Assembly (NCBI GenBank): GCA_900540365.1
Contig: UQFN01000004.1
Span: forward strand, 51,362-115,361
Direction of reading: 5' to 3'
DNA length: 64,000 bases
Source of the DNA: an uncultured Mollicutes bacterium
Lineage (GTDB): Bacteria > Bacillota_I > Bacilli_A > RFN20 > CAG-826
Shown here: positions 1 to 64,000 of the stretch, one piece after another
Position numbering within the stretch: the first letter of the stretch is position 1
Layout of the letters: every line of letters begins with the position of its first letter
Translations under genes and position numbers: made by a program
Notes under the pieces: model-generated
Seen by the model: only the letters and a program-made list of their open reading frames with translations
Database searches by the model: none
Told to the model about the DNA's origin: nothing

Positions 1-1
1 T

Positions 2-535
2 GGTCATAATTTAATTTTTATTGGAAGATTTGCTGATCAAAAAAATCCTATTTTGTTAATAGAAGTTATGAACGAACTTATTAAGATTAACAAAGAATTT
101 AGGCTTGAAATGTATGGAGATGGCAAATTGAAAGATGAAATTATTGCAAGAATTACAACATTACATTTAGAAAATAATATTAAAATTTATAAACCGAGCA
201 ACGATATTGAAGGTATTTTAAAAAATAAAGATTTACTTATTTTAACTAGTCTTTATGAAGGAATGCCTTTAGTTATTAATGAAGCTGCTAGTTGTTCAGT
301 CCCTGTTTTATCTACAAACTTTGGTGAATCAGTTCAAGATTCAATTACAAATAAAAATGGAATAGTAGTCGATTCATTTAATCCATTAATTATCGCAAAT
401 ACAATTAATGTACTGTTTTTAAATCAAGAAAAGCTAATAAATTTAAAACGTTCTGCTTACGAATTTTCTCAAAAATTTAACAAAAAAAGTATTAAAAATG
501 AGTGGTTGAGCGTCTTAAATAAGATAAAAAAATAG
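2..535 (+). CDS. Glycosyltransferase, GT-B fold (GT4-like), C-terminal part; 5' end lies outside the window
   Basis: The frame is open from nt 2 (GHNLIFIGRFADQKNP...). It carries the typical GT4 C-terminal motif LTSLYEGMPLVINEAASCSVPVLSTNFG (E-x7-E region). Confidence 0.6.
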   Translation, partial: GHNLIFIGRFADQKNPILLIEVMNELIKINKEFRLEMYGDGKLKDEIIARITTLHLENNIKIYKPSNDIEGILKNKDLLILTSLYEGMPLVINEAASCSVPVLSTNFGESVQDSITNKNGIVVDSFNPLIIANTINVLFLNQEKLINLKRSAYEFSQKFNKKSIKNEWLSVLNKIKK

Positions 536-555
536 AAAAAATAATCAAAAAATAG

Positions 556-584
556 TTGCTTTATATTTATATATATAGTAAACT
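556..584 (+). promoter_or_regulatory. Candidate sigma-A promoter of the S10 operon (TTGCTT-17-TAAACT)
   Basis: The -35-like TTGCTT is at 556-561 and the -10-like TAAACT at 579-584, with a 17 nt spacer. The AT-rich background makes this tentative. Confidence 0.3.
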
Positions 585-590
585 TTTGAC

Positions 591-701
591 ACTGGCGTTT
601 GCATTGAAGTGCGAGATTGCTGATACACCCACAGGCGTTGTCATGAAGGGAATCAGGTAACTCGTTCTGAGCAATATGAGCCTGTAGGAAAGGAGAAATT
701 C
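591..701 (+). promoter_or_regulatory. Structured, comparatively GC-rich 5' leader of rpsJ (candidate r-protein autoregulatory leader)
   Basis: Complementary segments are GCGAG 611-615/CTCGT 661-665, CTGAT 620-624/ATCAG 652-656 and CCC 628-630/GGG 648-650. A competing pairing, ACAGGC 631-636/GCCTGT 680-685, abuts the RBS aggaaaggag. Confidence 0.35.
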
Positions 702-1013
702 ATGGCAAAAGTTAAAAAAATTAGAGTTCGTTTACAAGCTTATGAACACAAAGTCTTAGACTATGCAGTTGAGAAAATTGTAAATGCAATTACTAAAACA
801 GGTGCTAGTGTAGTAGGACCTATTCCACTTCCAACGGAAAAACAAGTCTACACAATATTAAGAGCTGTTCATAAATACAAAGATTCTCGTGAACAATTCG
901 AAATTAGAACACATAAGAGAATTATTGATATTATCGGTCCAAACAATGATACTATCGAAGCATTAAGAAAACTTGATCTTCCTAGTGGTGTTGACATCGA
1001 TATCAAATTATAG
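702..1013 (+). CDS. rpsJ: 30S ribosomal protein S10
   Basis: 103 aa. [14 protein letters not shown]...GPIPLPT is a canonical S10 sequence, and it is the first gene of the S10 cluster. Confidence 0.97.
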
Positions 1014-1025
1014 GAGGTAAGATAG

Positions 1026-1733
1026 ATGAAAAGTATCATCGGTCGTAAAATGGGGATGACCCAAGTATACGCAGAAGATGGAACAATGTATGCAGTCACT
1101 GTTATTGAAGTCTTGCCTAACGTTGTAACATTAAAGAAAACTATTGAAAAAGATGGTTATGAAGCCATTCAAGTCGGTTACGAAGATAAAAAAGAAAATG
1201 CTTTAAATAAAGCTCAAAAGGGTATTTATAAAAAAGCAGGAGTTGCTACTAAAGCTCATTTATATGAATTAACTGGCGATGAAATGCTTAAGTTCGAAGT
1301 TGGTAATGAAATCAAAGCTGATTTATTCCAAGATGGAGAAGTAGTTGACGTAATCGGAACTAGCAAAGGTAGAGGAACTGCTGGTGTTATTAAAAGATGG
1401 AAACATCATATCGGACCTAAAGGACATGGTAGTGGCTATCATAGACAACAAGGTTCATTCGCTAATAATGGACGTTGCAATAACCGTGTTATTCCTGGTA
1501 AGAAAATGTCAGGACATTATGGTTCACAAAGTGCAACAGTCTTAAATCAAGTAATTGTTAAAGTAGATGCTACTAAAAACTACATTCTTGTAAAAGGCGG
1601 AGTTCCAGGACCAAAATTAAGCATTGTTAAAATTAGAAGTGCAATTAAAGATCAATTAGGTACAAAACCAACTGTTTCTAAATTAATTGATCGTAGCGAA
1701 AATACTGAAGCAACTAATACAGAAGCTAAATAG
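1026..1733 (+). CDS. rplC: 50S ribosomal protein L3
   Basis: 235 aa. The N-terminus GRKMGMTQVY and the motif GTSKGRGTAGVIKRW match L3, and the operon position fits. It has an extra C-terminal tail of about 25 aa. Confidence 0.97.
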   Translation: MKSIIGRKMGMTQVYAEDGTMYAVTVIEVLPNVVTLKKTIEKDGYEAIQVGYEDKKENALNKAQKGIYKKAGVATKAHLYELTGDEMLKFEVGNEIKADLFQDGEVVDVIGTSKGRGTAGVIKRWKHHIGPKGHGSGYHRQQGSFANNGRCNNRVIPGKKMSGHYGSQSATVLNQVIVKVDATKNYILVKGGVPGPKLSIVKIRSAIKDQLGTKPTVSKLIDRSENTEATNTEAK

Positions 1734-1750
1734 TAGAAAGGAGATTAAAT

Positions 1751-2374
1751 ATGGCTGATATGAAATTAAATGTTTACAATCAAAACGGCGAAAAAGTTTC
1801 TACTATTAATGTCGCAAAAGATGTATTTGGTTGTGAAGTTAATAATCAAGTTATGTTTGATGCAGTTACTGTTTATATGGCTAATTTACGTCAAGCAACT
1901 GCAAAAACAAAAAATAGAAGCGAAGTAAGTGGTGGTGGTAAAAAACCATTTAGACAAAAAGGAACTGGTAGAGCCAGAGCAGGAAGCACAAGAAGTCCTA
2001 TCTGGGTTGGCGGTGGAAATGTCTTTGGACCAAAAGGAAACCAAAACTTCAAAATCAAACAAAACAAAAAAGAACATAACTTAGCATTAAGAAGTGCATT
2101 ATCTCAATTAGGAAGTAAAAATATTTACGTTCTTGATGAGGTTAAAGTAAATGGAAAAACAAGCGAAGTTGTTGCTTTATTAAAAGGATTAAAACTTGAT
2201 AATAAAAAAGTCTTAGTTGTTACAAGTGATGATTTAGTTTATAGAGCAAGTGCTAACTTAGCAAACTTAGTCTTAAGAACAAATGACAATGTTTCTGTTT
2301 ACGATTTATTAAATGCTCAAGCCTTATTATTAAATAAGGAAGAAGTCAAAGTATTAGAGGAGGGACTTAAATAA
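1751..2374 (+). CDS. rplD: 50S ribosomal protein L4
   Basis: 207 aa. GGGKKPFRQKGTGRARAGSTRSPIWVGGG is the L4 signature. Confidence 0.97.
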   Translation: MADMKLNVYNQNGEKVSTINVAKDVFGCEVNNQVMFDAVTVYMANLRQATAKTKNRSEVSGGGKKPFRQKGTGRARAGSTRSPIWVGGGNVFGPKGNQNFKIKQNKKEHNLALRSALSQLGSKNIYVLDEVKVNGKTSEVVALLKGLKLDNKKVLVVTSDDLVYRASANLANLVLRTNDNVSVYDLLNAQALLLNKEEVKVLEEGLK

Positions 2375-2712
2375 TGGCTAGAAAGAAAGTTGAAAAGACT
2401 GAAGCTGTAGTTAAAAGAGCCACAATTAATGATTTTGATATCATTATTGAACCTCTAATAACTGAAAAAAGTATGTCTTTATCTCAAGAAGCTAACAAAG
2501 CAACATTTATTGTTAAAGATAATGCTAATAAGATTGCTATTAAAAAAGCAGTTGAACACATCTATAACGTTCATGTAACTGGTGTTCAAACAGTTAACGT
2601 TCCAAGTAAAAAAACTACACGTGGTGGAAGATATAAAGGAACATTACCTGGCTTTAAAAAAGCTATTGTTACTATTAAAGATGGTGAAGCAATCGATTTA
2701 TTCAAAGAATAG
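2374..2712 (+). CDS. rplW: 50S ribosomal protein L23
   Basis: 112 aa. DIIIEPLITEKS and its position between L4 and L2 support the call. The start overlaps the rplD stop (TAATG). Confidence 0.95.
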   Translation: MARKKVEKTEAVVKRATINDFDIIIEPLITEKSMSLSQEANKATFIVKDNANKIAIKKAVEHIYNVHVTGVQTVNVPSKKTTRGGRYKGTLPGFKKAIVTIKDGEAIDLFKE

Positions 2713-2738
2713 TAATTACTTAAATATAGGAGAAAAAT

Positions 2739-3575
2739 ATGTCAATTAAAAATTATAAACCATACACTCCTTCTCGTAGAGCAATGACCACAATTAGTTA
2801 CGAGGAGATTACAAAATCAACTCCTGAAAAAAGTTTAGTTATCACTTTAAAGAAAAGCGGCGGAAGAAATAACCAAGGCGTTATTACAACTCGTCATATC
2901 GGTGGCGGAAATAAAAGAAAATACCGTATCATTGACTTTAAAAGAGATAAGGATGGAGTTGTAGGAAAAGTCGCTGCTATTGAATATGATCCAAATAGAA
3001 ACGCTCACATCGCATTAATTAATTATGCTGATGGTGAAAAACGTTACATTATTCAACCAAAAGGATTAAAAGTTGGAGATAAAATCGTTAGCGGTGAAAA
3101 TTGCGATATCCTTAATGGTAACGCAATGTTACTTGAAAATATTCCTGAAGGTACTTTCGTTCATAACGTTGAACTTACTCCTAAAAAAGGCGGTCAACTT
3201 TGTAGAAGTGCTGGATGTAGTGCTCAAGTCTTAGGAAAAGAAGGAAAATATGTTATTGTTAGACTTCAATCCGGAGAAATGAGAAAGATTCTAGGAAAAT
3301 GTAAGGCTACAATCGGTGTAGTTGGTAACGAAGATTATAACTTAGTTAACATCGGAAAAGCTGGTAAAACTCGCTGGTTAGGTGTTAGACCAACTGTTAG
3401 AGGTAGCGCAATGAACCCACCTGATCACCCACATGGTGGTGGTGAAGGTAAATGTCCTATCGGTAGAGATGCACCTCGTACCCCTTGGGGTAAAAGAGCT
3501 CTTGGCGTTAAGACTCGTAAATCAAAGAAAGCTTCTACTAAATTAATTATTAGAAGAAAGAGTGATAAGAAGTAA
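2739..3575 (+). CDS. rplB: 50S ribosomal protein L2
   Basis: 278 aa. The motif [16 protein letters not shown] is diagnostic. Confidence 0.98.
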
Positions 3576-3591
3576 AGGAAAGGAGTAAATT

Positions 3592-3903
3592 ATGGCACGT
3601 AGTTTAAAAAAGGGACCATTTGTCGATGCTAGCTTAATGAAAAAAGTTGAAGCATTAAACAAAGCTAACAAAAAAGAAGTCATTAAGACTTGGTCAAGAA
3701 GAAGTACAATTTTTCCAGAATTTATCGAACATACCTTTGCTGTTTATAACGGACACGCCTTCATAACTGTATTTGTTACCGAAGATATGGTTGGACACAA
3801 ATTAGGTGAATTTGCTCCAACAAGAACATATAAAGGTCACTTTGGAAATAATGCTGAAGATAAAGCCGCTGCTATGGCTGCAGCTGGTGTTAAAAAGAAA
3901 TAG
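3592..3903 (+). CDS. rpsS: 30S ribosomal protein S19
   Basis: 103 aa. [12 protein letters not shown]...[16 protein letters not shown] matches S19. It has a short A/K-rich C-terminal tail. Confidence 0.97.
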
Positions 3904-3916
3904 GAGGAAAGTTTAG

Positions 3917-4420
3917 ATGCCTAGAACAAAGAAAGTTGTTGAAAATGAAAATACTCAACAAGCTGAAGTTAAAGAAGAAAAAGTAACTAAAGCTAAAAAG
4001 ACTACTAAAGTTGCAAAAGCTAAAGCTCCTAAAAAAGAAACTAAAAAAGTTACTAAAAAAGAAGAAGTTAAAAAACCAGTTGTTACTGAAGCAAAAGCCA
4101 GCGCATTAAATGTCAAAGTAACTCCACGTAAAGCTAGATATGTCATCGATGTTGTTAGAGGAAAAGATGTTGCTGAAGCCTTAGCAATCTTATCTACATT
4201 ACGTCATAAAGCTGCTCCAATGGTTGCTAAAGTCATTAAAAGTGCAGCAAGTAATGCTACTAATAACTTCAATATGAATGGCGATAAATTATATGTCGCT
4301 TCAATCATGGCTAGCGATTCTATTAAAATGAAACGTTATCTTCCTAGAGCAAAAGGTAGTGCTAGTGGATTAATTAAAAGATTTGCTAACATCTACGTTG
4401 TTGTTAAAGAAAGAATGTAA
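3917..4420 (+). CDS. rplV: 50S ribosomal protein L22 with a ~55-60 aa K/T/E-rich N-terminal extension
   Basis: 167 aa. The canonical L22 core begins near NVKVTPRKARYVIDVVRGK. The preceding part is low-complexity KKxTKK-type sequence. Confidence 0.95.
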   Translation: MPRTKKVVENENTQQAEVKEEKVTKAKKTTKVAKAKAPKKETKKVTKKEEVKKPVVTEAKASALNVKVTPRKARYVIDVVRGKDVAEALAILSTLRHKAAPMVAKVIKSAASNATNNFNMNGDKLYVASIMASDSIKMKRYLPRAKGSASGLIKRFANIYVVVKERM

Positions 4421-4434
4421 GGAAGGAGAAATGC

Positions 4435-5112
4435 ATGGGACAAAAAGTTAATCCAGTAGGAATGAGAGTTGGAATTAATAAAAACTGGAATTCAAGATGG
4501 TTTGCTTCAAATAAGGACTATTCAAATTTCTTAATTGAAGATAATAAAATTAGAAAATTTATTGAAAAAAATCTTGATAAACAAGCATTCCTTTCTCACA
4601 TTGAAATCGAAAGAAAGAAAACAAATAAAGGTTATGTTGTTACAGTTCAAATCTTTGTAGCAAGACCTGGAGTTGTTATTGGCCAAGATGGTGTTAACAT
4701 TAACAACTTAAAGAAAAGTTTAGAAAAATTAATTAACAACACTAATTTAAAAGTTGATGTTGTTGAAGTTAAACAACCTTCACTCGATGCTAAAATTGTT
4801 TCTCTTCAAATTGCTAAACAATTAGAAGAAAGAGCAAGCTTTAGAATCGTTCAAAAGAAAGCATTAACTCAAGTAAGAAAAGCTGGAGCTAAAGGTATTA
4901 AGACTAGTGTTTCTGGTAGACTTGCTGGAGCTGATATTGCTCGTAGCGAAGGTTATAAAGACGGAACTATGGCTATCAATACCTTAAGAAGTGATATTGA
5001 TTATGCTTGTAGTGAAGCTATGACTACTTATGGTAAATTAGGCGTTAAAGTCTGGATTTGCCGTGGTGAAGTCGAAGAAAACCGTCCAAGTAATGATAAA
5101 AAAGGAGAGTAA
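4435..5112 (+). CDS. rpsC: 30S ribosomal protein S3
   Basis: 225 aa. MGQKVNPVGMRVGINKNWNSRWFA is the canonical S3 N-terminus. Confidence 0.98.
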   Translation: MGQKVNPVGMRVGINKNWNSRWFASNKDYSNFLIEDNKIRKFIEKNLDKQAFLSHIEIERKKTNKGYVVTVQIFVARPGVVIGQDGVNINNLKKSLEKLINNTNLKVDVVEVKQPSLDAKIVSLQIAKQLEERASFRIVQKKALTQVRKAGAKGIKTSVSGRLAGADIARSEGYKDGTMAINTLRSDIDYACSEAMTTYGKLGVKVWICRGEVEENRPSNDKKGE

Positions 5113-5115
5113 AGT

Positions 5116-5529
5116 ATGTTACAACCAAAAAGAGTTAAATACAGACGCCCTCATATCATTAAATATGAAGGATTAAGTAAAGCTGGTAACGAAGTTAGTT
5201 TCGGAACATATGGTCTCCAAGCTGTTACTGGAAATTATGTTAGTGATCGTCAAATTGAAGCTTGCCGTATTGTCCTTTCAAGATATACAAAACGTCAAGG
5301 TAAAATTTGGATTAGAATCTTCCCACACTTAGCAAAAACTAAAAAACCTGCTGAAGTTCGTATGGGTAGTGGTAAAGGTAATCCAGAGTACTGGGTTGCA
5401 GTCGTTAAGAAAAATAGAGTAATGTTTGAAATCGGTGGAGTCCCTGATGAGATGGCAATTGAAGCCTTAAGAATGGCAGCCTACAAACTTCCACTTAAAA
5501 CAAGAATAATTAAAAAGGAGGAAAAATAG
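5116..5529 (+). CDS. rplP: 50S ribosomal protein L16
   Basis: 137 aa. [11 protein letters not shown]...[17 protein letters not shown] matches L16. Confidence 0.98.
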
Positions 5530-5532
5530 TTT

Positions 5533-5730
5533 ATGAAAATTAGTGAAGTAAGAGAATTATCTACTGAAGAATTAAACGCTAAAGTTTACTCCTTAAAAGA
5601 ACAATTATTCAATTTAAGAAGAAAGAAAGCTGTTGGACAAATTGAAAATCCAAGCGAATTAAAAAGAGTTAGAAAAGACATTGCTCGTATCTATACAGTT
5701 CTTAAAGAAAGAGAACTTGGAATTAAATAG
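5533..5730 (+). CDS. rpmC: 50S ribosomal protein L29
   Basis: 65 aa. LRELSTEELNAKVYSLKEQLFNLR matches L29. Confidence 0.95.
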   Translation: MKISEVRELSTEELNAKVYSLKEQLFNLRRKKAVGQIENPSELKRVRKDIARIYTVLKERELGIK

Positions 5731-5741
5731 GGAGTGGATTT

Positions 5742-6065
5742 ATGGAAAATAGAAGACAAATTCAAGGAACAGTTATTAGTAATAAATCAAGTAAAACTAT
5801 TATTGTCCAAGTTGAATCTTATAAAAAACATCCTAAGTATAAGAAAAGAGTTCAATTTAGAAGTAAATATTATGCTCATGATGAATTAGAACAAGCTAAA
5901 GTTGGAGATGTTGTTACAATTGAAGAATGTCGTCCAATGAGTGCTACTAAAAGATTTAGATTAGTTAGCATTGATAAAAAAGCTCTCGAAGACATTAAAG
6001 TTCTTGAAGAAGAAGCTTTAGAAGAAGTCTTACACGAAGCAAAAGAAGAAAAGGAGGAAAAGTAA
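5742..6065 (+). CDS. rpsQ: 30S ribosomal protein S17 with an acidic C-terminal tail
   Basis: 107 aa. The core is QGTVISNKSSKTIIVQVE...ECRPMSATKRFRLV, followed by a tail of about 25 aa (E/K-rich, ...EEALEEVLHEAKEEKEEK). Confidence 0.95.
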   Translation: MENRRQIQGTVISNKSSKTIIVQVESYKKHPKYKKRVQFRSKYYAHDELEQAKVGDVVTIEECRPMSATKRFRLVSIDKKALEDIKVLEEEALEEVLHEAKEEKEEK

Positions 6066-6068
6066 TTT

Positions 6069-6443
6069 ATGATACAAGTCGAAACAAACTTAAAAGTTGC
6101 TGATAACTCCGGAGCTCGTATTGCTCGTGTTATTAGAATCTATGGTGGTAGCCATAGAAAAACTTGTTCAGTTGGTGATATTGTTCTTTGCGCAGTTAAA
6201 GATGCTATCCCAAATGGTAAAGTTAAAAAGAGCGATAAAGTTAAAGCTGTTATCGTTAGAACTAGTTATCCAGTAGAAAGAAAAGATGGATCAACTATTA
6301 GATTTGATGATAATGCTTGCGTTATTATTAACGAAGATAAAACTCCTGTTGGTTCTCGTGTATTTGGACCTGTCGCAAGAGAATTAAGAGATAAAGGTGA
6401 AACATTTATGAAGATTGTTTCCCTTGCTCCAGAAGTTTTATAG
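6069..6443 (+). CDS. rplN: 50S ribosomal protein L14
   Basis: 124 aa. [17 protein letters not shown] is the canonical L14 N-terminus. Confidence 0.98.
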
Positions 6444-6456
6444 GAGGTTATTGGAT

Positions 6457-6768
6457 ATGAAACTTAAAAAAGGTGATAAAGTCATTGTAATAAGTGGCAA
6501 AGATAAAGGTAAAGTTGGTGTCATCCAAAGAGCCTATCCTAAACTAAATAAAATTGTTGTTGAAGGAGTTAATGTTCGTAAAAAACATCAAAAACCAACA
6601 CAACAAAATCCTGAAGGATCAATTGTTGAAATTTATGCTCCAATCGATGCTAGTAATGCAATGTATTACGATGCAAAGACTAAAAAAGGAACTCGTTTAG
6701 GTTATAAAGTAAATAAAGATGGTGTTAAAGTTAGAGTCGCTAAAAAAACTAACACCGAAATTAAGTAA
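6457..6768 (+). CDS. rplX: 50S ribosomal protein L24
   Basis: The ORF track starts at 6415, inside rplN. The AGGAGG at 6442-6447 followed by the ATG at 6457 gives [19 protein letters not shown], the canonical L24 N-terminus. Confidence 0.93.
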
Positions 6769-6784
6769 TTAGGAGGAAGAACTT

Positions 6785-7537
6785 ATGGCAAACGAAAAAG
6801 AAACAAAGACAGTAAGTAAAACTGCTCCTAAAAAAACTACAACTAAAAAAGAAGGAACAGCTACTAAGAAAACAACTGCTACAAAAGCTAAAGCTACTAA
6901 AGAAGTTAAAGCAGAAAAAGTTGAAAAAGTAGAAAAAGTCGCTGCTACTAAAAAAGTTGAAAAAACTCCTCGTGGCGAACATAAAGTTAGTGCTAGAACA
7001 ACTCGTTTATTAGAAAAATATAAAACTGAACTTGTTCCAGCTTTAACTGCTAAATTTAACTACACATCAGTTATGCAAGTTCCACATCTTGAAAAAATCG
7101 TTATCAATATTGGTGTTGGTGATGCTACTCAAGATTCAAAACGTTTAGATGAATGTGTTAGTGAATTAGCTTTAATTAGTGGTCAAAAACCTATTATTAC
7201 CAAAGCTAAAAATAGTATTGCTACTTTTAAATTAAGAGAAGGTCAGGCAATTGGTTGTAAAGTTACTTTAAGAGGAATTAGAATGTATGAATTTTTCGAT
7301 AAATTAGTTTCTATTTCTCTCCCACGTGTTAGAGATTTCCGTGGTGTAAGTAAGAACGCTTTCGATGGAAGAGGAAATTATACTTTAGGTATTAAAGAAC
7401 AATTAATTTTCCCAGAAATCGATTATGATAAAGTAGGAAAAGTTAGAGGTATGGATATCGTTATAGTTACAACAGCTAATAGCGATGAAGAAGCTTATTC
7501 TTTATTAGAAGGCTTAGGCATGCCATTTAGCAAATAG
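6785..7537 (+). CDS. rplE: 50S ribosomal protein L5 with a ~70 aa K/T/A/E-rich N-terminal extension
   Basis: 250 aa. The canonical L5 core starts near [20 protein letters not shown]. The extension contains three 9-nt units (GAAAAAGTN) at 6914-6940. Confidence 0.95.
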
Positions 7538-7547
7538 GAGAATAAAG

Positions 7548-7733
7548 ATGGCAAAGACAAGTTTAAAAATCAAGCAATCTAGACCACAAAAATTTAAAGT
7601 CAGAGAATATACCCGTTGTAAAAGATGTGGTAGACCTCACGCAGTCTATTCAAAATTCGGACTTTGTAGAATTTGTTTAAGAGAACTCGCTTATAAAGGT
7701 GAGATTCCAGGACTTAAAAAGTCTTCATGGTAA
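7548..7733 (+). CDS. rpsN: 30S ribosomal protein S14, zinc-binding type Z
   Basis: 61 aa, with the zinc motif CKRCGRPH...CRIC (C-x2-C...C-x2-C). Confidence 0.96.
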
Positions 7734-7748
7734 TAAGGAGGAAACACG

Positions 7749-8147
7749 ATGCATCAAGATCCAATCGCAGATATGTTAACACGTATTAGAAATGCTAATG
7801 CTTTAAATCATGAAAGTGTTTCTATGCCTTCAAGCAAAATGAAAGTCGCAATTGCTAAAATTCTTTTACAAGAAGGATTTATATCTGATTATAAAGAAGA
7901 AAAATTAGATGAAAATAAAAAGACCTTAACTATCACTTTAAAATATGGTGAAGATGGTCGAAAAGTTATTTCTGGACTTAGAAGAATTTCTAAACCAGGT
8001 TTAAGAGTCACTTGTGATTCAAAACACATTCCAAGCGTCTTAAGAGGACTTGGAATTGCAATTATTTCTACTAGCAAAGGTTTATTAACTGATAAAGGTT
8101 GTAAACAACAAAATGTTGGTGGTGAAGTAATTTGCTATGTTTGGTAA
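7749..8147 (+). CDS. rpsH: 30S ribosomal protein S8
   Basis: 132 aa. [13 protein letters not shown] is the canonical S8 N-terminus. Confidence 0.98.
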
Positions 8148-8162
8148 TAGGAGATTGTAGTT

Positions 8163-8708
8163 ATGTCACGTATAGGTAATAAACTTATTCCTTTAGTTGA
8201 AGGAGTTACACTTACAATTGAAAATAATTACGTCGATGTCAAAGGTAAAAATGGCGAAGACAAAATTTCTTATGATCCAAAATTATTAAAAATCGAAGTT
8301 GTTGATAATCATGTCAAAATTACTCGTGCTAATGATTTAAAAGCAACTAAACAAATTCATGGAACAACAAGAGCTTTATTAAATAACGCTATTATTGGTT
8401 GTTCAAAAGGATTTACTAAAGAATTAGAAATAATCGGTATCGGATATCGTGCTGAATTAAAAGGTAAAGATATTTGTTTATATATGGGTTATGCTAATCC
8501 AGTTACTATTTCACCTTTAGAAGGTGTTAGTATTAGTTTAAAAGATCCAACTCACGTTAGTGTTAGTGGTAGTGATAAATTTAGAGTTGGTCAAACCGCT
8601 GCATTAATTAGAAACGTTCGTAAGCCAGAACCTTACTTAGGTAAAGGTATTAAATATAAAGGCGAATTTATCTTACGTAAAGAAGGTAAGAGAGCTGGTA
8701 AGAAGTAA
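8163..8708 (+). CDS. rplF: 50S ribosomal protein L6
   Basis: 181 aa. MSRIGNKLIP...PEPYLGKGIKY matches L6. Confidence 0.97.
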   Translation: MSRIGNKLIPLVEGVTLTIENNYVDVKGKNGEDKISYDPKLLKIEVVDNHVKITRANDLKATKQIHGTTRALLNNAIIGCSKGFTKELEIIGIGYRAELKGKDICLYMGYANPVTISPLEGVSISLKDPTHVSVSGSDKFRVGQTAALIRNVRKPEPYLGKGIKYKGEFILRKEGKRAGKK

Positions 8709-8722
8709 GGAGTTAAGAGTTT

Positions 8723-9082
8723 ATGATTAAAAAGATTGATAAAAACGCCGTAAGAGTAAGAAAACATGCCCGTGTCCTTAAAAAGTTAAAAGGCGGAACT
8801 GCTGAAACTCCACGTTTATGTGTATATCGTTCTAATAAGAATATTGAAGTTCAAGTTATTGACGATGTTAAAGGAGTAACACTTGCTTCTTCTAGTAGTG
8901 AACAACTTCACCTTGAACATGGTAATAACATTGCTGCTGCAAAAATTGTTGGAGCAGATATTGCTAAAAAATGTTTAGCTTTAAAAATTACTAAAATTAA
9001 ATTTGATAGAGCCGGATATTTATATCATGGTCGTGTAAAAGCTTTAGCTGATGCTGCTCGTGAAGCTGGTTTAGAATTCTAA
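8723..9082 (+). CDS. rplR: 50S ribosomal protein L18
   Basis: 119 aa. [18 protein letters not shown]...[26 protein letters not shown] matches L18. Confidence 0.97.
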
Positions 9083-9092
9083 GGAGAACAAT

Positions 9093-9716
9093 ATGGAAAA
9101 TAACGAAAAGAAAGAAACTGTTGTAGCAGAAAATGCTGCTACAAAACAAGAAACTTCAGCTCCTGAAAATGCTAAAAAAGCTCCTCGTGAAAAAGGAAAA
9201 CGTCCTTTTGTAAAAAGAGAAAGAAAAGTTGAAGTTAAAGAATACGAAGAAAGAGTAGTTGCTATTAATAGAGTTTGTAAAACTGTTAAGGGTGGTAGAA
9301 GAATGAAATTTAGCGCCCTTGTAGTTGTTGGCAATGGCAAAGGTAAATATGGCTTTGGAACTGGAAAAAGTAGTGAAGTCCCAGATGCTATTAAAAAAGC
9401 TGTTGATCAAGCAAAAAGAAATATCTCAACTATTCGTATGGTTGGTGAAGGAAGTATTCCTCACGAAGTTGTTGGACAATTTGGTGCTACTAAAGTTTTC
9501 TTAAAACCTGCTCCTGCTGGTACTGGAATTATTGCTGGTGGTGCTGTCCGTGCAATTCTTGAATTAAGTGGAGTTAAAAACGTTTATAGTAAAGTCTATG
9601 GAAGTAGAACTGCTATTAATGTTATTAGAGCTACAAATGATGCAATTATTAATTTAAAAAATTATAAGAGTGTCAAAGCATTAAGAAGTAAGGAGGATGC
9701 AACCGATGTTAAATAA
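9093..9716 (+). CDS. rpsE: 30S ribosomal protein S5 with a ~45 aa N-terminal extension
   Basis: 207 aa. The core begins at [34 protein letters not shown]. Confidence 0.96.
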
Positions 9717-10146
9717 TTTAAAACCTACTGAAGGAAGTAGAAAAAATAAAATTAGACGTTGCAGAGGACTCGGTAGCGGACTTGGAAAAAATGGTGGATC
9801 TGGTAGTAAAGGACAAAATTCAAGATCTGGCGGCGGTGTTAGACTTGGATTTGAAGGTGGACAACTCCCTTTATATAGAAGATTACCAAAAAGAGGATTT
9901 AAAAACTTTGGTCGAGTCGAATATGCCACAATTAACTTATCTGATTTAAATGTCTTTAATGATGGTGATGAAGTTAATTTAACAGTTCTTGTCGAAAAAG
10001 GCCTCATTAAGAAAGAACTTGATGGATTAAAAGTATTAGGTAATGGTAAATTAACTAAGAAAGTTACAATTACAGCTAATAAATTTTCAAAAGCTGCTTT
10101 AGAAGGTATAAATAAAGCAGGTGCAAAAGCAAATATTTTGGAATAA
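9706..10146 (+). CDS. rplO: 50S ribosomal protein L15
   Basis: The ORF track start at 9697 directly abuts the AGGAGG at 9691-9696. The ATG at 9706 gives [13 protein letters not shown], the canonical L15 start. It overlaps the rpsE 3' end by 11 nt. No rpmD lies between S5 and L15. Confidence 0.93.
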   Translation: MLNNLKPTEGSRKNKIRRCRGLGSGLGKNGGSGSKGQNSRSGGGVRLGFEGGQLPLYRRLPKRGFKNFGRVEYATINLSDLNVFNDGDEVNLTVLVEKGLIKKELDGLKVLGNGKLTKKVTITANKFSKAALEGINKAGAKANILE

Positions 10147-10170
10147 AATATTCTTTATTAGAGAAAATTT

Positions 10171-11505
10171 ATGAAGAAGTTGTTACAAGTATTTAAAAAC
10201 AAAGAAGTCGTTAGTCGTATATTCTTTACGTTAATGATTTTATTTGTATTTAGAATCGGGGCTGCAATTACTGCTCCAGGTATTACGATTAATAATGATG
10301 TATTAGATGATACTAATAACGTCTTTGCATTAATGAATTTACTTGGAGGAGGCGCTTTACAAAACTTCTCAATTTTTGCTCTTGGAGTTTCACCATATAT
10401 TACCTCGCAAATTATTATTCAATTATTAAGCATGGATGTTTTACCTGCTTTAAGTGAATTAAATAAGCAAGGGCAATATGGTCGTAAAAAAATTGAAATG
10501 GCCACACGTTATTTAACTTTAATGCTAGCGGCCGTTCAAGCTTATGGAATTATTCAAACTGCAAAAAATACTAATTGGATTACATTTGCTTTTGAAGAAA
10601 ACTTCCTTAATTATGCTTACGTAGTTACAATTATGGTTGCTGGAGCAATGCTTGTCATGTGGCTTGGTGACCAAATAACTTCTAAAGGTGTTGGTAATGG
10701 TATTTCTGTCATTATCTTTGCTGGTATTGTTGCTAGCCTTCCAAATCAAATTTATACCGCTTTTAATAAATGGATTTTATTAAATTGGAATAGAGGAAGT
10801 GCCTTAGCAATGCAAGGAGTTTTCGAATTTATCTTATATATTGCTTGCTTTATAGCAATTATTGGCTTCGTTGTCTTTATTGAGTTAAGTAAACGTAAGA
10901 TTCCTGTTCAACACGCAACTAGAAGTGGTGGAAGTGAAAAGATGTCTAAAGCGAGCTTCTTACCAATTAAAATTAATAGTGCCGGTGTTATTCCAGTAAT
11001 CTTTGCTAGTTCAATTTTGATGGCACCTTCAGTTATCGCAAGCTTTGTTAGTGCAGATGCTTTAAATGCTGAATGGTTAAAAGTATTTCAATACAATCAA
11101 TTAGTTAATACTGGAGGAGTTTATGTTCCTTGGGGATTAATGATTTATCTCGTATTAATCTTATTATTTACATATTTCTATGCTAATCTTCAAATTAATC
11201 CTGACCGTTTAGCAGAGAATTTCCAAAAAAATGGTAGTTATATTCCAGGAATTAAGCCAGGAGTTGAAACTGCACGTTATGTTAAAAAAGTTTTAAACCG
11301 TGTAACTTTTATTGGAGCAATGAGCTTATTATTCATTAGTGCCTTACCAGTTGTATTAACTTTAACTGTCTTTAAAGAAGATTCAAGTTTAGCAATTGGT
11401 GGAACTGGATTAATTATCGTTGTTGGTGTTGCTCTTGAGCTTAAAAATCAAATTAGCGGTCTTGTTGCCGGAAAAAGTTATGATGAAGTTATTGGAGGAA
11501 TGTAA
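10171..11505 (+). CDS. secY: Preprotein translocase subunit SecY
   Basis: 444 aa polytopic membrane protein with the motif GVSPYITSQIIIQLL, in the conserved position after rplO. Confidence 0.97.
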   Translation: MKKLLQVFKNKEVVSRIFFTLMILFVFRIGAAITAPGITINNDVLDDTNNVFALMNLLGGGALQNFSIFALGVSPYITSQIIIQLLSMDVLPALSELNKQGQYGRKKIEMATRYLTLMLAAVQAYGIIQTAKNTNWITFAFEENFLNYAYVVTIMVAGAMLVMWLGDQITSKGVGNGISVIIFAGIVASLPNQIYTAFNKWILLNWNRGSALAMQGVFEFILYIACFIAIIGFVVFIELSKRKIPVQHATRSGGSEKMSKASFLPIKINSAGVIPVIFASSILMAPSVIASFVSADALNAEWLKVFQYNQLVNTGGVYVPWGLMIYLVLILLFTYFYANLQINPDRLAENFQKNGSYIPGIKPGVETARYVKKVLNRVTFIGAMSLLFISALPVVLTLTVFKEDSSLAIGGTGLIIVVGVALELKNQISGLVAGKSYDEVIGGM

Positions 11506-11507
11506 TA

Positions 11508-12152
11508 ATGAAAAGCATTATTTTGTTAGGTGCTCCTGGAGCTGGTAAAGGAACAAATGCAAAACGTATTTGTGCTTACTATAATATCCCTCATATTTCT
11601 ACAGGGGATATGTTTAGAGAAGCTATTAAAAATAAAACTTCTTTAGGAGAACTTGCTTCAAGTTACATTTCCAAAGGACTTCTAGTTCCTGATAGCGTCA
11701 CGATTGGTTTAGTTAAAGAACGTTTAGCTAAAGATGATTGTAAAGATGGCTATCTACTTGATGGTTTCCCAAGAACTATTAATCAAGCTGAAGCATTAAA
11801 AGAAATCGGTAACGAACTTGCTCGCCCAGTAAAATACGTCATTAATATCGAAGTTCCTGAAGAGGTCTTAGTTAAAAGAATTACTGGTCGTAGAGTTTGT
11901 AAGGTATGTGGAGCTCCTTATCACATTAAAAACATGCCAAGTAAAGTAGAAGGTGTTTGCGATTTATGTGGAGGAGAACTCATTCAAAGAAAAGATGATA
12001 ACGAAGAAACTTTAAAAGCTCGTCTTCATGAATATCATCAAAATACCTTACCTTTAATTCAATATTATTCAAAAGAAAATTTACTTCATGAAGTTAGTGG
12101 AGTAAAAGATCTTGATGAATTATTAAAAGATTTAAATGCAATTATTGGTTAG
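11508..12152 (+). CDS. adk: Adenylate kinase (zinc-lid type)
   Basis: 214 aa, with the P-loop GAPGAGKGT and the lid cysteines CKVCG...CDLCGG. Confidence 0.97.
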   Translation: MKSIILLGAPGAGKGTNAKRICAYYNIPHISTGDMFREAIKNKTSLGELASSYISKGLLVPDSVTIGLVKERLAKDDCKDGYLLDGFPRTINQAEALKEIGNELARPVKYVINIEVPEEVLVKRITGRRVCKVCGAPYHIKNMPSKVEGVCDLCGGELIQRKDDNEETLKARLHEYHQNTLPLIQYYSKENLLHEVSGVKDLDELLKDLNAIIG

Positions 12153-12154
12153 AT

Positions 12155-12922
12155 ATGAGTATTATTATCAAATCAAATCGAGAAATTGCTTTAATAAAAG
12201 AAGCTGGAAAAGTAATTATTGACTTATTTAAAGTCTTAAAAGAAAATACTCTTCCAGGTAAATCCACATATGAACTTGACGAGATTGCGGATAAATTTAT
12301 CCGCAGTCGCGGTGGAATACCTTCTAGTTATCATTATGAAGGTTACCCAGGTCATATTTGCATCTCAGTAAATGACACCTTAGTACATGGAATTCCTTCA
12401 AAGAAAATTATTTTAAAAGAAGGAGATATTGTATCTTATGATGTCCTAGTAACCTTAAATGGTTATACTGCTGATGCTGCACGTACCTTTCCGGTTGGAA
12501 AAGTTTCAAGTGAAGCTCTTCAATTAATTAAAGTTACTAAAGAAGCTTTTTTTAAAGGAGTTGAACAAGTTAAACCGGGAAACCATATTGGGGATATTTC
12601 CAAAGCTATCGAAAGTTATGTAACAAGTTATGGATATAGTTTAACAGACTTGTTTGCTGGACATGGAGTTGGAAGGGAAGTCCATGAAGATCCTTTTGTT
12701 CCTAATGTATATAGTGGTAATGGTCCTAAACTTGTTAAAGGAATGACTATTGCTATTGAACCTATGGTTAATTTAGGAAAGAAAGATTTAAAAATTTTAG
12801 AAGATGGATGGACAGCAAAGACCAAAGATGGTAAAATATGTAGCCACTACGAGAATACGGTCGTAGTAACTGATCTTGGCTATGAAATTCTAACTTTAGA
12901 TGAAGGAGAGAATGCAAATTAA
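12155..12922 (+). CDS. map: Methionine aminopeptidase type I
   Basis: 255 aa. HGIPS..., [12 protein letters not shown] and the metal-ligand pattern match MetAP. Confidence 0.95.
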
Positions 12923-13140
12923 TGGCAAAACAAGATGTAATAACCGTCGAAGCGATAGTAACTGAAGTTCTACCAAATACAAATTTTAAGGTAAAACTCG
13001 AAAATGATGTAGTAATACATGCCACTGTTTCAGGTAAAATCCGAATGAACTATATTCGCATCTTAGCTGGTGATAAAGTTACCGTCGAACTATCGCCTTA
13101 TGATTTAAACAATGGCAGAATCGTCTTTAGACATAAGTAA
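12922..13140 (+). CDS. infA: Translation initiation factor IF-1
   Basis: 72 aa. [48 protein letters not shown] matches IF-1. Confidence 0.97.
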
Positions 13141-13155
13141 TTAGGAGGTAACATT

Positions 13156-13269
13156 ATGAAAGTAAGACCCTCAGTAAAACCAATTTGTGACAAATGCAAG
13201 GTTATCAAAAGACATGGAAAAGTAATGGTCATTTGTAGTAATCCAAAGCATAAACAAAGACAAGGTTAA
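13156..13269 (+). CDS. rpmJ: 50S ribosomal protein L36
   Basis: Not in the ORF track because it is only 37 aa. Manual translation gives [37 protein letters not shown]. An AGGAGG lies 7 nt upstream. Confidence 0.95.
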
Positions 13270-13288
13270 TTTTAGGAGGAACGATTAA

Positions 13289-13663
13289 ATGGCACGTATT
13301 GTCGGTGTTGATATTCCAAATGAGAAAGTTGTAAGAGTTTCTTTAACTTACATTTATGGAATCGGACCATCACATGCAAAAGATATTTTAGAAGCTGCTA
13401 GAGTTGATGGTGAAAAAAGAGTTAAGGATTTAACTGAAGATGAATTAACTCGTATTAGAAATGAAGTTAGTCACTATAAAGTTGAAGGTGATTTAAGACG
13501 TGAAGTTATGATGAATATCAAAAGACTTCAAGAAATTGGATGTTATAGAGGAATTCGTCATAGAAGAGGACTTCCAGTAAGAGGACAAAGAACAAAAACT
13601 AATGCTCGTACTAGAAAAGGTCCACGTAAGACTATTGCTAACAAGAAAGAAGCTGTTAAATAG
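13289..13663 (+). CDS. rpsM: 30S ribosomal protein S13
   Basis: 124 aa. [15 protein letters not shown]...[26 protein letters not shown] matches S13. Confidence 0.98.
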
Positions 13664-13674
13664 GAGGAATTAGT

Positions 13675-14064
13675 ATGGCTAAGAAACAAACTGCTAGAAA
13701 AAAGAAAATTAAAAGAGCTTATACTAAAGGTGTTGCTCATATTCACGCTTCATTTAACAATACAATTGTCACTATTACCGATGAACAAGGAAATGCAATT
13801 GCATGGAGCAGTTCAGGTGTATTAGGTTTTAAAGGAGCAAAAAAATCTACTCCATTTGCTGCTCAAAGTGCAGCTGAAGCTGCTGGAAAAGCTGCTGTAG
13901 AACAAGGAATTAAATCCGTTGATGTTGATGTTAAAGGACCAGGAGCTGGTAGAGAAAGTGCTATTAGAGCACTTGGCCAAGCTGGACTTACCATTACTTC
14001 AATTGTTGATACTACTCCAATTCCACATAATGGCTGCCGTCCACCAAAACACCCACACGGTTAA
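13675..14064 (+). CDS. rpsK: 30S ribosomal protein S11
   Basis: 129 aa. [18 protein letters not shown]...[12 protein letters not shown] matches S11. Confidence 0.98.
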
Positions 14065-14081
14065 TATTTAAGGAGGTATCG

Positions 14082-15065
14082 ATGATGGAAAATGAAATTA
14101 AAATTGCACGTCCTTTTGAAAGATGCGAATTTAAATTAGCAATTTCAGATCCAAGTGAAAACTATGCTCGTATAGTTTGTGAACCTTTAGAAAGAGGTTT
14201 TGGTACAACTTTAGGTAATGCTTTAAGAAGAGTATTATTATCAAGTTTACCTGGTACTAGCGTTTACGCTGTGGAAGTTGAAGGTGCAGTTCATGAATTT
14301 ACAGCTTTACCAGGAGTCGAAGAAGATTTAGTTCAAATTATTTTAAATTTAAAAGATTTAATTTTAAAAAGCGACACTATTGCTGATGAAAGTTATATTG
14401 CTAGCATTGATGTTGATGGAACTAAAGTTTTAACCGCTGGTGACATTGAACTTCCTACAGGTCTTGAAGTAATTAATAAAGATTTAGTAATCGCTCATAT
14501 TAGTGAAGGTGGTCATTTACATGCTACTTTATACATTAAAAATGGTAGAGGTTACGTTACAAGTGAACAAAATAAAACTTTAAATGATTTGCCATTACAT
14601 GGAATTGCTACTGATAGTAACTTTGGTGCAGTTACTAGAGTTAATTATACTGTTGAACCAACCCGTGTTGGACACGATTCACATTATGATAAATTAACTC
14701 TTGAAGTTTGGACTAATGGCTCAGTTAAACCAGAAGATGCTGTTGCTTTAAGTAGTAGAATCTTAATGGCTTATTTTGAAAACTTTACAAAATTAAATGC
14801 TAAAGTTGATGACGTAAACTTACTCAAAGATCCTGAAAAAGTTAAAGAAGAAGTACAAGAAAATTATTCTGTTGAAGATTTAGATTTAAGTGTCAGAAGT
14901 TATAACTGCTTAAAAAGAGCAGGTATTGCTAATGTCTTAGAATTAACTCAAAAAACTGAAGCAGAAATGATGAAAGTTAGAAATTTAGGTAAAAAATCCC
15001 TTAAAGAAGTTAAAGATAAACTTGAAGAAAAAGGCTTATCATTTAAAGAATCTAAAGGTGAATAA
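14082..15065 (+). CDS. rpoA: DNA-directed RNA polymerase subunit alpha
   Basis: 327 aa. GFGTTLGNALRRVLLSSLPG and the C-terminal-domain segment LSVRSYNCLKRAGI match RpoA. Confidence 0.97.
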   Translation: MMENEIKIARPFERCEFKLAISDPSENYARIVCEPLERGFGTTLGNALRRVLLSSLPGTSVYAVEVEGAVHEFTALPGVEEDLVQIILNLKDLILKSDTIADESYIASIDVDGTKVLTAGDIELPTGLEVINKDLVIAHISEGGHLHATLYIKNGRGYVTSEQNKTLNDLPLHGIATDSNFGAVTRVNYTVEPTRVGHDSHYDKLTLEVWTNGSVKPEDAVALSSRILMAYFENFTKLNAKVDDVNLLKDPEKVKEEVQENYSVEDLDLSVRSYNCLKRAGIANVLELTQKTEAEMMKVRNLGKKSLKEVKDKLEEKGLSFKESKGE

Positions 15066-15082
15066 GTTAGGAGTAATATATT

Positions 15083-15475
15083 ATGCAAACAGGTAGAAAA
15101 AACGTCCACGGTAAAGGTGGTGTCAGATTTAAGACAGGATATACAAGTAGCAAACAAAAAGGTCAAGTTAGAAATTTAGTAACTGAACTAGTTATTTATG
15201 AAAAAGTAACTGTTTGTACTGGTATGGTCAAAGATGTCATACACCAATTTGATCGTTTAGTTACATATGCTAAAAAAGGTGATTTACATAGTAAAAGACT
15301 CGCTGCTAGTGTTCTTAAAAAATATGATGTTAATGATGTAGATGCTTTAGATAAATTATTTACAGATTTAGCAAAAAGATTTGAAAATAGAAATGGCGGA
15401 TATTTAAGAGTATTAAAACTCGAAAATAGAAGAGGCGATAACGCCCCTCGTAGATTATTAGTTTTAGCTGACTAA
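15083..15475 (+). CDS. rplQ: 50S ribosomal protein L17
   Basis: 130 aa. TSSKQKGQVRNLVTELVIYEKVTV...GGYLRVLKLENRRGDNAP matches L17. It has a short N-terminal extension. Confidence 0.95.
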   Translation: MQTGRKNVHGKGGVRFKTGYTSSKQKGQVRNLVTELVIYEKVTVCTGMVKDVIHQFDRLVTYAKKGDLHSKRLAASVLKKYDVNDVDALDKLFTDLAKRFENRNGGYLRVLKLENRRGDNAPRRLLVLAD

Positions 15476-15496
15476 TTAATAATTAATTAAATAATT

Positions 15497-15522
15497 AAGC
15501 ACTATGAAAATAGTGCTTTTTA
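15497..15522 (+). terminator. Rho-independent terminator after rplQ
   Basis: AAGCACTA 15497-15504 pairs with TAGTGCTT 15511-15518, followed by a T-run. Confidence 0.8.
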
Positions 15523-15532
15523 TTTAATTTTT

Positions 15533-15592
15533 AAAAAATAGTTGAGTTTTAGACACTTTTTTATAAAAATAAAGGCTTTTTAAAAGCCTTTT
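15533..15592 (+). repeat. Intergenic 3'-end repeat, copy A (core TTGAGTTTTAGACACTTTTT at 15542-15561)
   Basis: The 20-nt core is identical to 55554-55573. The ~55-nt element is about 80% similar to 26683-26745. Confidence 0.8.
15571..15592. terminator. Bidirectional hairpin (AAAGGCTTTT/AAAAGCCTTT), likely terminator for the minus-strand tRNA-Ser
   Basis: Near-perfect palindrome flanked by A/T runs on both sides. Confidence 0.6.
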
Positions 15593-15612
15593 AATTTTAT
15601 TATTTTAAATAA

Positions 15613-15702
15613 TGGCGGAGAAAGAGGGATTTGAACCCTCGCGAGCTATTCACTCCTAATGGTTTTCGAGACCATCCCCTTCAGCCACTTGGGTATTCCT
15701 CC
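15613..15702 (-). tRNA. tRNA-Ser (anticodon CGA), encoded CCA
   Basis: The reverse complement reads GGAGGAA...ATGGT CTCGAAA ACCAT, then a long variable arm, GAGGG TTCAAAT CCCTC and TTTCTCC GCCA. This is a class II cloverleaf. Confidence 0.93.
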
Positions 15703-15799
15703 AGCCTTTTAATTATAAATAAAATTTATATAAAAAAATATCTTTTTTAAAAAATTAAAAAACTATAAAAGAATATACTTTTAGTATATACTTTTATAT

Positions 15800-17569
15800 A
15801 TGAGTTTTATGTTTAAAACTATTTTTTTAAGTATTGAAGAAATTACTTTCATTGTTTTAGGAATTTCTTTGTTTTTATTTATAACTTTGACAATTGGGAT
15901 TACTTTATTTGATTGGAAAATATCTAAGAAAAATAAAGAAATTATTAATCACCGTTATAATATGTCGCAGAATATTATCGTTGATTTTTTTAACCAAGAA
16001 GTTCGTATTGTTTCTTTAAAAAATTTAAGAAAATCCTTTAAATTATCACTTGTTGAATATTTAAATTTATTTGAACAAAGTGAACAAAACGTAATTAAAA
16101 ACTGGATGCAAGGATTACTTGATGGAAGTATTGATCCTGATATTGATGAAAATATGGTAAAAGTTGCAGGTAGTTTTGTAGATTTTGATAACAAAAAAAG
16201 TATCATAAAAACATTAATTTTATGTACTTATATTGATAAAAGTAAAAAAACGTTATTTTTTGAATCAGAATTATTATTAAATACTCCTGCAGATACAATT
16301 GGTAAAAATAATAAACGTAATGAAAGCAAATATTATTATGAACTTTCTGAAATCAAAAATAAGTATGATAAAGGAGCTTTTAGTAAAGGTTGTTTATTTG
16401 AAATTCGTTTAATTAAAAAAGAAAATATTTTAAGTACTTATAATGTAGATTTTATAAAAGTAATAATTTTAGATGCAATCTACAAGGTTTTAAGTAAAAA
16501 TAATGCATTTTTTTATTTTACAAACAATAAAATGGAATTATGTTTAATAGATGATCGCAGTATTACTAATTTCATGCTTCCTAGATATGTCAATCAAATA
16601 AAAGAAAAAATATCTGAAATTTTAGAAATTAGAGGTTATTTAAATAACTTTGATTTTTATATAGTTTCAAGTTTAATTTCTGATTTAGACAAAAATTATG
16701 ATAATTCGTATTTAGTTTTAGAAAAATATTTTAACTTGGATTTAGATTACAAACGTAAATATTTTATTTATAAACCTGATCATGAAGGTAAACTTGATTT
16801 AGAACAAAGTTATCGTACTGAAATTAATCGTCTTATTCGTAATCAAAATCTTGAAGTCTATTTTAGGCCATTAGTACATATTGCAAATAAACGCGTTATT
16901 AATATGGGATATCTTAGTTTTGTTAAGCCTGTTAATACGATTTTTAAGGATTTAGACGAAATTAAAAAATTTGCCAAAATGTATGACTTAGATAAAGATC
17001 TTTTTTCTTTAATTATTAGAAAAATTATCCCAACTTTTATTAATGAAAAAGAAAATGTTACTCAAAAATTAGCGATTAAAGTTTCTGTTGATCAAATTGG
17101 CTATGCTACTAGAAGCATTCCTCATTTTTCAGGTATTAGTAATGCCTATTTAATTTTATGTTTTGTTAGCAAAGAATTAATTGATTTAGAAGATGATGAA
17201 GATTTAATGCGAGGAATTAAAAATTTAAAAGATAAGGGATATGAAATAGGATTATATTTAACTTCAAATGATTACGTTTTAAAAAGAAGTACTTATTCTA
17301 TTTTTGATTATTTCTTTTTTAATGCTTTATTACCAAATAATGTTAAAGTTAGTTCTCAAGAATTTTTAAAAGCACATCAATATCTTGAAAAATTAATTAA
17401 ATTTGATGCTATTATGGTTGGCATAGAAGGATTAAACATGCAATCAATCGAGCTTTTAGTTAAATCTGGCTTAGAATATTTTAGTGCAGAATGCATAAGC
17501 CCGAAAAGCCCGATGCTGCTGCCGCTTGATAAAAAAATATCTAGAAAATTATTAAATATGCATAAATAA
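15800..17569 (+). CDS. Membrane-anchored protein with degenerate GGDEF-like (approx nt 16370-16640) and degenerate EAL-like (approx nt 16850-17540) modules
   Basis: 589 aa with an N-terminal hydrophobic segment (FIVLGISLFLFITLTIGITLF). The EAL-like blocks are EVYFRPLVHIANKRVINMGYLSF, IMVGIEGLNMQSIELLVKSGLEYFSAECISPKSPM and others, with the catalytic residues replaced. Confidence 0.5.
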   Translation: MSFMFKTIFLSIEEITFIVLGISLFLFITLTIGITLFDWKISKKNKEIINHRYNMSQNIIVDFFNQEVRIVSLKNLRKSFKLSLVEYLNLFEQSEQNVIKNWMQGLLDGSIDPDIDENMVKVAGSFVDFDNKKSIIKTLILCTYIDKSKKTLFFESELLLNTPADTIGKNNKRNESKYYYELSEIKNKYDKGAFSKGCLFEIRLIKKENILSTYNVDFIKVIILDAIYKVLSKNNAFFYFTNNKMELCLIDDRSITNFMLPRYVNQIKEKISEILEIRGYLNNFDFYIVSSLISDLDKNYDNSYLVLEKYFNLDLDYKRKYFIYKPDHEGKLDLEQSYRTEINRLIRNQNLEVYFRPLVHIANKRVINMGYLSFVKPVNTIFKDLDEIKKFAKMYDLDKDLFSLIIRKIIPTFINEKENVTQKLAIKVSVDQIGYATRSIPHFSGISNAYLILCFVSKELIDLEDDEDLMRGIKNLKDKGYEIGLYLTSNDYVLKRSTYSIFDYFFFNALLPNNVKVSSQEFLKAHQYLEKLIKFDAIMVGIEGLNMQSIELLVKSGLEYFSAECISPKSPMLLPLDKKISRKLLNMHK

Positions 17570-17580
17570 TGGAGGTTATT

Positions 17581-19008
17581 ATGGAAATTAAAAATAAAGA
17601 AATTACAAGTAGAGATGTAGATTTTGCTCAATGGTATACTGATGTTTGTAAAAAAGCTGAATTAATGGATTATAGTGAAGTTAAAGGCTTTATTATATAT
17701 CGTCCTTATGGCTATGCTATTTGGGAAGAAATACAAAATTATTTAAACAAAGAATTTAAGAAAACAGGACACGAAAATGTTTATATGCCACTAGTTATTA
17801 ATGAATCTTTATTTAATAAAGAAAAAGAGCATGTTGAAGGATTTGCTCCTGAAACTTTAATTGCTACAATTGGTGGAAAAGAAGAAATTCAAGATCGTTT
17901 AATTATTCGTCCAACCAGCGAATGTTTATTTACAAATCACTATGCTCATATTATTAAGAGTTATCGTGACTTGCCTAAATTATATAATCAATGGTGTAGC
18001 GTTGTTAGATGGGAAAAAACAACTCGTCCATTTTTAAGAGGAAGTGAATTTTTATGGCAAGAAGGCCATACAATGCATGCTTCTAGTGTCGAAGCAAAAG
18101 AAGAAGCATTAAAAATGCTTGAAATATACGACAAAATGGGAAAAGACTTACTTGCTATACCATTTATGAAAGGAAGAAAAACAGATAAGGAAAAATTTGC
18201 TGGAGCACTTGAGACATATTCAATAGAAGCTTTAATGCATGATGGAAAAGCGCTTCAAAGTGGCACTACCCACTATTTTGGTGATGGATTTGCTAAGGCT
18301 TTTGGAGTCGAATATTTGGATAAAGATGGTAAATTAAAAAATCCATATCAAACTAGTTGGGGAGTATCAACTCGTTTAATTGGAAGTATTATTATGGTTC
18401 ATGGAGACGATAATGGATTAGTTTTACCTCCATTTGTAGCTCCAACACAAATTGTTATAGTTCCAATTCAAATTGCTAAACCTGGTGTCTTAAAAAGATG
18501 TAAAGAAGTTAAAGAGTTGTTAGAAAAGGCTAATTATAGAGTAAAACTTGATGATTCAGATAAAACACCAGGATGGAAATTTAGTGAATACGAAATGAAA
18601 GGTGTTCCTTTAAGAATTGAAATAGGCCCTAAAGATCTTGAAAAAGAGCAATGTGTTTTAGTTAGAAGAGTTGATCATGAAAAGAAATTTGTTAAACTTG
18701 ATAACTTACTTGATGAAATTAAAGATGAACTTAATAATATTCATGATTTAATGTATAAAAAAGCATTAAATTTCTTATTAAATAATATACATGAAGTTCA
18801 CTCATTAGAGGAATTAAAAAGTGCTTTAGATCAAGGCGGATATGCCAAAATGATGTGGTGTGGCGAGCAAATTTGTGAAGATAAAATTAAAGAATTGTAT
18901 CAAGCAACAGCACGCTGTATTCCTTTTGATCAAATTGCTTTTGATGATACTTGCCCAGTGTGTGGTAAAAAAGCAAAATATGTAGTTTTGTTTGCTAGAG
19001 CTTATTAA
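17581..19008 (+). CDS. proS: Proline--tRNA ligase, archaeal/eukaryote-like architecture (no editing insertion, C-terminal zinc-binding domain)
   Basis: The ORF track start at 17569 sits inside the RBS (ATGGAGG). The ATG at 17581 gives MEIKNKEITSRDVDFAQWYTDV. The protein is about 475 aa and ends ...CPVCGKKAKYVVLFARAY with a terminal Tyr. Confidence 0.9.
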   Translation: MEIKNKEITSRDVDFAQWYTDVCKKAELMDYSEVKGFIIYRPYGYAIWEEIQNYLNKEFKKTGHENVYMPLVINESLFNKEKEHVEGFAPETLIATIGGKEEIQDRLIIRPTSECLFTNHYAHIIKSYRDLPKLYNQWCSVVRWEKTTRPFLRGSEFLWQEGHTMHASSVEAKEEALKMLEIYDKMGKDLLAIPFMKGRKTDKEKFAGALETYSIEALMHDGKALQSGTTHYFGDGFAKAFGVEYLDKDGKLKNPYQTSWGVSTRLIGSIIMVHGDDNGLVLPPFVAPTQIVIVPIQIAKPGVLKRCKEVKELLEKANYRVKLDDSDKTPGWKFSEYEMKGVPLRIEIGPKDLEKEQCVLVRRVDHEKKFVKLDNLLDEIKDELNNIHDLMYKKALNFLLNNIHEVHSLEELKSALDQGGYAKMMWCGEQICEDKIKELYQATARCIPFDQIAFDDTCPVCGKKAKYVVLFARAY

Positions 19009-19016
19009 ATTTAATA

Positions 19017-19066
19017 AAATATCCTTAATTTGCAGACTTTTTTGTCAAAAAAGGATATTTTTTATT
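19017..19066 (+). terminator. Terminator after proS; its loop carries repeat-family copy E (TTGCAGACTTTTTTGTCAAAAAAGG)
   Basis: AAAATATCCTT 19017-19027 pairs with AAGGATATTTT 19052-19062, followed by a T-run. Confidence 0.65.
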
Positions 19067-19113
19067 TCTAAAACACTTTAAAATTTTTATTTTAAAAAAT
19101 ATAAAGTTTTTTC

Positions 19114-19142
19114 TTTACAATATAAAAAGTTCCTTTTATAAT
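19114..19142 (+). promoter_or_regulatory. Promoter of the marR-ABC operon (TTTACA-17-TATAAT)
   Basis: The -35 is at 19114-19119 and a perfect -10 at 19137-19142, with a 17 nt spacer. Confidence 0.6.
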
Positions 19143-19146
19143 ACAA

Positions 19147-19164
19147 TAGTTCGGATACGAACTA
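19147..19164. promoter_or_regulatory. Inverted repeat TAGTTCG-GATA-CGAACTA, candidate MarR operator
   Basis: Perfect 7-bp arms lie 5 nt downstream of the -10 and overlap the predicted transcription start, 9 nt upstream of the marR ATG. Confidence 0.55.
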
Positions 19165-19172
19165 AGTTAATT

Positions 19173-19613
19173 ATGGAAGGCATTGCATTAAGAAAAATTA
19201 GAATCTTATTTAACTATATTCGACGCGAATGGAATAACAAAGCCAAAGAATTCGGATTTAGTGGTTTTCAGTGTAGAATTTTACATATTTTATATTTAAG
19301 ATCATCTAATAATATTGAAACAGTTCAAAAAGATTTAGAAAAATTATTTAATTCTTCAAAATCTGGAATGTGCGAGATTCTTATTGCAATGGAAAACAAT
19401 GAATTAATTAAAAGAATTGATTCATCTAATTCAAGAGCTAAACAAATAGTTTTAACTAAAAAAGGCCTTGATATCCATGAGAAAACTAGTTCTATTGGTC
19501 TTGAATTGGAAAAAGTTGTTACTCAAAACATTACAAAAGAAGAATTTGAAGTTTTTTTAAATGTTATGAATACGATGATTTCTAATTTAGGAGGAGAAGA
19601 CTTTAATGATTGA
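19173..19613 (+). CDS. MarR-family transcriptional regulator
   Basis: 146 aa. It has a winged-HTH pattern (...VQKDLEKLFNSSKSGMCEILIAMENNELIKRIDSSNSRAKQIVLTKKG) and sits upstream of the ABC exporter genes. Confidence 0.75.
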   Translation: MEGIALRKIRILFNYIRREWNNKAKEFGFSGFQCRILHILYLRSSNNIETVQKDLEKLFNSSKSGMCEILIAMENNELIKRIDSSNSRAKQIVLTKKGLDIHEKTSSIGLELEKVVTQNITKEEFEVFLNVMNTMISNLGGEDFND

Positions 19614-19627
19614 TAAGGGAGGAATAT

Positions 19628-21454
19628 ATGAAGAAAAAAGAAAGTAAATTAAATTTTATTCACAAATTTAGATACTTGCTTCGTTCAACAAGAGAGTACA
19701 AGAAGTATGCTTTTTTATCTATTGGATTCATTCTTGGCGAAACTATTATCGAATGTATAATCCCATATGTAATGATGTGTTTAATCGATGTATTGGAAGG
19801 ATTTATAGGTGCTGAAGTTACAGATGTCTTAAAACATGATGCTTTAATGAACGTCATCTTATATGGATCAATATTGTTTGTTTTAGGAATTTTATCTTTA
19901 GTTTGTGGAATTATTGCTGGTAGAATGAGCGCTATTGCAAGTGCTGGATTTGCTAAAAATTTAAGAAGTGATGAATTTAAAAAGATTGTTTCATTTTCAT
20001 TTAATAATATTGATAAATTTTCAACTTCATCTTTGATTACTCGTCAAACTACTGATATAGGTAATATTCAATTAGCTTTTATGCTTATGATTAGAATTGC
20101 TGTAAGAGCACCATTTATGTTCATATTCTCATTTGTAATGTCTTTAGTAGTTGCTACAAAGATAAGTTGGATATTCTTAATTACAATTCCATTTATTGTA
20201 ATTATTTTAGGATTGCTTATTCCTGCAGCTACCAAATTGTTTGTTAAATTATTTAGAAAATACGATGATTTGAACGAATTAACCGAAGAAAATGTTCACG
20301 GAATGAGAGTTGTTAAAACTTATGCTCGTGAAGATTATGAAAAAGAAAAATTTAAAGAACAATCTGGAATTATGGGCAAAGGTTTCCAAAAAGTTGAACA
20401 ATTAATGAGTGCTATAAATCCATCAATGCAAGCAGTTATGTATTTATCAATGTGTTTGATTTTATTTTGTGGAAGTATTTTAGCTATTAACGAAGGAATC
20501 GCTTTTGGTATCGTCGATAATACTTTTGGAGTTGCTAATATCTCATCGATGATTACATATTCTGCTCAAGTTTTATCCTCGTTAATGATGGTTGCCATGG
20601 TTATGTTTATGATTATTATGGCCGTTCCAGCAATTAACCGTGTTTATGAAGTTTTAACTGAAGTACCTTCAATTAAAAATAATGATAATCCAATTTATGA
20701 AGTCAAAAACGGAAATATTGATTTCGAAAATGTCTCTTTTAAATATAAACCTGAAGCTGAAAAATATGCTTTGGCAAATATTAATTTACATATTAAAAAT
20801 GGACAAACTGTTGGTATTATCGGTGGAACTGGATCATCTAAATCAACATTAGTTAATTTATTATCAAGATTTTATGATGCTAGTGTTGGTAGCGTTAAAA
20901 TTGGTGGAGTAGATGTTAAAGAATATGACATTAAAACCTTACGTGATAATGTCGCTATGGTTCTCCAAAAGAATGTTTTGTTTTCAGGAACTATCAAAGA
21001 CAATCTTAGATGGGGAAATGCAAATGCGACAGATGAAGAAATTATTAAAGCTTGTCAAATTTCACAAGCAGATTCATTTATTGAAACTTTTCCTGACAAA
21101 TATGATACACGGATTGAACAAGGTGGAGTAAATGTTTCTGGCGGTCAACGTCAAAGACTTTGTATTGCTAGAGCCTTATTAAAAAATCCTAAAGTATTAA
21201 TTCTTGATGATTCAACAAGTGCTGTAGACACAAAAACTGATGCTTTCATTCGCAAAGGATTTAAAGACTATTTACCTAATATTACAAAAATTATTATTGC
21301 TCAAAGAGTTTCATCAGTTCAAGACGCTGATATGATTATCGTTATGGATAATGGTGAAATTAATGGTATTGGAACTCATGATGAACTTTTGAAAAATAAT
21401 AAAATTTATCAAGAAGTATTTGAAATTCAAAATAGAATAGGAGGCGCTCACTAA
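19628..21454 (+). CDS. ABC exporter permease/ATPase half-transporter, degenerate-site subunit
   Basis: The ORF track start at 19610 is a TTG. AAGGGAGGA followed by the ATG at 19628 is the better start. Motifs are Walker A GGTGSSKST, signature VSGGQRQR, Walker B LILDDSTS (D instead of the catalytic E) and H-loop IAQR (Q instead of H). Confidence 0.88.
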   Translation: MKKKESKLNFIHKFRYLLRSTREYKKYAFLSIGFILGETIIECIIPYVMMCLIDVLEGFIGAEVTDVLKHDALMNVILYGSILFVLGILSLVCGIIAGRMSAIASAGFAKNLRSDEFKKIVSFSFNNIDKFSTSSLITRQTTDIGNIQLAFMLMIRIAVRAPFMFIFSFVMSLVVATKISWIFLITIPFIVIILGLLIPAATKLFVKLFRKYDDLNELTEENVHGMRVVKTYAREDYEKEKFKEQSGIMGKGFQKVEQLMSAINPSMQAVMYLSMCLILFCGSILAINEGIAFGIVDNTFGVANISSMITYSAQVLSSLMMVAMVMFMIIMAVPAINRVYEVLTEVPSIKNNDNPIYEVKNGNIDFENVSFKYKPEAEKYALANINLHIKNGQTVGIIGGTGSSKSTLVNLLSRFYDASVGSVKIGGVDVKEYDIKTLRDNVAMVLQKNVLFSGTIKDNLRWGNANATDEEIIKACQISQADSFIETFPDKYDTRIEQGGVNVSGGQRQRLCIARALLKNPKVLILDDSTSAVDTKTDAFIRKGFKDYLPNITKIIIAQRVSSVQDADMIIVMDNGEINGIGTHDELLKNNKIYQEVFEIQNRIGGAH

Positions 21455-21455
21455 T

Positions 21456-23357
21456 ATGAAATCGAAAAAACATGTTCTTATTAGATGTATTGTAGATTAT
21501 TACAAAGCTCATCCAGTTGCTTTAACGATTGCTACTTTATGTGTTTTTCTTTCTGCACTTGGAGCAATTGTAGCTCCTTTAATGATTCAAAGAGTTACAA
21601 ATTTAATTGCTGAAGCAATTAAAGCCGGTTCTTTTGATGTAATTAAAGATCAATTCAATTTATTTTTAATTATATTAGTTTCTTCTTATTTAATATCTTT
21701 AATTGGTGGATTTACTTATTCTCAAATTACTGCTAGATGTGCTCAAAAATATATGCATGAATTAAGATGTAGATTATTTGATCACATGCAAGATTTACCA
21801 ATTAAATATTTTGATACACATGATAAAGGCGAAATTATGTCAACATTTACTAACGATGTTGATACAATTAGACAACTTTTATCTCAATCAATTACAACTA
21901 TTTTAATTTGTGGAGTAACTTTTATTTCAATTTTTGTTATTATGCTTTATTCTTCTGTTTACTTATCTTTAATAGTAATTGTTGGAGCAGTTGCAATGGT
22001 ATTTGTTACTAAAAATATTGGTGGAAGAAGTGCTAAAAACTTCCGTGCTCAACAAGCTGTGCTTGCTAAGGAAGAAGGTTATGTAGAAGAAATGATGCAT
22101 GGCTTAAAAGTAATTAAATCATTTACTCATGAAGAAGAATGTAAAAAAGATTTTGAAAAATATATTACTGATTTACAAACTGTTAGCAGAGATGCTAATA
22201 AATTTGCAAATATTTTAATGCCTATTATGGGTAATATTGGTAACCTTCTTTACATCATTATCGCAGTTGTAGCTACTATTTTATTTATTTTTGACGTTCC
22301 AAGTTTAGATATTACTGGTTACCACGTAGATGAAACAATTTCAATTGGTATTATTGTTAGCTTCTTACCAATGGTTAGACAATTTACTAATAACGTTAGT
22401 GAAGTTGCAAACCAAATTAATCCAATTGCTATGGCAATAGGAGGAACTTCAAGAGTTTATGAACTTTTAGATGAAGAAGTTGAAGTTGATAATGGTTATG
22501 TTACTTTAGTTATGGGTAAATACGATGAAAACGGAAATATTGTTGAATGTTCTCGTAAAGAACATACTTTATGGGCTTGGAAACATCCTCATCAAGCAGA
22601 TGGCACAATTACATATACTTTATTACAAGGTGATATTAGAATGTTTAATGTTGATTTTGGATATGTTCCAAATAAGATTGTCTTACATGATGTTTCTTTA
22701 TATGCTAAACCAGGACAAAAAATCGCTTTTGTTGGAGCAACTGGTGCTGGAAAAACAACCATTACTAATTTAATTAATAGATTTTACGATATCGCTGATG
22801 GAAAAATTCGTTACGATGGAATTAATATTAATAAAATAAAGAAAAAAGATTTAAGAAAATCTTTAGGTATGGTTTTGCAAGATACCAATTTATTTAGTGG
22901 AACTATTATGGATAATATTCGTTTTGGTCGCTTAGATGCTACTGATGAAGAATGTATCGCAGCTGCTAAACTTGCTAATGCTGATTCATTTATTTCTAGA
23001 TTACCTCAAGGATATAACACATATATTAAAGGAAATGGATCTTCAATTTCTCAAGGACAAGCTCAATTACTATCAATTGCTAGAGCGGCTGTAAGTGGAT
23101 GTCCTGTATTAATTCTTGATGAAGCTACATCCTCAATTGATACCCGTACTGAACAAATTGTTCTTAAAGGCATGGAAAATTTAATGAAAGGAAAGACTGT
23201 CTTCTTAATTGCTCATAGACTTTCAACAATTCAAGATGCTGAAGCAATCATGGTTCTTGACCATGGTCGAATAATTGAAAGAGGTACTCACGAAGACTTA
23301 ATTAAGCAAAAAGGAATGTATTATCAACTTTATACCGGTGTCTTCGAACTTGAATAA
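21456..23357 (+). CDS. ABC exporter permease/ATPase half-transporter, consensus-site subunit
   Basis: 633 aa. Motifs are Walker A GATGAGKTT, Walker B LILDEATS, H-loop IAHR and a degenerate signature SISQGQ. An insertion of about 45 aa precedes the NBD. Confidence 0.88.
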   Translation: MKSKKHVLIRCIVDYYKAHPVALTIATLCVFLSALGAIVAPLMIQRVTNLIAEAIKAGSFDVIKDQFNLFLIILVSSYLISLIGGFTYSQITARCAQKYMHELRCRLFDHMQDLPIKYFDTHDKGEIMSTFTNDVDTIRQLLSQSITTILICGVTFISIFVIMLYSSVYLSLIVIVGAVAMVFVTKNIGGRSAKNFRAQQAVLAKEEGYVEEMMHGLKVIKSFTHEEECKKDFEKYITDLQTVSRDANKFANILMPIMGNIGNLLYIIIAVVATILFIFDVPSLDITGYHVDETISIGIIVSFLPMVRQFTNNVSEVANQINPIAMAIGGTSRVYELLDEEVEVDNGYVTLVMGKYDENGNIVECSRKEHTLWAWKHPHQADGTITYTLLQGDIRMFNVDFGYVPNKIVLHDVSLYAKPGQKIAFVGATGAGKTTITNLINRFYDIADGKIRYDGININKIKKKDLRKSLGMVLQDTNLFSGTIMDNIRFGRLDATDEECIAAAKLANADSFISRLPQGYNTYIKGNGSSISQGQAQLLSIARAAVSGCPVLILDEATSSIDTRTEQIVLKGMENLMKGKTVFLIAHRLSTIQDAEAIMVLDHGRIIERGTHEDLIKQKGMYYQLYTGVFELE

Positions 23358-23361
23358 TTAG

Positions 23362-23395
23362 TTTAGGAACTAGGGAATCGTTCCTAGTTCCTAAA
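23362..23395 (+). terminator. 13-bp hairpin after the ABC operon (TTTAGGAACTAGG/CCTAGTTCCTAAA)
   Basis: The stem is perfect, but no clean T-tract follows. Confidence 0.5.
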
Positions 23396-23405
23396 TAAAA
23401 AGTAA

Positions 23406-23434
23406 TTGTATAAATTTAAGAAATTTGCTAATAT
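23406..23434 (+). promoter_or_regulatory. Candidate promoter of tRNA-Ser(GCU) (TTGTAT-17-TAATAT)
   Basis: The spacing and position (about 18 nt upstream of the tRNA 5' end) are appropriate. Confidence 0.4.
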
Positions 23435-23451
23435 AGAAAAGCACAATTGCT

Positions 23452-23542
23452 GGAGTAATACCCAAGTTGGTGAAGGGGCTTCCCTGCTAAGGAAGTAGAC
23501 GTCGCAAGGCGTGCGAGAGTTCGAGTCTCTCTTACTCCGCCA
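23452..23542 (+). tRNA. tRNA-Ser (anticodon GCU), encoded CCA
   Basis: The sequence reads GGAGTAA...CTTCC CTGCTAA GGAAG, then a long variable arm, GAGAG TTCGAGT CTCTC and TTACTCC GCCA. Confidence 0.93.
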
Positions 23543-23555
23543 TCATAAAAAGATT

Positions 23556-23588
23556 AATCTGATACTTACAAAGTATCAGATTTTTTTA
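23556..23588 (+). terminator. Rho-independent terminator after tRNA-Ser(GCU)
   Basis: AATCTGATACT pairs with AGTATCAGATT, followed by T7. Confidence 0.8.
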
Positions 23589-23600
23589 TTTTTAATGAAC

Positions 23601-23615
23601 TTTTAGACACTTTTT
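23601..23615 (+). repeat. Intergenic 3'-end repeat, copy B (TTTTAGACACTTTTT)
   Basis: The 15-nt core is identical to the cores at 15547-15561 and 55559-55573. Confidence 0.7.
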
Positions 23616-23830
23616 ATTGAAATTTCACATATTTTAATCCCATGATTTTCTAATATTAAAAAGATCACATAAGATTTTAAATTGATTAAAACAATTAATT
23701 TAAAAGCATTTAATCCTATAAAATAATTAGAAGTTAAACTTAAATGCCGCGTATCTTCCTATATTTTCTATTTAAGATTGTTAATATAATTGCTTTCTTT
23801 ACTGAAAAATAAGTACTATAAATATTAATA

Positions 23831-23858
23831 AAAAAACGCTCAATTAGTATGAGCGTTT
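23831..23858 (-). terminator. Rho-independent terminator of the minus-strand membrane-protein gene
   Basis: On the minus strand, AAACGCTCA pairs with TGAGCGTTT and is followed by T7. Confidence 0.75.
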
Positions 23859-23903
23859 AATTATAAAAATAGATATTTTTGTAAAAAAGCCTGTAAAAGT
23901 CAA

Positions 23904-24425
23904 TTATTTTTTTAATTTTATTAAAGTAATAATTAAACAATAGACACCATAAATTGCTAATAAGACACCAAAGATTACCCAAAGATATGTTCTAAAATCA
24001 TCCCACAAGATGAACATTAAACCAAAAGCTAATAAGATTAATCCAATAACAAGTTCAGCAATTGCAACATTATAATTTTTTCTTACAAATCTAATTAAAG
24101 AATCAACTATAAATAATGCACCAATAGTAGTAATTGCGACAATAATTATTTGAATTAAGATAGCAACTGGAGTGATATATTTAGCAAATATAGCAATACC
24201 TAGTCCAACTAAAATTGCACCTAAAATTCCTAAAGGCAATAATAAAGTAATTGACTTTGTTAATAATAAAGAGCGAACTACCAAAAATAATCCGAAGACT
24301 AAAATAGCTGTTGCAAGTAAGTATTCAAGAATACTTTGTTGAATAATCGAACAGGCAATTAATACTCCAACAATAATTAGTAATATTGACTCAACTATTT
24401 GATATACACTTTGTTTTTTCATCAA
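23904..24425 (-). CDS. Small integral membrane protein (about 6 TM segments; DUF308/HdeD-like repeat pattern)
   Basis: 173 aa and almost entirely hydrophobic, with repeated G-x3-I/L-x2-G-type helices. It has its own terminator. Confidence 0.45.
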   Translation of the reverse strand: MMKKQSVYQIVESILLIIVGVLIACSIIQQSILEYLLATAILVFGLFLVVRSLLLTKSITLLLPLGILGAILVGLGIAIFAKYITPVAILIQIIIVAITTIGALFIVDSLIRFVRKNYNVAIAELVIGLILLAFGLMFILWDDFRTYLWVIFGVLLAIYGVYCLIITLIKLKK

Positions 24426-24489
24426 TTTTCCTCCTAAAAGTAATTATAGATTTCTTTTAATCAAAAAGAAAATAATAAATAAAAAAATT

Positions 24490-24516
24490 TTAGCACTCTC
24501 AGTTGACAAGTGCTAA
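24490..24516 (+). promoter_or_regulatory. CIRCE element (HrcA operator) upstream of clpB
   Basis: TTAGCACTC-N9-AAGTGCTAA differs from the consensus TTAGCACTC-N9-GAGTGCTAA at one position. Confidence 0.85.
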
Positions 24517-24530
24517 AAATGATTTATAAT
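24503..24530 (+). promoter_or_regulatory. clpB promoter (TTGACA-16-TATAAT) overlapping CIRCE
   Basis: The -35 at 24503-24508 lies inside the CIRCE spacer. The -10 is at 24525-24530. Confidence 0.7.
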
Positions 24531-24555
24531 ACTTAATGAAAAGGAGGACAAAATT

Positions 24556-26673
24556 ATGAATATGAACGGAATGCAAGATTATCAAAATGATGAAAATATT
24601 CTTGAAAAATTTGGAAGAAATATAACCGATGAAGTCAAGAAAAATAAAGTTGATCCAGTAATTGGTAGAGATGAAGAAATTCGTAAAATCATTACTGTAT
24701 TAGCAAGAAAAACAAAAAATAATGTTATCCTTTTAGGTGAACCTGGTGTTGGTAAAACAGCAATTATTGAAGGTTTAGCACAACGTATAGTTTCAAACGA
24801 TGTTCCTTTAACTTTAAAAGATAAAGAAATTTTTGAACTCGATATGGGTTCTTTAATCGCCGGAGCAAAATATCAAGGTGAATTTGAGGAAAGACTCAAA
24901 GCAGTTTTAAATAAAGTTAAAGAAAGTAATCATAAAATTATTATGTTTATTGATGAAATCCATTTAATTGTTGGAGCTGGAAGAACTCAAGGTGCAATGG
25001 ATGCTTCTAATATGCTTAAACCAATGCTTGCTAGAGGAGAAATTGATTGTATAGGAGCAACAACTCTTAATGAATATCGTGAATATATTGAAAAAGATCG
25101 CGCTCTTGAAAGAAGATTCCAACCAGTAATGATTGGTGAACCTACTAAAGAAGATACTTTATCAATATTAAGAGGTTTAAAAGACCGTTTTGAATCACAT
25201 CACGGTGTAAAAATTACTGATAACGCTTTAGTTGCAGCAGTAAATTATAGTGTTAGATATATAACTAATCGTTTTTTGCCTGATAAAGCGATTGATTTAA
25301 TTGACGAAGCTTGTGCAGAAACAAGAGTAGAAATTGAATCAATGCCAAGTGAACTTGATGATGTGAATCGTAAAATTAGACAACTTGAAATTGAAAAACT
25401 TGCTCTTGAACAAGAAAAAGATGAACAATCTAAAGTGAGATTAAATAAGTTAAAAGATGAACTTTCAAATTTACAAATAGAAAGTGAAAAACTAACTGCT
25501 AAATGGCAAAAAGAAAAAATTGATATTGAAAATGCTAAATCTTATAAAAATAAGCTCGAAAGTTTAAACTTTGAATTAAATCAAGCTTATAACCGTGGAG
25601 ATTTTAAAAGAGCTAGTGAAATTCAATATAAAGAAATTCCTAATGTTAAAAATCAATTAGAAATAATTGAAAATTCTTCTAAAGATGTTAAAAAATTGTT
25701 AAGTGATGAAATTACTGAAGAAAATATTGCTAGTATTGTCAGTAAAATGACAAATATTCCTGTTTCTAGGATTATTAAAGGCGATAAAGAAAGAGTATTA
25801 AATCTTAATAATGTTTTAAAAAGAAGAGTAATTGGACAAGATCAAGCAATCAATCTTGTTAGTGATGCGATTTTACGTCAAAGAGCAGGTATTAAAGATC
25901 AAAATCGTCCAATTGGTAGTTTCTTATTTTTAGGACCTACTGGAGTTGGTAAAACTGAAGTTGCTAAAGCTTTAGCTGAAGCTTTGTTTGATAGTGAAAC
26001 TCATATTATTCGAATTGATATGAGTGAATATATGGAAAAATTTAGTGTTTCACGTTTACTTGGAGCTCCTCCAGGTTATGTTGGTTATGAAGAAGGTGGA
26101 CAATTAACTGAGCCAGTTAGAAGAAATCCTTATTCAATAGTCTTATTTGATGAAATCGAAAAAGCTAATCCTGAAGTTTATAATGTTTTATTACAAATTA
26201 TGGATGATGGAAGATTAACAGATTCTCAAGGAAGAGTAGTTGATTTTAGAAATACTATCATTATTATGACTAGTAATTTAGGTAGTGAAGAAATTTTAAA
26301 AGGAAATCAAGCTGGAGTTGATAAACTATTACATAGTTACTTCAAACCTGAATTTTTGAACCGTATTGATGAAATTGTTTACTTTAATTTCTTAACTAAA
26401 GATGTTCAAATTAAGATTGCTAAGAAAATGCTTGATGACTTTTCTAAACGTCTTAGTGATGAATATTATAAAATTGTTTTTGATGAAAGTGTTGTGCATT
26501 ATGTGATTGATAGTGCTTTTGATGAAGAGTTTGGAGCGCGTCCTTTAAGAAGATTTATTCAACATAATATTGAAACAATTCTTGCTAAAAAAATTATAAA
26601 TGAAGAATTAAAAGTAAATACACCATATTTATGCACTTATAAAAATGGTGAATTAGAAATTAATAAAATATAA
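24556..26673 (+). CDS. clpB: ATP-dependent chaperone ClpB lacking the N-terminal domain
   Basis: 705 aa. It has two AAA modules (GEPGVGKT and GPTGVGKT) with a coiled-coil middle domain between them. Only about 16 aa precede [29 protein letters not shown]. Confidence 0.92.
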
Positions 26674-26682
26674 CGAATTTTA

Positions 26683-26745
26683 AAAAAATGTTTTAGTTTT
26701 GCAGGCTTTTTTTGAAAAATAAGGACTTTTTAAAAGTTTATTTAA
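26683..26745 (+). repeat. Intergenic 3'-end repeat, copy D (diverged full-length copy)
   Basis: AAAAAATGTTTTAGTTTTGCAGGCTTTTTTTGAAAAATAAGGACTTTTTAAAAG aligns with copy A at 15533-15590. Confidence 0.65.
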
Positions 26746-26869
26746 CTTAAAAAGCCTTTAAATTAAGTAGAAATTAAAATAAAAAAGAATTTTGTTAAAT
26801 TGTTTTATATTTATATAAAAAAGTATATAATAATGTCGTTAAAAATTTCTAAAGGAGGAAACTAGAAAT

Positions 26870-27886
26870 ATGGCAATTAAAGTTGCAATTAACGGATTTG
26901 GTAGAATCGGACGTTTGGCTTTCAGACAAATGTTTAGAGCAAAAGGATATGAAATTGTTGCAATTAACGATCTTACTGATCCAAAAATGTTAGCTCACTT
27001 ATTAAAATACGATTCAGCTCAAGGTAGATATGCATTAGCTGATAAAGTTGAAGCTAAAGAATCATCAATTGTTGTTGATGGAGATGAAATCAAAATTTAT
27101 AGTGAAAAAGATGCTGCTAATTTACCATGGCGTGAACTTGATGTTGATGTCGTCTTAGAATGTACAGGTTTTTACACTTCAAAAGAAAAAGCAAGTGCTC
27201 ACTTAAAAGCAGGAGCTAAAAAAGTTGTTATTAGTGCTCCAGCTGGAAAAGATCTTCCTACAATCGTTTATAGTGTTAATGAACACACTTTAAAACCAGA
27301 AGATACAATTATTAGTGCTGCTAGCTGTACAACAAACTGCTTAGCACCTATGGCTAATGCTTTAAATAAATATGCTCCTATCAAGAGCGGAATTATGACA
27401 ACAGTCCATGCTTACACTGGTGACCAAATGGTTCTTGATGGACCACATAGAAAAGGTGATTTAAGAAGAGCAAGAGCTGCTGCTGTTAATATTGTTCCTA
27501 ATTCAACTGGTGCTGCAAAAGCTATTGGATTAGTTATTCCTGAATTAAATGGTAAATTAATCGGAAGTGCTCAAAGAGTACCTGTTCCAACTGGTTCAAC
27601 TACAATTCTTGTTGCTGTTGTTGAAGGAAAAGATGTTACAGTTGAAGGCATCAATGCAGCTATGAAGAAAGCAAGTAGTGCTTCATTTGGATATACTGAA
27701 GAACCTCTTGTTTCAAGTGATATTATTGGAATTACTTATGGATCATTATTTGATGCAACTCAAACAATGGTTACTAAAATTGATGATAATACTTATCAAG
27801 TTCAAGTCGTTGCTTGGTATGATAATGAAAATTCATACACTAGCCAAATGGTTAGAACAATCAAATACTTTGCTGAATTAAAGTAA
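26870..27886 (+). CDS. gapA: Glyceraldehyde-3-phosphate dehydrogenase
   Basis: 338 aa. INGFGRIGR and the active-site sequence SCTTNCLAP match GAPDH. Confidence 0.97.
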
Positions 27887-27904
27887 TTTTATTTAAAATA
27901 ATTT

Positions 27905-27930
27905 GAGGTCTAGTTATCTAGGCCTCTTTA
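27905..27930 (+). terminator. Hairpin between gapA and pgk (partial terminator or processing site)
   Basis: GAGGTCTAG 27905-27913 pairs with CTAGGCCTC 27918-27926 (one G-U pair), followed by TTTA. Confidence 0.5.
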
Positions 27931-27951
27931 TATCTAAAAAGGAGATTATTC

Positions 27952-29163
27952 ATGCATACAATTAAAGATTTAGGTAATTTAAGTGGCAAAAAAGTCATGG
28001 TTAGAGTTGATTTTAACGTCCCTTTAAAAGGAACTGAAATTAGAGATGATAACCGTGTAGTTAGTGCTTTACCAACAATCAAAGAATTATTATCTAAGAA
28101 TGCTCGTGTTGTTTTATTTTCACATCTTGGAAAAATTAAATGGGGAAAAGCTACAGATGAAGAAATAAACGCTCAAAAAGAGAAAAACAACATGATGTAT
28201 GTTTATCCACGTTTAAAAGAACTTTTAGCTCCAGTAAATGTTTATTTTTCCGAAGCAACTAGTGGAGCAAAATTAAAAGAAGCAATCAATAATTTAAAAG
28301 ATGGAGAAGTTTTACTTGTTCAAAATACTCGTTATGAAAAAGGTGAAAGTAAAAACGATCCTGCTTTAAGTGCAGATTGGGCAAGTAATTTCGATGTATT
28401 TGTAATGGATGCTTTTGGAAGTGCTCATAGAGCTCATGCTTCAACTTATGGTGTTCCTGAAATTTTAAAGAAAGAAGGTAAACCATGTGCTCTTGGTTTC
28501 TTAATGGAAAAAGAAGTTACTAATTTATCAAAATGTGTAACTGCTAATGAACATCCTTATATTGCAATTTTAGGTGGATTTAAAGTCAGTGATAAAATTA
28601 AAGTTATCGATTCATTATTAAAAAAATGCGACAAAATTTTAATTGGTGGAGCAATGGCTTATACTTTCTTAAAAGCATTAGGAAAACATATCGGTACATC
28701 TCCATGTGAAGATGATCAATTAGAATATGCTTCAAAATGTTATGAATCAGGTAAAATTGTTTTACCAATCGATACAGTCTGTGCAGATGCTTTTGAAAAC
28801 TATACTGTAATTGAAACTGTTAAAGGTGGAGAAATTCCAGATGGTTTTGAAGGATTAGATATTGGACCAGATACTGTTAATTTATATGCTAAAGAAATTG
28901 CAAAAGCTAAAGTTATTTTCTGGAATGGACCAATGGGTGTTTTTGAAAATAAAGATTTTGCTGCTGGTACAATTGGAGTTTGTAAAGCAATTAGTGAAAA
29001 TAAACATTGCTTTAGTGTAATTGGTGGTGGTGATAGTGCAGCTGCTGCTAAACAATTTGGATTTGCTGATAAATTCTCACACGTTTCAACTGGTGGTGGA
29101 GCATCTCTTGAAATGATTGAAAATGATGGCCATCTTCCAGGAATTGATGTTATTGAGGATTAA
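27952..29163 (+). CDS. pgk: Phosphoglycerate kinase
   Basis: 403 aa. RVDFNVPL, NGPMGVFE and STGGGASLE match PGK. Confidence 0.97.
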   Translation: MHTIKDLGNLSGKKVMVRVDFNVPLKGTEIRDDNRVVSALPTIKELLSKNARVVLFSHLGKIKWGKATDEEINAQKEKNNMMYVYPRLKELLAPVNVYFSEATSGAKLKEAINNLKDGEVLLVQNTRYEKGESKNDPALSADWASNFDVFVMDAFGSAHRAHASTYGVPEILKKEGKPCALGFLMEKEVTNLSKCVTANEHPYIAILGGFKVSDKIKVIDSLLKKCDKILIGGAMAYTFLKALGKHIGTSPCEDDQLEYASKCYESGKIVLPIDTVCADAFENYTVIETVKGGEIPDGFEGLDIGPDTVNLYAKEIAKAKVIFWNGPMGVFENKDFAAGTIGVCKAISENKHCFSVIGGGDSAAAAKQFGFADKFSHVSTGGGASLEMIENDGHLPGIDVIED

Positions 29164-29166
29164 TTA

Positions 29167-29925
29167 ATGAGAAGAAAACTTTTACTTGGAAACTGGAAAA
29201 TGAACAAAACAGTTTCCGAAGCTAAAGAATTTGCTTTAAATGCAAAGGATTTAGGGAAACTTGCTAAACAAAATAAAGTTGATATGGGAATTTGCGTTCC
29301 TTATATCGATTTAGCTCCAGTTAAAAAGATTTTAAAAAATAGTTTAATTGTTGGAGCTGAAAATTGTCACGAATTAGATCATGGAGCTTATACTGGTGAA
29401 GTTTCAATTCCAATGTTACTTGACCTTGGTATTACTTGGTGCATTATTGGCCATAGCGAAAGAAGAACTTATTATAATGAAACTAGTGAAGCTTGTAATA
29501 AAAAAATTCTTGCTTTATTAAAAAATAATATGGTTCCAGTTTATTGTTGTGGTGAATCTTTAGAAACTTACGAAGAAGGAAAAACTAAAGAGTTTGTTAA
29601 AGAACAAATCATTAAAGGTTTTAAAGATGTTTCAAAAGAAGATGCAGCAAAAGTAGTTATTGCTTATGAACCTATTTGGTCAATTGGAACTGGTAAAAAC
29701 GCTTCAAAAGAAATCGCTGAAGATGTTTGTAAATTTATCCGTAAAACTATTAAAGATTTATACGATACTAAGACTAGCAACAAAGTAAGAATTCTTTATG
29801 GAGGAAGCGTTAAACCTAACAATATTAAAGAATATTTATATTGTGATAATATCGACGGAGCTTTAGTAGGCGGAGCTAGTTTAGATGTTAATAGTTATAA
29901 AGAATTATTAACAAATCTTCTTTAA
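29167..29925 (+). CDS. tpiA: Triosephosphate isomerase
   Basis: 252 aa. GNWKMN, IGHSERR and YEPIWSIGTGK match TPI. Confidence 0.97.
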   Translation: MRRKLLLGNWKMNKTVSEAKEFALNAKDLGKLAKQNKVDMGICVPYIDLAPVKKILKNSLIVGAENCHELDHGAYTGEVSIPMLLDLGITWCIIGHSERRTYYNETSEACNKKILALLKNNMVPVYCCGESLETYEEGKTKEFVKEQIIKGFKDVSKEDAAKVVIAYEPIWSIGTGKNASKEIAEDVCKFIRKTIKDLYDTKTSNKVRILYGGSVKPNNIKEYLYCDNIDGALVGGASLDVNSYKELLTNLL

Positions 29926-29939
29926 TTTAAATTTAAAAT

Positions 29940-29990
29940 AAAAGACCAATTTTTTGAAAGTTTATTGACTTTTAAAAACTGGTCTTTTTT
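29940..29990 (+). terminator. Long-stem Rho-independent terminator after tpiA
   Basis: AAAAGACCAATTTTT pairs with AAAAACTGGTCTTTT, followed by a T-run. Confidence 0.8.
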
Positions 29991-30060
29991 ATATATATAA
30001 GATAATATATACAAAAAATGTAAATTGTGAAAAAATAATTACTACAAGGAGGTAAGTTAT

Positions 30061-30828
30061 ATGTATGATACCTTTGAGAATCAATCTAATGTTGTTAACG
30101 CAAAAGAAGTAAGTGCTAAATTATCTTATGCAAAAGTTTTTTTATTTTTTGGTTTAGCATTATTAATAACAGCTGCTGTCACTATTGGAGTTTCTTCACT
30201 TTTATATTATTTAGTTAGATTTAATCCAGATACTTATTATACAGCTTCAATTGTTCTTATGTGTGTTGGTGGAATAGGTATTTTTATTTTACCTTTTATT
30301 ATTAATATTAAGGCATTTAAGGAAGGACATAGTTTAGTTGTACCTTTTGTTTTGTATTCAATATGTATGGGTTTACTTTTAAGTGGGGTAGTCTTTGCTA
30401 TAGAAAATCCTTATGTAATTGGTGTTGCCTTTTTAATTACAGCTTTAATGTTTTTATTTTTAGCTGGTGTTGGATTTTTTATTGGTGATAAGATAGGAAT
30501 CTTTTGGACAATATTAATTGGTTTAATGTTTGCTTATTTTGTAATGGCCATGGTTAATTTATTTTTATTACCTTTTTTATTTTTTGGTAGCGAGTCAACA
30601 TACACATATTTTGCAACATTTTATTGGATTGTAGAGGCAGTATTTATATTAATTTTAATGATTTATGTAATTATTGATATAAATCGTTTGAAAAAGGTTA
30701 TTAATAGTGGTATAGTAATTCATACAAACTTAGCATTATATTTTGCTACTAGTTTATATACTGACTTCATTTATTTATTTATAAGAATCCTTTATATTGT
30801 CTTATATTTTGTTGGCAGAAGGGATTAA
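30061..30828 (+). CDS. BAX inhibitor-1/YccA-family integral membrane protein
   Basis: 255 aa with about 7 TM segments. The N-terminal AKVFLFFGLALLITA and the C-terminal LYTDFIYLFIRIL resemble family motifs. Confidence 0.55.
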   Translation: MYDTFENQSNVVNAKEVSAKLSYAKVFLFFGLALLITAAVTIGVSSLLYYLVRFNPDTYYTASIVLMCVGGIGIFILPFIINIKAFKEGHSLVVPFVLYSICMGLLLSGVVFAIENPYVIGVAFLITALMFLFLAGVGFFIGDKIGIFWTILIGLMFAYFVMAMVNLFLLPFLFFGSESTYTYFATFYWIVEAVFILILMIYVIIDINRLKKVINSGIVIHTNLALYFATSLYTDFIYLFIRILYIVLYFVGRRD

Positions 30829-30879
30829 AGTAAAAAAAGTTAAGAGTTTAAAAAAATTAAAAAAAATTAAAAAAACTGC

Positions 30880-30908
30880 TTGACTTAAAAAAATAATGGT
30901 AGTAGTAT
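30880..30908 (+). promoter_or_regulatory. rRNA operon promoter candidate (TTGACT-17-TAGTAT)
   Basis: The -35 is at 30880-30885 and the -10 at 30903-30908, about 140 nt upstream of the 16S gene. Confidence 0.5.
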
Positions 30909-30970
30909 TAACAATGCGCAGTCGAAAACGACTTAAAATTTACGAGAGTAAATGCGCGATGAGATCTTTG

Positions 30971-31007
30971 AAAACAAAACAGATGTACAAACAAAACAAC
31001 GTCAATT
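30971..31007 (+). other. 5' strand of the 16S processing stem (includes the boxA-like CTTTGAAAAC just upstream)
   Basis: AAAACAAAACAGATG 30971-30985 pairs with CATCTGTTTTGTTTT 32666-32680. ACAACGTCAATT 30996-31007 pairs with AATTGGCGTTGT 32649-32660. The pairings are properly nested. Confidence 0.75.
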
Positions 31008-31049
31008 AATTTAATTTTTAAACCAGAATAATTTTGAACTAGAATACAA

Positions 31050-32575
<1,526 letters not shown>

Positions 32576-32648
32576 ATGGAGAAAGAAAATCGGCTGAAGT
32601 AAGTCGATGTGTAATTAATAAAACCTATATTTTTCTAGATTTTATTCG

Positions 32649-32680
32649 AATTGGCGTTGTAAAATCATCTGTTTTGTTTT
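32649..32680 (+). other. 3' strand of the 16S processing stem in the 16S-23S spacer
   Basis: Complementary to 30971-31007 (see that feature). Confidence 0.75.
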
Positions 32681-32705
32681 GAGGGAATAGAATTCTCTTA
32701 AAAAT

Positions 32706-32754
32706 TGTTCTTTGAAAACTAGATATTTAATAAAACATGTTCTTTCTGTTAAAA
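32706..32754 (+). other. 5' strand of the 23S processing stem, with the boxA-like TGTTCTTTGAAAACTAG
   Basis: TGTTCTTTGAAAACTAGATATTT 32706-32728 pairs with 35774-35796 (two G-U pairs). ATGTTCTTT 32746-32754 pairs with AAAGAACAT 35761-35769. Confidence 0.8.
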
Positions 32755-32838
32755 GCAAAAGAAATCATTGAGTAATCAATAAAATTGCGAATTAACATAT
32801 TGATCGTTAAGACACAAATGTAAACCTAAAATTTTCGA

Positions 32839-35723
<2,885 letters not shown>

Positions 35724-35760
35724 TCAAAGATTTAAGAAATCACAAGAAGTTTTAGGAAAA

Positions 35761-35796
35761 AAAGAACATTTAAAAATATCTAGTTTTCAGGGAACA
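35761..35796 (+). other. 3' strand of the 23S processing stem
   Basis: Complementary to 32706-32754 (see that feature). Confidence 0.8.
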
Positions 35797-35825
35797 TATT
35801 TAAGAGTATAATTTCCTTGACAAGA

Positions 35826-35936
35826 AGTCTGGTGACGATAACGCAGTGGACACACCTCTTCCCATCCCGAACAGAGAAGTTAAGCACTGTAGTGGCGAAG
35901 GTATTGGCAACAAGAGAATAGCAAGTCGCTGGGCTT
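35826..35936 (+). rRNA. rrf: 5S ribosomal RNA
   Basis: TCTGGTGACGATAACGC...CCCATCCCGAACAGAGAAGTTAAGC...GTCGCTGGGC matches 5S. The terminal helix forms between the ends, and a T-run follows. Confidence 0.93.
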
Positions 35937-36005
35937 CTTTTTTATTAATATAAAAAAGAGCGCATTTTATCGTCTAAATTTATTATTTTTAATTAAAGGT
36001 TAAAA

Positions 36006-36014
36006 TGGTATAAT
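36006..36014 (+). promoter_or_regulatory. Extended -10 promoter (TGGTATAAT) placed 6 nt upstream of the asp23 ATG (leaderless mRNA candidate)
   Basis: TATAAT is at 36009-36014 with TG at 36006-36007. The ATG is at 36021, and no Shine-Dalgarno sequence lies between them. Confidence 0.5.
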
Positions 36015-36020
36015 ATTTGC

Positions 36021-36383
36021 ATGGTATCAAAAGAATTAGAAAGTGTTGAAGCAATTAGTGTAAAAGTTTCAATCAAAGATATAGCTTCCTTAATTGGAAG
36101 TGTTTGTGAAAGTAGTTATGGAGTAATTGGACTTACTGATGTAAAAGATGTCCGAAATACTTTTGCTACCATTTTAAATAAAGAAAATTATGTAGAAGGC
36201 ATATTATTAAGAAAAGTTAGAAGTAAATATGTCGTTGATGTACATGTTGTAATAGTTAGTGGAGTTAAGATCTCCGAAGTTGTCAACGAATTAAGTAAAC
36301 GAATATCTTATAATTTAGAGCAGCAATATGGTAAAATTTTTTCTAAAATAAATATTTTCGTTGAAGAACTTCGAGTCATTTAA
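36021..36383 (+). CDS. Asp23/Gls24-family (alkaline shock) protein, YloU-like
   Basis: 120 aa. IASLIGSVCESSYGVIGL...YVVDVHVVIVSGVKISEVVNELSKRI is typical of Asp23/DUF322. It is followed by yloV, as in Bacilli. Confidence 0.8.
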   Translation: MVSKELESVEAISVKVSIKDIASLIGSVCESSYGVIGLTDVKDVRNTFATILNKENYVEGILLRKVRSKYVVDVHVVIVSGVKISEVVNELSKRISYNLEQQYGKIFSKINIFVEELRVI

Positions 36384-36401
36384 TTCCTTTGAGGGTTTAA
36401 T

Positions 36402-38105
36402 ATGAAGTCAATTAATAGCGAAACATTTAAAATGATGCTTCTTAGTGGAGCAAATAATTTATATAACAATTATCCAGAAATCGATGCACTTAACGTTTTC
36501 CCTGTTCCAGATGGTGATACAGGAATGAATATGAATTTAACGATGCAAAGTGGTGCAAAAGAAATTTCTAATCGTAATGATGATGATATATATACAATAG
36601 CCAAAGTCTTTTCTAAAGGTTTATTAATGGGAGCAAGAGGTAATAGTGGAGTTATTACTTCACAAATCTTTAGAGGAATTGCTGATGGAATGGCAAGTAA
36701 AGTTAGTGTCGATGCTATTGAACTTGCAAGTGCCTTTGAAAATGGTACACGCGTAGCTTATAAAGCAGTTATTAAGCCTGTTGAAGGAACTATTTTAACT
36801 GTTATTAGAGAAAGTAGTGAATATTTAGCAAAACACGTTGATGAAAATACTTCAATTGAAAAAGCTTTTAATCTTTTATTAACCGAAGCTCGTAAATCTC
36901 TTAAAAGGACTCCTGATTTATTACCAGTTTTAAAAGAAGTTGGTGTTGTTGATAGTGGTGGAGCAGGTTTAATTAAAATATTTGAAGGCATGCAAAGTGC
37001 TTTAAATGGCGAATTTATTGATAAAGTAAATGCAACATCCACAGATATTAAAGGTAGTGCTCAAGTTGCTGCTGATGAAAATAACGATGAATTTGGTTAT
37101 TGTACTGAATTTATTATGCGTCTTGGACCTGATAGTGTTAAAAGACCATTCCAAAAAAATCGTTTCACAAGTGTTTTAAATAGTCATGGTAATAGCTTAG
37201 TTGTTGTTCAAGATGAAGACATTGTTAAAGTCCATGTCCATACATTAAATCCAGGAAATATTCTCTCTTATGCTCAAAACTTTGGAGAATTCGTTAAACT
37301 TAAAATCGAAAATATGACTGAACAACATAATGAGATTTTATTAAACGAAATGAATAAAAATAACGACGAAAAAAGTGCTGCGGCTAAATTAAAAGAAGCC
37401 CCATTAAGTGCTCCAAAAGAGAAAAAAGAAACTCCTTTAAAAGAATATGCTTTAATTGCTACTAGTTCAGGAAAAGGAATTGATGAGTTTTTTAAAGAAA
37501 TAGGTGTTGATGAAATTGTTAGTGGAGGACAAACAATGAATCCTTCTACCAATGATTTCTTAGAAAAAATTGAAAAAGTTCATGCTAAGACTGTATATTT
37601 ATTCCCTAATAATGGAAATATCATTTTAGCTGCTAATCAAGCTCGTGATGTTTTAGAAGGTAAAGTTGAAGTTGTTGTTATTCCAACTAAAACAATTATG
37701 CAAGGAATTGTTGCTTCAATGAACTTTAATCCAGAATTTGATAGTAAAATTAATGCTGAGGAAATGACTAATGCTATTGATACTGTTAAAAGTGGAAGTG
37801 TTACTTTTAGTATTAAAGATACTGAAATTGATGGTGTGAAAGTTAAAAAAGATGAATATATGGCTATTAAAGAAAGTAAAAACATTATTTCATCTCATAA
37901 AAATAAATTTGATGCTCTTAAAGATTTAGTTAAACATCTTGTTGATGAAGATAGTTCAATTCTTACAATTCTAGTTGGTAATGATATTAATGATAAAGAA
38001 CTTAAACGTATCGAAGATTATTATAATAAAGAATATAAAAACATTGATTGTGATATTAAACGTGGTGATCAACCTGTTTATAGCTTCATTGTTGGAGTTG
38101 AATAA
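36402..38105 (+). CDS. yloV: DAK2/DhaL-domain protein of the YloV/FakA (fatty acid kinase ATP-binding subunit) family
   Basis: 567 aa. The N-terminal DhaL motif is NVFPVPDGDTGMNM...GARGNSGVI. It shows conserved pairing with asp23. Confidence 0.8.
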   Translation: MKSINSETFKMMLLSGANNLYNNYPEIDALNVFPVPDGDTGMNMNLTMQSGAKEISNRNDDDIYTIAKVFSKGLLMGARGNSGVITSQIFRGIADGMASKVSVDAIELASAFENGTRVAYKAVIKPVEGTILTVIRESSEYLAKHVDENTSIEKAFNLLLTEARKSLKRTPDLLPVLKEVGVVDSGGAGLIKIFEGMQSALNGEFIDKVNATSTDIKGSAQVAADENNDEFGYCTEFIMRLGPDSVKRPFQKNRFTSVLNSHGNSLVVVQDEDIVKVHVHTLNPGNILSYAQNFGEFVKLKIENMTEQHNEILLNEMNKNNDEKSAAAKLKEAPLSAPKEKKETPLKEYALIATSSGKGIDEFFKEIGVDEIVSGGQTMNPSTNDFLEKIEKVHAKTVYLFPNNGNIILAANQARDVLEGKVEVVVIPTKTIMQGIVASMNFNPEFDSKINAEEMTNAIDTVKSGSVTFSIKDTEIDGVKVKKDEYMAIKESKNIISSHKNKFDALKDLVKHLVDEDSSILTILVGNDINDKELKRIEDYYNKEYKNIDCDIKRGDQPVYSFIVGVE

Positions 38106-38122
38106 ATTAATTTAAAAAATAT

Positions 38123-38160
38123 AAAGATTCCTTAAACTTATAATAAAGGAATCTTTTTTT
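38123..38160 (+). terminator. Rho-independent terminator after yloV
   Basis: AAAGATTCCTT 38123-38133 pairs with AAGGAATCTTT 38146-38156, followed by T7. Confidence 0.85.
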
Positions 38161-38214
38161 ATTTATTTTTTTTAAATACTTGTTAATATAAAATTAAGTA
38201 ATAAAAAAATAAAT

Positions 38215-39036
38215 ATGAGAAAAGTAGTAATTTTAATTTTATCAAGTTTAACTTTATGTTCATGTAACAATGTAGATCCTTATACTAATTTTATTAATGA
38301 AATAAAGACTAAACATAACAATGAGTATGAAGGATATCGTTACCATTCGTTTTTTAAAGAAAGTGTATGTGTTAATGAAGAAACTAATGAAATATATATT
38401 ATAGAAACTAAAGCAGATGTTGATTATGGAAGTAATTTTTCAGTTGGAACATATTATTGGGATCGCAATGTTCCAATATTACTTGATGAATATATTACGA
38501 TTAGTTATATAAATAACCAAGTTCTTGAATATAAGCAAAATATAAGAAGAGTAGTTAATCAAAATGAGAATTTATGTAAAATTTATAATACAAAGATAAA
38601 CTATCTTGATGAAACATTATCTAAAGAAGAAGTTTATGATTTTGATTTAAATAAAGGTAAGCAATATTTTCATGCTGATTGTTGGACATTCTTCCTTAGT
38701 TCACTTGGAACTATTTATACTGGTTCAATAGATAAAGTTGTTATTAATTATATTGAAGATAATATAGTTTATTTAGATGTTGATTTTAGTTATAAAACAA
38801 TTAATTATCAATATTATTATGATAGAAAATTAGTAGTTGATTTTAAATATGGATTAATTTCAAATGAAATAATGCATTTTTATTTTGATGATGATTTAAA
38901 AATATATCAAATTGATAAAGTAGATAATTCTACTTATTATATCTTTGATAAGAAGACTAATAAGATTTCTGCAACATATTTAGTTAGTAGTAAGATTAAA
39001 CTTGTTAGTAGAAGTGAATTTGAGGTAACTTTATGA
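38215..39036 (+). CDS. Putative lipoprotein, type A, copy 1 (unrecognised family)
   Basis: 273 aa with a signal peptide and lipobox (MRKVVILILSSLTLCSC). It is a paralogue of 40155-40970. Its stop overlaps the next start (ATGA). Confidence 0.7.
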   Translation: MRKVVILILSSLTLCSCNNVDPYTNFINEIKTKHNNEYEGYRYHSFFKESVCVNEETNEIYIIETKADVDYGSNFSVGTYYWDRNVPILLDEYITISYINNQVLEYKQNIRRVVNQNENLCKIYNTKINYLDETLSKEEVYDFDLNKGKQYFHADCWTFFLSSLGTIYTGSIDKVVINYIEDNIVYLDVDFSYKTINYQYYYDRKLVVDFKYGLISNEIMHFYFDDDLKIYQIDKVDNSTYYIFDKKTNKISATYLVSSKIKLVSRSEFEVTL

Positions 39037-39993
39037 GAAAAGTGGGCATTTTATTTAGTTTAGTTACTTTATTATCTTTAACTTCTTGTAATGAAGACAC
39101 TATTTTAAATAATATTATTAATTTAAAAAATCGTCTTGATTATTTAAATGGACATTATGATACAGGTAGATATAGTTATTATCCTTATTATCAAAGTTAT
39201 GATTTATCTTCATTTTTAAAAACAAGTGATAATTATGAATTGTTAAATATAAAAGGTGATTTTGAACTTGAAATGGATTATAGCAAAGTTAAAAATCGAA
39301 ATGGTTATATTGAATTTAACTTAATTAATGGAGAAATAGAATCTAATTTATATTCTAGTTTATATATTAAAATAGTTTTTAAATTTGATACTTATATTGA
39401 TATTTCTTATATTGATAAGCTAAATCCTTTAAATAATATGCATGGAACGTATTTTTTAGAAGGTAAACCTAATATAACTTTTGATTTTAGTTCCATATTT
39501 AATAGATTTAGATAATTTAATTAATGAAGCTTACTTAAATTTAAAAGATGAAGCAATTATTGATACTAAACTAGCTAATTATGAAGAAATAAGTGGGTAT
39601 ACACCTTTAAATGAAGTTAATATTAGTCTTGATACTTTTTTAAGTATTTATAGAGATGTTAAAGAAAATGATAATTTATTAAATAAAGGTAAAATTTATG
39701 AATATGTTTCTTATTTTGATTTAATTCCTTCTGTTCCTTTTTCTCAAAATAAATATTATTTTAAAAATGGTTGGGTTAAAGAACTTGCTAGAAGAAGTTA
39801 TTATGAAGATAATTTAGTTAATTTTAACTTTAATGAATCTTTAAAAGCTAATCAAGAAACATTTTATAATTTAGTTCTTCCTTCTTCAAATGATCGAATT
39901 TTAATTAATAATAACTTAGACTATTTTACTAATATAAATTTAGGTTATAAATCAAATTTAAGAGATTTTGTCGAAATGTTAAAAAATCGATAA
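39033..39993 (+). pseudogene. Putative lipoprotein, type B, copy 1, split by a +1 frameshift near 39486-39498
   Basis: ORFs 39033-39515 and 39481-39993 together are colinear with the 326-aa type B copy 2. The shared N-terminus is LTSCNED.../LTSCNSD..., the shared core is LLNKGKIYEYVSYFD/LLNKGSITEYVSYFD, and the shared C-terminus is YKSNLRD. Confidence 0.7.
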
Positions 39994-40041
39994 TAATCGT
40001 TTGTTTATTTACAAAATTAATTTCAAATTTATTACATTTTA

Positions 40042-40069
40042 TTTACAAAAAAATTTCGTATGTTAGTAT
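40042..40069 (+). promoter_or_regulatory. Candidate promoter of the second lipoprotein pair (TTTACA-16-TAGTAT)
   Basis: The -35 is at 40042-40047 and the -10 at 40064-40069. The -35 lies in the second copy of a direct repeat TTTATTTACAAAA (40004-40016 and 40038-40050). Confidence 0.35.
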
Positions 40070-40154
40070 GAAAGTAGATGAATAACTTATAAATTGATAT
40101 TACTTTAAAAATTAGTTTTTATCTTTTAGTTATTTTTTCTAATTAGGGGGAATT

Positions 40155-40970
40155 ATGAAAAAATTTGTTTTACTTTTTATCCCATTACTAGCTTTAACTT
40201 CTTGTGGAAATAATCCAACTGATGAATTTATAACAGCTATAAATGATCAACATGAAAAAGGCAAATTTTTTCAAAATTATGATTATTATCGAAAGAGTTC
40301 ATTTATTAACGAAGAAGATAATAAAATATATATAACCACTTATAATGCAAAAATTTTTAAAGAAGATGGAATTTGGGATTACGACTTAAAACATCTTAAA
40401 GGAGATTTGATGGATGTTGAAGTAAATAGGTTTTATTTTGAAAAAAATGAACTTGTTTATAAAGAAAATATAGTTTATAAATTTAAAGATAAAACAAATT
40501 ATTTTAATTTAACAAAAATTGATAATAATGGTGATATAGTCTCTCAAGAAGAATCTAGTTTTAAAGCTAATCCTCCAAGATATATTTATACTAGTATTGA
40601 TACTTTTTTCTTTTCAGTTCCTAATAATGTGATTTCTGGATTGGAATTATTTTTAATATATAACAGCATTGATATAAACTATTTTGAACCTAATAATATT
40701 GTTGTTAATTTTGATAACAAAGATGTTTATACAAATAAGGATATCTTAGATCAAAATAACAATTTAATATCAACTTTCTATTATAAAAAAAGTAGTGATG
40801 GTATAAGTAAATTTTATTTTGATGATGAATTAAGAATGACAAAGATTATTTCTTTAGCTAATAACACTTATATTTTTAAAGATGATGTAACAAATATTTA
40901 TAATCATCAATTTAATGGCACAGTATATGAAGAATTAAATTCAATTGATTCTTTTGAGGTAGTTATATGA
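40155..40970 (+). CDS. Putative lipoprotein, type A, copy 2
   Basis: 271 aa with the lipobox LALTSCGNN and the RBS AGGGGG. It is colinear with copy 1 (for example NEEDNKIYITTYNAKI against NEETNEIYIIETKADV, and the ends SFEVVI against EFEVTL). Confidence 0.75.
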   Translation: MKKFVLLFIPLLALTSCGNNPTDEFITAINDQHEKGKFFQNYDYYRKSSFINEEDNKIYITTYNAKIFKEDGIWDYDLKHLKGDLMDVEVNRFYFEKNELVYKENIVYKFKDKTNYFNLTKIDNNGDIVSQEESSFKANPPRYIYTSIDTFFFSVPNNVISGLELFLIYNSIDINYFEPNNIVVNFDNKDVYTNKDILDQNNNLISTFYYKKSSDGISKFYFDDELRMTKIISLANNTYIFKDDVTNIYNHQFNGTVYEELNSIDSFEVVI

Positions 40971-41947
40971 AAAAGACTTTTATTTTTTTAAGTTTATTTC
41001 CGTTATTAGTTTTAACTTCATGTAATAGTGATCCTCTTTTAGAAAATATTATTAATTTTAAGAACCGAGTTAATAATTTAAAAGAACTTTATTATGTAAA
41101 TGGCGATAATTACTATTTTGGGAAATATTATTTAAATTCTTATTATCAAAATAATGATAATTATGAAATATTATCAATTAATGGAGATATTGTTTATCAA
41201 TATTATGCTTTTATAACAAGAGATCAAATTGAAGTTGAAAATGTTTATGGCGATATTACTTTTAATTTAATAAGTGGAAATTTAAATAGTAATCAAAAAA
41301 CAAGTTTATTAGTCAACCTAAATTTTAAAAATAGGATTTATTATGATATTAGTTATGTTGATGCATCTGATAGTTCGCAAAATTATACTGCTAAATATTA
41401 TATTAATAAAAATATCAATTTAATTTATGACTTAAATAAAAATTTGATTAATCTTGATGATTTTGTTAATTATTATTATCAAAATATAGTTAATAACAAA
41501 AACACTTCAATCGAAGTAGCAACTTCTAAAAGTATGGATATAAATAGTTATCTTTTTTCATATTCTGATATATCTAATAATTATTCAAATAATACTTATT
41601 TAAGAATAAATCGAGATATTTTAAATAGTGATAAATTACTTAATAAAGGTAGTATTACTGAATATGTTTCTTATTTTGATATATACCCATATGTTGATGG
41701 AAATAGTTTGCCAATGACGTTTTATAATGGTCAACTTGAAAAAATTAGTCGTATAGCTAATTATAATAATGAAGATAATTCTGAGATCTTTATTTTTAAT
41801 GAAGAATTTAGTGCTAATAGATATGAAGAATATATTTATGAAGAACCTAATAAGATAGATTATGAATTAATAGAAAATACAAATTTAAGTAATATTACTT
41901 TAAGTTATAAGTCAAATTTAAGAGATATATTAAATCTTTTAGCTTAA
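40967..41947 (+). CDS. Putative lipoprotein, type B, copy 2 (intact)
   Basis: 326 aa with the lipobox LVLTSCNSD. Its start overlaps the type A stop (ATGA). Confidence 0.75.
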   Translation: MKKTFIFLSLFPLLVLTSCNSDPLLENIINFKNRVNNLKELYYVNGDNYYFGKYYLNSYYQNNDNYEILSINGDIVYQYYAFITRDQIEVENVYGDITFNLISGNLNSNQKTSLLVNLNFKNRIYYDISYVDASDSSQNYTAKYYINKNINLIYDLNKNLINLDDFVNYYYQNIVNNKNTSIEVATSKSMDINSYLFSYSDISNNYSNNTYLRINRDILNSDKLLNKGSITEYVSYFDIYPYVDGNSLPMTFYNGQLEKISRIANYNNEDNSEIFIFNEEFSANRYEEYIYEEPNKIDYELIENTNLSNITLSYKSNLRDILNLLA

Positions 41948-41970
41948 TTTTATTAATAACTATAATGAAT

Positions 41971-41992
41971 AATACAAAAAGTTGTATTTTTT
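41971..41992 (+). terminator. Rho-independent terminator after the lipoprotein cluster
   Basis: AATACAA pairs with TTGTATT, followed by a T-run. Confidence 0.65.
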
Positions 41993-42016
41993 GATATACT
42001 ATTTAAGAGGTTTTTT

Positions 42017-42997
42017 ATGAAAATTGTAATTGATATGATGGGAGGAGATAACTCCTTAAACACTACAATCCCTGCAACTAAAGAGTTTCTTAATTTGTAT
42101 AAAGATTTAGAATTATTTTTAATTGGTGATTTAGATATTTTAACTAAAGAATTTGCTAATTTTAAAAATGTTCAAGTATTTGAATCTAAAACAATTATTA
42201 AAATGGATGCTGACCCTTTAAGTGCTATTAGAGATAAAGAATCTAGTTTAATGGTTGCTATTAGAGTGTTTTTAGAAAATAATTGTGATGCTTTAATTAG
42301 TGCCGGAAGTACTGCAGCTTTATTAACAGCGGCTACTTTAAAAATTAAACGAATTGAAGGAATAGTTCGTCCTTGTTTAGTTACAAGTTTTCCTACTTTA
42401 AAAGATAATAAGAAATTCGTTACTTGTGATTTAGGAGCTAATACAACTTGTACAAAAGAAGAATTAGTACAATTTGCTATTATGGGAAGTATTTATTATA
42501 AAACTATTTATCAAGATAGCGCTTCTCCTAGAGTTTATTTACTTAATAATGGAACTGAAGAAGAAAAAGGTACTCAGTTAAATAAAGAAGCTTATCCTCT
42601 TTTAAAAGAATGCAAAAAAATTAACTTCTTAGGTAATATGGAAGCTCGTGATCCTTTAAAAGGTGAACTTGAAGTATTAGTTTGTGATGGATATAGTGGA
42701 AATATTTTCCTTAAAACAATGGAAGGTACTGCTAGATCAATGTCTAAAATGATTAAAGAAGTATTTACTAAAAATATTTTTACTAAACTAAGTTATTTAG
42801 TTGTTCGTAAAGGTATTTCAAAAATGAAAGAAAAAATGGATTATAAAAATGTTGGTGGAGCATTACTTGCTGGAGTAAATGGAATTGTTATTAAAGCACA
42901 TGGAAGTAGTGATAAACGTTGTTTCTTAAGTGCTTTAAATAATAGTTATAAACTTGTAAAAAACGATATGGTCAATCAAATTAAAGGTAATATTTAA
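42017..42997 (+). CDS. plsX: Phosphate acyltransferase PlsX
   Basis: 326 aa. MKIVIDMMGGDN...SAGSTAALL...KAHGSSD matches PlsX. Confidence 0.95.
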   Translation: MKIVIDMMGGDNSLNTTIPATKEFLNLYKDLELFLIGDLDILTKEFANFKNVQVFESKTIIKMDADPLSAIRDKESSLMVAIRVFLENNCDALISAGSTAALLTAATLKIKRIEGIVRPCLVTSFPTLKDNKKFVTCDLGANTTCTKEELVQFAIMGSIYYKTIYQDSASPRVYLLNNGTEEEKGTQLNKEAYPLLKECKKINFLGNMEARDPLKGELEVLVCDGYSGNIFLKTMEGTARSMSKMIKEVFTKNIFTKLSYLVVRKGISKMKEKMDYKNVGGALLAGVNGIVIKAHGSSDKRCFLSALNNSYKLVKNDMVNQIKGNI

Positions 42998-43689
42998 TGA
43001 CTAGAAAAAATCTTGATCAATTTTTTAAAAAATTTAATATAACTCCTAAAAATAGAGAGCTTTTTGAAATGGCTTTTACCCATTCTTCTTTTAATAGTGA
43101 TGCTAAAACTACCCATCATGATTATGAAAGACTCGAATTTATTGGAGATAGTGTTCTTGGATTTGTAGTAGCAAGTTTAATATATAAATATCATCCAGAA
43201 ATGAAAGAAGGGGAAATGACTCGTACTAGATCAAGTTTAGTTCAATCTAATAGTTTAGCTAAATATGCAATTAATCTTGGATATAATGAATATATTCGAG
43301 CAGGTCATTCTTTATCACTTGAAGAAGCAAGTAAAAATCATAATATTTTAGAAGATGTTTTTGAAGCAGTCATTGGAGCTTTATATTTAGATCAAGGAAT
43401 TGAATTTTGTATAAAATTTATTACTAAAATTTTTAAAGATGATGTTATTAACTTTAAAATCGATGATTTTAAAGATTATAAATCACTTCTTCAAGAAGCA
43501 ATGCAAGCAGAATATCGTGAAAGTGTCACTTATCGAGTTATTAGAGAAATGGGGCCACCTCATGATAAAACTTTTGAAGTAGAAGTTTTATTTAATAATT
43601 GTATTTTAGGTAAAGGAAGTGGAAAATCAAAAAAAGAAGCTGAACAAAATGCAGCAAGTGATGCTTTAAAAAAGAAAGCGACATTGTAA
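42997..43689 (+). CDS. rnc: Ribonuclease III
   Basis: 230 aa with the signature ERLEFIGDSVLG and a C-terminal dsRBD (GSGKSKKEAEQNAA). Confidence 0.96.
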   Translation: MTRKNLDQFFKKFNITPKNRELFEMAFTHSSFNSDAKTTHHDYERLEFIGDSVLGFVVASLIYKYHPEMKEGEMTRTRSSLVQSNSLAKYAINLGYNEYIRAGHSLSLEEASKNHNILEDVFEAVIGALYLDQGIEFCIKFITKIFKDDVINFKIDDFKDYKSLLQEAMQAEYRESVTYRVIREMGPPHDKTFEVEVLFNNCILGKGSGKSKKEAEQNAASDALKKKATL

Positions 43690-43691
43690 AT

Positions 43692-44702
43692 ATGGGATTA
43701 TTTAAGTTTTTAAAAGATAAATTTAAAAAGAAAGAAGAAAATTCATTAGAAAACGAACAAACTCTTGAAAGTGTTAAAAAATATGATGAAGGATTAGCTA
43801 AATCAAGAGAAAATTTTTCTAAGCGTTTAAAAGCTTTAAATAAAGAATTTAAATCAAGAAAACTTGATGATAATTACTTTAATAATCTTGAAGAAATTTT
43901 AATTGAAGCTGATTGTGGAGTTGAATTTACTTTAAATACAATTGAAAAATTAGTAGAAATTGTTAAAAAAGAAAAATTAACAGATTTAAAAGAAATTAAT
44001 GAACGATTAATTTCTTTAATGTTTAATAATTATAATGATGATAGTCAAAACGAAGATGATATAACTTTAAAAGAAGGTTTAAATGTATTTTTAGTAGTTG
44101 GAGTTAATGGAGTTGGTAAAACAACTTCAATTGCTAAACTGGCTAATTTTTATTTAAAACAAAATAAAAAAGTCTTATTAGTTGCTGGAGATACTTTTAG
44201 AGCTGGAGCTAAAGAACAATTAACTATATGGGCTAATCGACTTAATATTAATATTATTACTGGAAAAGAAAATGAAGATCCAGCTAGTGTAAGTTATGCT
44301 GGAGTTAAATATGCTAAAGAAAATAACTACGATTTAGTTATTTTAGATACCGCTGGAAGATTACAAAATAAAGTTAATTTAATGAATGAATTAAATAAAA
44401 TTAAGCGCGTAATAAATAAAATAAGTGTTGCTAATATTTATACTTATTTAGTTTTAGATGCTTCAACTGGCCAAAATGGAGTTTTACAAGCAAAAGCTTT
44501 TAAAGATGTTGTTGATATAAATGGAATAATTATTACTAAAATGGATGGAACTAGTAAAGGTGGAATTATTTTAGCAATTAAAGATAGTTTAAATATTAAA
44601 GTTAATTTTATTGGTTTAGGTGAAAAACTTGATGACTTAGAAGTTTTTGATCTAAATAAATATTTATATGGTTTATGTAAGGAATTAATTGAAGATGAAT
44701 GA
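43692..44702 (+). CDS. ftsY: Signal recognition particle receptor FtsY
   Basis: 336 aa. GVNGVGKTTSIAKLA, DTAGR and TKMDGTSKGG match FtsY. Confidence 0.96.
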   Translation: MGLFKFLKDKFKKKEENSLENEQTLESVKKYDEGLAKSRENFSKRLKALNKEFKSRKLDDNYFNNLEEILIEADCGVEFTLNTIEKLVEIVKKEKLTDLKEINERLISLMFNNYNDDSQNEDDITLKEGLNVFLVVGVNGVGKTTSIAKLANFYLKQNKKVLLVAGDTFRAGAKEQLTIWANRLNINIITGKENEDPASVSYAGVKYAKENNYDLVILDTAGRLQNKVNLMNELNKIKRVINKISVANIYTYLVLDASTGQNGVLQAKAFKDVVDINGIIITKMDGTSKGGIILAIKDSLNIKVNFIGLGEKLDDLEVFDLNKYLYGLCKELIEDE

Positions 44703-45012
44703 ATTAGAAGAGTTTAACTATATTAATTCTTTATATGAGATATATAAAAAAGCATTAACTACTAAACAAGTTTTAATTATGGATAAATATTATTTATTTA
44801 ATTTAAGCTTAAGTGAAATTAGTGATGAATTAAATATTTCACGAAATGCAGTTAGTGATACTTTAAAACATGTTAAAGAAAAATTAATTAATTATGAAAA
44901 TGAATTTCATTTATTTTTTAAAATTAATAAATTAATTGAAAAAATAAATAGATTAGATATCTCTGAAGATAGCAAAAAAGAATTGATTGAGGTTTTATAT
45001 TATGGCATTTGA
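44695..45012 (+). CDS. ylxM: YlxM-like small HTH protein (UPF0122) of the ffh operon
   Basis: About 105 aa. LSLSEISDELNISRNAVSDTLKHV is an HTH. It lies between ftsY and ffh. The ORF track start at 44689 is a TTG, and the first ATG is at 44695. Confidence 0.8.
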   Translation: MNELEEFNYINSLYEIYKKALTTKQVLIMDKYYLFNLSLSEISDELNISRNAVSDTLKHVKEKLINYENEFHLFFKINKLIEKINRLDISEDSKKELIEVLYYGI

Positions 45013-46339
45013 AGCATTAAGTGAGAAGTTTCAAAGAATTATTAAAAAGATTAAAGGTGAAGCTAGATTAAGTGAATCTAATATGGATGCAATGCTTAAG
45101 GAAATTCGCATTGCCTTATTAGAAGCTGATGTTAACTTTAAAGTTGTTAAAGAATTTTTAAATGCAGTTAAAGAGAAATCTCTTGGAGAAGAAGTTTTTA
45201 CTAAATTAAATCCAAGTGAGATGGTTGTTAAAATTGTTAATGATGAATTAGTTGAATTATTAGGTAGTGATCAAGCTGAAATTAAATATAACAAAAATAA
45301 ACCTACTATTATTATGTTAGTAGGTTTACAAGGAACTGGTAAAACTACTAGTGCAGCTAAACTTGCTTATTTAATGAAAAATAAGCTTCATAAAAAAGTT
45401 TTACTTGCTGCTTTAGATATTTATCGTCCAGGTGCTATTGATCAATTAGCTCAACTTGCTAAACAAATCAATGTCGATTTATTTACTTTAGGAGATAAAG
45501 TTAATCCAGTTGAAATTGCAAAAAAAGCCAAAACTGAAGCTTATAATTCGCATTATGATGTTTTAATTTTAGATACTGCCGGACGACTTCAAATTGATGA
45601 AAAATTAATGGATGAATTAAAAAATATTAAAGAAGAAGTTTCTCCTGAAGAAATTTTACTTTTAGTTGATGCGATGGCTGGGCAAGATGCAGTTAATGTT
45701 GCTAAATCTTTCCATGATTTATTAGGTTTAACAGGAGTTATTATGTCTAAACTTGATGGTGATAGTCGTGGTGGAAGTGCTTTAAGTATTAAAAAGGTTA
45801 CTGGAGTACCAATTAAGTTTGTTGGTGTAGGTGAAAAAATAGATCAACTTGATATTTTTTATCCTGATCGAATGGCTAGTAGAATTTTAGGAATGGGAGA
45901 TATTTTAACTCTTGTCGATAAAGTTCAAGAAAATATTAATGAAAAAGATGCAAAAAAATCGGTTGAGAAACTTTTAAAAGGCAATTTTACTTTACTTGAT
46001 ATGTTAGAACAAATGAAACAAGTTCAAAAACTTGGAAGTTTAGGCGGATTATTAAAATTAATTCCTGGAATGCCAAAAATTAGTAAAGAGCAACAAGATT
46101 TAGCAGAAAAAGAAATGAGAAATTTTGAAATTATTTTAAATTCAATGACTCTTGAAGAAAAATTACATCCTGAAATTATAAAAAATAGTCGTAAAATTAG
46201 AATTGCTAAAGGATCAGGAAAAACTAGTGCAGATATTAATCGTGTTTTAAAAAAATATGAACAATCTAAAGAAATTGCTAAACAAATGAATAAATATAAA
46301 AAATTTGGTGGATTACCACCAAATTTCAAAGGTTTTTAA
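45002..46339 (+). CDS. ffh: Signal recognition particle protein Ffh
   Basis: MAFEALSEKFQ is the canonical start, so the ORF track 44987 start is an upstream extension. GLQGTGKTTSAAKLA, DTAGR and the M-domain are present. Confidence 0.96.
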   Translation: MAFEALSEKFQRIIKKIKGEARLSESNMDAMLKEIRIALLEADVNFKVVKEFLNAVKEKSLGEEVFTKLNPSEMVVKIVNDELVELLGSDQAEIKYNKNKPTIIMLVGLQGTGKTTSAAKLAYLMKNKLHKKVLLAALDIYRPGAIDQLAQLAKQINVDLFTLGDKVNPVEIAKKAKTEAYNSHYDVLILDTAGRLQIDEKLMDELKNIKEEVSPEEILLLVDAMAGQDAVNVAKSFHDLLGLTGVIMSKLDGDSRGGSALSIKKVTGVPIKFVGVGEKIDQLDIFYPDRMASRILGMGDILTLVDKVQENINEKDAKKSVEKLLKGNFTLLDMLEQMKQVQKLGSLGGLLKLIPGMPKISKEQQDLAEKEMRNFEIILNSMTLEEKLHPEIIKNSRKIRIAKGSGKTSADINRVLKKYEQSKEIAKQMNKYKKFGGLPPNFKGF

Positions 46340-47112
46340 TTATTTTTTAAAAATTTTTTACCTTTATTTAAAGCTTCAATTTCACTTTTAGGAATTTTAT
46401 CATTTTCCCTTTCTTTTAATAATTTAAGATCTTTTTTAGTTAATTGATAGGAATTATATAAATCTTCACGATATTTTTTTGTAATGACTAAACGTTGATA
46501 CTGATGAAATTTATCAATTTCTTTATGATTTCCTGAATATAAAATATCTGGTACTTTATCACCTAAAAAATCATAAGGCTCAGTATATTGAGGATATTCT
46601 AATAAATTATCATTAAAGCTTTCTAACTCAATACTTTCTTTATTAATAACATTAGGAATTAAACGAGATATAGCATCAATTAAACAAAAAGAAGCAGTTT
46701 CTCCTCCAGTTAAAATAAAATCTCCAATTGATATAGATTCATCAAAATATTTATATAATCTTTCATCAAAGCCTTCATAATGTCCACAAAAAATTAAAAT
46801 TTCTTCTTTTTTTGATAATTCAAGGGCTTTAGTTTGGTTAAAAGTATTTCCTCTTGGACTTAAACAAATTTTATAGGTAGAAGAAGTTGAATTATTAATT
46901 AAAGCATCATAAACTGGTTGAGCTTTTAAAATTAGACCTGCTCCACCTCCAATTGGAGGAGTATCAACTCGGTGATATTTATCTTTTGTATAATCTCTTA
47001 TATTAACTAATTTAACTTCAATTAATCCTTTTGAAATAGCTCTAGCAATAATTGAACTATTTAAAAAAGAATCATACATTTCTTTAAATAAAGTTAAAAT
47101 TATAAATTTCAT
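46336..47112 (-). CDS. trmD: tRNA (guanine37-N1)-methyltransferase TrmD
   Basis: 258 aa. The TrmD motifs PIGGGAGLILK and CGHYEGFDER are present. Its stop overlaps the ffh stop (TTAA at 46336-46339). Confidence 0.95.
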   Translation of the reverse strand: MKFIILTLFKEMYDSFLNSSIIARAISKGLIEVKLVNIRDYTKDKYHRVDTPPIGGGAGLILKAQPVYDALINNSTSSTYKICLSPRGNTFNQTKALELSKKEEILIFCGHYEGFDERLYKYFDESISIGDFILTGGETASFCLIDAISRLIPNVINKESIELESFNDNLLEYPQYTEPYDFLGDKVPDILYSGNHKEIDKFHQYQRLVITKKYREDLYNSYQLTKKDLKLLKERENDKIPKSEIEALNKGKKFLKNN

Positions 47113-47612
47113 ATTAATCCCTCAATAAAATGAATAACGATAATTTTATTTTCTAAATCAATTTTTTTAACAAAAAAATCATTAAAAGGAACGTTATATA
47201 TCTTATCTAGATACTTTATATTTAATGAAACTTGAGGGGTAGAATCATTAACTTTAACAACGACTCCTCTATCTTCAAAACCTTCGTTTTTTACAAATAA
47301 CCCTTCTAAATCCGCATAAAAATATTGATTTTTCTTTAAAATGTCATTATCTTTAATTACGAATAAGTAGCAATTTTTAAACTTTGAAGCTTCTTCGATA
47401 GAGTTGATATCTTTAAATTTAACTACATAAAATTTATCATCTTTTTGATATGATTTTTCAATCACAAGTTCTAAATATTCATCATTATAATAAACATAAA
47501 TTTTATTATTTTTTTTATATCGAACATTAGCAAAACTAGAAGTATTAAAAACTTTTACTTCACCTTTAATACCAATAGTAGATGTTATTTTTCCGCTTGA
47601 TAAATATTCCAT
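47109..47612 (-). CDS. rimM: 16S rRNA processing protein RimM
   Basis: 167 aa. GKITSTIGIKGEVKV matches RimM, and it sits between khpA and trmD. Confidence 0.9.
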   Translation of the reverse strand: MEYLSSGKITSTIGIKGEVKVFNTSSFANVRYKKNNKIYVYYNDEYLELVIEKSYQKDDKFYVVKFKDINSIEEASKFKNCYLFVIKDNDILKKNQYFYADLEGLFVKNEGFEDRGVVVKVNDSTPQVSLNIKYLDKIYNVPFNDFFVKKIDLENKIIVIHFIEGLI

Positions 47613-47631
47613 AAAAAAAGAAAGGAGTTAA

Positions 47632-47892
47632 TTACTCCTTATCTTGATCAAAAGATTCAAATTTAATATGAATTCTTTTATTTTCTAATTTTCCTGCAAC
47701 GCTAACAATTTCTCTAATTGCAAATGCGATACATCCTTTTTTACCAATTAAGTGAGCAGTATCTTCACTATTTGAAACGATTAAGAAAGTTTTGTCTTTT
47801 TCGCTTTCTTGAGGAATTTCACGAACAATAATGGAATCAGGATTATTAATAAAAGGATCAACAATAGTATGAATTAATTTGTTGTAATCCAT
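47632..47892 (-). CDS. khpA: KH-domain RNA-binding protein KhpA/YlqC
   Basis: 86 aa. GKKGCIAFAIREIV is a KH GxxG-type loop. It follows rpsP, as in Bacilli. Confidence 0.85.
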   Translation of the reverse strand: MDYNKLIHTIVDPFINNPDSIIVREIPQESEKDKTFLIVSNSEDTAHLIGKKGCIAFAIREIVSVAGKLENKRIHIKFESFDQDKE

Positions 47893-47895
47893 AAA

Positions 47896-48231
47896 CTATT
47901 CTCCTTTAGCTTCTTTTTTTGTAGCTTTAGGACTCTTTGTTGAAACAACTTTAGCTTTTTTAACAGTAGTTTTATTTTCTTTTGCTTTTTCAACTAATTT
48001 CTTTGATGTTAAAATTGCTTTAACAGTACCACTATATTGAGCACCAGTTTTTAACCATTTTAAGGCAACTTCTTCATAAACGACAGCATTTTCAATGCCT
48101 TTAGCAGGATCATAATAACCGACTTGTTCAATATATCTACCATCACGTGTATATCTTGAATCAGCAGCAACGATTCTATAGAATGGTTTTTCGTGTCTTC
48201 CTTCACGAGTTAATCTAATTTTTACTGACAT
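47896..48231 (-). CDS. rpsP: 30S ribosomal protein S16 with a K-rich C-terminal tail
   Basis: 111 aa. MSVKIRLTREGRHEKPFYRIVAADSR matches S16, followed by a lysine-rich tail of about 30 aa. Confidence 0.96.
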   Translation of the reverse strand: MSVKIRLTREGRHEKPFYRIVAADSRYTRDGRYIEQVGYYDPAKGIENAVVYEEVALKWLKTGAQYSGTVKAILTSKKLVEKAKENKTTVKKAKVVSTKSPKATKKEAKGE

Positions 48232-48254
48232 AATTTTATCTCCTTTGCTTTGAT

Positions 48255-48284
48255 ATTATATTAAAATTAATATTATAGTGTCAA
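48255..48284 (-). promoter_or_regulatory. rpsP operon promoter (minus strand, TTGACA-18-TATAAT)
   Basis: The -35 is the reverse complement of 48279-48284 and the -10 the reverse complement of 48255-48260. The RBS AAGGAG lies downstream. Confidence 0.6.
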
Positions 48285-48300
48285 GTAAAAATACTTGACA
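48279..48300. promoter_or_regulatory. Palindrome TGTCAAGTA-AAAA-TACTTGACA presenting a TTGACA hexamer on both strands
   Basis: Perfect 9-bp arms lie in the divergent rpsP/rplS intergenic region. Confidence 0.6.
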
Positions 48301-48319
48301 TTTAGTGATAATCAAAATG

Positions 48320-48348
48320 TTGACATTATTATTATATTTTAATAGAAT
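48320..48348 (+). promoter_or_regulatory. rplS promoter (TTGACA-17-TAGAAT)
   Basis: The -35 is at 48320-48325 and the -10 at 48343-48348. Confidence 0.6.
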
Positions 48349-48354
48349 AATAAA

Positions 48355-48436
48355 GCATCATTGCTACGGGCGTTCCGCTTTAATTAATTAGATATTATAT
48401 GAACGTCAAGAGAACGAATTTGAAAGGAGAAGCAAA
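48355..48436 (+). promoter_or_regulatory. Candidate L19 (rplS) autoregulatory leader
   Basis: A GC-rich island, CTACGGGCGTTCCGC, can pair through GCGTTC 48370-48375 with either of two GAACG copies (48401-48405 or 48412-48416) just upstream of the RBS. Confidence 0.35.
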
Positions 48437-48787
48437 ATGAATAAGAACTTAGTTAAAGAAATTACTGCTACTCAATTAAAGAAAGATGTTCCTGCATTCT
48501 CAAGCGGTGATACTGTAAAAGTCTCAGTAAGAATTACTGAAGGTGGAAAATCAAGAATCCAAGCTTTCGAAGGTGTTGTTATTGCACGTAGAGGAAGTGG
48601 AATTGGTGAAACTTTCATTGTTAGAAAAGTTTCTGGTGGAGTTGGAGTTGAAAGAGTTTTCCCAGTACATGCCCCAAATGTTGTCAATATCGAAGTACTT
48701 AAATTTGGTAAAGTAAGAAGAAACAAAATATTCTACATTCGTAAAAGAAGTGGAAAAGCTGCAAGAATTAAACAAATTCTTAAATAA
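48437..48787 (+). CDS. rplS: 50S ribosomal protein L19
   Basis: 116 aa. [33 protein letters not shown] matches L19. Confidence 0.97.
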
Positions 48788-48806
48788 GCAACTTAAAGAA
48801 AATAAA

Positions 48807-48836
48807 ATAGACAAGTTAACTTGTCTATTTTTTTTA
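48807..48836 (+). terminator. Rho-independent terminator after rplS
   Basis: ATAGACAAGTT pairs with AACTTGTCTAT, followed by T8. Confidence 0.85.
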
Positions 48837-48850
48837 TATTTTTGTATAAT
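48821..48850 (+). promoter_or_regulatory. rbgA promoter candidate (TTGTCT-18-TATAAT with TG extension) overlapping the rplS terminator
   Basis: TGTATAAT is at 48843-48850. The ATG at 48860 lies only 9 nt downstream, and no Shine-Dalgarno sequence is visible. Confidence 0.4.
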
Positions 48851-48859
48851 ATTTTCGAT

Positions 48860-49729
48860 ATGGAAGAATATAAATTTTTAAATTCACAAAATATTCATTG
48901 GTTTCCTGGCCATATGAAAAAAGCTATTAATCGTATTAGCGAGCTTTTAAAGATGGTCGATTTTGTTATTGAAGTTTTAGATTCAAGAATCCCTTTATCA
49001 AGTCAAAATGAATATGTTGAAAGAATTGTTAGTAATAAACCAAAACTTTATGTGCTAACAAAAATTGATTTAAGTGATGAAAAAGAAACAAAAAAATGGG
49101 TTGATTATTTTAATCAAAACGGCAATAAAGCAATCGCAATTAACTTAAAAGATAATCGCAGTTATGAAGCAATTTTTAAAAAAATAGTTGAGTTCTGCAA
49201 GGAAAAAGATGAAAAATATAAGAAAAAAGGTATAAAAAATATTTCTACAAGAGCCATGATTATAGGAATTCCTAATGTTGGAAAGTCTACTTTAATTAAT
49301 TATCTTGCAAAAAAATCTTTAACTGATGTAGCTAATAAACCAGGTTTAACTAAAAATGTACGTTGGGTAAAAATTAATAATTTGGAAATTTTAGATACTC
49401 CTGGAATTTTAGAGCCTCAATATGAAAATAAACAAAAAGCATTAAATTTAGCTTTAATTGGATCAATTAAAGAAACAATTTTACCTAAGGATCAATTAGC
49501 AACTAAAATTAATGAATTTTTAATTAAATATTATAAGGATGAATATCAAAAACGATATGATTTAGATTTAACTTCAACAAAATTAGAAGATATTTTACCT
49601 CAAATTGCTAAAAAAAGAGGCTTTATTTTAAAAAATAACGAATTAGATTTATTAAAAGCAACCGACACTTTAATTAATGAATTTAAAAATGGAATCATTT
49701 CTAAATATACAATTGAAAGAGTTAGTTAA
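48860..49729 (+). CDS. rbgA: Ribosome biogenesis GTPase A (RbgA/YlqF)
   Basis: The start is taken at MEEYKF...IHWFPGHMKKA. It is a circularly permuted GTPase (TKIDL before GIPNVGKST). The ORF track 48821 start lies inside the rplS terminator. Confidence 0.9.
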   Translation: MEEYKFLNSQNIHWFPGHMKKAINRISELLKMVDFVIEVLDSRIPLSSQNEYVERIVSNKPKLYVLTKIDLSDEKETKKWVDYFNQNGNKAIAINLKDNRSYEAIFKKIVEFCKEKDEKYKKKGIKNISTRAMIIGIPNVGKSTLINYLAKKSLTDVANKPGLTKNVRWVKINNLEILDTPGILEPQYENKQKALNLALIGSIKETILPKDQLATKINEFLIKYYKDEYQKRYDLDLTSTKLEDILPQIAKKRGFILKNNELDLLKATDTLINEFKNGIISKYTIERVS

Positions 49730-50341
49730 ATGTTAGATTTTGAAAATAAATATTATAGTAAAGAAATTAATTTTATATGTGGTTGTGATGAAGCTGGAAG
49801 AGGTTGTTTATGTGGCCCAGTTGTTGCAGCAGCTGTAATTTTACCAAAAGATTATTCTAATGAATTGGTTAACGATTCTAAACAATTAACGCCTAAACAA
49901 CGTGAAACTTTATTTCTTGATATTATTAAGAATGCTTTAAGTTATGGAATTGGTTATATTGATAGTGTTACAATCGATAAAATTAATATATATGAAGCAA
50001 GTAGACAAGCAATGATTAAAGCAATTAAAAATGTAAATCATAAAAGCGATTTAATTTTAACTGATGCAATGCCAATAAATTTCTTAAATACAAAAGTAAT
50101 TCCAATAATTAAAGGTGATGCTAAATGTAAATGTATTGCTGCTGCTAGTATAATTGCTAAAGTTTGTCGTGATCATTATATGTTAGCAATGGCTCTTAAA
50201 TATCCTCAATATAATTTAGATAAAAATAAAGGATATGGCACTAAAACTCATTTAGAAGCTTTAGAAAAATATGGTCCAATTCCAAAATTTCATCGTTTTA
50301 CATATGCACCAATAAAAAATCGTCAATTAAAATTATTTTAA
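49730..50341 (+). CDS. rnhB: Ribonuclease HII
   Basis: 203 aa. GCDEAGRGCLCGPVVAAAV matches RNase HII. Confidence 0.95.
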   Translation: MLDFENKYYSKEINFICGCDEAGRGCLCGPVVAAAVILPKDYSNELVNDSKQLTPKQRETLFLDIIKNALSYGIGYIDSVTIDKINIYEASRQAMIKAIKNVNHKSDLILTDAMPINFLNTKVIPIIKGDAKCKCIAAASIIAKVCRDHYMLAMALKYPQYNLDKNKGYGTKTHLEALEKYGPIPKFHRFTYAPIKNRQLKLF

Positions 50342-50387
50342 CCCCCAACACTTTTATTTTAATGCGTCTTGATAGTAGGAGGTATTT

Positions 50388-51170
50388 ATGAAAGGAAGGG
50401 ATATTTTAATTTATTTGTCTTTACTCTTTAAAGGAGATTGGGACAAAATTTATCAATGTATTAAAAATAAAACATCGATTAATGATAAGATTTCAAGTCT
50501 TGAAAACGAATTTAATTCATTAAAAGAAAATATTGTTACTATAATTGATGATAATTATCCTAGTATTTTTAAAAATTGTGGTGTTCCAACAATGCCTTTT
50601 GTTCTTTACTATAAGGGAGATCTATCATTATTAAATGAAGGTTTAAAAAGATTAACAATTGTTGGAAGTCGAAATTCATCAAAATATGGGGAAAATTCTG
50701 TTAAAAAAATAGTACAGGGTTTAGATACTGAAGTTATTATTGTTAGTGGTTTAGCAAAAGGAATTGATTCAGTAGCGTTATCAAGTGCTTTAAGTTCTAA
50801 TAAAAAAGTAATCGCAATCATTGGTAATGGTATTAATTATTGTTACCCAGAGGAAAATTTAAGCTTATATAATGAAATAATTGCAAAAGGAGGACTAATT
50901 ATTAGTGAATATCCACCTAATACCCCCCCAGAAAGTTCAAATTTTAGGTGGAGAAATCGTTTATTAGCAATGGTTTCTAGTGGAATTTTAATTGGAGAAG
51001 GAAAATTAAATAGTGGAACTAAAATTACTGCAAGTTTTGGGATCCAGTTTAATCGAAATGTTGGTTGTATACCTTATGAGATTAATAAAGAAAGTTTATG
51101 TAATCAATTAATTAAAGATGGAGCAAGTTTAATTGAGACTAGTGAAGATGCTTATGATTTAATAAGTTAA
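50388..51170 (+). CDS. dprA: DNA processing protein DprA/Smf (minimal form)
   Basis: 260 aa. The Rossmann-like core is VGSRNSSKYG...VSGLAKGIDS...EYPPNTPP. It sits upstream of topA, as in Bacilli. Confidence 0.85.
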   Translation: MKGRDILIYLSLLFKGDWDKIYQCIKNKTSINDKISSLENEFNSLKENIVTIIDDNYPSIFKNCGVPTMPFVLYYKGDLSLLNEGLKRLTIVGSRNSSKYGENSVKKIVQGLDTEVIIVSGLAKGIDSVALSSALSSNKKVIAIIGNGINYCYPEENLSLYNEIIAKGGLIISEYPPNTPPESSNFRWRNRLLAMVSSGILIGEGKLNSGTKITASFGIQFNRNVGCIPYEINKESLCNQLIKDGASLIETSEDAYDLIS

Positions 51171-51282
51171 GAAAAAAAGTAATTATTATATTTATATATA
51201 TAATTAAGGTTTAAAGACAATGCTTTCCTCTTTACAAAGTTAATTTTACTTATTATATTAATAAAACATCGAAGGTATATTT

Positions 51283-53370
51283 ATGAAGTTAGTAATTGTT
51301 GAATCTCCAGCTAAAAGTAAAACTATTGCCCATTATCTAGGTGAAGACTATCAAGTCGAAGCTAGTGTTGGACATATTTGTGATTTATCAACTAGTGGAA
51401 AAGGTGGATTAGGCGTTGATGTAGATCATGATTTTAAAGCTACATATGTTGTTAATCCAGACAAAAAAGAAGTTGTAAAGAAATTAACTAAACTTGCTAA
51501 AGAAAGTGACGAAGTAATTTTAGCAACCGACCCTGATCGTGAAGGAGAAGCCATAGCTTATCATTTAGCAAAAGTTTTAAAACTTCCTCTTGAGACAACA
51601 AAAAGACTAGAATTTCATGAAATTACTGAAGATTCAATTAATCAAGCTATTAACAATCCACGTAATATAAATATGGATTTAGTTCATAGCCAAGAAACAA
51701 GACGTATTATTGACCGTATTATCGGTTTTAAAATATCTTCTTTAATTAATAGCCGAATTAAATCTAAATCAGCTGGACGTGTACAAAGTGTTACATTAAA
51801 ACTAATTTGTGACCACGAAAAAAGCATTAAAGAATTTGTACCTGAAGAATATTGGAAACTAATCCCAATCATTTTAGTTAACGATAAAGAATTAGAATTA
51901 GAATTTTATACATATAACGGAAAAGCTGTAACTTTAAAAACTAAAGAAGAGGCCGATGAAATATTAGCAAATTGTGCAAAAGTCGTTAAAGTAACTAAAA
52001 TTAATAAAACAAATAAGTCAATTCAATCAAAAGAACCTTATCGTACCTCAACTTTACAACAAGATGCTTCAAATAAGTATAAATTTAAAACTAAAGAAAC
52101 TGCCTCTTTAGCTCAAAGATTATATGAAGGCGTGGAATTAGGTGAAGGACTTGTCGGTTTAATTACTTATATGAGAACTGACTCGACTAAATTAAGTGAT
52201 ACTTTTATTAGCAAAGCTAACGATTATATTATTGATAATTATGGACAAGAATATTGTAAAGGGAGTGTTAGTCATTCTAAAAAGAAAGTAGTTAATGCAC
52301 AAGACGCTCATGAAGCTATTAGACCTACTAGTATTTATCGTACTCCTGAACAAGTTAAAGAGTATTTAACTGATCATGAATATAAACTTTATAAAATGAT
52401 TTATGAAAGAACTTTAGCTAGTTTAATGAAAAATAAGGAAATTGAAGTCATTCAAACAATTTTTAGTTCAAATAATGTTGAATTTAAATACGATTATTCC
52501 AAAGTTTTATTTAAAGGTTATGATATTTTAAATTTAGATGAAAAAGAAAAGAAAGAATTTTTTGATTTTAATGTTGGCGAACAATTTAATTTAAAAGAAA
52601 TTAAGGAAGAACAAAATTTCACTAAAGCACCTGCAAGGTATACCGAAGGACGTTTAGTAAAACTTATGGAAGATGAAGGGATTGGTAGACCATCCACTTA
52701 TTCTTCAACTATTCAAACTTTAATATCAAGAAAATATATTGTTAACGAAAAAGGAGTTTTAGTGCCAACTGATCAAGGTGTAAAAACAGCTACAGTTTTA
52801 ACAAAATATTTTCCAGATTTAATGAACACTGAGTATACTGCAGAAATGGAAACTAATTTAGATAAAATTAGTACTGGTGAAATTGATGAAATTAAAGTTT
52901 TAAGTGATTTTTATAATCCTTTTATAGTTCATTTTGAAGAAGTTAAGAAAATAATGTATAAAGACGAACCTGAATATACTGGAGAAATTTGTCCTCAATG
53001 TGGATCTAAGCTTGTTCTTAGAGATGGTAAACATGGTAAATTTGTTGCTTGTAGTAACTTCCCAAAATGTCATTACATTAAAAAAGAAGAAAAGGAAAAA
53101 CCAGAAGAAGTAGGAAAAAATTGTCCTAATTGTGGGGCTCCACTTGTTTATCGATTCAATAAAAGTGGTCAAAAATTTATTGGATGTAGTAGCTTCCCAA
53201 AATGTCGCTATATTGAGACATTAGAAAATTTAGAAGAGGAAGAAAAACGTATTTGTCCTAAATGTGGTGGAACATTAATTAGAAGAAAAGGAAAAATTGG
53301 TTATTTTTATGGATGTAGCAATTATCCAAATTGCGATTATCTAGAACCAATTAAATCAAAAAAACAATGA
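51283..53370 (+). CDS. topA: DNA topoisomerase I
   Basis: 695 aa with a TOPRIM N-terminus (MKLVIVESPAKSKTI), the active-site region YMRTDS, and three C4 zinc ribbons at the C-terminus. Confidence 0.97.
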   Translation: MKLVIVESPAKSKTIAHYLGEDYQVEASVGHICDLSTSGKGGLGVDVDHDFKATYVVNPDKKEVVKKLTKLAKESDEVILATDPDREGEAIAYHLAKVLKLPLETTKRLEFHEITEDSINQAINNPRNINMDLVHSQETRRIIDRIIGFKISSLINSRIKSKSAGRVQSVTLKLICDHEKSIKEFVPEEYWKLIPIILVNDKELELEFYTYNGKAVTLKTKEEADEILANCAKVVKVTKINKTNKSIQSKEPYRTSTLQQDASNKYKFKTKETASLAQRLYEGVELGEGLVGLITYMRTDSTKLSDTFISKANDYIIDNYGQEYCKGSVSHSKKKVVNAQDAHEAIRPTSIYRTPEQVKEYLTDHEYKLYKMIYERTLASLMKNKEIEVIQTIFSSNNVEFKYDYSKVLFKGYDILNLDEKEKKEFFDFNVGEQFNLKEIKEEQNFTKAPARYTEGRLVKLMEDEGIGRPSTYSSTIQTLISRKYIVNEKGVLVPTDQGVKTATVLTKYFPDLMNTEYTAEMETNLDKISTGEIDEIKVLSDFYNPFIVHFEEVKKIMYKDEPEYTGEICPQCGSKLVLRDGKHGKFVACSNFPKCHYIKKEEKEKPEEVGKNCPNCGAPLVYRFNKSGQKFIGCSSFPKCRYIETLENLEEEEKRICPKCGGTLIRRKGKIGYFYGCSNYPNCDYLEPIKSKKQ

Positions 53371-54644
53371 TTGTTAATATTATTGGAGCAGGTTTAGCAG
53401 GTTGTGAAGCTGCGAATTTTCTAGCAAATCATGGTATAAAAGTTCGTTTATTTGAGAAACGACCTTTTTATAAATCTCCAGCACATCATACAGATTTATT
53501 TGCTGAACTAGTTTGTTCGAATTCTTTAAAATCAAGCAAATTAGATAATGCTTGTGGATTATTAAAAGAAGAAATAAAAATGATGGGTTCTTTAATGATG
53601 GAAGCTAGTGAAGTTTCAAAAGTTCCTAGTGGAGATAGTTTAAGTGTTGACCGTATTAAATTTAGTTCGTATATTACAAATAAAATAAAATTAAATCCTA
53701 ATATTGAAATAGTTTATGAAGATGTAACAAAACTAAAAGAAGGAATAAATTTAATAACAACAGGCCCTTTAACTTCTAAAGAATTGCTTGATGAAATTTC
53801 TAATTTAACTAACGAAAAAATTTATGGATTCTTTGATGCTAGTGCACCAATTATAGAAAAGTCATCGATAAATTTTGGAAAAGTATTTTATAAAAGTCGT
53901 TATGATCAACAAGATGATAGTTATATAAATTGTCCAATGAATAAGGAAGAATACCTTTCTTTTTATAACGAATTAATAAATGCTAAAAAAGCCTTGCTAC
54001 ATGATTTTGATACTTCATATTTTGAAGGATGCTTACCAATTGAAGTTATTGCTTCAAGAGGAGTTGACACTTTAAGATATGGTCCATTAAAACCTAAAGG
54101 TTTGGAATATAATAACAAAGAATTTTATGCAGTTGTTCAACTTAGACAAGATGATTTAATTGGTGATTTTTATAATATGGTTGGTTTTCAAACTAATTTA
54201 ACTTATGGTGAACAAAAAAGAGTTTTTTCATTAATTCCAGGATTAGAAAACGCTAAATTTGTTCGTTATGGATTAATGCATCGAAATAGCTATATTTACG
54301 CACCAAAAGTTTTAACAGAAAATTTAAATTTAAAAATTAATGAAAATATTTATATAGCTGGACAACTTAGTGGAGTAGAAGGCTATGTTGAAAGTGCTGC
54401 TACAGGTTTACTTGCAGCGTACTATATTTATTTTAAATTAAAAAATATTTCTTATAAAACAATAGGATTTAATAGTGTTTTAGGAGCATTAGTAAGATAT
54501 ATTACTAAGACTGGAGCACATAATTTTTCCCCAATGAATGCTAATTTTGGTATAATTTATAGAGCAAATGTTGATAAAAAAGAAAATGTTATTGGGCGTT
54601 CTTTGAAGGATGTTTCAACATTTGTTAATCAATTAGATGAATAA
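53367..54644 (+). CDS. trmFO: Methylenetetrahydrofolate--tRNA-(uracil54-C5)-methyltransferase TrmFO (Gid)
   Basis: 425 aa. The FAD-binding motif [21 protein letters not shown] and [12 protein letters not shown] match TrmFO. Confidence 0.93.
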
Positions 54645-55557
54645 GTTTGAAAATGAATTTCTAAATTATTTAAAACATATTCGAAATTACTCTATTAATA
54701 CTATTAATGCTTACAAAAGAGATATTGATAATTTCGATAATTTTTTATATGAAGAAAATATTGAACTTGAACAAATTGATAAAGTTGTAATAAGAAACTA
54801 TTTAAATTATTGTTTATTAGATAAAAAACTTGACAAAAGAAGTATTAGAAGAGCGGTTTGCTCTTTAAGACATTACTTTAAATTTATGCATTCAAAAAAT
54901 TATGTAGCATCCAATCCATTTTATGGCTTAAAAAGTTTGAAAGTTGATGTTAAATACCCTAAAGTTTTATATTCTTCACAAATTGATAAGTTGCTTACTG
55001 AAAATAAAAAAAGAACTGACAAATTAATGATTCGTGATCAAGCTATTTTAGAACTTTTAATTAGTAGTGGAGTTCGTAATAGTGAAATTATTAATATAAA
55101 AACAACCGATATTAATTTTAATGAAAGATACATTAAAATTTTTGGTAAAGGAAAAAAAGAACGTTTAGTTCCATTTTCTAGAGAAGCAAAAGAAGTAATG
55201 ATAAAATATGGAAAAAATTTAAGAAAAGAATTGCTAAATCAAAGGAAAGTTGAAGGTATTAATAACTATTTCTTTTTAAATTCTAAAGGTGAGAAGTTAA
55301 CTGCTAGAGGGCTTGAATATATTTTAAAAAAAGTTTGTAACAAAGCAGGACTAAATTTTGAAATTTACCCTCATATGATTCGTCATACTTTTGCTACTAA
55401 TTTATTAGAAGGTGGAGCTGATTTAAGATCTATCCAAGAGTTGTTAGGACATGAATCAATTAATACTACTCAAATTTATACTCATGTTAGTAAAGAAGCT
55501 TTAAAGAATCAATACGATTTGTACTTTCCTTTAAAAGAAAATAAAAAAAATAATTGA
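54637..55557 (+). CDS. xerC: Tyrosine recombinase XerC (CodV-like)
   Basis: 306 aa. [39 protein letters not shown] carries the catalytic R-H-R-Y pattern. Confidence 0.92.
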
Positions 55558-55573
55558 GTTTTAGACACTTTTT
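55554..55573 (+). repeat. Intergenic 3'-end repeat, copy C (TTGAGTTTTAGACACTTTTT), beginning at the xerC stop codon
   Basis: The 20 nt are identical to 15542-15561. The upstream A-run and TA are also shared. Confidence 0.8.
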
Positions 55574-55760
55574 CCAAAAAATAATTAGTTATTATGATTT
55601 TTTTAAGTTATTTTGCATTTTATATAATAAAATGCTAAAATTATTTGACTTTTGTAATACAAAAGAATACGCACATTATGGATTCAATAGCCTAGTCTCA
55701 AAAATATTTGAGGGAGATTGTTCGAAGTAATGGAGGATTAACAAATAGGAGGAACTCAAA

Positions 55761-56765
55761 ATGAGTGAAAAAGAATTAGAGGTTACTGCTTCACCTAAAG
55801 AAGAAGCAAATGTAATGGAAGAAGTTGTTCGTGATCCAAACGCACAAATTATTACCGTTAGAAAATTATTAGAAGCTGGAGTTCATTATGGCCATCAAGC
55901 TAAAAAATGGAATCCAAAAATGAAAGAGTATATTTATACTACAAGAAATGGAACTTCAATTATTGATTTAAACAAATCAAAAGAAGGTATCGAAGCCAGT
56001 TATTTAAAACTTAAAGAAATTGTTGAAGAAGGCGGAAAAGTTTTGTTTGTTGGAACAAAAGAACAATCAAAAGAAATCGTTAAAGAACAAGCTGAAAGAA
56101 GTGGTTCATTCTACATTAACAATAGATGGCTCGGTGGAATTTTAACTAATTTTAAAACAATTCAATCAAGAATTAGAAAATTAAAAGAATTCGAACAAGA
56201 GGAAGAAGAACACGCTTGGGATTCTTTACCAAAGAAAGAAGCAAGTGCTAAGAGAAAAGAAAAAGAAAAATTATTTAAAAACCTCGAAGGCATTAAGGAA
56301 ATGAGAAAAGTTCCAAATGCAATCGTAGTTGTCGATCCAACTGTTGAACATAACGCAGTTGCAGAAGCAAATAAATTACATATTCCTGTTTTTGCAATTT
56401 GTGATACTAACTGTGATCCAGATCCAGTTGATTATGTTATTCCTGGAAATGATGATGCAGTTAAATCAGTTACTTTAATTATTTCTACTTTATCTGACGC
56501 TGTTGTCGAAGCTAAAGGCGGATTACCAGAAATTGCTTACACTAAAGATGAAGGTGAAGAAGCAACCATGTCTGATGCAATTCGTCAAGCTGATAGAGAA
56601 AATGCTTTACGTTTAGCTGCAAGACGTGAAATGCAAAGAGAAAGATTAGAAAAAGAAAAAGCTCGTAGAAATGCATTTATTCAAAAGAAAAATGCTGAAA
56701 AAGATGTAGATTCTGAAGAAGCTGATGTTGCTGATGCTTCAGAAAATACACCAGTTGAAGAATAA
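55761..56765 (+). CDS. rpsB: 30S ribosomal protein S2 with N- and C-terminal extensions
   Basis: 334 aa. The S2 core is LLEAGVHYGHQAKKWNPKM...PVFAICDTNCDP. About 30 aa are added at the N-terminus, with an E/A/R-rich tail of about 80 aa. Confidence 0.96.
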   Translation: MSEKELEVTASPKEEANVMEEVVRDPNAQIITVRKLLEAGVHYGHQAKKWNPKMKEYIYTTRNGTSIIDLNKSKEGIEASYLKLKEIVEEGGKVLFVGTKEQSKEIVKEQAERSGSFYINNRWLGGILTNFKTIQSRIRKLKEFEQEEEEHAWDSLPKKEASAKRKEKEKLFKNLEGIKEMRKVPNAIVVVDPTVEHNAVAEANKLHIPVFAICDTNCDPDPVDYVIPGNDDAVKSVTLIISTLSDAVVEAKGGLPEIAYTKDEGEEATMSDAIRQADRENALRLAARREMQRERLEKEKARRNAFIQKKNAEKDVDSEEADVADASENTPVEE

Positions 56766-56782
56766 TAAAAGGAATTATTATC

Positions 56783-57643
56783 ATGGCAAACATTGAATTA
56801 ATTAAAGTTTTAAGAGAAAGAACAGGCGCTGGCATGATGGATTGTAAACATGCATTAGAAGAATGCGCAAACGATGTTGATAAAGCTTGCGACTGGTTAA
56901 GAGAAAGAGGTATAGCTAAAGCTGCAAAAAAAGCTGATCGTATTGCTGCTGAAGGTTTAACTTTTGTTAAAGTTTGTGATAAATGCCATAAAGGTGTTGT
57001 TGTTGAAGTAAACTGTGAAACAGACTTTGTTGCTAAAGCAGATCCATTTAAGAGTTTAGTTGAAGAATGTGCACATAACATCTTAGAAAATAACTTACAA
57101 ACATTAGATGAAGTTAAAGCTCAAGCTGAACCTTTATTTGCAGATGCTACTGTTAAATTAGGTGAAAAATTATCCTTTAGAAGATTTGCAGTTTTAGAAG
57201 GTGCTAATTTAGGTTCATATATTCATATGGGCGGAAAAATTTCTGTTTTAGTTAGTTTAAAAGAAAATAATCCAGAATTAGCTAAAGGACTTGCAATGCA
57301 TATTGCTGCAAATAATCCAAAATATATTTCAGAAAAAGATATTCCTGAAGATGTTGTTACTAATGAAACTAAGATTCAATTAGAAACTTGCAAGAATGAT
57401 CCAAAACTTCAAAATAAACCTGAAGCTGCTTTACAAAATATTGTTAAAGGAAAAGTTCATAAAGTATTAAGTGAAGTAACATTACTTGAACAAAGTTACT
57501 TACTAAGTCCAGATAAGACAGTTAAGGATGTCTTAGCAAGTGAACATAATGAAGTCGTTGCTTTCTATCGTTATCAAGTCGGTGAAGGATTAGAAAAAAG
57601 AGTTGATAACTTTGCTGAAGAAGTAATGGCCCAAGCTAAATAA
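56783..57643 (+). CDS. tsf: Elongation factor Ts
   Basis: 286 aa. LRERTGAGMMDCKHAL matches the UBA-like N-terminus of EF-Ts. Confidence 0.96.
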   Translation: MANIELIKVLRERTGAGMMDCKHALEECANDVDKACDWLRERGIAKAAKKADRIAAEGLTFVKVCDKCHKGVVVEVNCETDFVAKADPFKSLVEECAHNILENNLQTLDEVKAQAEPLFADATVKLGEKLSFRRFAVLEGANLGSYIHMGGKISVLVSLKENNPELAKGLAMHIAANNPKYISEKDIPEDVVTNETKIQLETCKNDPKLQNKPEAALQNIVKGKVHKVLSEVTLLEQSYLLSPDKTVKDVLASEHNEVVAFYRYQVGEGLEKRVDNFAEEVMAQAK

Positions 57644-57646
57644 TTT

Positions 57647-57676
57647 AAAAAAAGGACACAAAGTTGTGTCCTTTTT
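57647..57676 (+). terminator. Rho-independent terminator after tsf
   Basis: AAAGGACACA 57651-57660 pairs with TGTGTCCTTT 57665-57674, followed by a T-run. Confidence 0.85.
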
Positions 57677-57703
57677 GTTATAATAAACAAAAAGGAGCAA
57701 ATC

Positions 57704-58417
57704 ATGATTAAATATAAGCGAATCATCCTTAAACTAAGTGGCGAAGCTTTAGCAAATAAAGATGGAACTATTCTTAATCCTGAAAAATTAAATGTAATTG
57801 CTGAAGCTGTTAAAGCAATGCATGAAGAAGGCGTTGAAATTGGAATTGTTATTGGTGCTGGAAATATTTTCCGTGGAAAAATATCTTCCAAAATTGGTGT
57901 AGATAGAACTAATGGCGATTACATGGGAATGCTTGGAACAATTATAAATTGTATTGCCTTAAGTAGTGCATTAGAAAAAATTGGTGTAACAACTAGAGTA
58001 ATGAGTGCAGTGGAAGTTAATAAAATTGCCGAGCCTTACATTTATAAAAAAGCTATTGCTCATTTAAATTGTAATAAAGTTGTTTTATTTGCTGGGGGTA
58101 CTGGTAATCCATATTTTACAACTGATACTTGTGCTTCATTACGTGCTCTTGAAATAAATGCAGATGCAATTTTGATGGCTAAAAACAATGTTGATGGAGT
58201 TTATGATAGTGATCCTAAGTTAAATAAAAACGCTAAATTTTTAAAAACACTCACTTTTAAAGAAGTTATTGATAGAAATTTAGCAGTTATGGATCAAACT
58301 AGTATTACAATGTTAATGGGACAAAATATTACGATTCGTGTATTTAATATGGAAAACGCTGAAAATTTCATGAAAGTTATTCATGGTGAAGATATTGGAA
58401 CAACAATAAAGGAGTAA
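57704..58417 (+). CDS. pyrH: UMP kinase
   Basis: 237 aa. ILKLSGEAL, GAGNIFRG and FAGGTGNPYFTTD match UMP kinase. Confidence 0.96.
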   Translation: MIKYKRIILKLSGEALANKDGTILNPEKLNVIAEAVKAMHEEGVEIGIVIGAGNIFRGKISSKIGVDRTNGDYMGMLGTIINCIALSSALEKIGVTTRVMSAVEVNKIAEPYIYKKAIAHLNCNKVVLFAGGTGNPYFTTDTCASLRALEINADAILMAKNNVDGVYDSDPKLNKNAKFLKTLTFKEVIDRNLAVMDQTSITMLMGQNITIRVFNMENAENFMKVIHGEDIGTTIKE

Positions 58418-58420
58418 ATT

Positions 58421-58966
58421 ATGGATCAATATGCAGAATTAGCAAGTGAATTAATGAATAAAAGTGTCGAAAACTTAAAAGATAATTTAGCCACTTTAAG
58501 AACTGGTAGAGCAAGTGCAGCTTTATTAAATAACTTAGAATGTGATTATTATGGTGATAAAATGCCTGTTAATCAAATTGCTGCTATTAAAGTTCCTGAG
58601 CCAAGACAACTTTTAATAATTCCTTATGATAAAAGTGATATTAAAGCAATTGTTAGTGCTCTTCATGCTAGCGATATTGGTATTAATCCTGTTGTTGATG
58701 GTAACCAAATTCGTTTAGTTATGCCTGCATTAACAGAAGATAGAAGAAAGGAACTTGTTAAAAAAGCTAAAGGTTATTGTGAAGAATATAAAGTAACTGT
58801 TCGTAATATTAGAAGAGATTCAATGGATTCTTTAAAAAAGGACGATACTTATACTGAAGATACTAGAAAAAGAGCTGAAAATGATATTCAAAAAGTAACA
58901 GATGAAGCAATTGTAAAAATTGATAAAGTTTATAAAGAAAAAGAATTAGAAATCATGAGCATCTAG
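58421..58966 (+). CDS. frr: Ribosome recycling factor
   Basis: 181 aa. LATLRTGRASAALL and LTEDRRKELVK match RRF. Confidence 0.96.
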   Translation: MDQYAELASELMNKSVENLKDNLATLRTGRASAALLNNLECDYYGDKMPVNQIAAIKVPEPRQLLIIPYDKSDIKAIVSALHASDIGINPVVDGNQIRLVMPALTEDRRKELVKKAKGYCEEYKVTVRNIRRDSMDSLKKDDTYTEDTRKRAENDIQKVTDEAIVKIDKVYKEKELEIMSI

Positions 58967-58967
58967 T

Positions 58968-59969
58968 ATGGCGCATATTGATTATCACGTAAATAATTTA
59001 AGTAAAGATGTAAAGAAAACAATGTTATCAAGAGTACTTGTTTCTTTTATGATATTGTTAACTGTTTTACCATTAGTAATCGTTGGTGATTATGGTATTT
59101 TTTGTATTGTATTATTTATTGTTGGAGTAAGTGGACATGAAATTCTTCATGTAGTTAAAACTAAATATCAACTCGATGCAAGTATATATATTGTTACATA
59201 TTTTGCTTTATTTTTACCTTTTATTATAACGCCACTTTTGAATAATCTTTATGGGAATTACCCATTATATGATTTAGTTCATGGTTTTACTAGTTTCAAT
59301 TTTTTATTTATTAGTGTTGTGATAATCTTAATTTGTAACTTAGCTTTAACTATTTTGAATAAAAAATTTAATTTAGATTTAGCTTTTTATTTAATTTGTC
59401 TTGAATTACTTATTGTTTTTGGTTGTTTATCAGTATTATATTTAAGATATTTGCCTTTATTGAATACTTTAAATAACAATAATATAGATATTTATGATGG
59501 ATCGATAAGCTTAGTTGATAGATTTCTTACAAGCACTATTTTACTTCTTTATATTGCAGCTGGTGCAATATTTAATGATATTTTTGCTTACTTTACTGGT
59601 GTTCTTTTTGGTAAACATAAGATGTGTCCAAAAATAAGTCCAAAGAAAACATGGGAAGGATTTATTGGAGGAGTTGTATTTAGTTGCTTATTAACTTTTG
59701 GTATAACAATGCTTTTAACATATTACAATTGTCCTTTATTTAATAAAATTAGTTTAGATAAGTGGTATTTAATTTTAATTATATCTTTAGTTATACCATT
59801 TGTAGGAACGTTAGGAGATTTATTTTTCTCAAGTGTAAAAAGACATTTTGACATTAAAGATTTTGACGTATTGCTTAAGAGTCATGGCGGTGTATTAGAT
59901 CGTATGGATTCAATTCTATTTGCTTGTATTGTTGGTACATTAATAGTAGCTTTAATAAATATTTTTTAG
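58968..59969 (+). CDS. cdsA: Phosphatidate cytidylyltransferase (CDP-diglyceride synthase)
   Basis: 333 aa polytopic protein. SPKKTWEGFIGG and GDLFFSSVKRHFDIKDF match CdsA. It directly follows frr with no uppS between them. Confidence 0.9.
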   Translation: MAHIDYHVNNLSKDVKKTMLSRVLVSFMILLTVLPLVIVGDYGIFCIVLFIVGVSGHEILHVVKTKYQLDASIYIVTYFALFLPFIITPLLNNLYGNYPLYDLVHGFTSFNFLFISVVIILICNLALTILNKKFNLDLAFYLICLELLIVFGCLSVLYLRYLPLLNTLNNNNIDIYDGSISLVDRFLTSTILLLYIAAGAIFNDIFAYFTGVLFGKHKMCPKISPKKTWEGFIGGVVFSCLLTFGITMLLTYYNCPLFNKISLDKWYLILIISLVIPFVGTLGDLFFSSVKRHFDIKDFDVLLKSHGGVLDRMDSILFACIVGTLIVALINIF

Positions 59970-59977
59970 GTATATAA

Positions 59978-61123
59978 ATGGATTTAGTAATACTTGGCGC
60001 AAGCGGTTCTATAGGAACTCAAACTATAGATGTTATAAAAAATAATGAAAAAAAGTGGACTTTAAAAGGTTTTTCAGTTGGAAATAAGACTTTTTATGTA
60101 GATGAAATCTTAAAAGAATTTAAAGATGTAACTTCGATATGTTTAAAAAATAAAAAAGATTATTTAAATTATAAAAACAAATATCCAAGCATCAAATTTT
60201 TCTATGGTGATAAAGGGTTAATCAAATTAATTAAATATAATAAAAATGCCACTATTTTAAATGCTTTAGTTGGCTTTGTTGGTCTTAAACCAAGCATAGT
60301 TAGTTTAAAATTAAACCGAACATTGCTTCTAGCAAATAAGGAAAGCTTAGTTTGTGGCGGGAATTTAATTAATAAGATTTTAAAAAGAAAAGGTAAAATA
60401 TATCCAATTGATAGTGAACATGTAGCTATCGCCAAATGTTTATATAACGAAAATATTAGTGATGTTAATCAAATTATAATTACTGCAAGTGGAGGCCCTT
60501 TTTTTAATTTAAATCGTGAAGAATTAAAAAATGTTACCTTAAAAGACGCTTTAAATCATCCGACCTGGAAAATGGGTAATAAAATTACAATTGATAGTGC
60601 AACTATGATGAATAAAACATTTGAATTAATCGAAGCGTATTATTTATTTGGTATTGATTTTGATAAAATTAAAGCTATTGTCAATAGAAAATCATTAGTT
60701 CATGGCTTAGTGAAATTTAATGATGGTAGAATTAAACTTAATGTTGGCGAAAATTTAATGAAATATCCAATTTTATATGCTTTAGATTTAGGCAAACCAA
60801 ATGATGATACGTTTAATGATATAGAACTAAATACATACGATAGATACGAGTTTTTTAATCTTAGTAAAAAACGTTTTCCACTTTTAAATTATGCTGAAAA
60901 AGTTGTTAAATCTTCTAAAAATGAAGGTGTTATTTTAAATGCCATTAACGAAGAATGTGTACAAGCTTTTTTAAATAGCAAAATTAATTTTATTGATATA
61001 GAAAATATTATTGATAAAATATTTTCTAGTGCAATATTTATAAAATGTAATAATTATAAATTATTACACTTATCAAATATGTACTATCGTTATAAAACTC
61101 GTAAAGAAATTTTTAAGAGGTAA
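59978..61123 (+). CDS. dxr: 1-deoxy-D-xylulose 5-phosphate reductoisomerase
   Basis: 381 aa. LGASGSIGTQT, ANKESLV, PIDSEH and HPTWKMGNKITIDSATMMNK match DXR. Confidence 0.9.
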   Translation: MDLVILGASGSIGTQTIDVIKNNEKKWTLKGFSVGNKTFYVDEILKEFKDVTSICLKNKKDYLNYKNKYPSIKFFYGDKGLIKLIKYNKNATILNALVGFVGLKPSIVSLKLNRTLLLANKESLVCGGNLINKILKRKGKIYPIDSEHVAIAKCLYNENISDVNQIIITASGGPFFNLNREELKNVTLKDALNHPTWKMGNKITIDSATMMNKTFELIEAYYLFGIDFDKIKAIVNRKSLVHGLVKFNDGRIKLNVGENLMKYPILYALDLGKPNDDTFNDIELNTYDRYEFFNLSKKRFPLLNYAEKVVKSSKNEGVILNAINEECVQAFLNSKINFIDIENIIDKIFSSAIFIKCNNYKLLHLSNMYYRYKTRKEIFKR

Positions 61124-61125
61124 TT

Positions 61126-62805
61126 ATGAATTTTTTAAATACAATTTTGTCATTAATCTTGTTTTTTATTGCATTAGGAGTACTAATTACTATACATGAA
61201 TTAGGCCATTTTATTGCTGCAAAATCGTTCAAGGTTTATTGTAGTGACTTCTCAATTGGCTTTGGACCTAAAATAGTAAATATTAAAAGAAAAAATGGTG
61301 AAACTAATTTTAAAATTGGAGTTTTTCCAGTTGGAGGTTATGTTTCTATGTATGGAGAAGGAGTAGAATTACCTAGCGGAGTTAATATTCCTAAATCTCG
61401 TTCTTTAGAAGGAATTTCACGTTATAAAAGATTAATTATCATGGCTAGTGGAATAGTCATGAATTTTGTTTTAGCATACATAATTTTCTTTATTTGTGCT
61501 TCCTGCTTTCCTCAATACAATATACCTTATATTAATGTTGTAAGATTAACAAATGAAGATCAATATGTACAAAATCAAGTATTAACCGATGATTTTGGAA
61601 ATATTTTTAGTTTTCAAGATGATAAACAATATGTACTTGGAATGAATAATTTTAAAACTGATGATTATGAATTTGGCAACCTTATTAAGGAATATGATCC
61701 TATAACACAAACTTTTAAGGATAGTTATTTTACAAGAGTAGACCAAGATGGTAATACTTTATACTATGTATTAGGTCTTAAGTCTGGAATTGATTCAATT
61801 TATAGTCTTGATGATTTTTCAAATTTGATTACAATTTACCGAGCAGATTTTTATCAAAATGTTAAATATTCAATGAATGATAGTGAAACTAATGAACCAA
61901 TCGATGTTTATGGAGACTATTATTTACCCAAGGTTGAAGAAGGCTCTCTTTTAACTTATCGATTTAACGCTGAAGAAATTGAAACTTTTAATTACGATAT
62001 TTCTTTAAGAATTATTGATGAAAACAATAATTCTACATATGAATCTTTAAATTTAAAAATAACTAATACCAATAACAAGACATCTATTGATCAATTTGGA
62101 TTCGGGGTAGCTTATAGTACTTATTGGAATGGTTTAAATAGTTTTAAAGTAGCAGGAGAAGATTGGATTTCTTCGACAACTTTAATTTCTGATGCATTAG
62201 GCCAATTATTTATTGGTAAGGGTTGGGAAAATATGGGAGGTCCAGTTGCGATTTTTACTCAAACAACCTCAATATTACAAAACAATCCTTTTAATTATTA
62301 CTTAAAAACATGGGGGATAATTAGTGTCAATCTTGCACTTTTTAATTTATTACCTTTCCCTGGTCTTGATGGATGGCAAATGTTAGTTACATTAATTGAA
62401 GGTGGAGTCAATTTATTTAAAAGAATATTTTATAGAAATAAATACGCTAATATTGACAAAAAAGTTCTTAAAGATCTTGAAAAAAATGAAGAAAAGTTAG
62501 CTGATATTAAAACTGCATATCAAAATAAATTTAATAAAGCCTTTAATGAAGGAGAACTTACTTTAAAATTTGGTAGTACTGATCTAGATTTAAATGATGA
62601 AGAGTATAAATTTTATAATAATTATGTTGCTGAAAAAGAAGTTTTAAATAAATATAAAATTGATAACAATATAAATGATGTTATTCCTTTTAAAGAATGG
62701 AAAATTCCAGATAAAACAAAAAATATTGTTTCTTATATTGGATTAGCTCTTTTGTTTGGATTAATGATCGCAGTATTTTTCATGGATATTTTTAGATTAT
62801 TCTAG
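61126..62805 (+). CDS. rseP: RseP/RasP-type site-2 (M50) zinc metalloprotease with atypical insertions
   Basis: 559 aa with HELGH in TM1 and NLLPFPGLDG in a later TM. It has a long non-PDZ-looking middle region and an extra hydrophilic segment of about 110 aa before the last TM. Confidence 0.85.
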   Translation: MNFLNTILSLILFFIALGVLITIHELGHFIAAKSFKVYCSDFSIGFGPKIVNIKRKNGETNFKIGVFPVGGYVSMYGEGVELPSGVNIPKSRSLEGISRYKRLIIMASGIVMNFVLAYIIFFICASCFPQYNIPYINVVRLTNEDQYVQNQVLTDDFGNIFSFQDDKQYVLGMNNFKTDDYEFGNLIKEYDPITQTFKDSYFTRVDQDGNTLYYVLGLKSGIDSIYSLDDFSNLITIYRADFYQNVKYSMNDSETNEPIDVYGDYYLPKVEEGSLLTYRFNAEEIETFNYDISLRIIDENNNSTYESLNLKITNTNNKTSIDQFGFGVAYSTYWNGLNSFKVAGEDWISSTTLISDALGQLFIGKGWENMGGPVAIFTQTTSILQNNPFNYYLKTWGIISVNLALFNLLPFPGLDGWQMLVTLIEGGVNLFKRIFYRNKYANIDKKVLKDLEKNEEKLADIKTAYQNKFNKAFNEGELTLKFGSTDLDLNDEEYKFYNNYVAEKEVLNKYKIDNNINDVIPFKEWKIPDKTKNIVSYIGLALLFGLMIAVFFMDIFRLF

Positions 62806-62807
62806 TT

Positions 62808-64000
62808 ATGGAAAAAGGAAAAGAAAAGTTTGTTAAATTTCTAAAGTCAATACATATTGAAGATGATATGGATTTTGATGATATGTCTTTTTTAAACATC
62901 ACAAAATCAATACTAGATAAAAACACGTTTATTTATATTATTGAAAAAAATAATCCATGGGAGTATCAAATATTAGATAAATTTATTAACGCATTAACAA
63001 ATATTACTACATATAAATATGAAATAAATTTTGTTTACAATTTTAAATATCTAGGAGACGATGTTGTTAAATTAGTTAATGATTGGTATTTTACAAAAAC
63101 GTTTAGTCAACCAAATTTCGATTTAAGCGTTGTAGAAAATACTTTAAATTTATTCTTTTATAACAATAGCGATAAAGATAGCTTTTTTGAAAAAAAGTTG
63201 GATTTAGAAGGGTTTTTAAATTTTTTAAGCCTTAATTATAAGTTGAATATACAAGTTATTGATAATCAATTAGAAGATATTCATATAGCAAAAGAAAATA
63301 TTTCTACTCCAAATATTGAATATGAAAAAGAAAATTTAGAAGAAGCTAGTGACGAAGACAACGAAGAAGAGGACAACGATCGTGATAAAGAATTTTTTCA
63401 AATTCAAGAAGAAGCTGAAATAAAACTTCGTGACCAACTTCAAGAGAACTATAAATTAATGTTAGAAGAAAGAAGACATCAAGATTTATTTAAAAAAGGT
63501 AATTATCAAACATATTTAATTGGAAATATTGATGAAAATAGCGGAGCTGTTGATTTTAATGGAACCATTTTTGAAGTAAGTGATCCACGTGAAACAAAAA
63601 CAGGGAAAGTTGTTTATAAAGTTGGTGTTGAAGATGAAAGTGGAGCCATATATATTACATTTATTAGTAATTCTTTAGCATTATCAATCGATAAATTAAA
63701 AGATTTAAAAAAAGGACAAAATATAAGAATAAAAGGAAAAGTTGATTTAGATAAATTTCGTCATGAAGTTTATGTAATGTGTCATTATTTTTATATTTTA
63801 CCTCCAAATGAGTTGAGAACTGATGATATTGAAGGTCCTAAAAGAGTTGAATTGCATTTACATACTAAAATGAGCGAAATGGATGGTGTTAATAGTATTG
63901 CTGAATATTGTCAATTAGCTAAAAATATGGGGCATACAGCTATTGCAGTTACTGATCACGGTGTTGTTCAAGCCTTCCCTGAAGCTCAAGCTGCTGCAAA
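62808..64000 (+). CDS. polC: DNA polymerase III PolC-type, N-terminal part (3' end lies outside the window)
   Basis: The frame is open from the ATG at 62808 to the window end (checked by manual translation). It has an OB-fold region (GKVVYKVGVEDESGAIYITF) and the start of the PHP domain (RVELHLHTKMSEMDG...VTDHGVVQAFPEA). Confidence 0.9.
   Translation, partial: MEKGKEKFVKFLKSIHIEDDMDFDDMSFLNITKSILDKNTFIYIIEKNNPWEYQILDKFINALTNITTYKYEINFVYNFKYLGDDVVKLVNDWYFTKTFSQPNFDLSVVENTLNLFFYNNSDKDSFFEKKLDLEGFLNFLSLNYKLNIQVIDNQLEDIHIAKENISTPNIEYEKENLEEASDEDNEEEDNDRDKEFFQIQEEAEIKLRDQLQENYKLMLEERRHQDLFKKGNYQTYLIGNIDENSGAVDFNGTIFEVSDPRETKTGKVVYKVGVEDESGAIYITFISNSLALSIDKLKDLKKGQNIRIKGKVDLDKFRHEVYVMCHYFYILPPNELRTDDIEGPKRVELHLHTKMSEMDGVNSIAEYCQLAKNMGHTAIAVTDHGVVQAFPEAQAAA

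Follow-up and report, generated by a model that had tools for sequence, protein, structure and literature searches.

The Vlp, Vsp, Vsa and Vpma loci of Mycoplasma consist of clustered lipoprotein genes with a conserved 5' region encoding the signal peptide and a content that varies between strains. In Staphylococcus aureus, the tandem lipoproteins of the DUF576 family, once taken for antigens, are now recognised as TilA, which confers extracellular immunity to the secreted lipase toxin TslA; their copy number is variable and recombination occurs over a conserved stretch (PMC10730906). The locus described here is an array of A-B and C genes situated in the fakA-plsX gap of a single Candidatus Onthovivens species, the host of the window (the whole 64,000-nucleotide stretch of DNA that was analysed). 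The host lineage is uncultured, inhabits the gut and has a reduced genome, and functional knowledge of it is almost nil.

As in the S. aureus family (Lpl/Csa/TilA), lipoproteins of approximately 260-270 aa are encoded in tandem arrays of strain-variable number and sequence, the array recombines over conserved stretches (one to three pairs in at least seven layouts) and the genes adjoin that of a large protein, there the secreted TslA and here C, the export of which is putative. Unlike the S. aureus family, A and B gave no match to DUF576 or to the NCBIfam tandem-lipoprotein model at E <= 1, the obligate, coupled pair joins members of two unrelated lipoprotein families, C is without lipase, LXG or T7SS features, and the gene order is C followed by A-B, whereas tilA precedes tslA. 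The Mycoplasma loci share with it clustered lipoprotein genes, divergent mature parts, variable content and a wall-less or reduced lineage related to the Bacilli. They differ in that no internal tandem repeats, site-specific recombinase or inverted repeats were found in the present locus, in that it has no single-expression-site logic, and in that each module brings together two or three different genes, not members of a single family.

Polymorphic toxin-immunity arrays (CDI, Rhs and LXG/T7SS, with EsaD and TelC-TipC) offer a further parallel, since in both cases cognate small genes invariably lie behind the gene for a large variable protein with a conserved N-terminus, downstream genes also exist as orphans, and the types within a genome are non-redundant. 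C departs from these systems in having no recognised toxin or trafficking domain, its toxicity being putative, and in that variation peaks in a central hydrophobic segment and not in a C-terminal toxin tip. The predicted topology of the second A protein, a helix and a long antiparallel beta-meander, together with the lipoprotein anchor, is reminiscent of LolA, LppX and LprG; unlike these, it yielded no HMM match, a query-normalised TM-score of at most 0.35 and no cross-species conservation. No sequence match or confident structural match was obtained between A or B and ABC substrate-binding lipoproteins.

The four open reading frames originally predicted (A1, B1, A2 and B2) were all present on the + strand with the boundaries given below, where they are named by type.

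38,123 to 38,163, + strand: terminator-like hairpin with U7, 3' of fakA (11-bp stem, -10.8 kcal/mol, z -2.98)
38,215 to 39,036, + strand: A-alpha (A1), ORF for a predicted 273-aa lipoprotein precursor, lipobox Cys17
39,022 to 39,036, + strand: alpha-pair coupling site, with GAGGT within the codons for FEV in A, followed by ATGA, where B starts and A stops
39,033 to 39,993, + strand: B-alpha (B1) pseudogene, divided into ORFs of 160 aa and 170 aa by an extra C at 39,493-39,494
39,994 to 40,154, + strand: spacer between the pairs, from blastn against L042, L040 and L005 and alignment with L005, L001 and L006
40,155 to 40,970, + strand: A-beta (A2), ORF for a predicted 271-aa lipoprotein precursor, lipobox Cys17
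40,214 to 41,776, + strand: type-specific block covering mature A-beta and about 80% of B-beta, from sliding identity
40,956 to 40,970, + strand: coupling site of the beta pair, GAGGT, then ATGA
40,967 to 41,947, + strand: B-beta (B2), ORF for a predicted 326-aa lipoprotein precursor, lipobox Cys19
41,970 to 41,992, + strand: weak hairpin with U6, 3' of B2 and ahead of the plsX Shine-Dalgarno (SD) sequence (-5.6 kcal/mol, z -2.1)

The region has a G+C content of 20.4%, at which random codons would include approximately 0.10 stops per codon. Because the DNA is only 20% G+C, open frames of 271-326 codons are not attributable to chance persistence; the longest open frame ran to 329 codons, while none exceeded 112 in 1000 shuffles. 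A promoter scan, uninformative at so high an AT content, returned 42 sites where 45.6 were expected. TGA acts as a genuine stop, since read-through gains only 4-8 codons and the signal peptide of B begins at the overlap; an alternative genetic code with TGA read-through was dropped on this ground. Some Onthovivens are reported to have reassigned CGG to Trp, which has no bearing here, as CGG codons are absent from A and B.

The break in B1 was verified as a single extra C in the CC at 39,493-39,494. The same insertion was present in L039, a contig from another sample, and missing in L005 and L001, where B1 is an intact ORF of 318 aa. A-alpha shared 92-95% identity with its alpha counterparts in L005, L040 and L042, and inspection of the upstream sequence revealed no recognisable SD ahead of it in the layout of the window. 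A-beta and B-beta are intact, possess a strong SD and a coupling site, and were 95-98% identical to the copies of other strains, with dN/dS of 0.29-0.35. With the C genes lost, B-alpha frameshifted and A-alpha lacking an SD, the beta pair alone therefore looks fully functional.

A signal peptide and lipobox were read directly in the sequence of all four proteins (M-[KR]-K, a hydrophobic stretch and the lipobox Cys), with the lipobox ending at Cys17 in A and Cys19 in B and the motifs LCSC, LTSC, LTSC and LTSC. Matches of the window proteins to Pfam LPAM_1 were sub-threshold only (E 0.19-0.38). Across 24 other loci, a lipobox was likewise found in all A and B copies whose N-terminus is complete. 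With lipoproteins defined by a basic N-terminus, a hydrophobic core and, in roughly the first 35 residues, a lipobox of the form [LVI][ASTVIC][GAS]C, A and B are accordingly predicted to be bacterial lipoproteins (Lgt/Lsp substrates).

The overlap of A stop and B start in ATGA was likewise present in both pairs. The sequence TTTGAGGTA encodes the conserved C-terminal FEV of A and contains the SD (GAGGT) of B; it is conserved in all four module types, 8-9 nt ahead of the B ATG. Across the 25 sequences compared (the window and 24 related contigs from other samples), the 4-nt overlap was retained and the pair type-matched at 38 of 38 A-B junctions, with one to three A-B pairs per strain within the species. 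Type matching of A and B could stem from adjacency alone.

Paralogy within each family was upheld, A1 and A2 sharing 29% identity (E 2e-16) and the two halves of B1 sharing 39-40% identity with B2 (E 1e-26 and 3e-21). The further proposal that A and B are themselves distant paralogues found no support: the hhalign probability of 92% was obtained only with the signal peptides included and fell to 0.1% when the sequences were cut after the lipobox Cys. The idea of distant paralogy was dropped on the loss of this signal.

In the 24 related contigs the fakA-plsX gap was occupied by a variable array of three-gene modules in which C (~714 aa) is followed by A (~272 aa), starting 3-9 nt after C, and B (~320 aa). 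The two-gene A-B unit of the original prediction is real as a pair, but the full unit is C-A-B and the window holds a reduced form. Four old, deeply diverged module types (alpha, beta, gamma and delta) coexist in the one species, with 92-99% identity within a type and 25-37% between the mature parts of A types. The description of a tandem duplication holds only for old paralogous modules and not for a recent event. At least seven layouts were distinguished, with one to three A-B pairs and zero to two C genes; three of seven are each known from one assembly, and metagenome assemblies may be chimeric. Strains carried one to three different types, and no genome held any type twice. The window has the alpha and beta types, has lost the two C genes and bears a frameshift in B-alpha; this layout recurs in several samples. 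Very probably it is a reduced form of an array of three-gene modules that is confined to the species and varies between strains.

An A-B pair began 3-9 nt after each of 23 C genes or fragments, C-alpha occurring only before alpha, C-beta only before beta and C-delta before delta. Pairs without C were common, being of the alpha type in three layouts, of the gamma type in two and of the beta type in the window. In L042 a C-delta variant occurs together with a gamma pair, the delta pair being absent; the central segment of this variant (C-delta') may match the gamma type, but the same C variant precedes a delta pair in L053. The C gene was split in L043 (an NCBI MAG), and single-module strains keep only a fragment of approximately 220 bp of B-alpha.

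Protein C comprises a conserved N-terminus with a hydrophobic segment, two weak regions resembling the pre-peptidase C-terminal domain (PPC), a hypervariable central hydrophobic segment and a C-terminal His/Cys motif. Variation extends throughout the protein and peaks in the central segment. The N-terminus has neither a basic n-region nor a clear cleavage site, and export of C is putative. No toxin, enzyme or secretion-system domain was identified in C, the only Pfam match being PPC at E 0.004; there was no match in NCBIfam, PADLOC or the PDB, no lipase or LXG domain, and small helical partner genes were not found.

The original observation that A and B contain no characterised domain was supported by searches of Pfam, NCBIfam, PDB, PHROGs and PADLOC, none of which gave a usable match, and profiles of A, B and C had no match in the PDB. 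Against 1.84 billion representatives the B profile matched B1 and B2 only. Nothing beyond the locus itself was recovered by the B profile from GTDB species genomes, by the A and C profiles from JGI metagenomes or by the A profile from IMG/VR, and tblastn searches of plasmids with A2 and C, and of phages with B2, were negative. A, B and C are orphan families restricted to one species. AlphaFold2 models had pLDDT values of 54 (A2) and 35 (B2). The low-confidence A2 model consists of an N-terminal helix and approximately 11 long antiparallel strands, and its top Foldseek matches were the open beta-sheet lipid binders ApoB, MTP, lipovitellin and VtrC, with query-normalised TM-scores of at most 0.35 against the PDB and BFVD, which are not significant on a model of pLDDT 54.

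The first ~80 bp of the spacer between the pairs match the B-C spacer of full modules. The further ~80 bp (40,074-40,154) stand at the place of gene C in other strains and include a strong SD, AGGGGGA, at 40,144-40,150 ahead of A2; the segment with no counterpart before C genes extends into the signal-peptide codons of A2, to approximately 40,184. The signal peptide of A-beta is identical to that of A-gamma in L005, and A-beta therefore has a recombinant 5' end. Pairs without C have an upstream cassette of their own, with a strong SD, fused at the signal peptide to a beta or gamma mature part. The type-specific block was 47-71% identical at the nucleotide level to its gamma counterpart in L005 and L001, while its flanks were 93-100% identical, and the last ~55 aa of B-beta are common to the gamma and delta copies adjoining plsX. 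Allelic replacement of A2-B2 across 40,214-41,776 was considered and rejected, as L040, L042 and L055 show separate paralogous module types that are present or absent.

Mosaic junctions coincided with conserved stretches, namely the signal-peptide codons and the 3' end of B. It is well supported that the array is reshuffled by homologous recombination over stretches common to all modules, these being the codons of the A signal peptide and lipobox, the 3' end of B (YKSNLRD codons) with the spacer, and the first 66 codons of C. Within types, dN/dS was 0.19-0.89 for A and 0.14-0.55 for B, compared with 0-0.09 for fakA, plsX, rnc and ftsY at similar dS. Selection on A and B is purifying but relaxed, dN/dS remaining below 1. 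The heteromeric surface pair under diversifying selection that had been proposed at the outset agrees with much of these data, namely the type-matched coupled junctions, the four types and a dN/dS above that of the flanking genes (at most 0.09), but not with a dN/dS that stays below 1.

Insertion of the array between fakA and plsX was borne out, as the nearest species representatives have fakA followed directly by plsX. Nothing lies between the two genes in seven close relatives; in others the gap contains a TnpB element or recG, the latter in more distant species representatives. The A-B array was missing at 31 of 31 plsX loci of related species. The hairpin 3' of fakA, which was also found as inverted repeat I8, sets fakA apart from the array. 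Downstream of plsX in the window the next gene is rnc, and fabD, fabG and acpP were not found.

The interpretation that best accommodates these data, though a tentative one, is that A-B would be a co-translated pair of surface lipoproteins serving as the type-specific partner or neutraliser of protein C. A and B would be made together through translational coupling and lipid-anchored on the outer face of the membrane, where the pair would recognise its own type of C, an exported effector acting on the envelope or membrane. Pairs without C, such as those of the window, would be orphan pairs and may protect against the C proteins of other strains. This effector-immunity reading is supported because C always occurs with A-B, orphan A-B pairs occur and the types are non-redundant and paired, and also by the upstream cassette of pairs without C, the relaxed selection, the mosaic junctions, the orphan status of the families and the precedent of TilA and TslA. 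Against it stand the lack of recognisable toxin, enzyme or secretion domains in C and an N-terminus of C without a basic n-region or clear cleavage site. Immunity that takes a pair of different large lipoproteins for each effector would also be unusual, and the C-delta variant with a gamma pair in L042 is awkward unless gamma neutralises that variant. That C is never without A-B also fits C as a passenger anchored by A-B. A more specific proposal is possible, if rather doubtful: C-A-B would be a previously unknown interbacterial effector-immunity module of Mollicutes-like gut Bacilli, in which a polymorphic, membrane-inserting C with no dedicated secretion system carries its specificity in the hypervariable central segment and is neutralised by an obligate A-B heterodimer, orphan pairs being collected as defence.

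The main rival, in itself somewhat unlikely, is a variable surface antigen or receptor complex, in which A and B (and C) are exposed and the types are kept by frequency-dependent selection from phages or host IgA, with no effector involved. The variable lipoprotein families of mycoplasmas show the same pattern of a conserved signal-peptide region and divergent mature parts, and the lipobox signals, the conserved 5' region beside mature parts of only 25-37% identity between A types, the raised dN/dS of A (up to 0.89) and the confinement of genes low in G+C to one species are all as such a complex would have them. Against such a complex, no switching device was found: Tandem Repeats Finder gave only four short AT-rich arrays (scores of at most 44) and no internal coding repeats, there were no meaningful inverted repeats and no recombinase gene at the locus, and upstream poly-A/T tracts vary by 1 nt between strains, as expected in AT-rich spacers. 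Moreover, the types are stable, and up to three together in one genome would be no help for evasion. Decay of a cassette inactive in this strain, left over from a C-A-B array and drifting to loss, is improbable; the absent C genes, frameshifted B-alpha, A-alpha without SD, split C of L043 and residual B-alpha fragments would suit it, but the intact, conserved beta pair with its SD and coupling site, long frames not due to chance and the recurrence of the layout argue otherwise. Most improbable of all is a lipid or fatty-acid scavenging module tied to fakA and plsX, a suggestion drawn from the neighbouring genes alone. The position and the lack of fabD, fabG and acpP after plsX accord with it, as do the lipid binders matched by the low-confidence A2 model, but those matches are weak and no similarity to LolA, LppX or substrate-binding families was found; fakA has its own terminator, relatives keep fakA-plsX without A-B or admit TnpB elements in the same gap, gene content varies among strains of one species with one copy a pseudogene, and the A, B and C families were not found outside the Candidatus Onthovivens species.

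The locus comprises three protein families without relatives in the very large databases searched and illustrates how recombination between short conserved segments builds and trims gene arrays. Where a locus varies in this way from strain to strain, its genes usually serve in dealings with phages, competitors or the host. Should the effector-immunity reading be true, C would represent a new class of toxin and A-B a new, two-lipoprotein design of immunity, and the role of 'tandem lipoproteins' as immunity proteins would extend beyond staphylococci. Even if it is wrong, the four discrete types provide a strain-typing marker for the species in metagenomes.

All four genes predicted between fakA and plsX were found as open reading frames on the forward strand of the window, with the A stop codon and the B start codon overlapping in ATGA in both pairs:

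38215-39036, +, A1
39033-39515 plus 39481-39993, +, B1, broken into two ORFs
40155-40970, +, A2
40967-41947, +, B2

Each product begins with M-[KR]-K and a hydrophobic stretch followed by LCSC or LTSC, in agreement with the signal peptide and lipobox described in the original prediction; the predicted lipidated cysteine is residue 17 in A and residue 19 in B. The cassette region has a G+C content of 20.4%, at which a stop occurs in approximately 1 in 10 random codons. No open frame in 1000 shuffles exceeded 112 codons, compared with 329 codons for the longest one observed; the four ORFs are real genes. Their G+C content is 19-22%, that of flanking genes 23-30%. A1 and A2 are paralogues (29% identity, E 2e-16), as are B1 and B2, both halves of B1 aligning to B2 at 39-40% identity (E 1e-26 and 3e-21). 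The proposal that A and B are themselves distant paralogues was not upheld: an hhalign probability of 92% came only from the aligned signal peptides, and decreased to 0.1% after both families were trimmed past the lipobox cysteine. The break in B1 is caused by one extra C in the CC at 39493-39494. The same insertion is present in a contig from a different sample (L039); contigs L005 and L001 encode an intact 318-aa B1 without the extra C.

A2 shares 97% identity with a hypothetical protein from a Candidatus Onthovivens sp. MAG, Onthovivens being a genus of Bacilli with low G+C content known from metagenomes only. A complete rRNA operon (16S, 23S, 5S; window 31050-35934) lies directly upstream of asp23-fakA, and is followed by asp23, fakA, the cassette and plsX-rnc-ftsY-ffh. 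At the 3' end of fakA is a hairpin of 11 bp, trailed by U7. In related MAGs, many contigs stop 2-3 kb ahead of plsX, the rRNA operon being a probable breakpoint of assemblies. One paper reports that CGG, normally an Arg codon, is read as Trp in some genomes of Onthovivens (PMC13092985); the window has three in-frame CGG codons (at about 14058, 19152 and 21110) against 336 AGA, and the A and B genes contain none. Elsewhere in the window, a 589-aa ORF (15800-17569) in a patch of 24% G+C overlaps the start of proS with its end; a membrane segment is present at its N-terminus, and its only domain match, to EAL (E 5e-5), falls under the Pfam cut-off and has a degenerate EAL signature.

As the original prediction had supposed, no characterised domain was recognised: Pfam, NCBIfam, PADLOC and PHROGs scans and PDB profile searches of A and B gave nothing usable. 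A word-indexed search of 5.8 billion proteins returned three clusters for A2, 18 for B2 and only six for C, the third gene of the module described below. An exhaustive HMMER search of 1.84 billion representatives with a B profile recovered only B2, B1 and one 39-aa fragment, and further searches were negative: B against GTDB species genomes and phages, A and C against JGI metagenomes and plasmids, and A against IMG/VR. On the basis of these searches, families A, B and C are new and species-restricted. The AlphaFold2 model of A2, built from a shallow alignment, had a pLDDT of 54 (70-92 for residues 38-137) and comprised a helix at the N-terminus and, after it, about 11 long antiparallel strands; that of B2, likewise from a shallow alignment, was unusable (pLDDT 35). 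Foldseek matched A2 to proteins with an open beta-sheet or a barrel, including several lipid binders, at query-normalised TM-scores of no more than 0.35 (PDB) and 0.24 (BFVD) and with no target-normalised score as high as 0.5, values too low to count as evidence of homology.

The fakA-plsX gap was compared at 31 plsX loci from related species, the four most distant of which (three from Helicobacter genomes, plus L037) belong to none of the identity groups. Where PlsX is 65-72% identical to that of the window (12 loci), fakA directly precedes plsX in seven, other genes occupy the position in L008 and L011, and three contigs have no fakA ORF upstream. At 59-61% identity (seven loci, L019-L025), an IS605 TnpB gene separates fakA from plsX in four; L019 has a similar TnpB-like ORF on a contig that lacks fakA, an unrelated ORF of 193 aa on the other strand is present in L024, and L022 is too short. 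An ORF of about 360-400 aa lies just upstream of plsX in five of these seven, and the only two scanned (L020 and L023) were both IS605 OrfB/TnpB (Cas12f-like). At 39-48% identity (eight loci), the Bacillus-like order fakA-recG-plsX occurs in four, recG without fakA on the contig in two, and fakA directly before plsX in L030 and L031. No relative of A or B is encoded at any of the 31 loci, and the cassette is therefore an insertion, as first proposed, and one specific to this lineage. Insertion into the gap seems to recur, foreign DNA having been taken up there repeatedly.

Homologues were found on contigs whose flanking genes are 93-100% identical to the window at the nucleotide level, and which therefore belong to the same species. 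Their fakA-plsX gaps hold differing numbers of a C-A-B module. The A-B pair of the predicted two-lipoprotein cassette recurs in them, and the actual unit is one of three genes in a variable array. C encodes 713-714 aa, ends 3-9 nt before A and is absent from the window. Further features were located on the fetched contigs as follows:

L005 3042-5186; L042 5956-8100 and 10001-12142; L040 4611-6752: gene C
L043 4854-6992 (NCBI MAG GCA_034116585.1): C-beta split into ORFs of 487 and 222 aa
L044 2350-2570; L005 2730-3028: B-alpha fragment of about 220-300 bp (internal piece plus 3' end) between fakA and C

The split C-beta is a second case of module decay beside the B-alpha frameshift of the window. 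The B-alpha fragment in arrays that begin with C is a relic of an earlier, deleted pair. All-against-all comparison resolved four types: alpha (window A1/B1), beta (window A2/B2), gamma and delta. Identity between types is 25-37% for A, 37-66% for B and 44-59% for C; within types it is 92-100% for A and B and 89-100% for C. Layouts were typed uniformly in 25 sequences.

Layouts of the fakA-plsX gap, read from fakA to plsX

H1 (window, L039): Aα-Bα(frameshift)-Aβ-Bβ
H2 (L044, L045, L047; L043 with C split): (Bα fragment)-Cβ-Aβ-Bβ
H3 (L005, L001-L003): Cα-Aα-Bα-Aγ-Bγ
H4 (L040/41, L053/54): Aα-Bα-Cδ-Aδ-Bδ-Aγ-Bγ
H5 (L042): Aα-Bα-Cβ-Aβ-Bβ-Cδ'-Aγ-Bγ
H6 (L055): Cα-Aα-Bα-Cβ-Aβ-Bβ, the window arrangement plus both C genes
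H7 (L038): ...Cδ-Aδ-Bδ-plsX

Four of the seven layouts (H1-H4) occur in more than one sample. Across the 25 sequences, every A-B junction (38 of 38) has the 4-nt overlap and matching types, an A-B pair comes next after all 23 C genes or fragments, A-B pairs lacking a C gene are frequent, and the same type never occurs twice in one genome. The first 66 residues of C are nearly invariant (93-97% identical between types), and a central hydrophobic segment (about residues 305-340) is hypervariable, at 15-30% identity between types. C also contains two regions weakly resembling PPC and, at its C-terminus, the motif HxHDY...YCEC...EGH...CxxCGG.

The FEV at the C-terminus of A, noted previously as a protein motif, is conserved, being encoded by TTTGAGGTA in all four types (window 39022-39030 and 40956-40964), but is at least partly a translation signal, because TTTGAGGTA contains a GAGGT Shine-Dalgarno (SD) sequence 8-9 nt ahead of the overlapping B start codon. 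Of the two pairs in the window, alpha lacks an SD ahead of A and has a frameshift in B; beta has AGGGGGA ahead of A and an intact coupling site. Gene C carries a strong SD of its own. Poly-A/poly-T tracts upstream of A-alpha and A-beta (window 38114-38119, 38166-38173, 40052-40058 and 40135-40140) differ by 1 nt in length among strains, a difference that may be no more than the usual variation of spacers or may hint weakly at tuning of expression.

The window and L005 are 93-100% identical outside one sharp block, 40214-41776, where identity is 47-71%. This block, the beta-versus-gamma difference between the two, begins just past the A2 lipobox codons and ends approximately 55 codons short of the B2 terminus. 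Several junctions are visibly mosaic. The signal peptide of A-beta in the window is identical to that of A-gamma in L005, unlike that of A-beta in L042, which follows a C gene; A-gamma of L042 bears a delta signal peptide. B ends in ...YKSNLRDILNLLA beside plsX and in ...YKSNLRDFVEMLKD within arrays, and the deletion junctions of L040 lie exactly at the YKSNLRD codons near the B C-terminus. Window 39900-40073 (the B1 3' end plus 80 bp) is found ahead of every C gene; the roughly 110 bp that come next, which include a strong SD, stand in for C in the window and L005. Internal tandem repeats, invertible repeats and recombinase genes were absent from the array. Homologous recombination across shared stretches, the near-invariant start of C among them, explains both the copy-number changes and the chimeras. 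Within types, dS was 0.03-0.13 for all genes, and dN/dS was 0.19-0.89 for A, 0.14-0.55 for B and 0.00-0.09 for fakA, plsX, rnc and ftsY. By these estimates the age of the modules equals that of the strains, and they are still selected as proteins, under constraint that is much looser or partly diversifying.

This description of the array (layouts, recombination and constraint) is well supported; its function can be proposed only tentatively. A-B may be a co-translated, lipid-anchored pair that recognises C of its own type, according to an effector-immunity logic. This possibility is favoured because C never occurs without A-B while A-B often occurs without C, because genomes hold non-redundant sets of types, because C-less pairs gained an expression cassette of their own, and because the array behaves like the DUF576 'tandem lipoproteins' of S. 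aureus. The latter are now known to act outside the cell as immunity proteins (TilA) to the secreted lipase TslA, variable in copy number and recombining over a conserved stretch (PMC10730906); the array here is likewise variable in copy number and recombines over conserved stretches. Against effector-immunity, a recognisable toxin or export domain was not found in C, immunity would not usually involve two large lipoproteins in each module, and the C-delta variant of L042 is kept with a gamma pair only.

The main rival, a mycoplasma-like variable surface antigen or receptor complex, accounts for the lipoproteins and the conserved 5' ends, but leaves unexplained the apparent absence of a switch and the several types in one genome, and is considered somewhat unlikely. 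That the cassette is simply decaying in the window strain is improbable, given that the beta pair is intact and conserved. Lipid or fatty-acid scavenging tied to the neighbouring genes, as originally suggested, draws its one argument from that neighbourhood and is contradicted by the comparative data, making it very improbable. Strain-variable tandem lipoprotein arrays shaped by recombination are already known. New here are the coupling of two unrelated lipoproteins in an obligate pair and a C-A-B module that occurs in four discrete types at one housekeeping locus.
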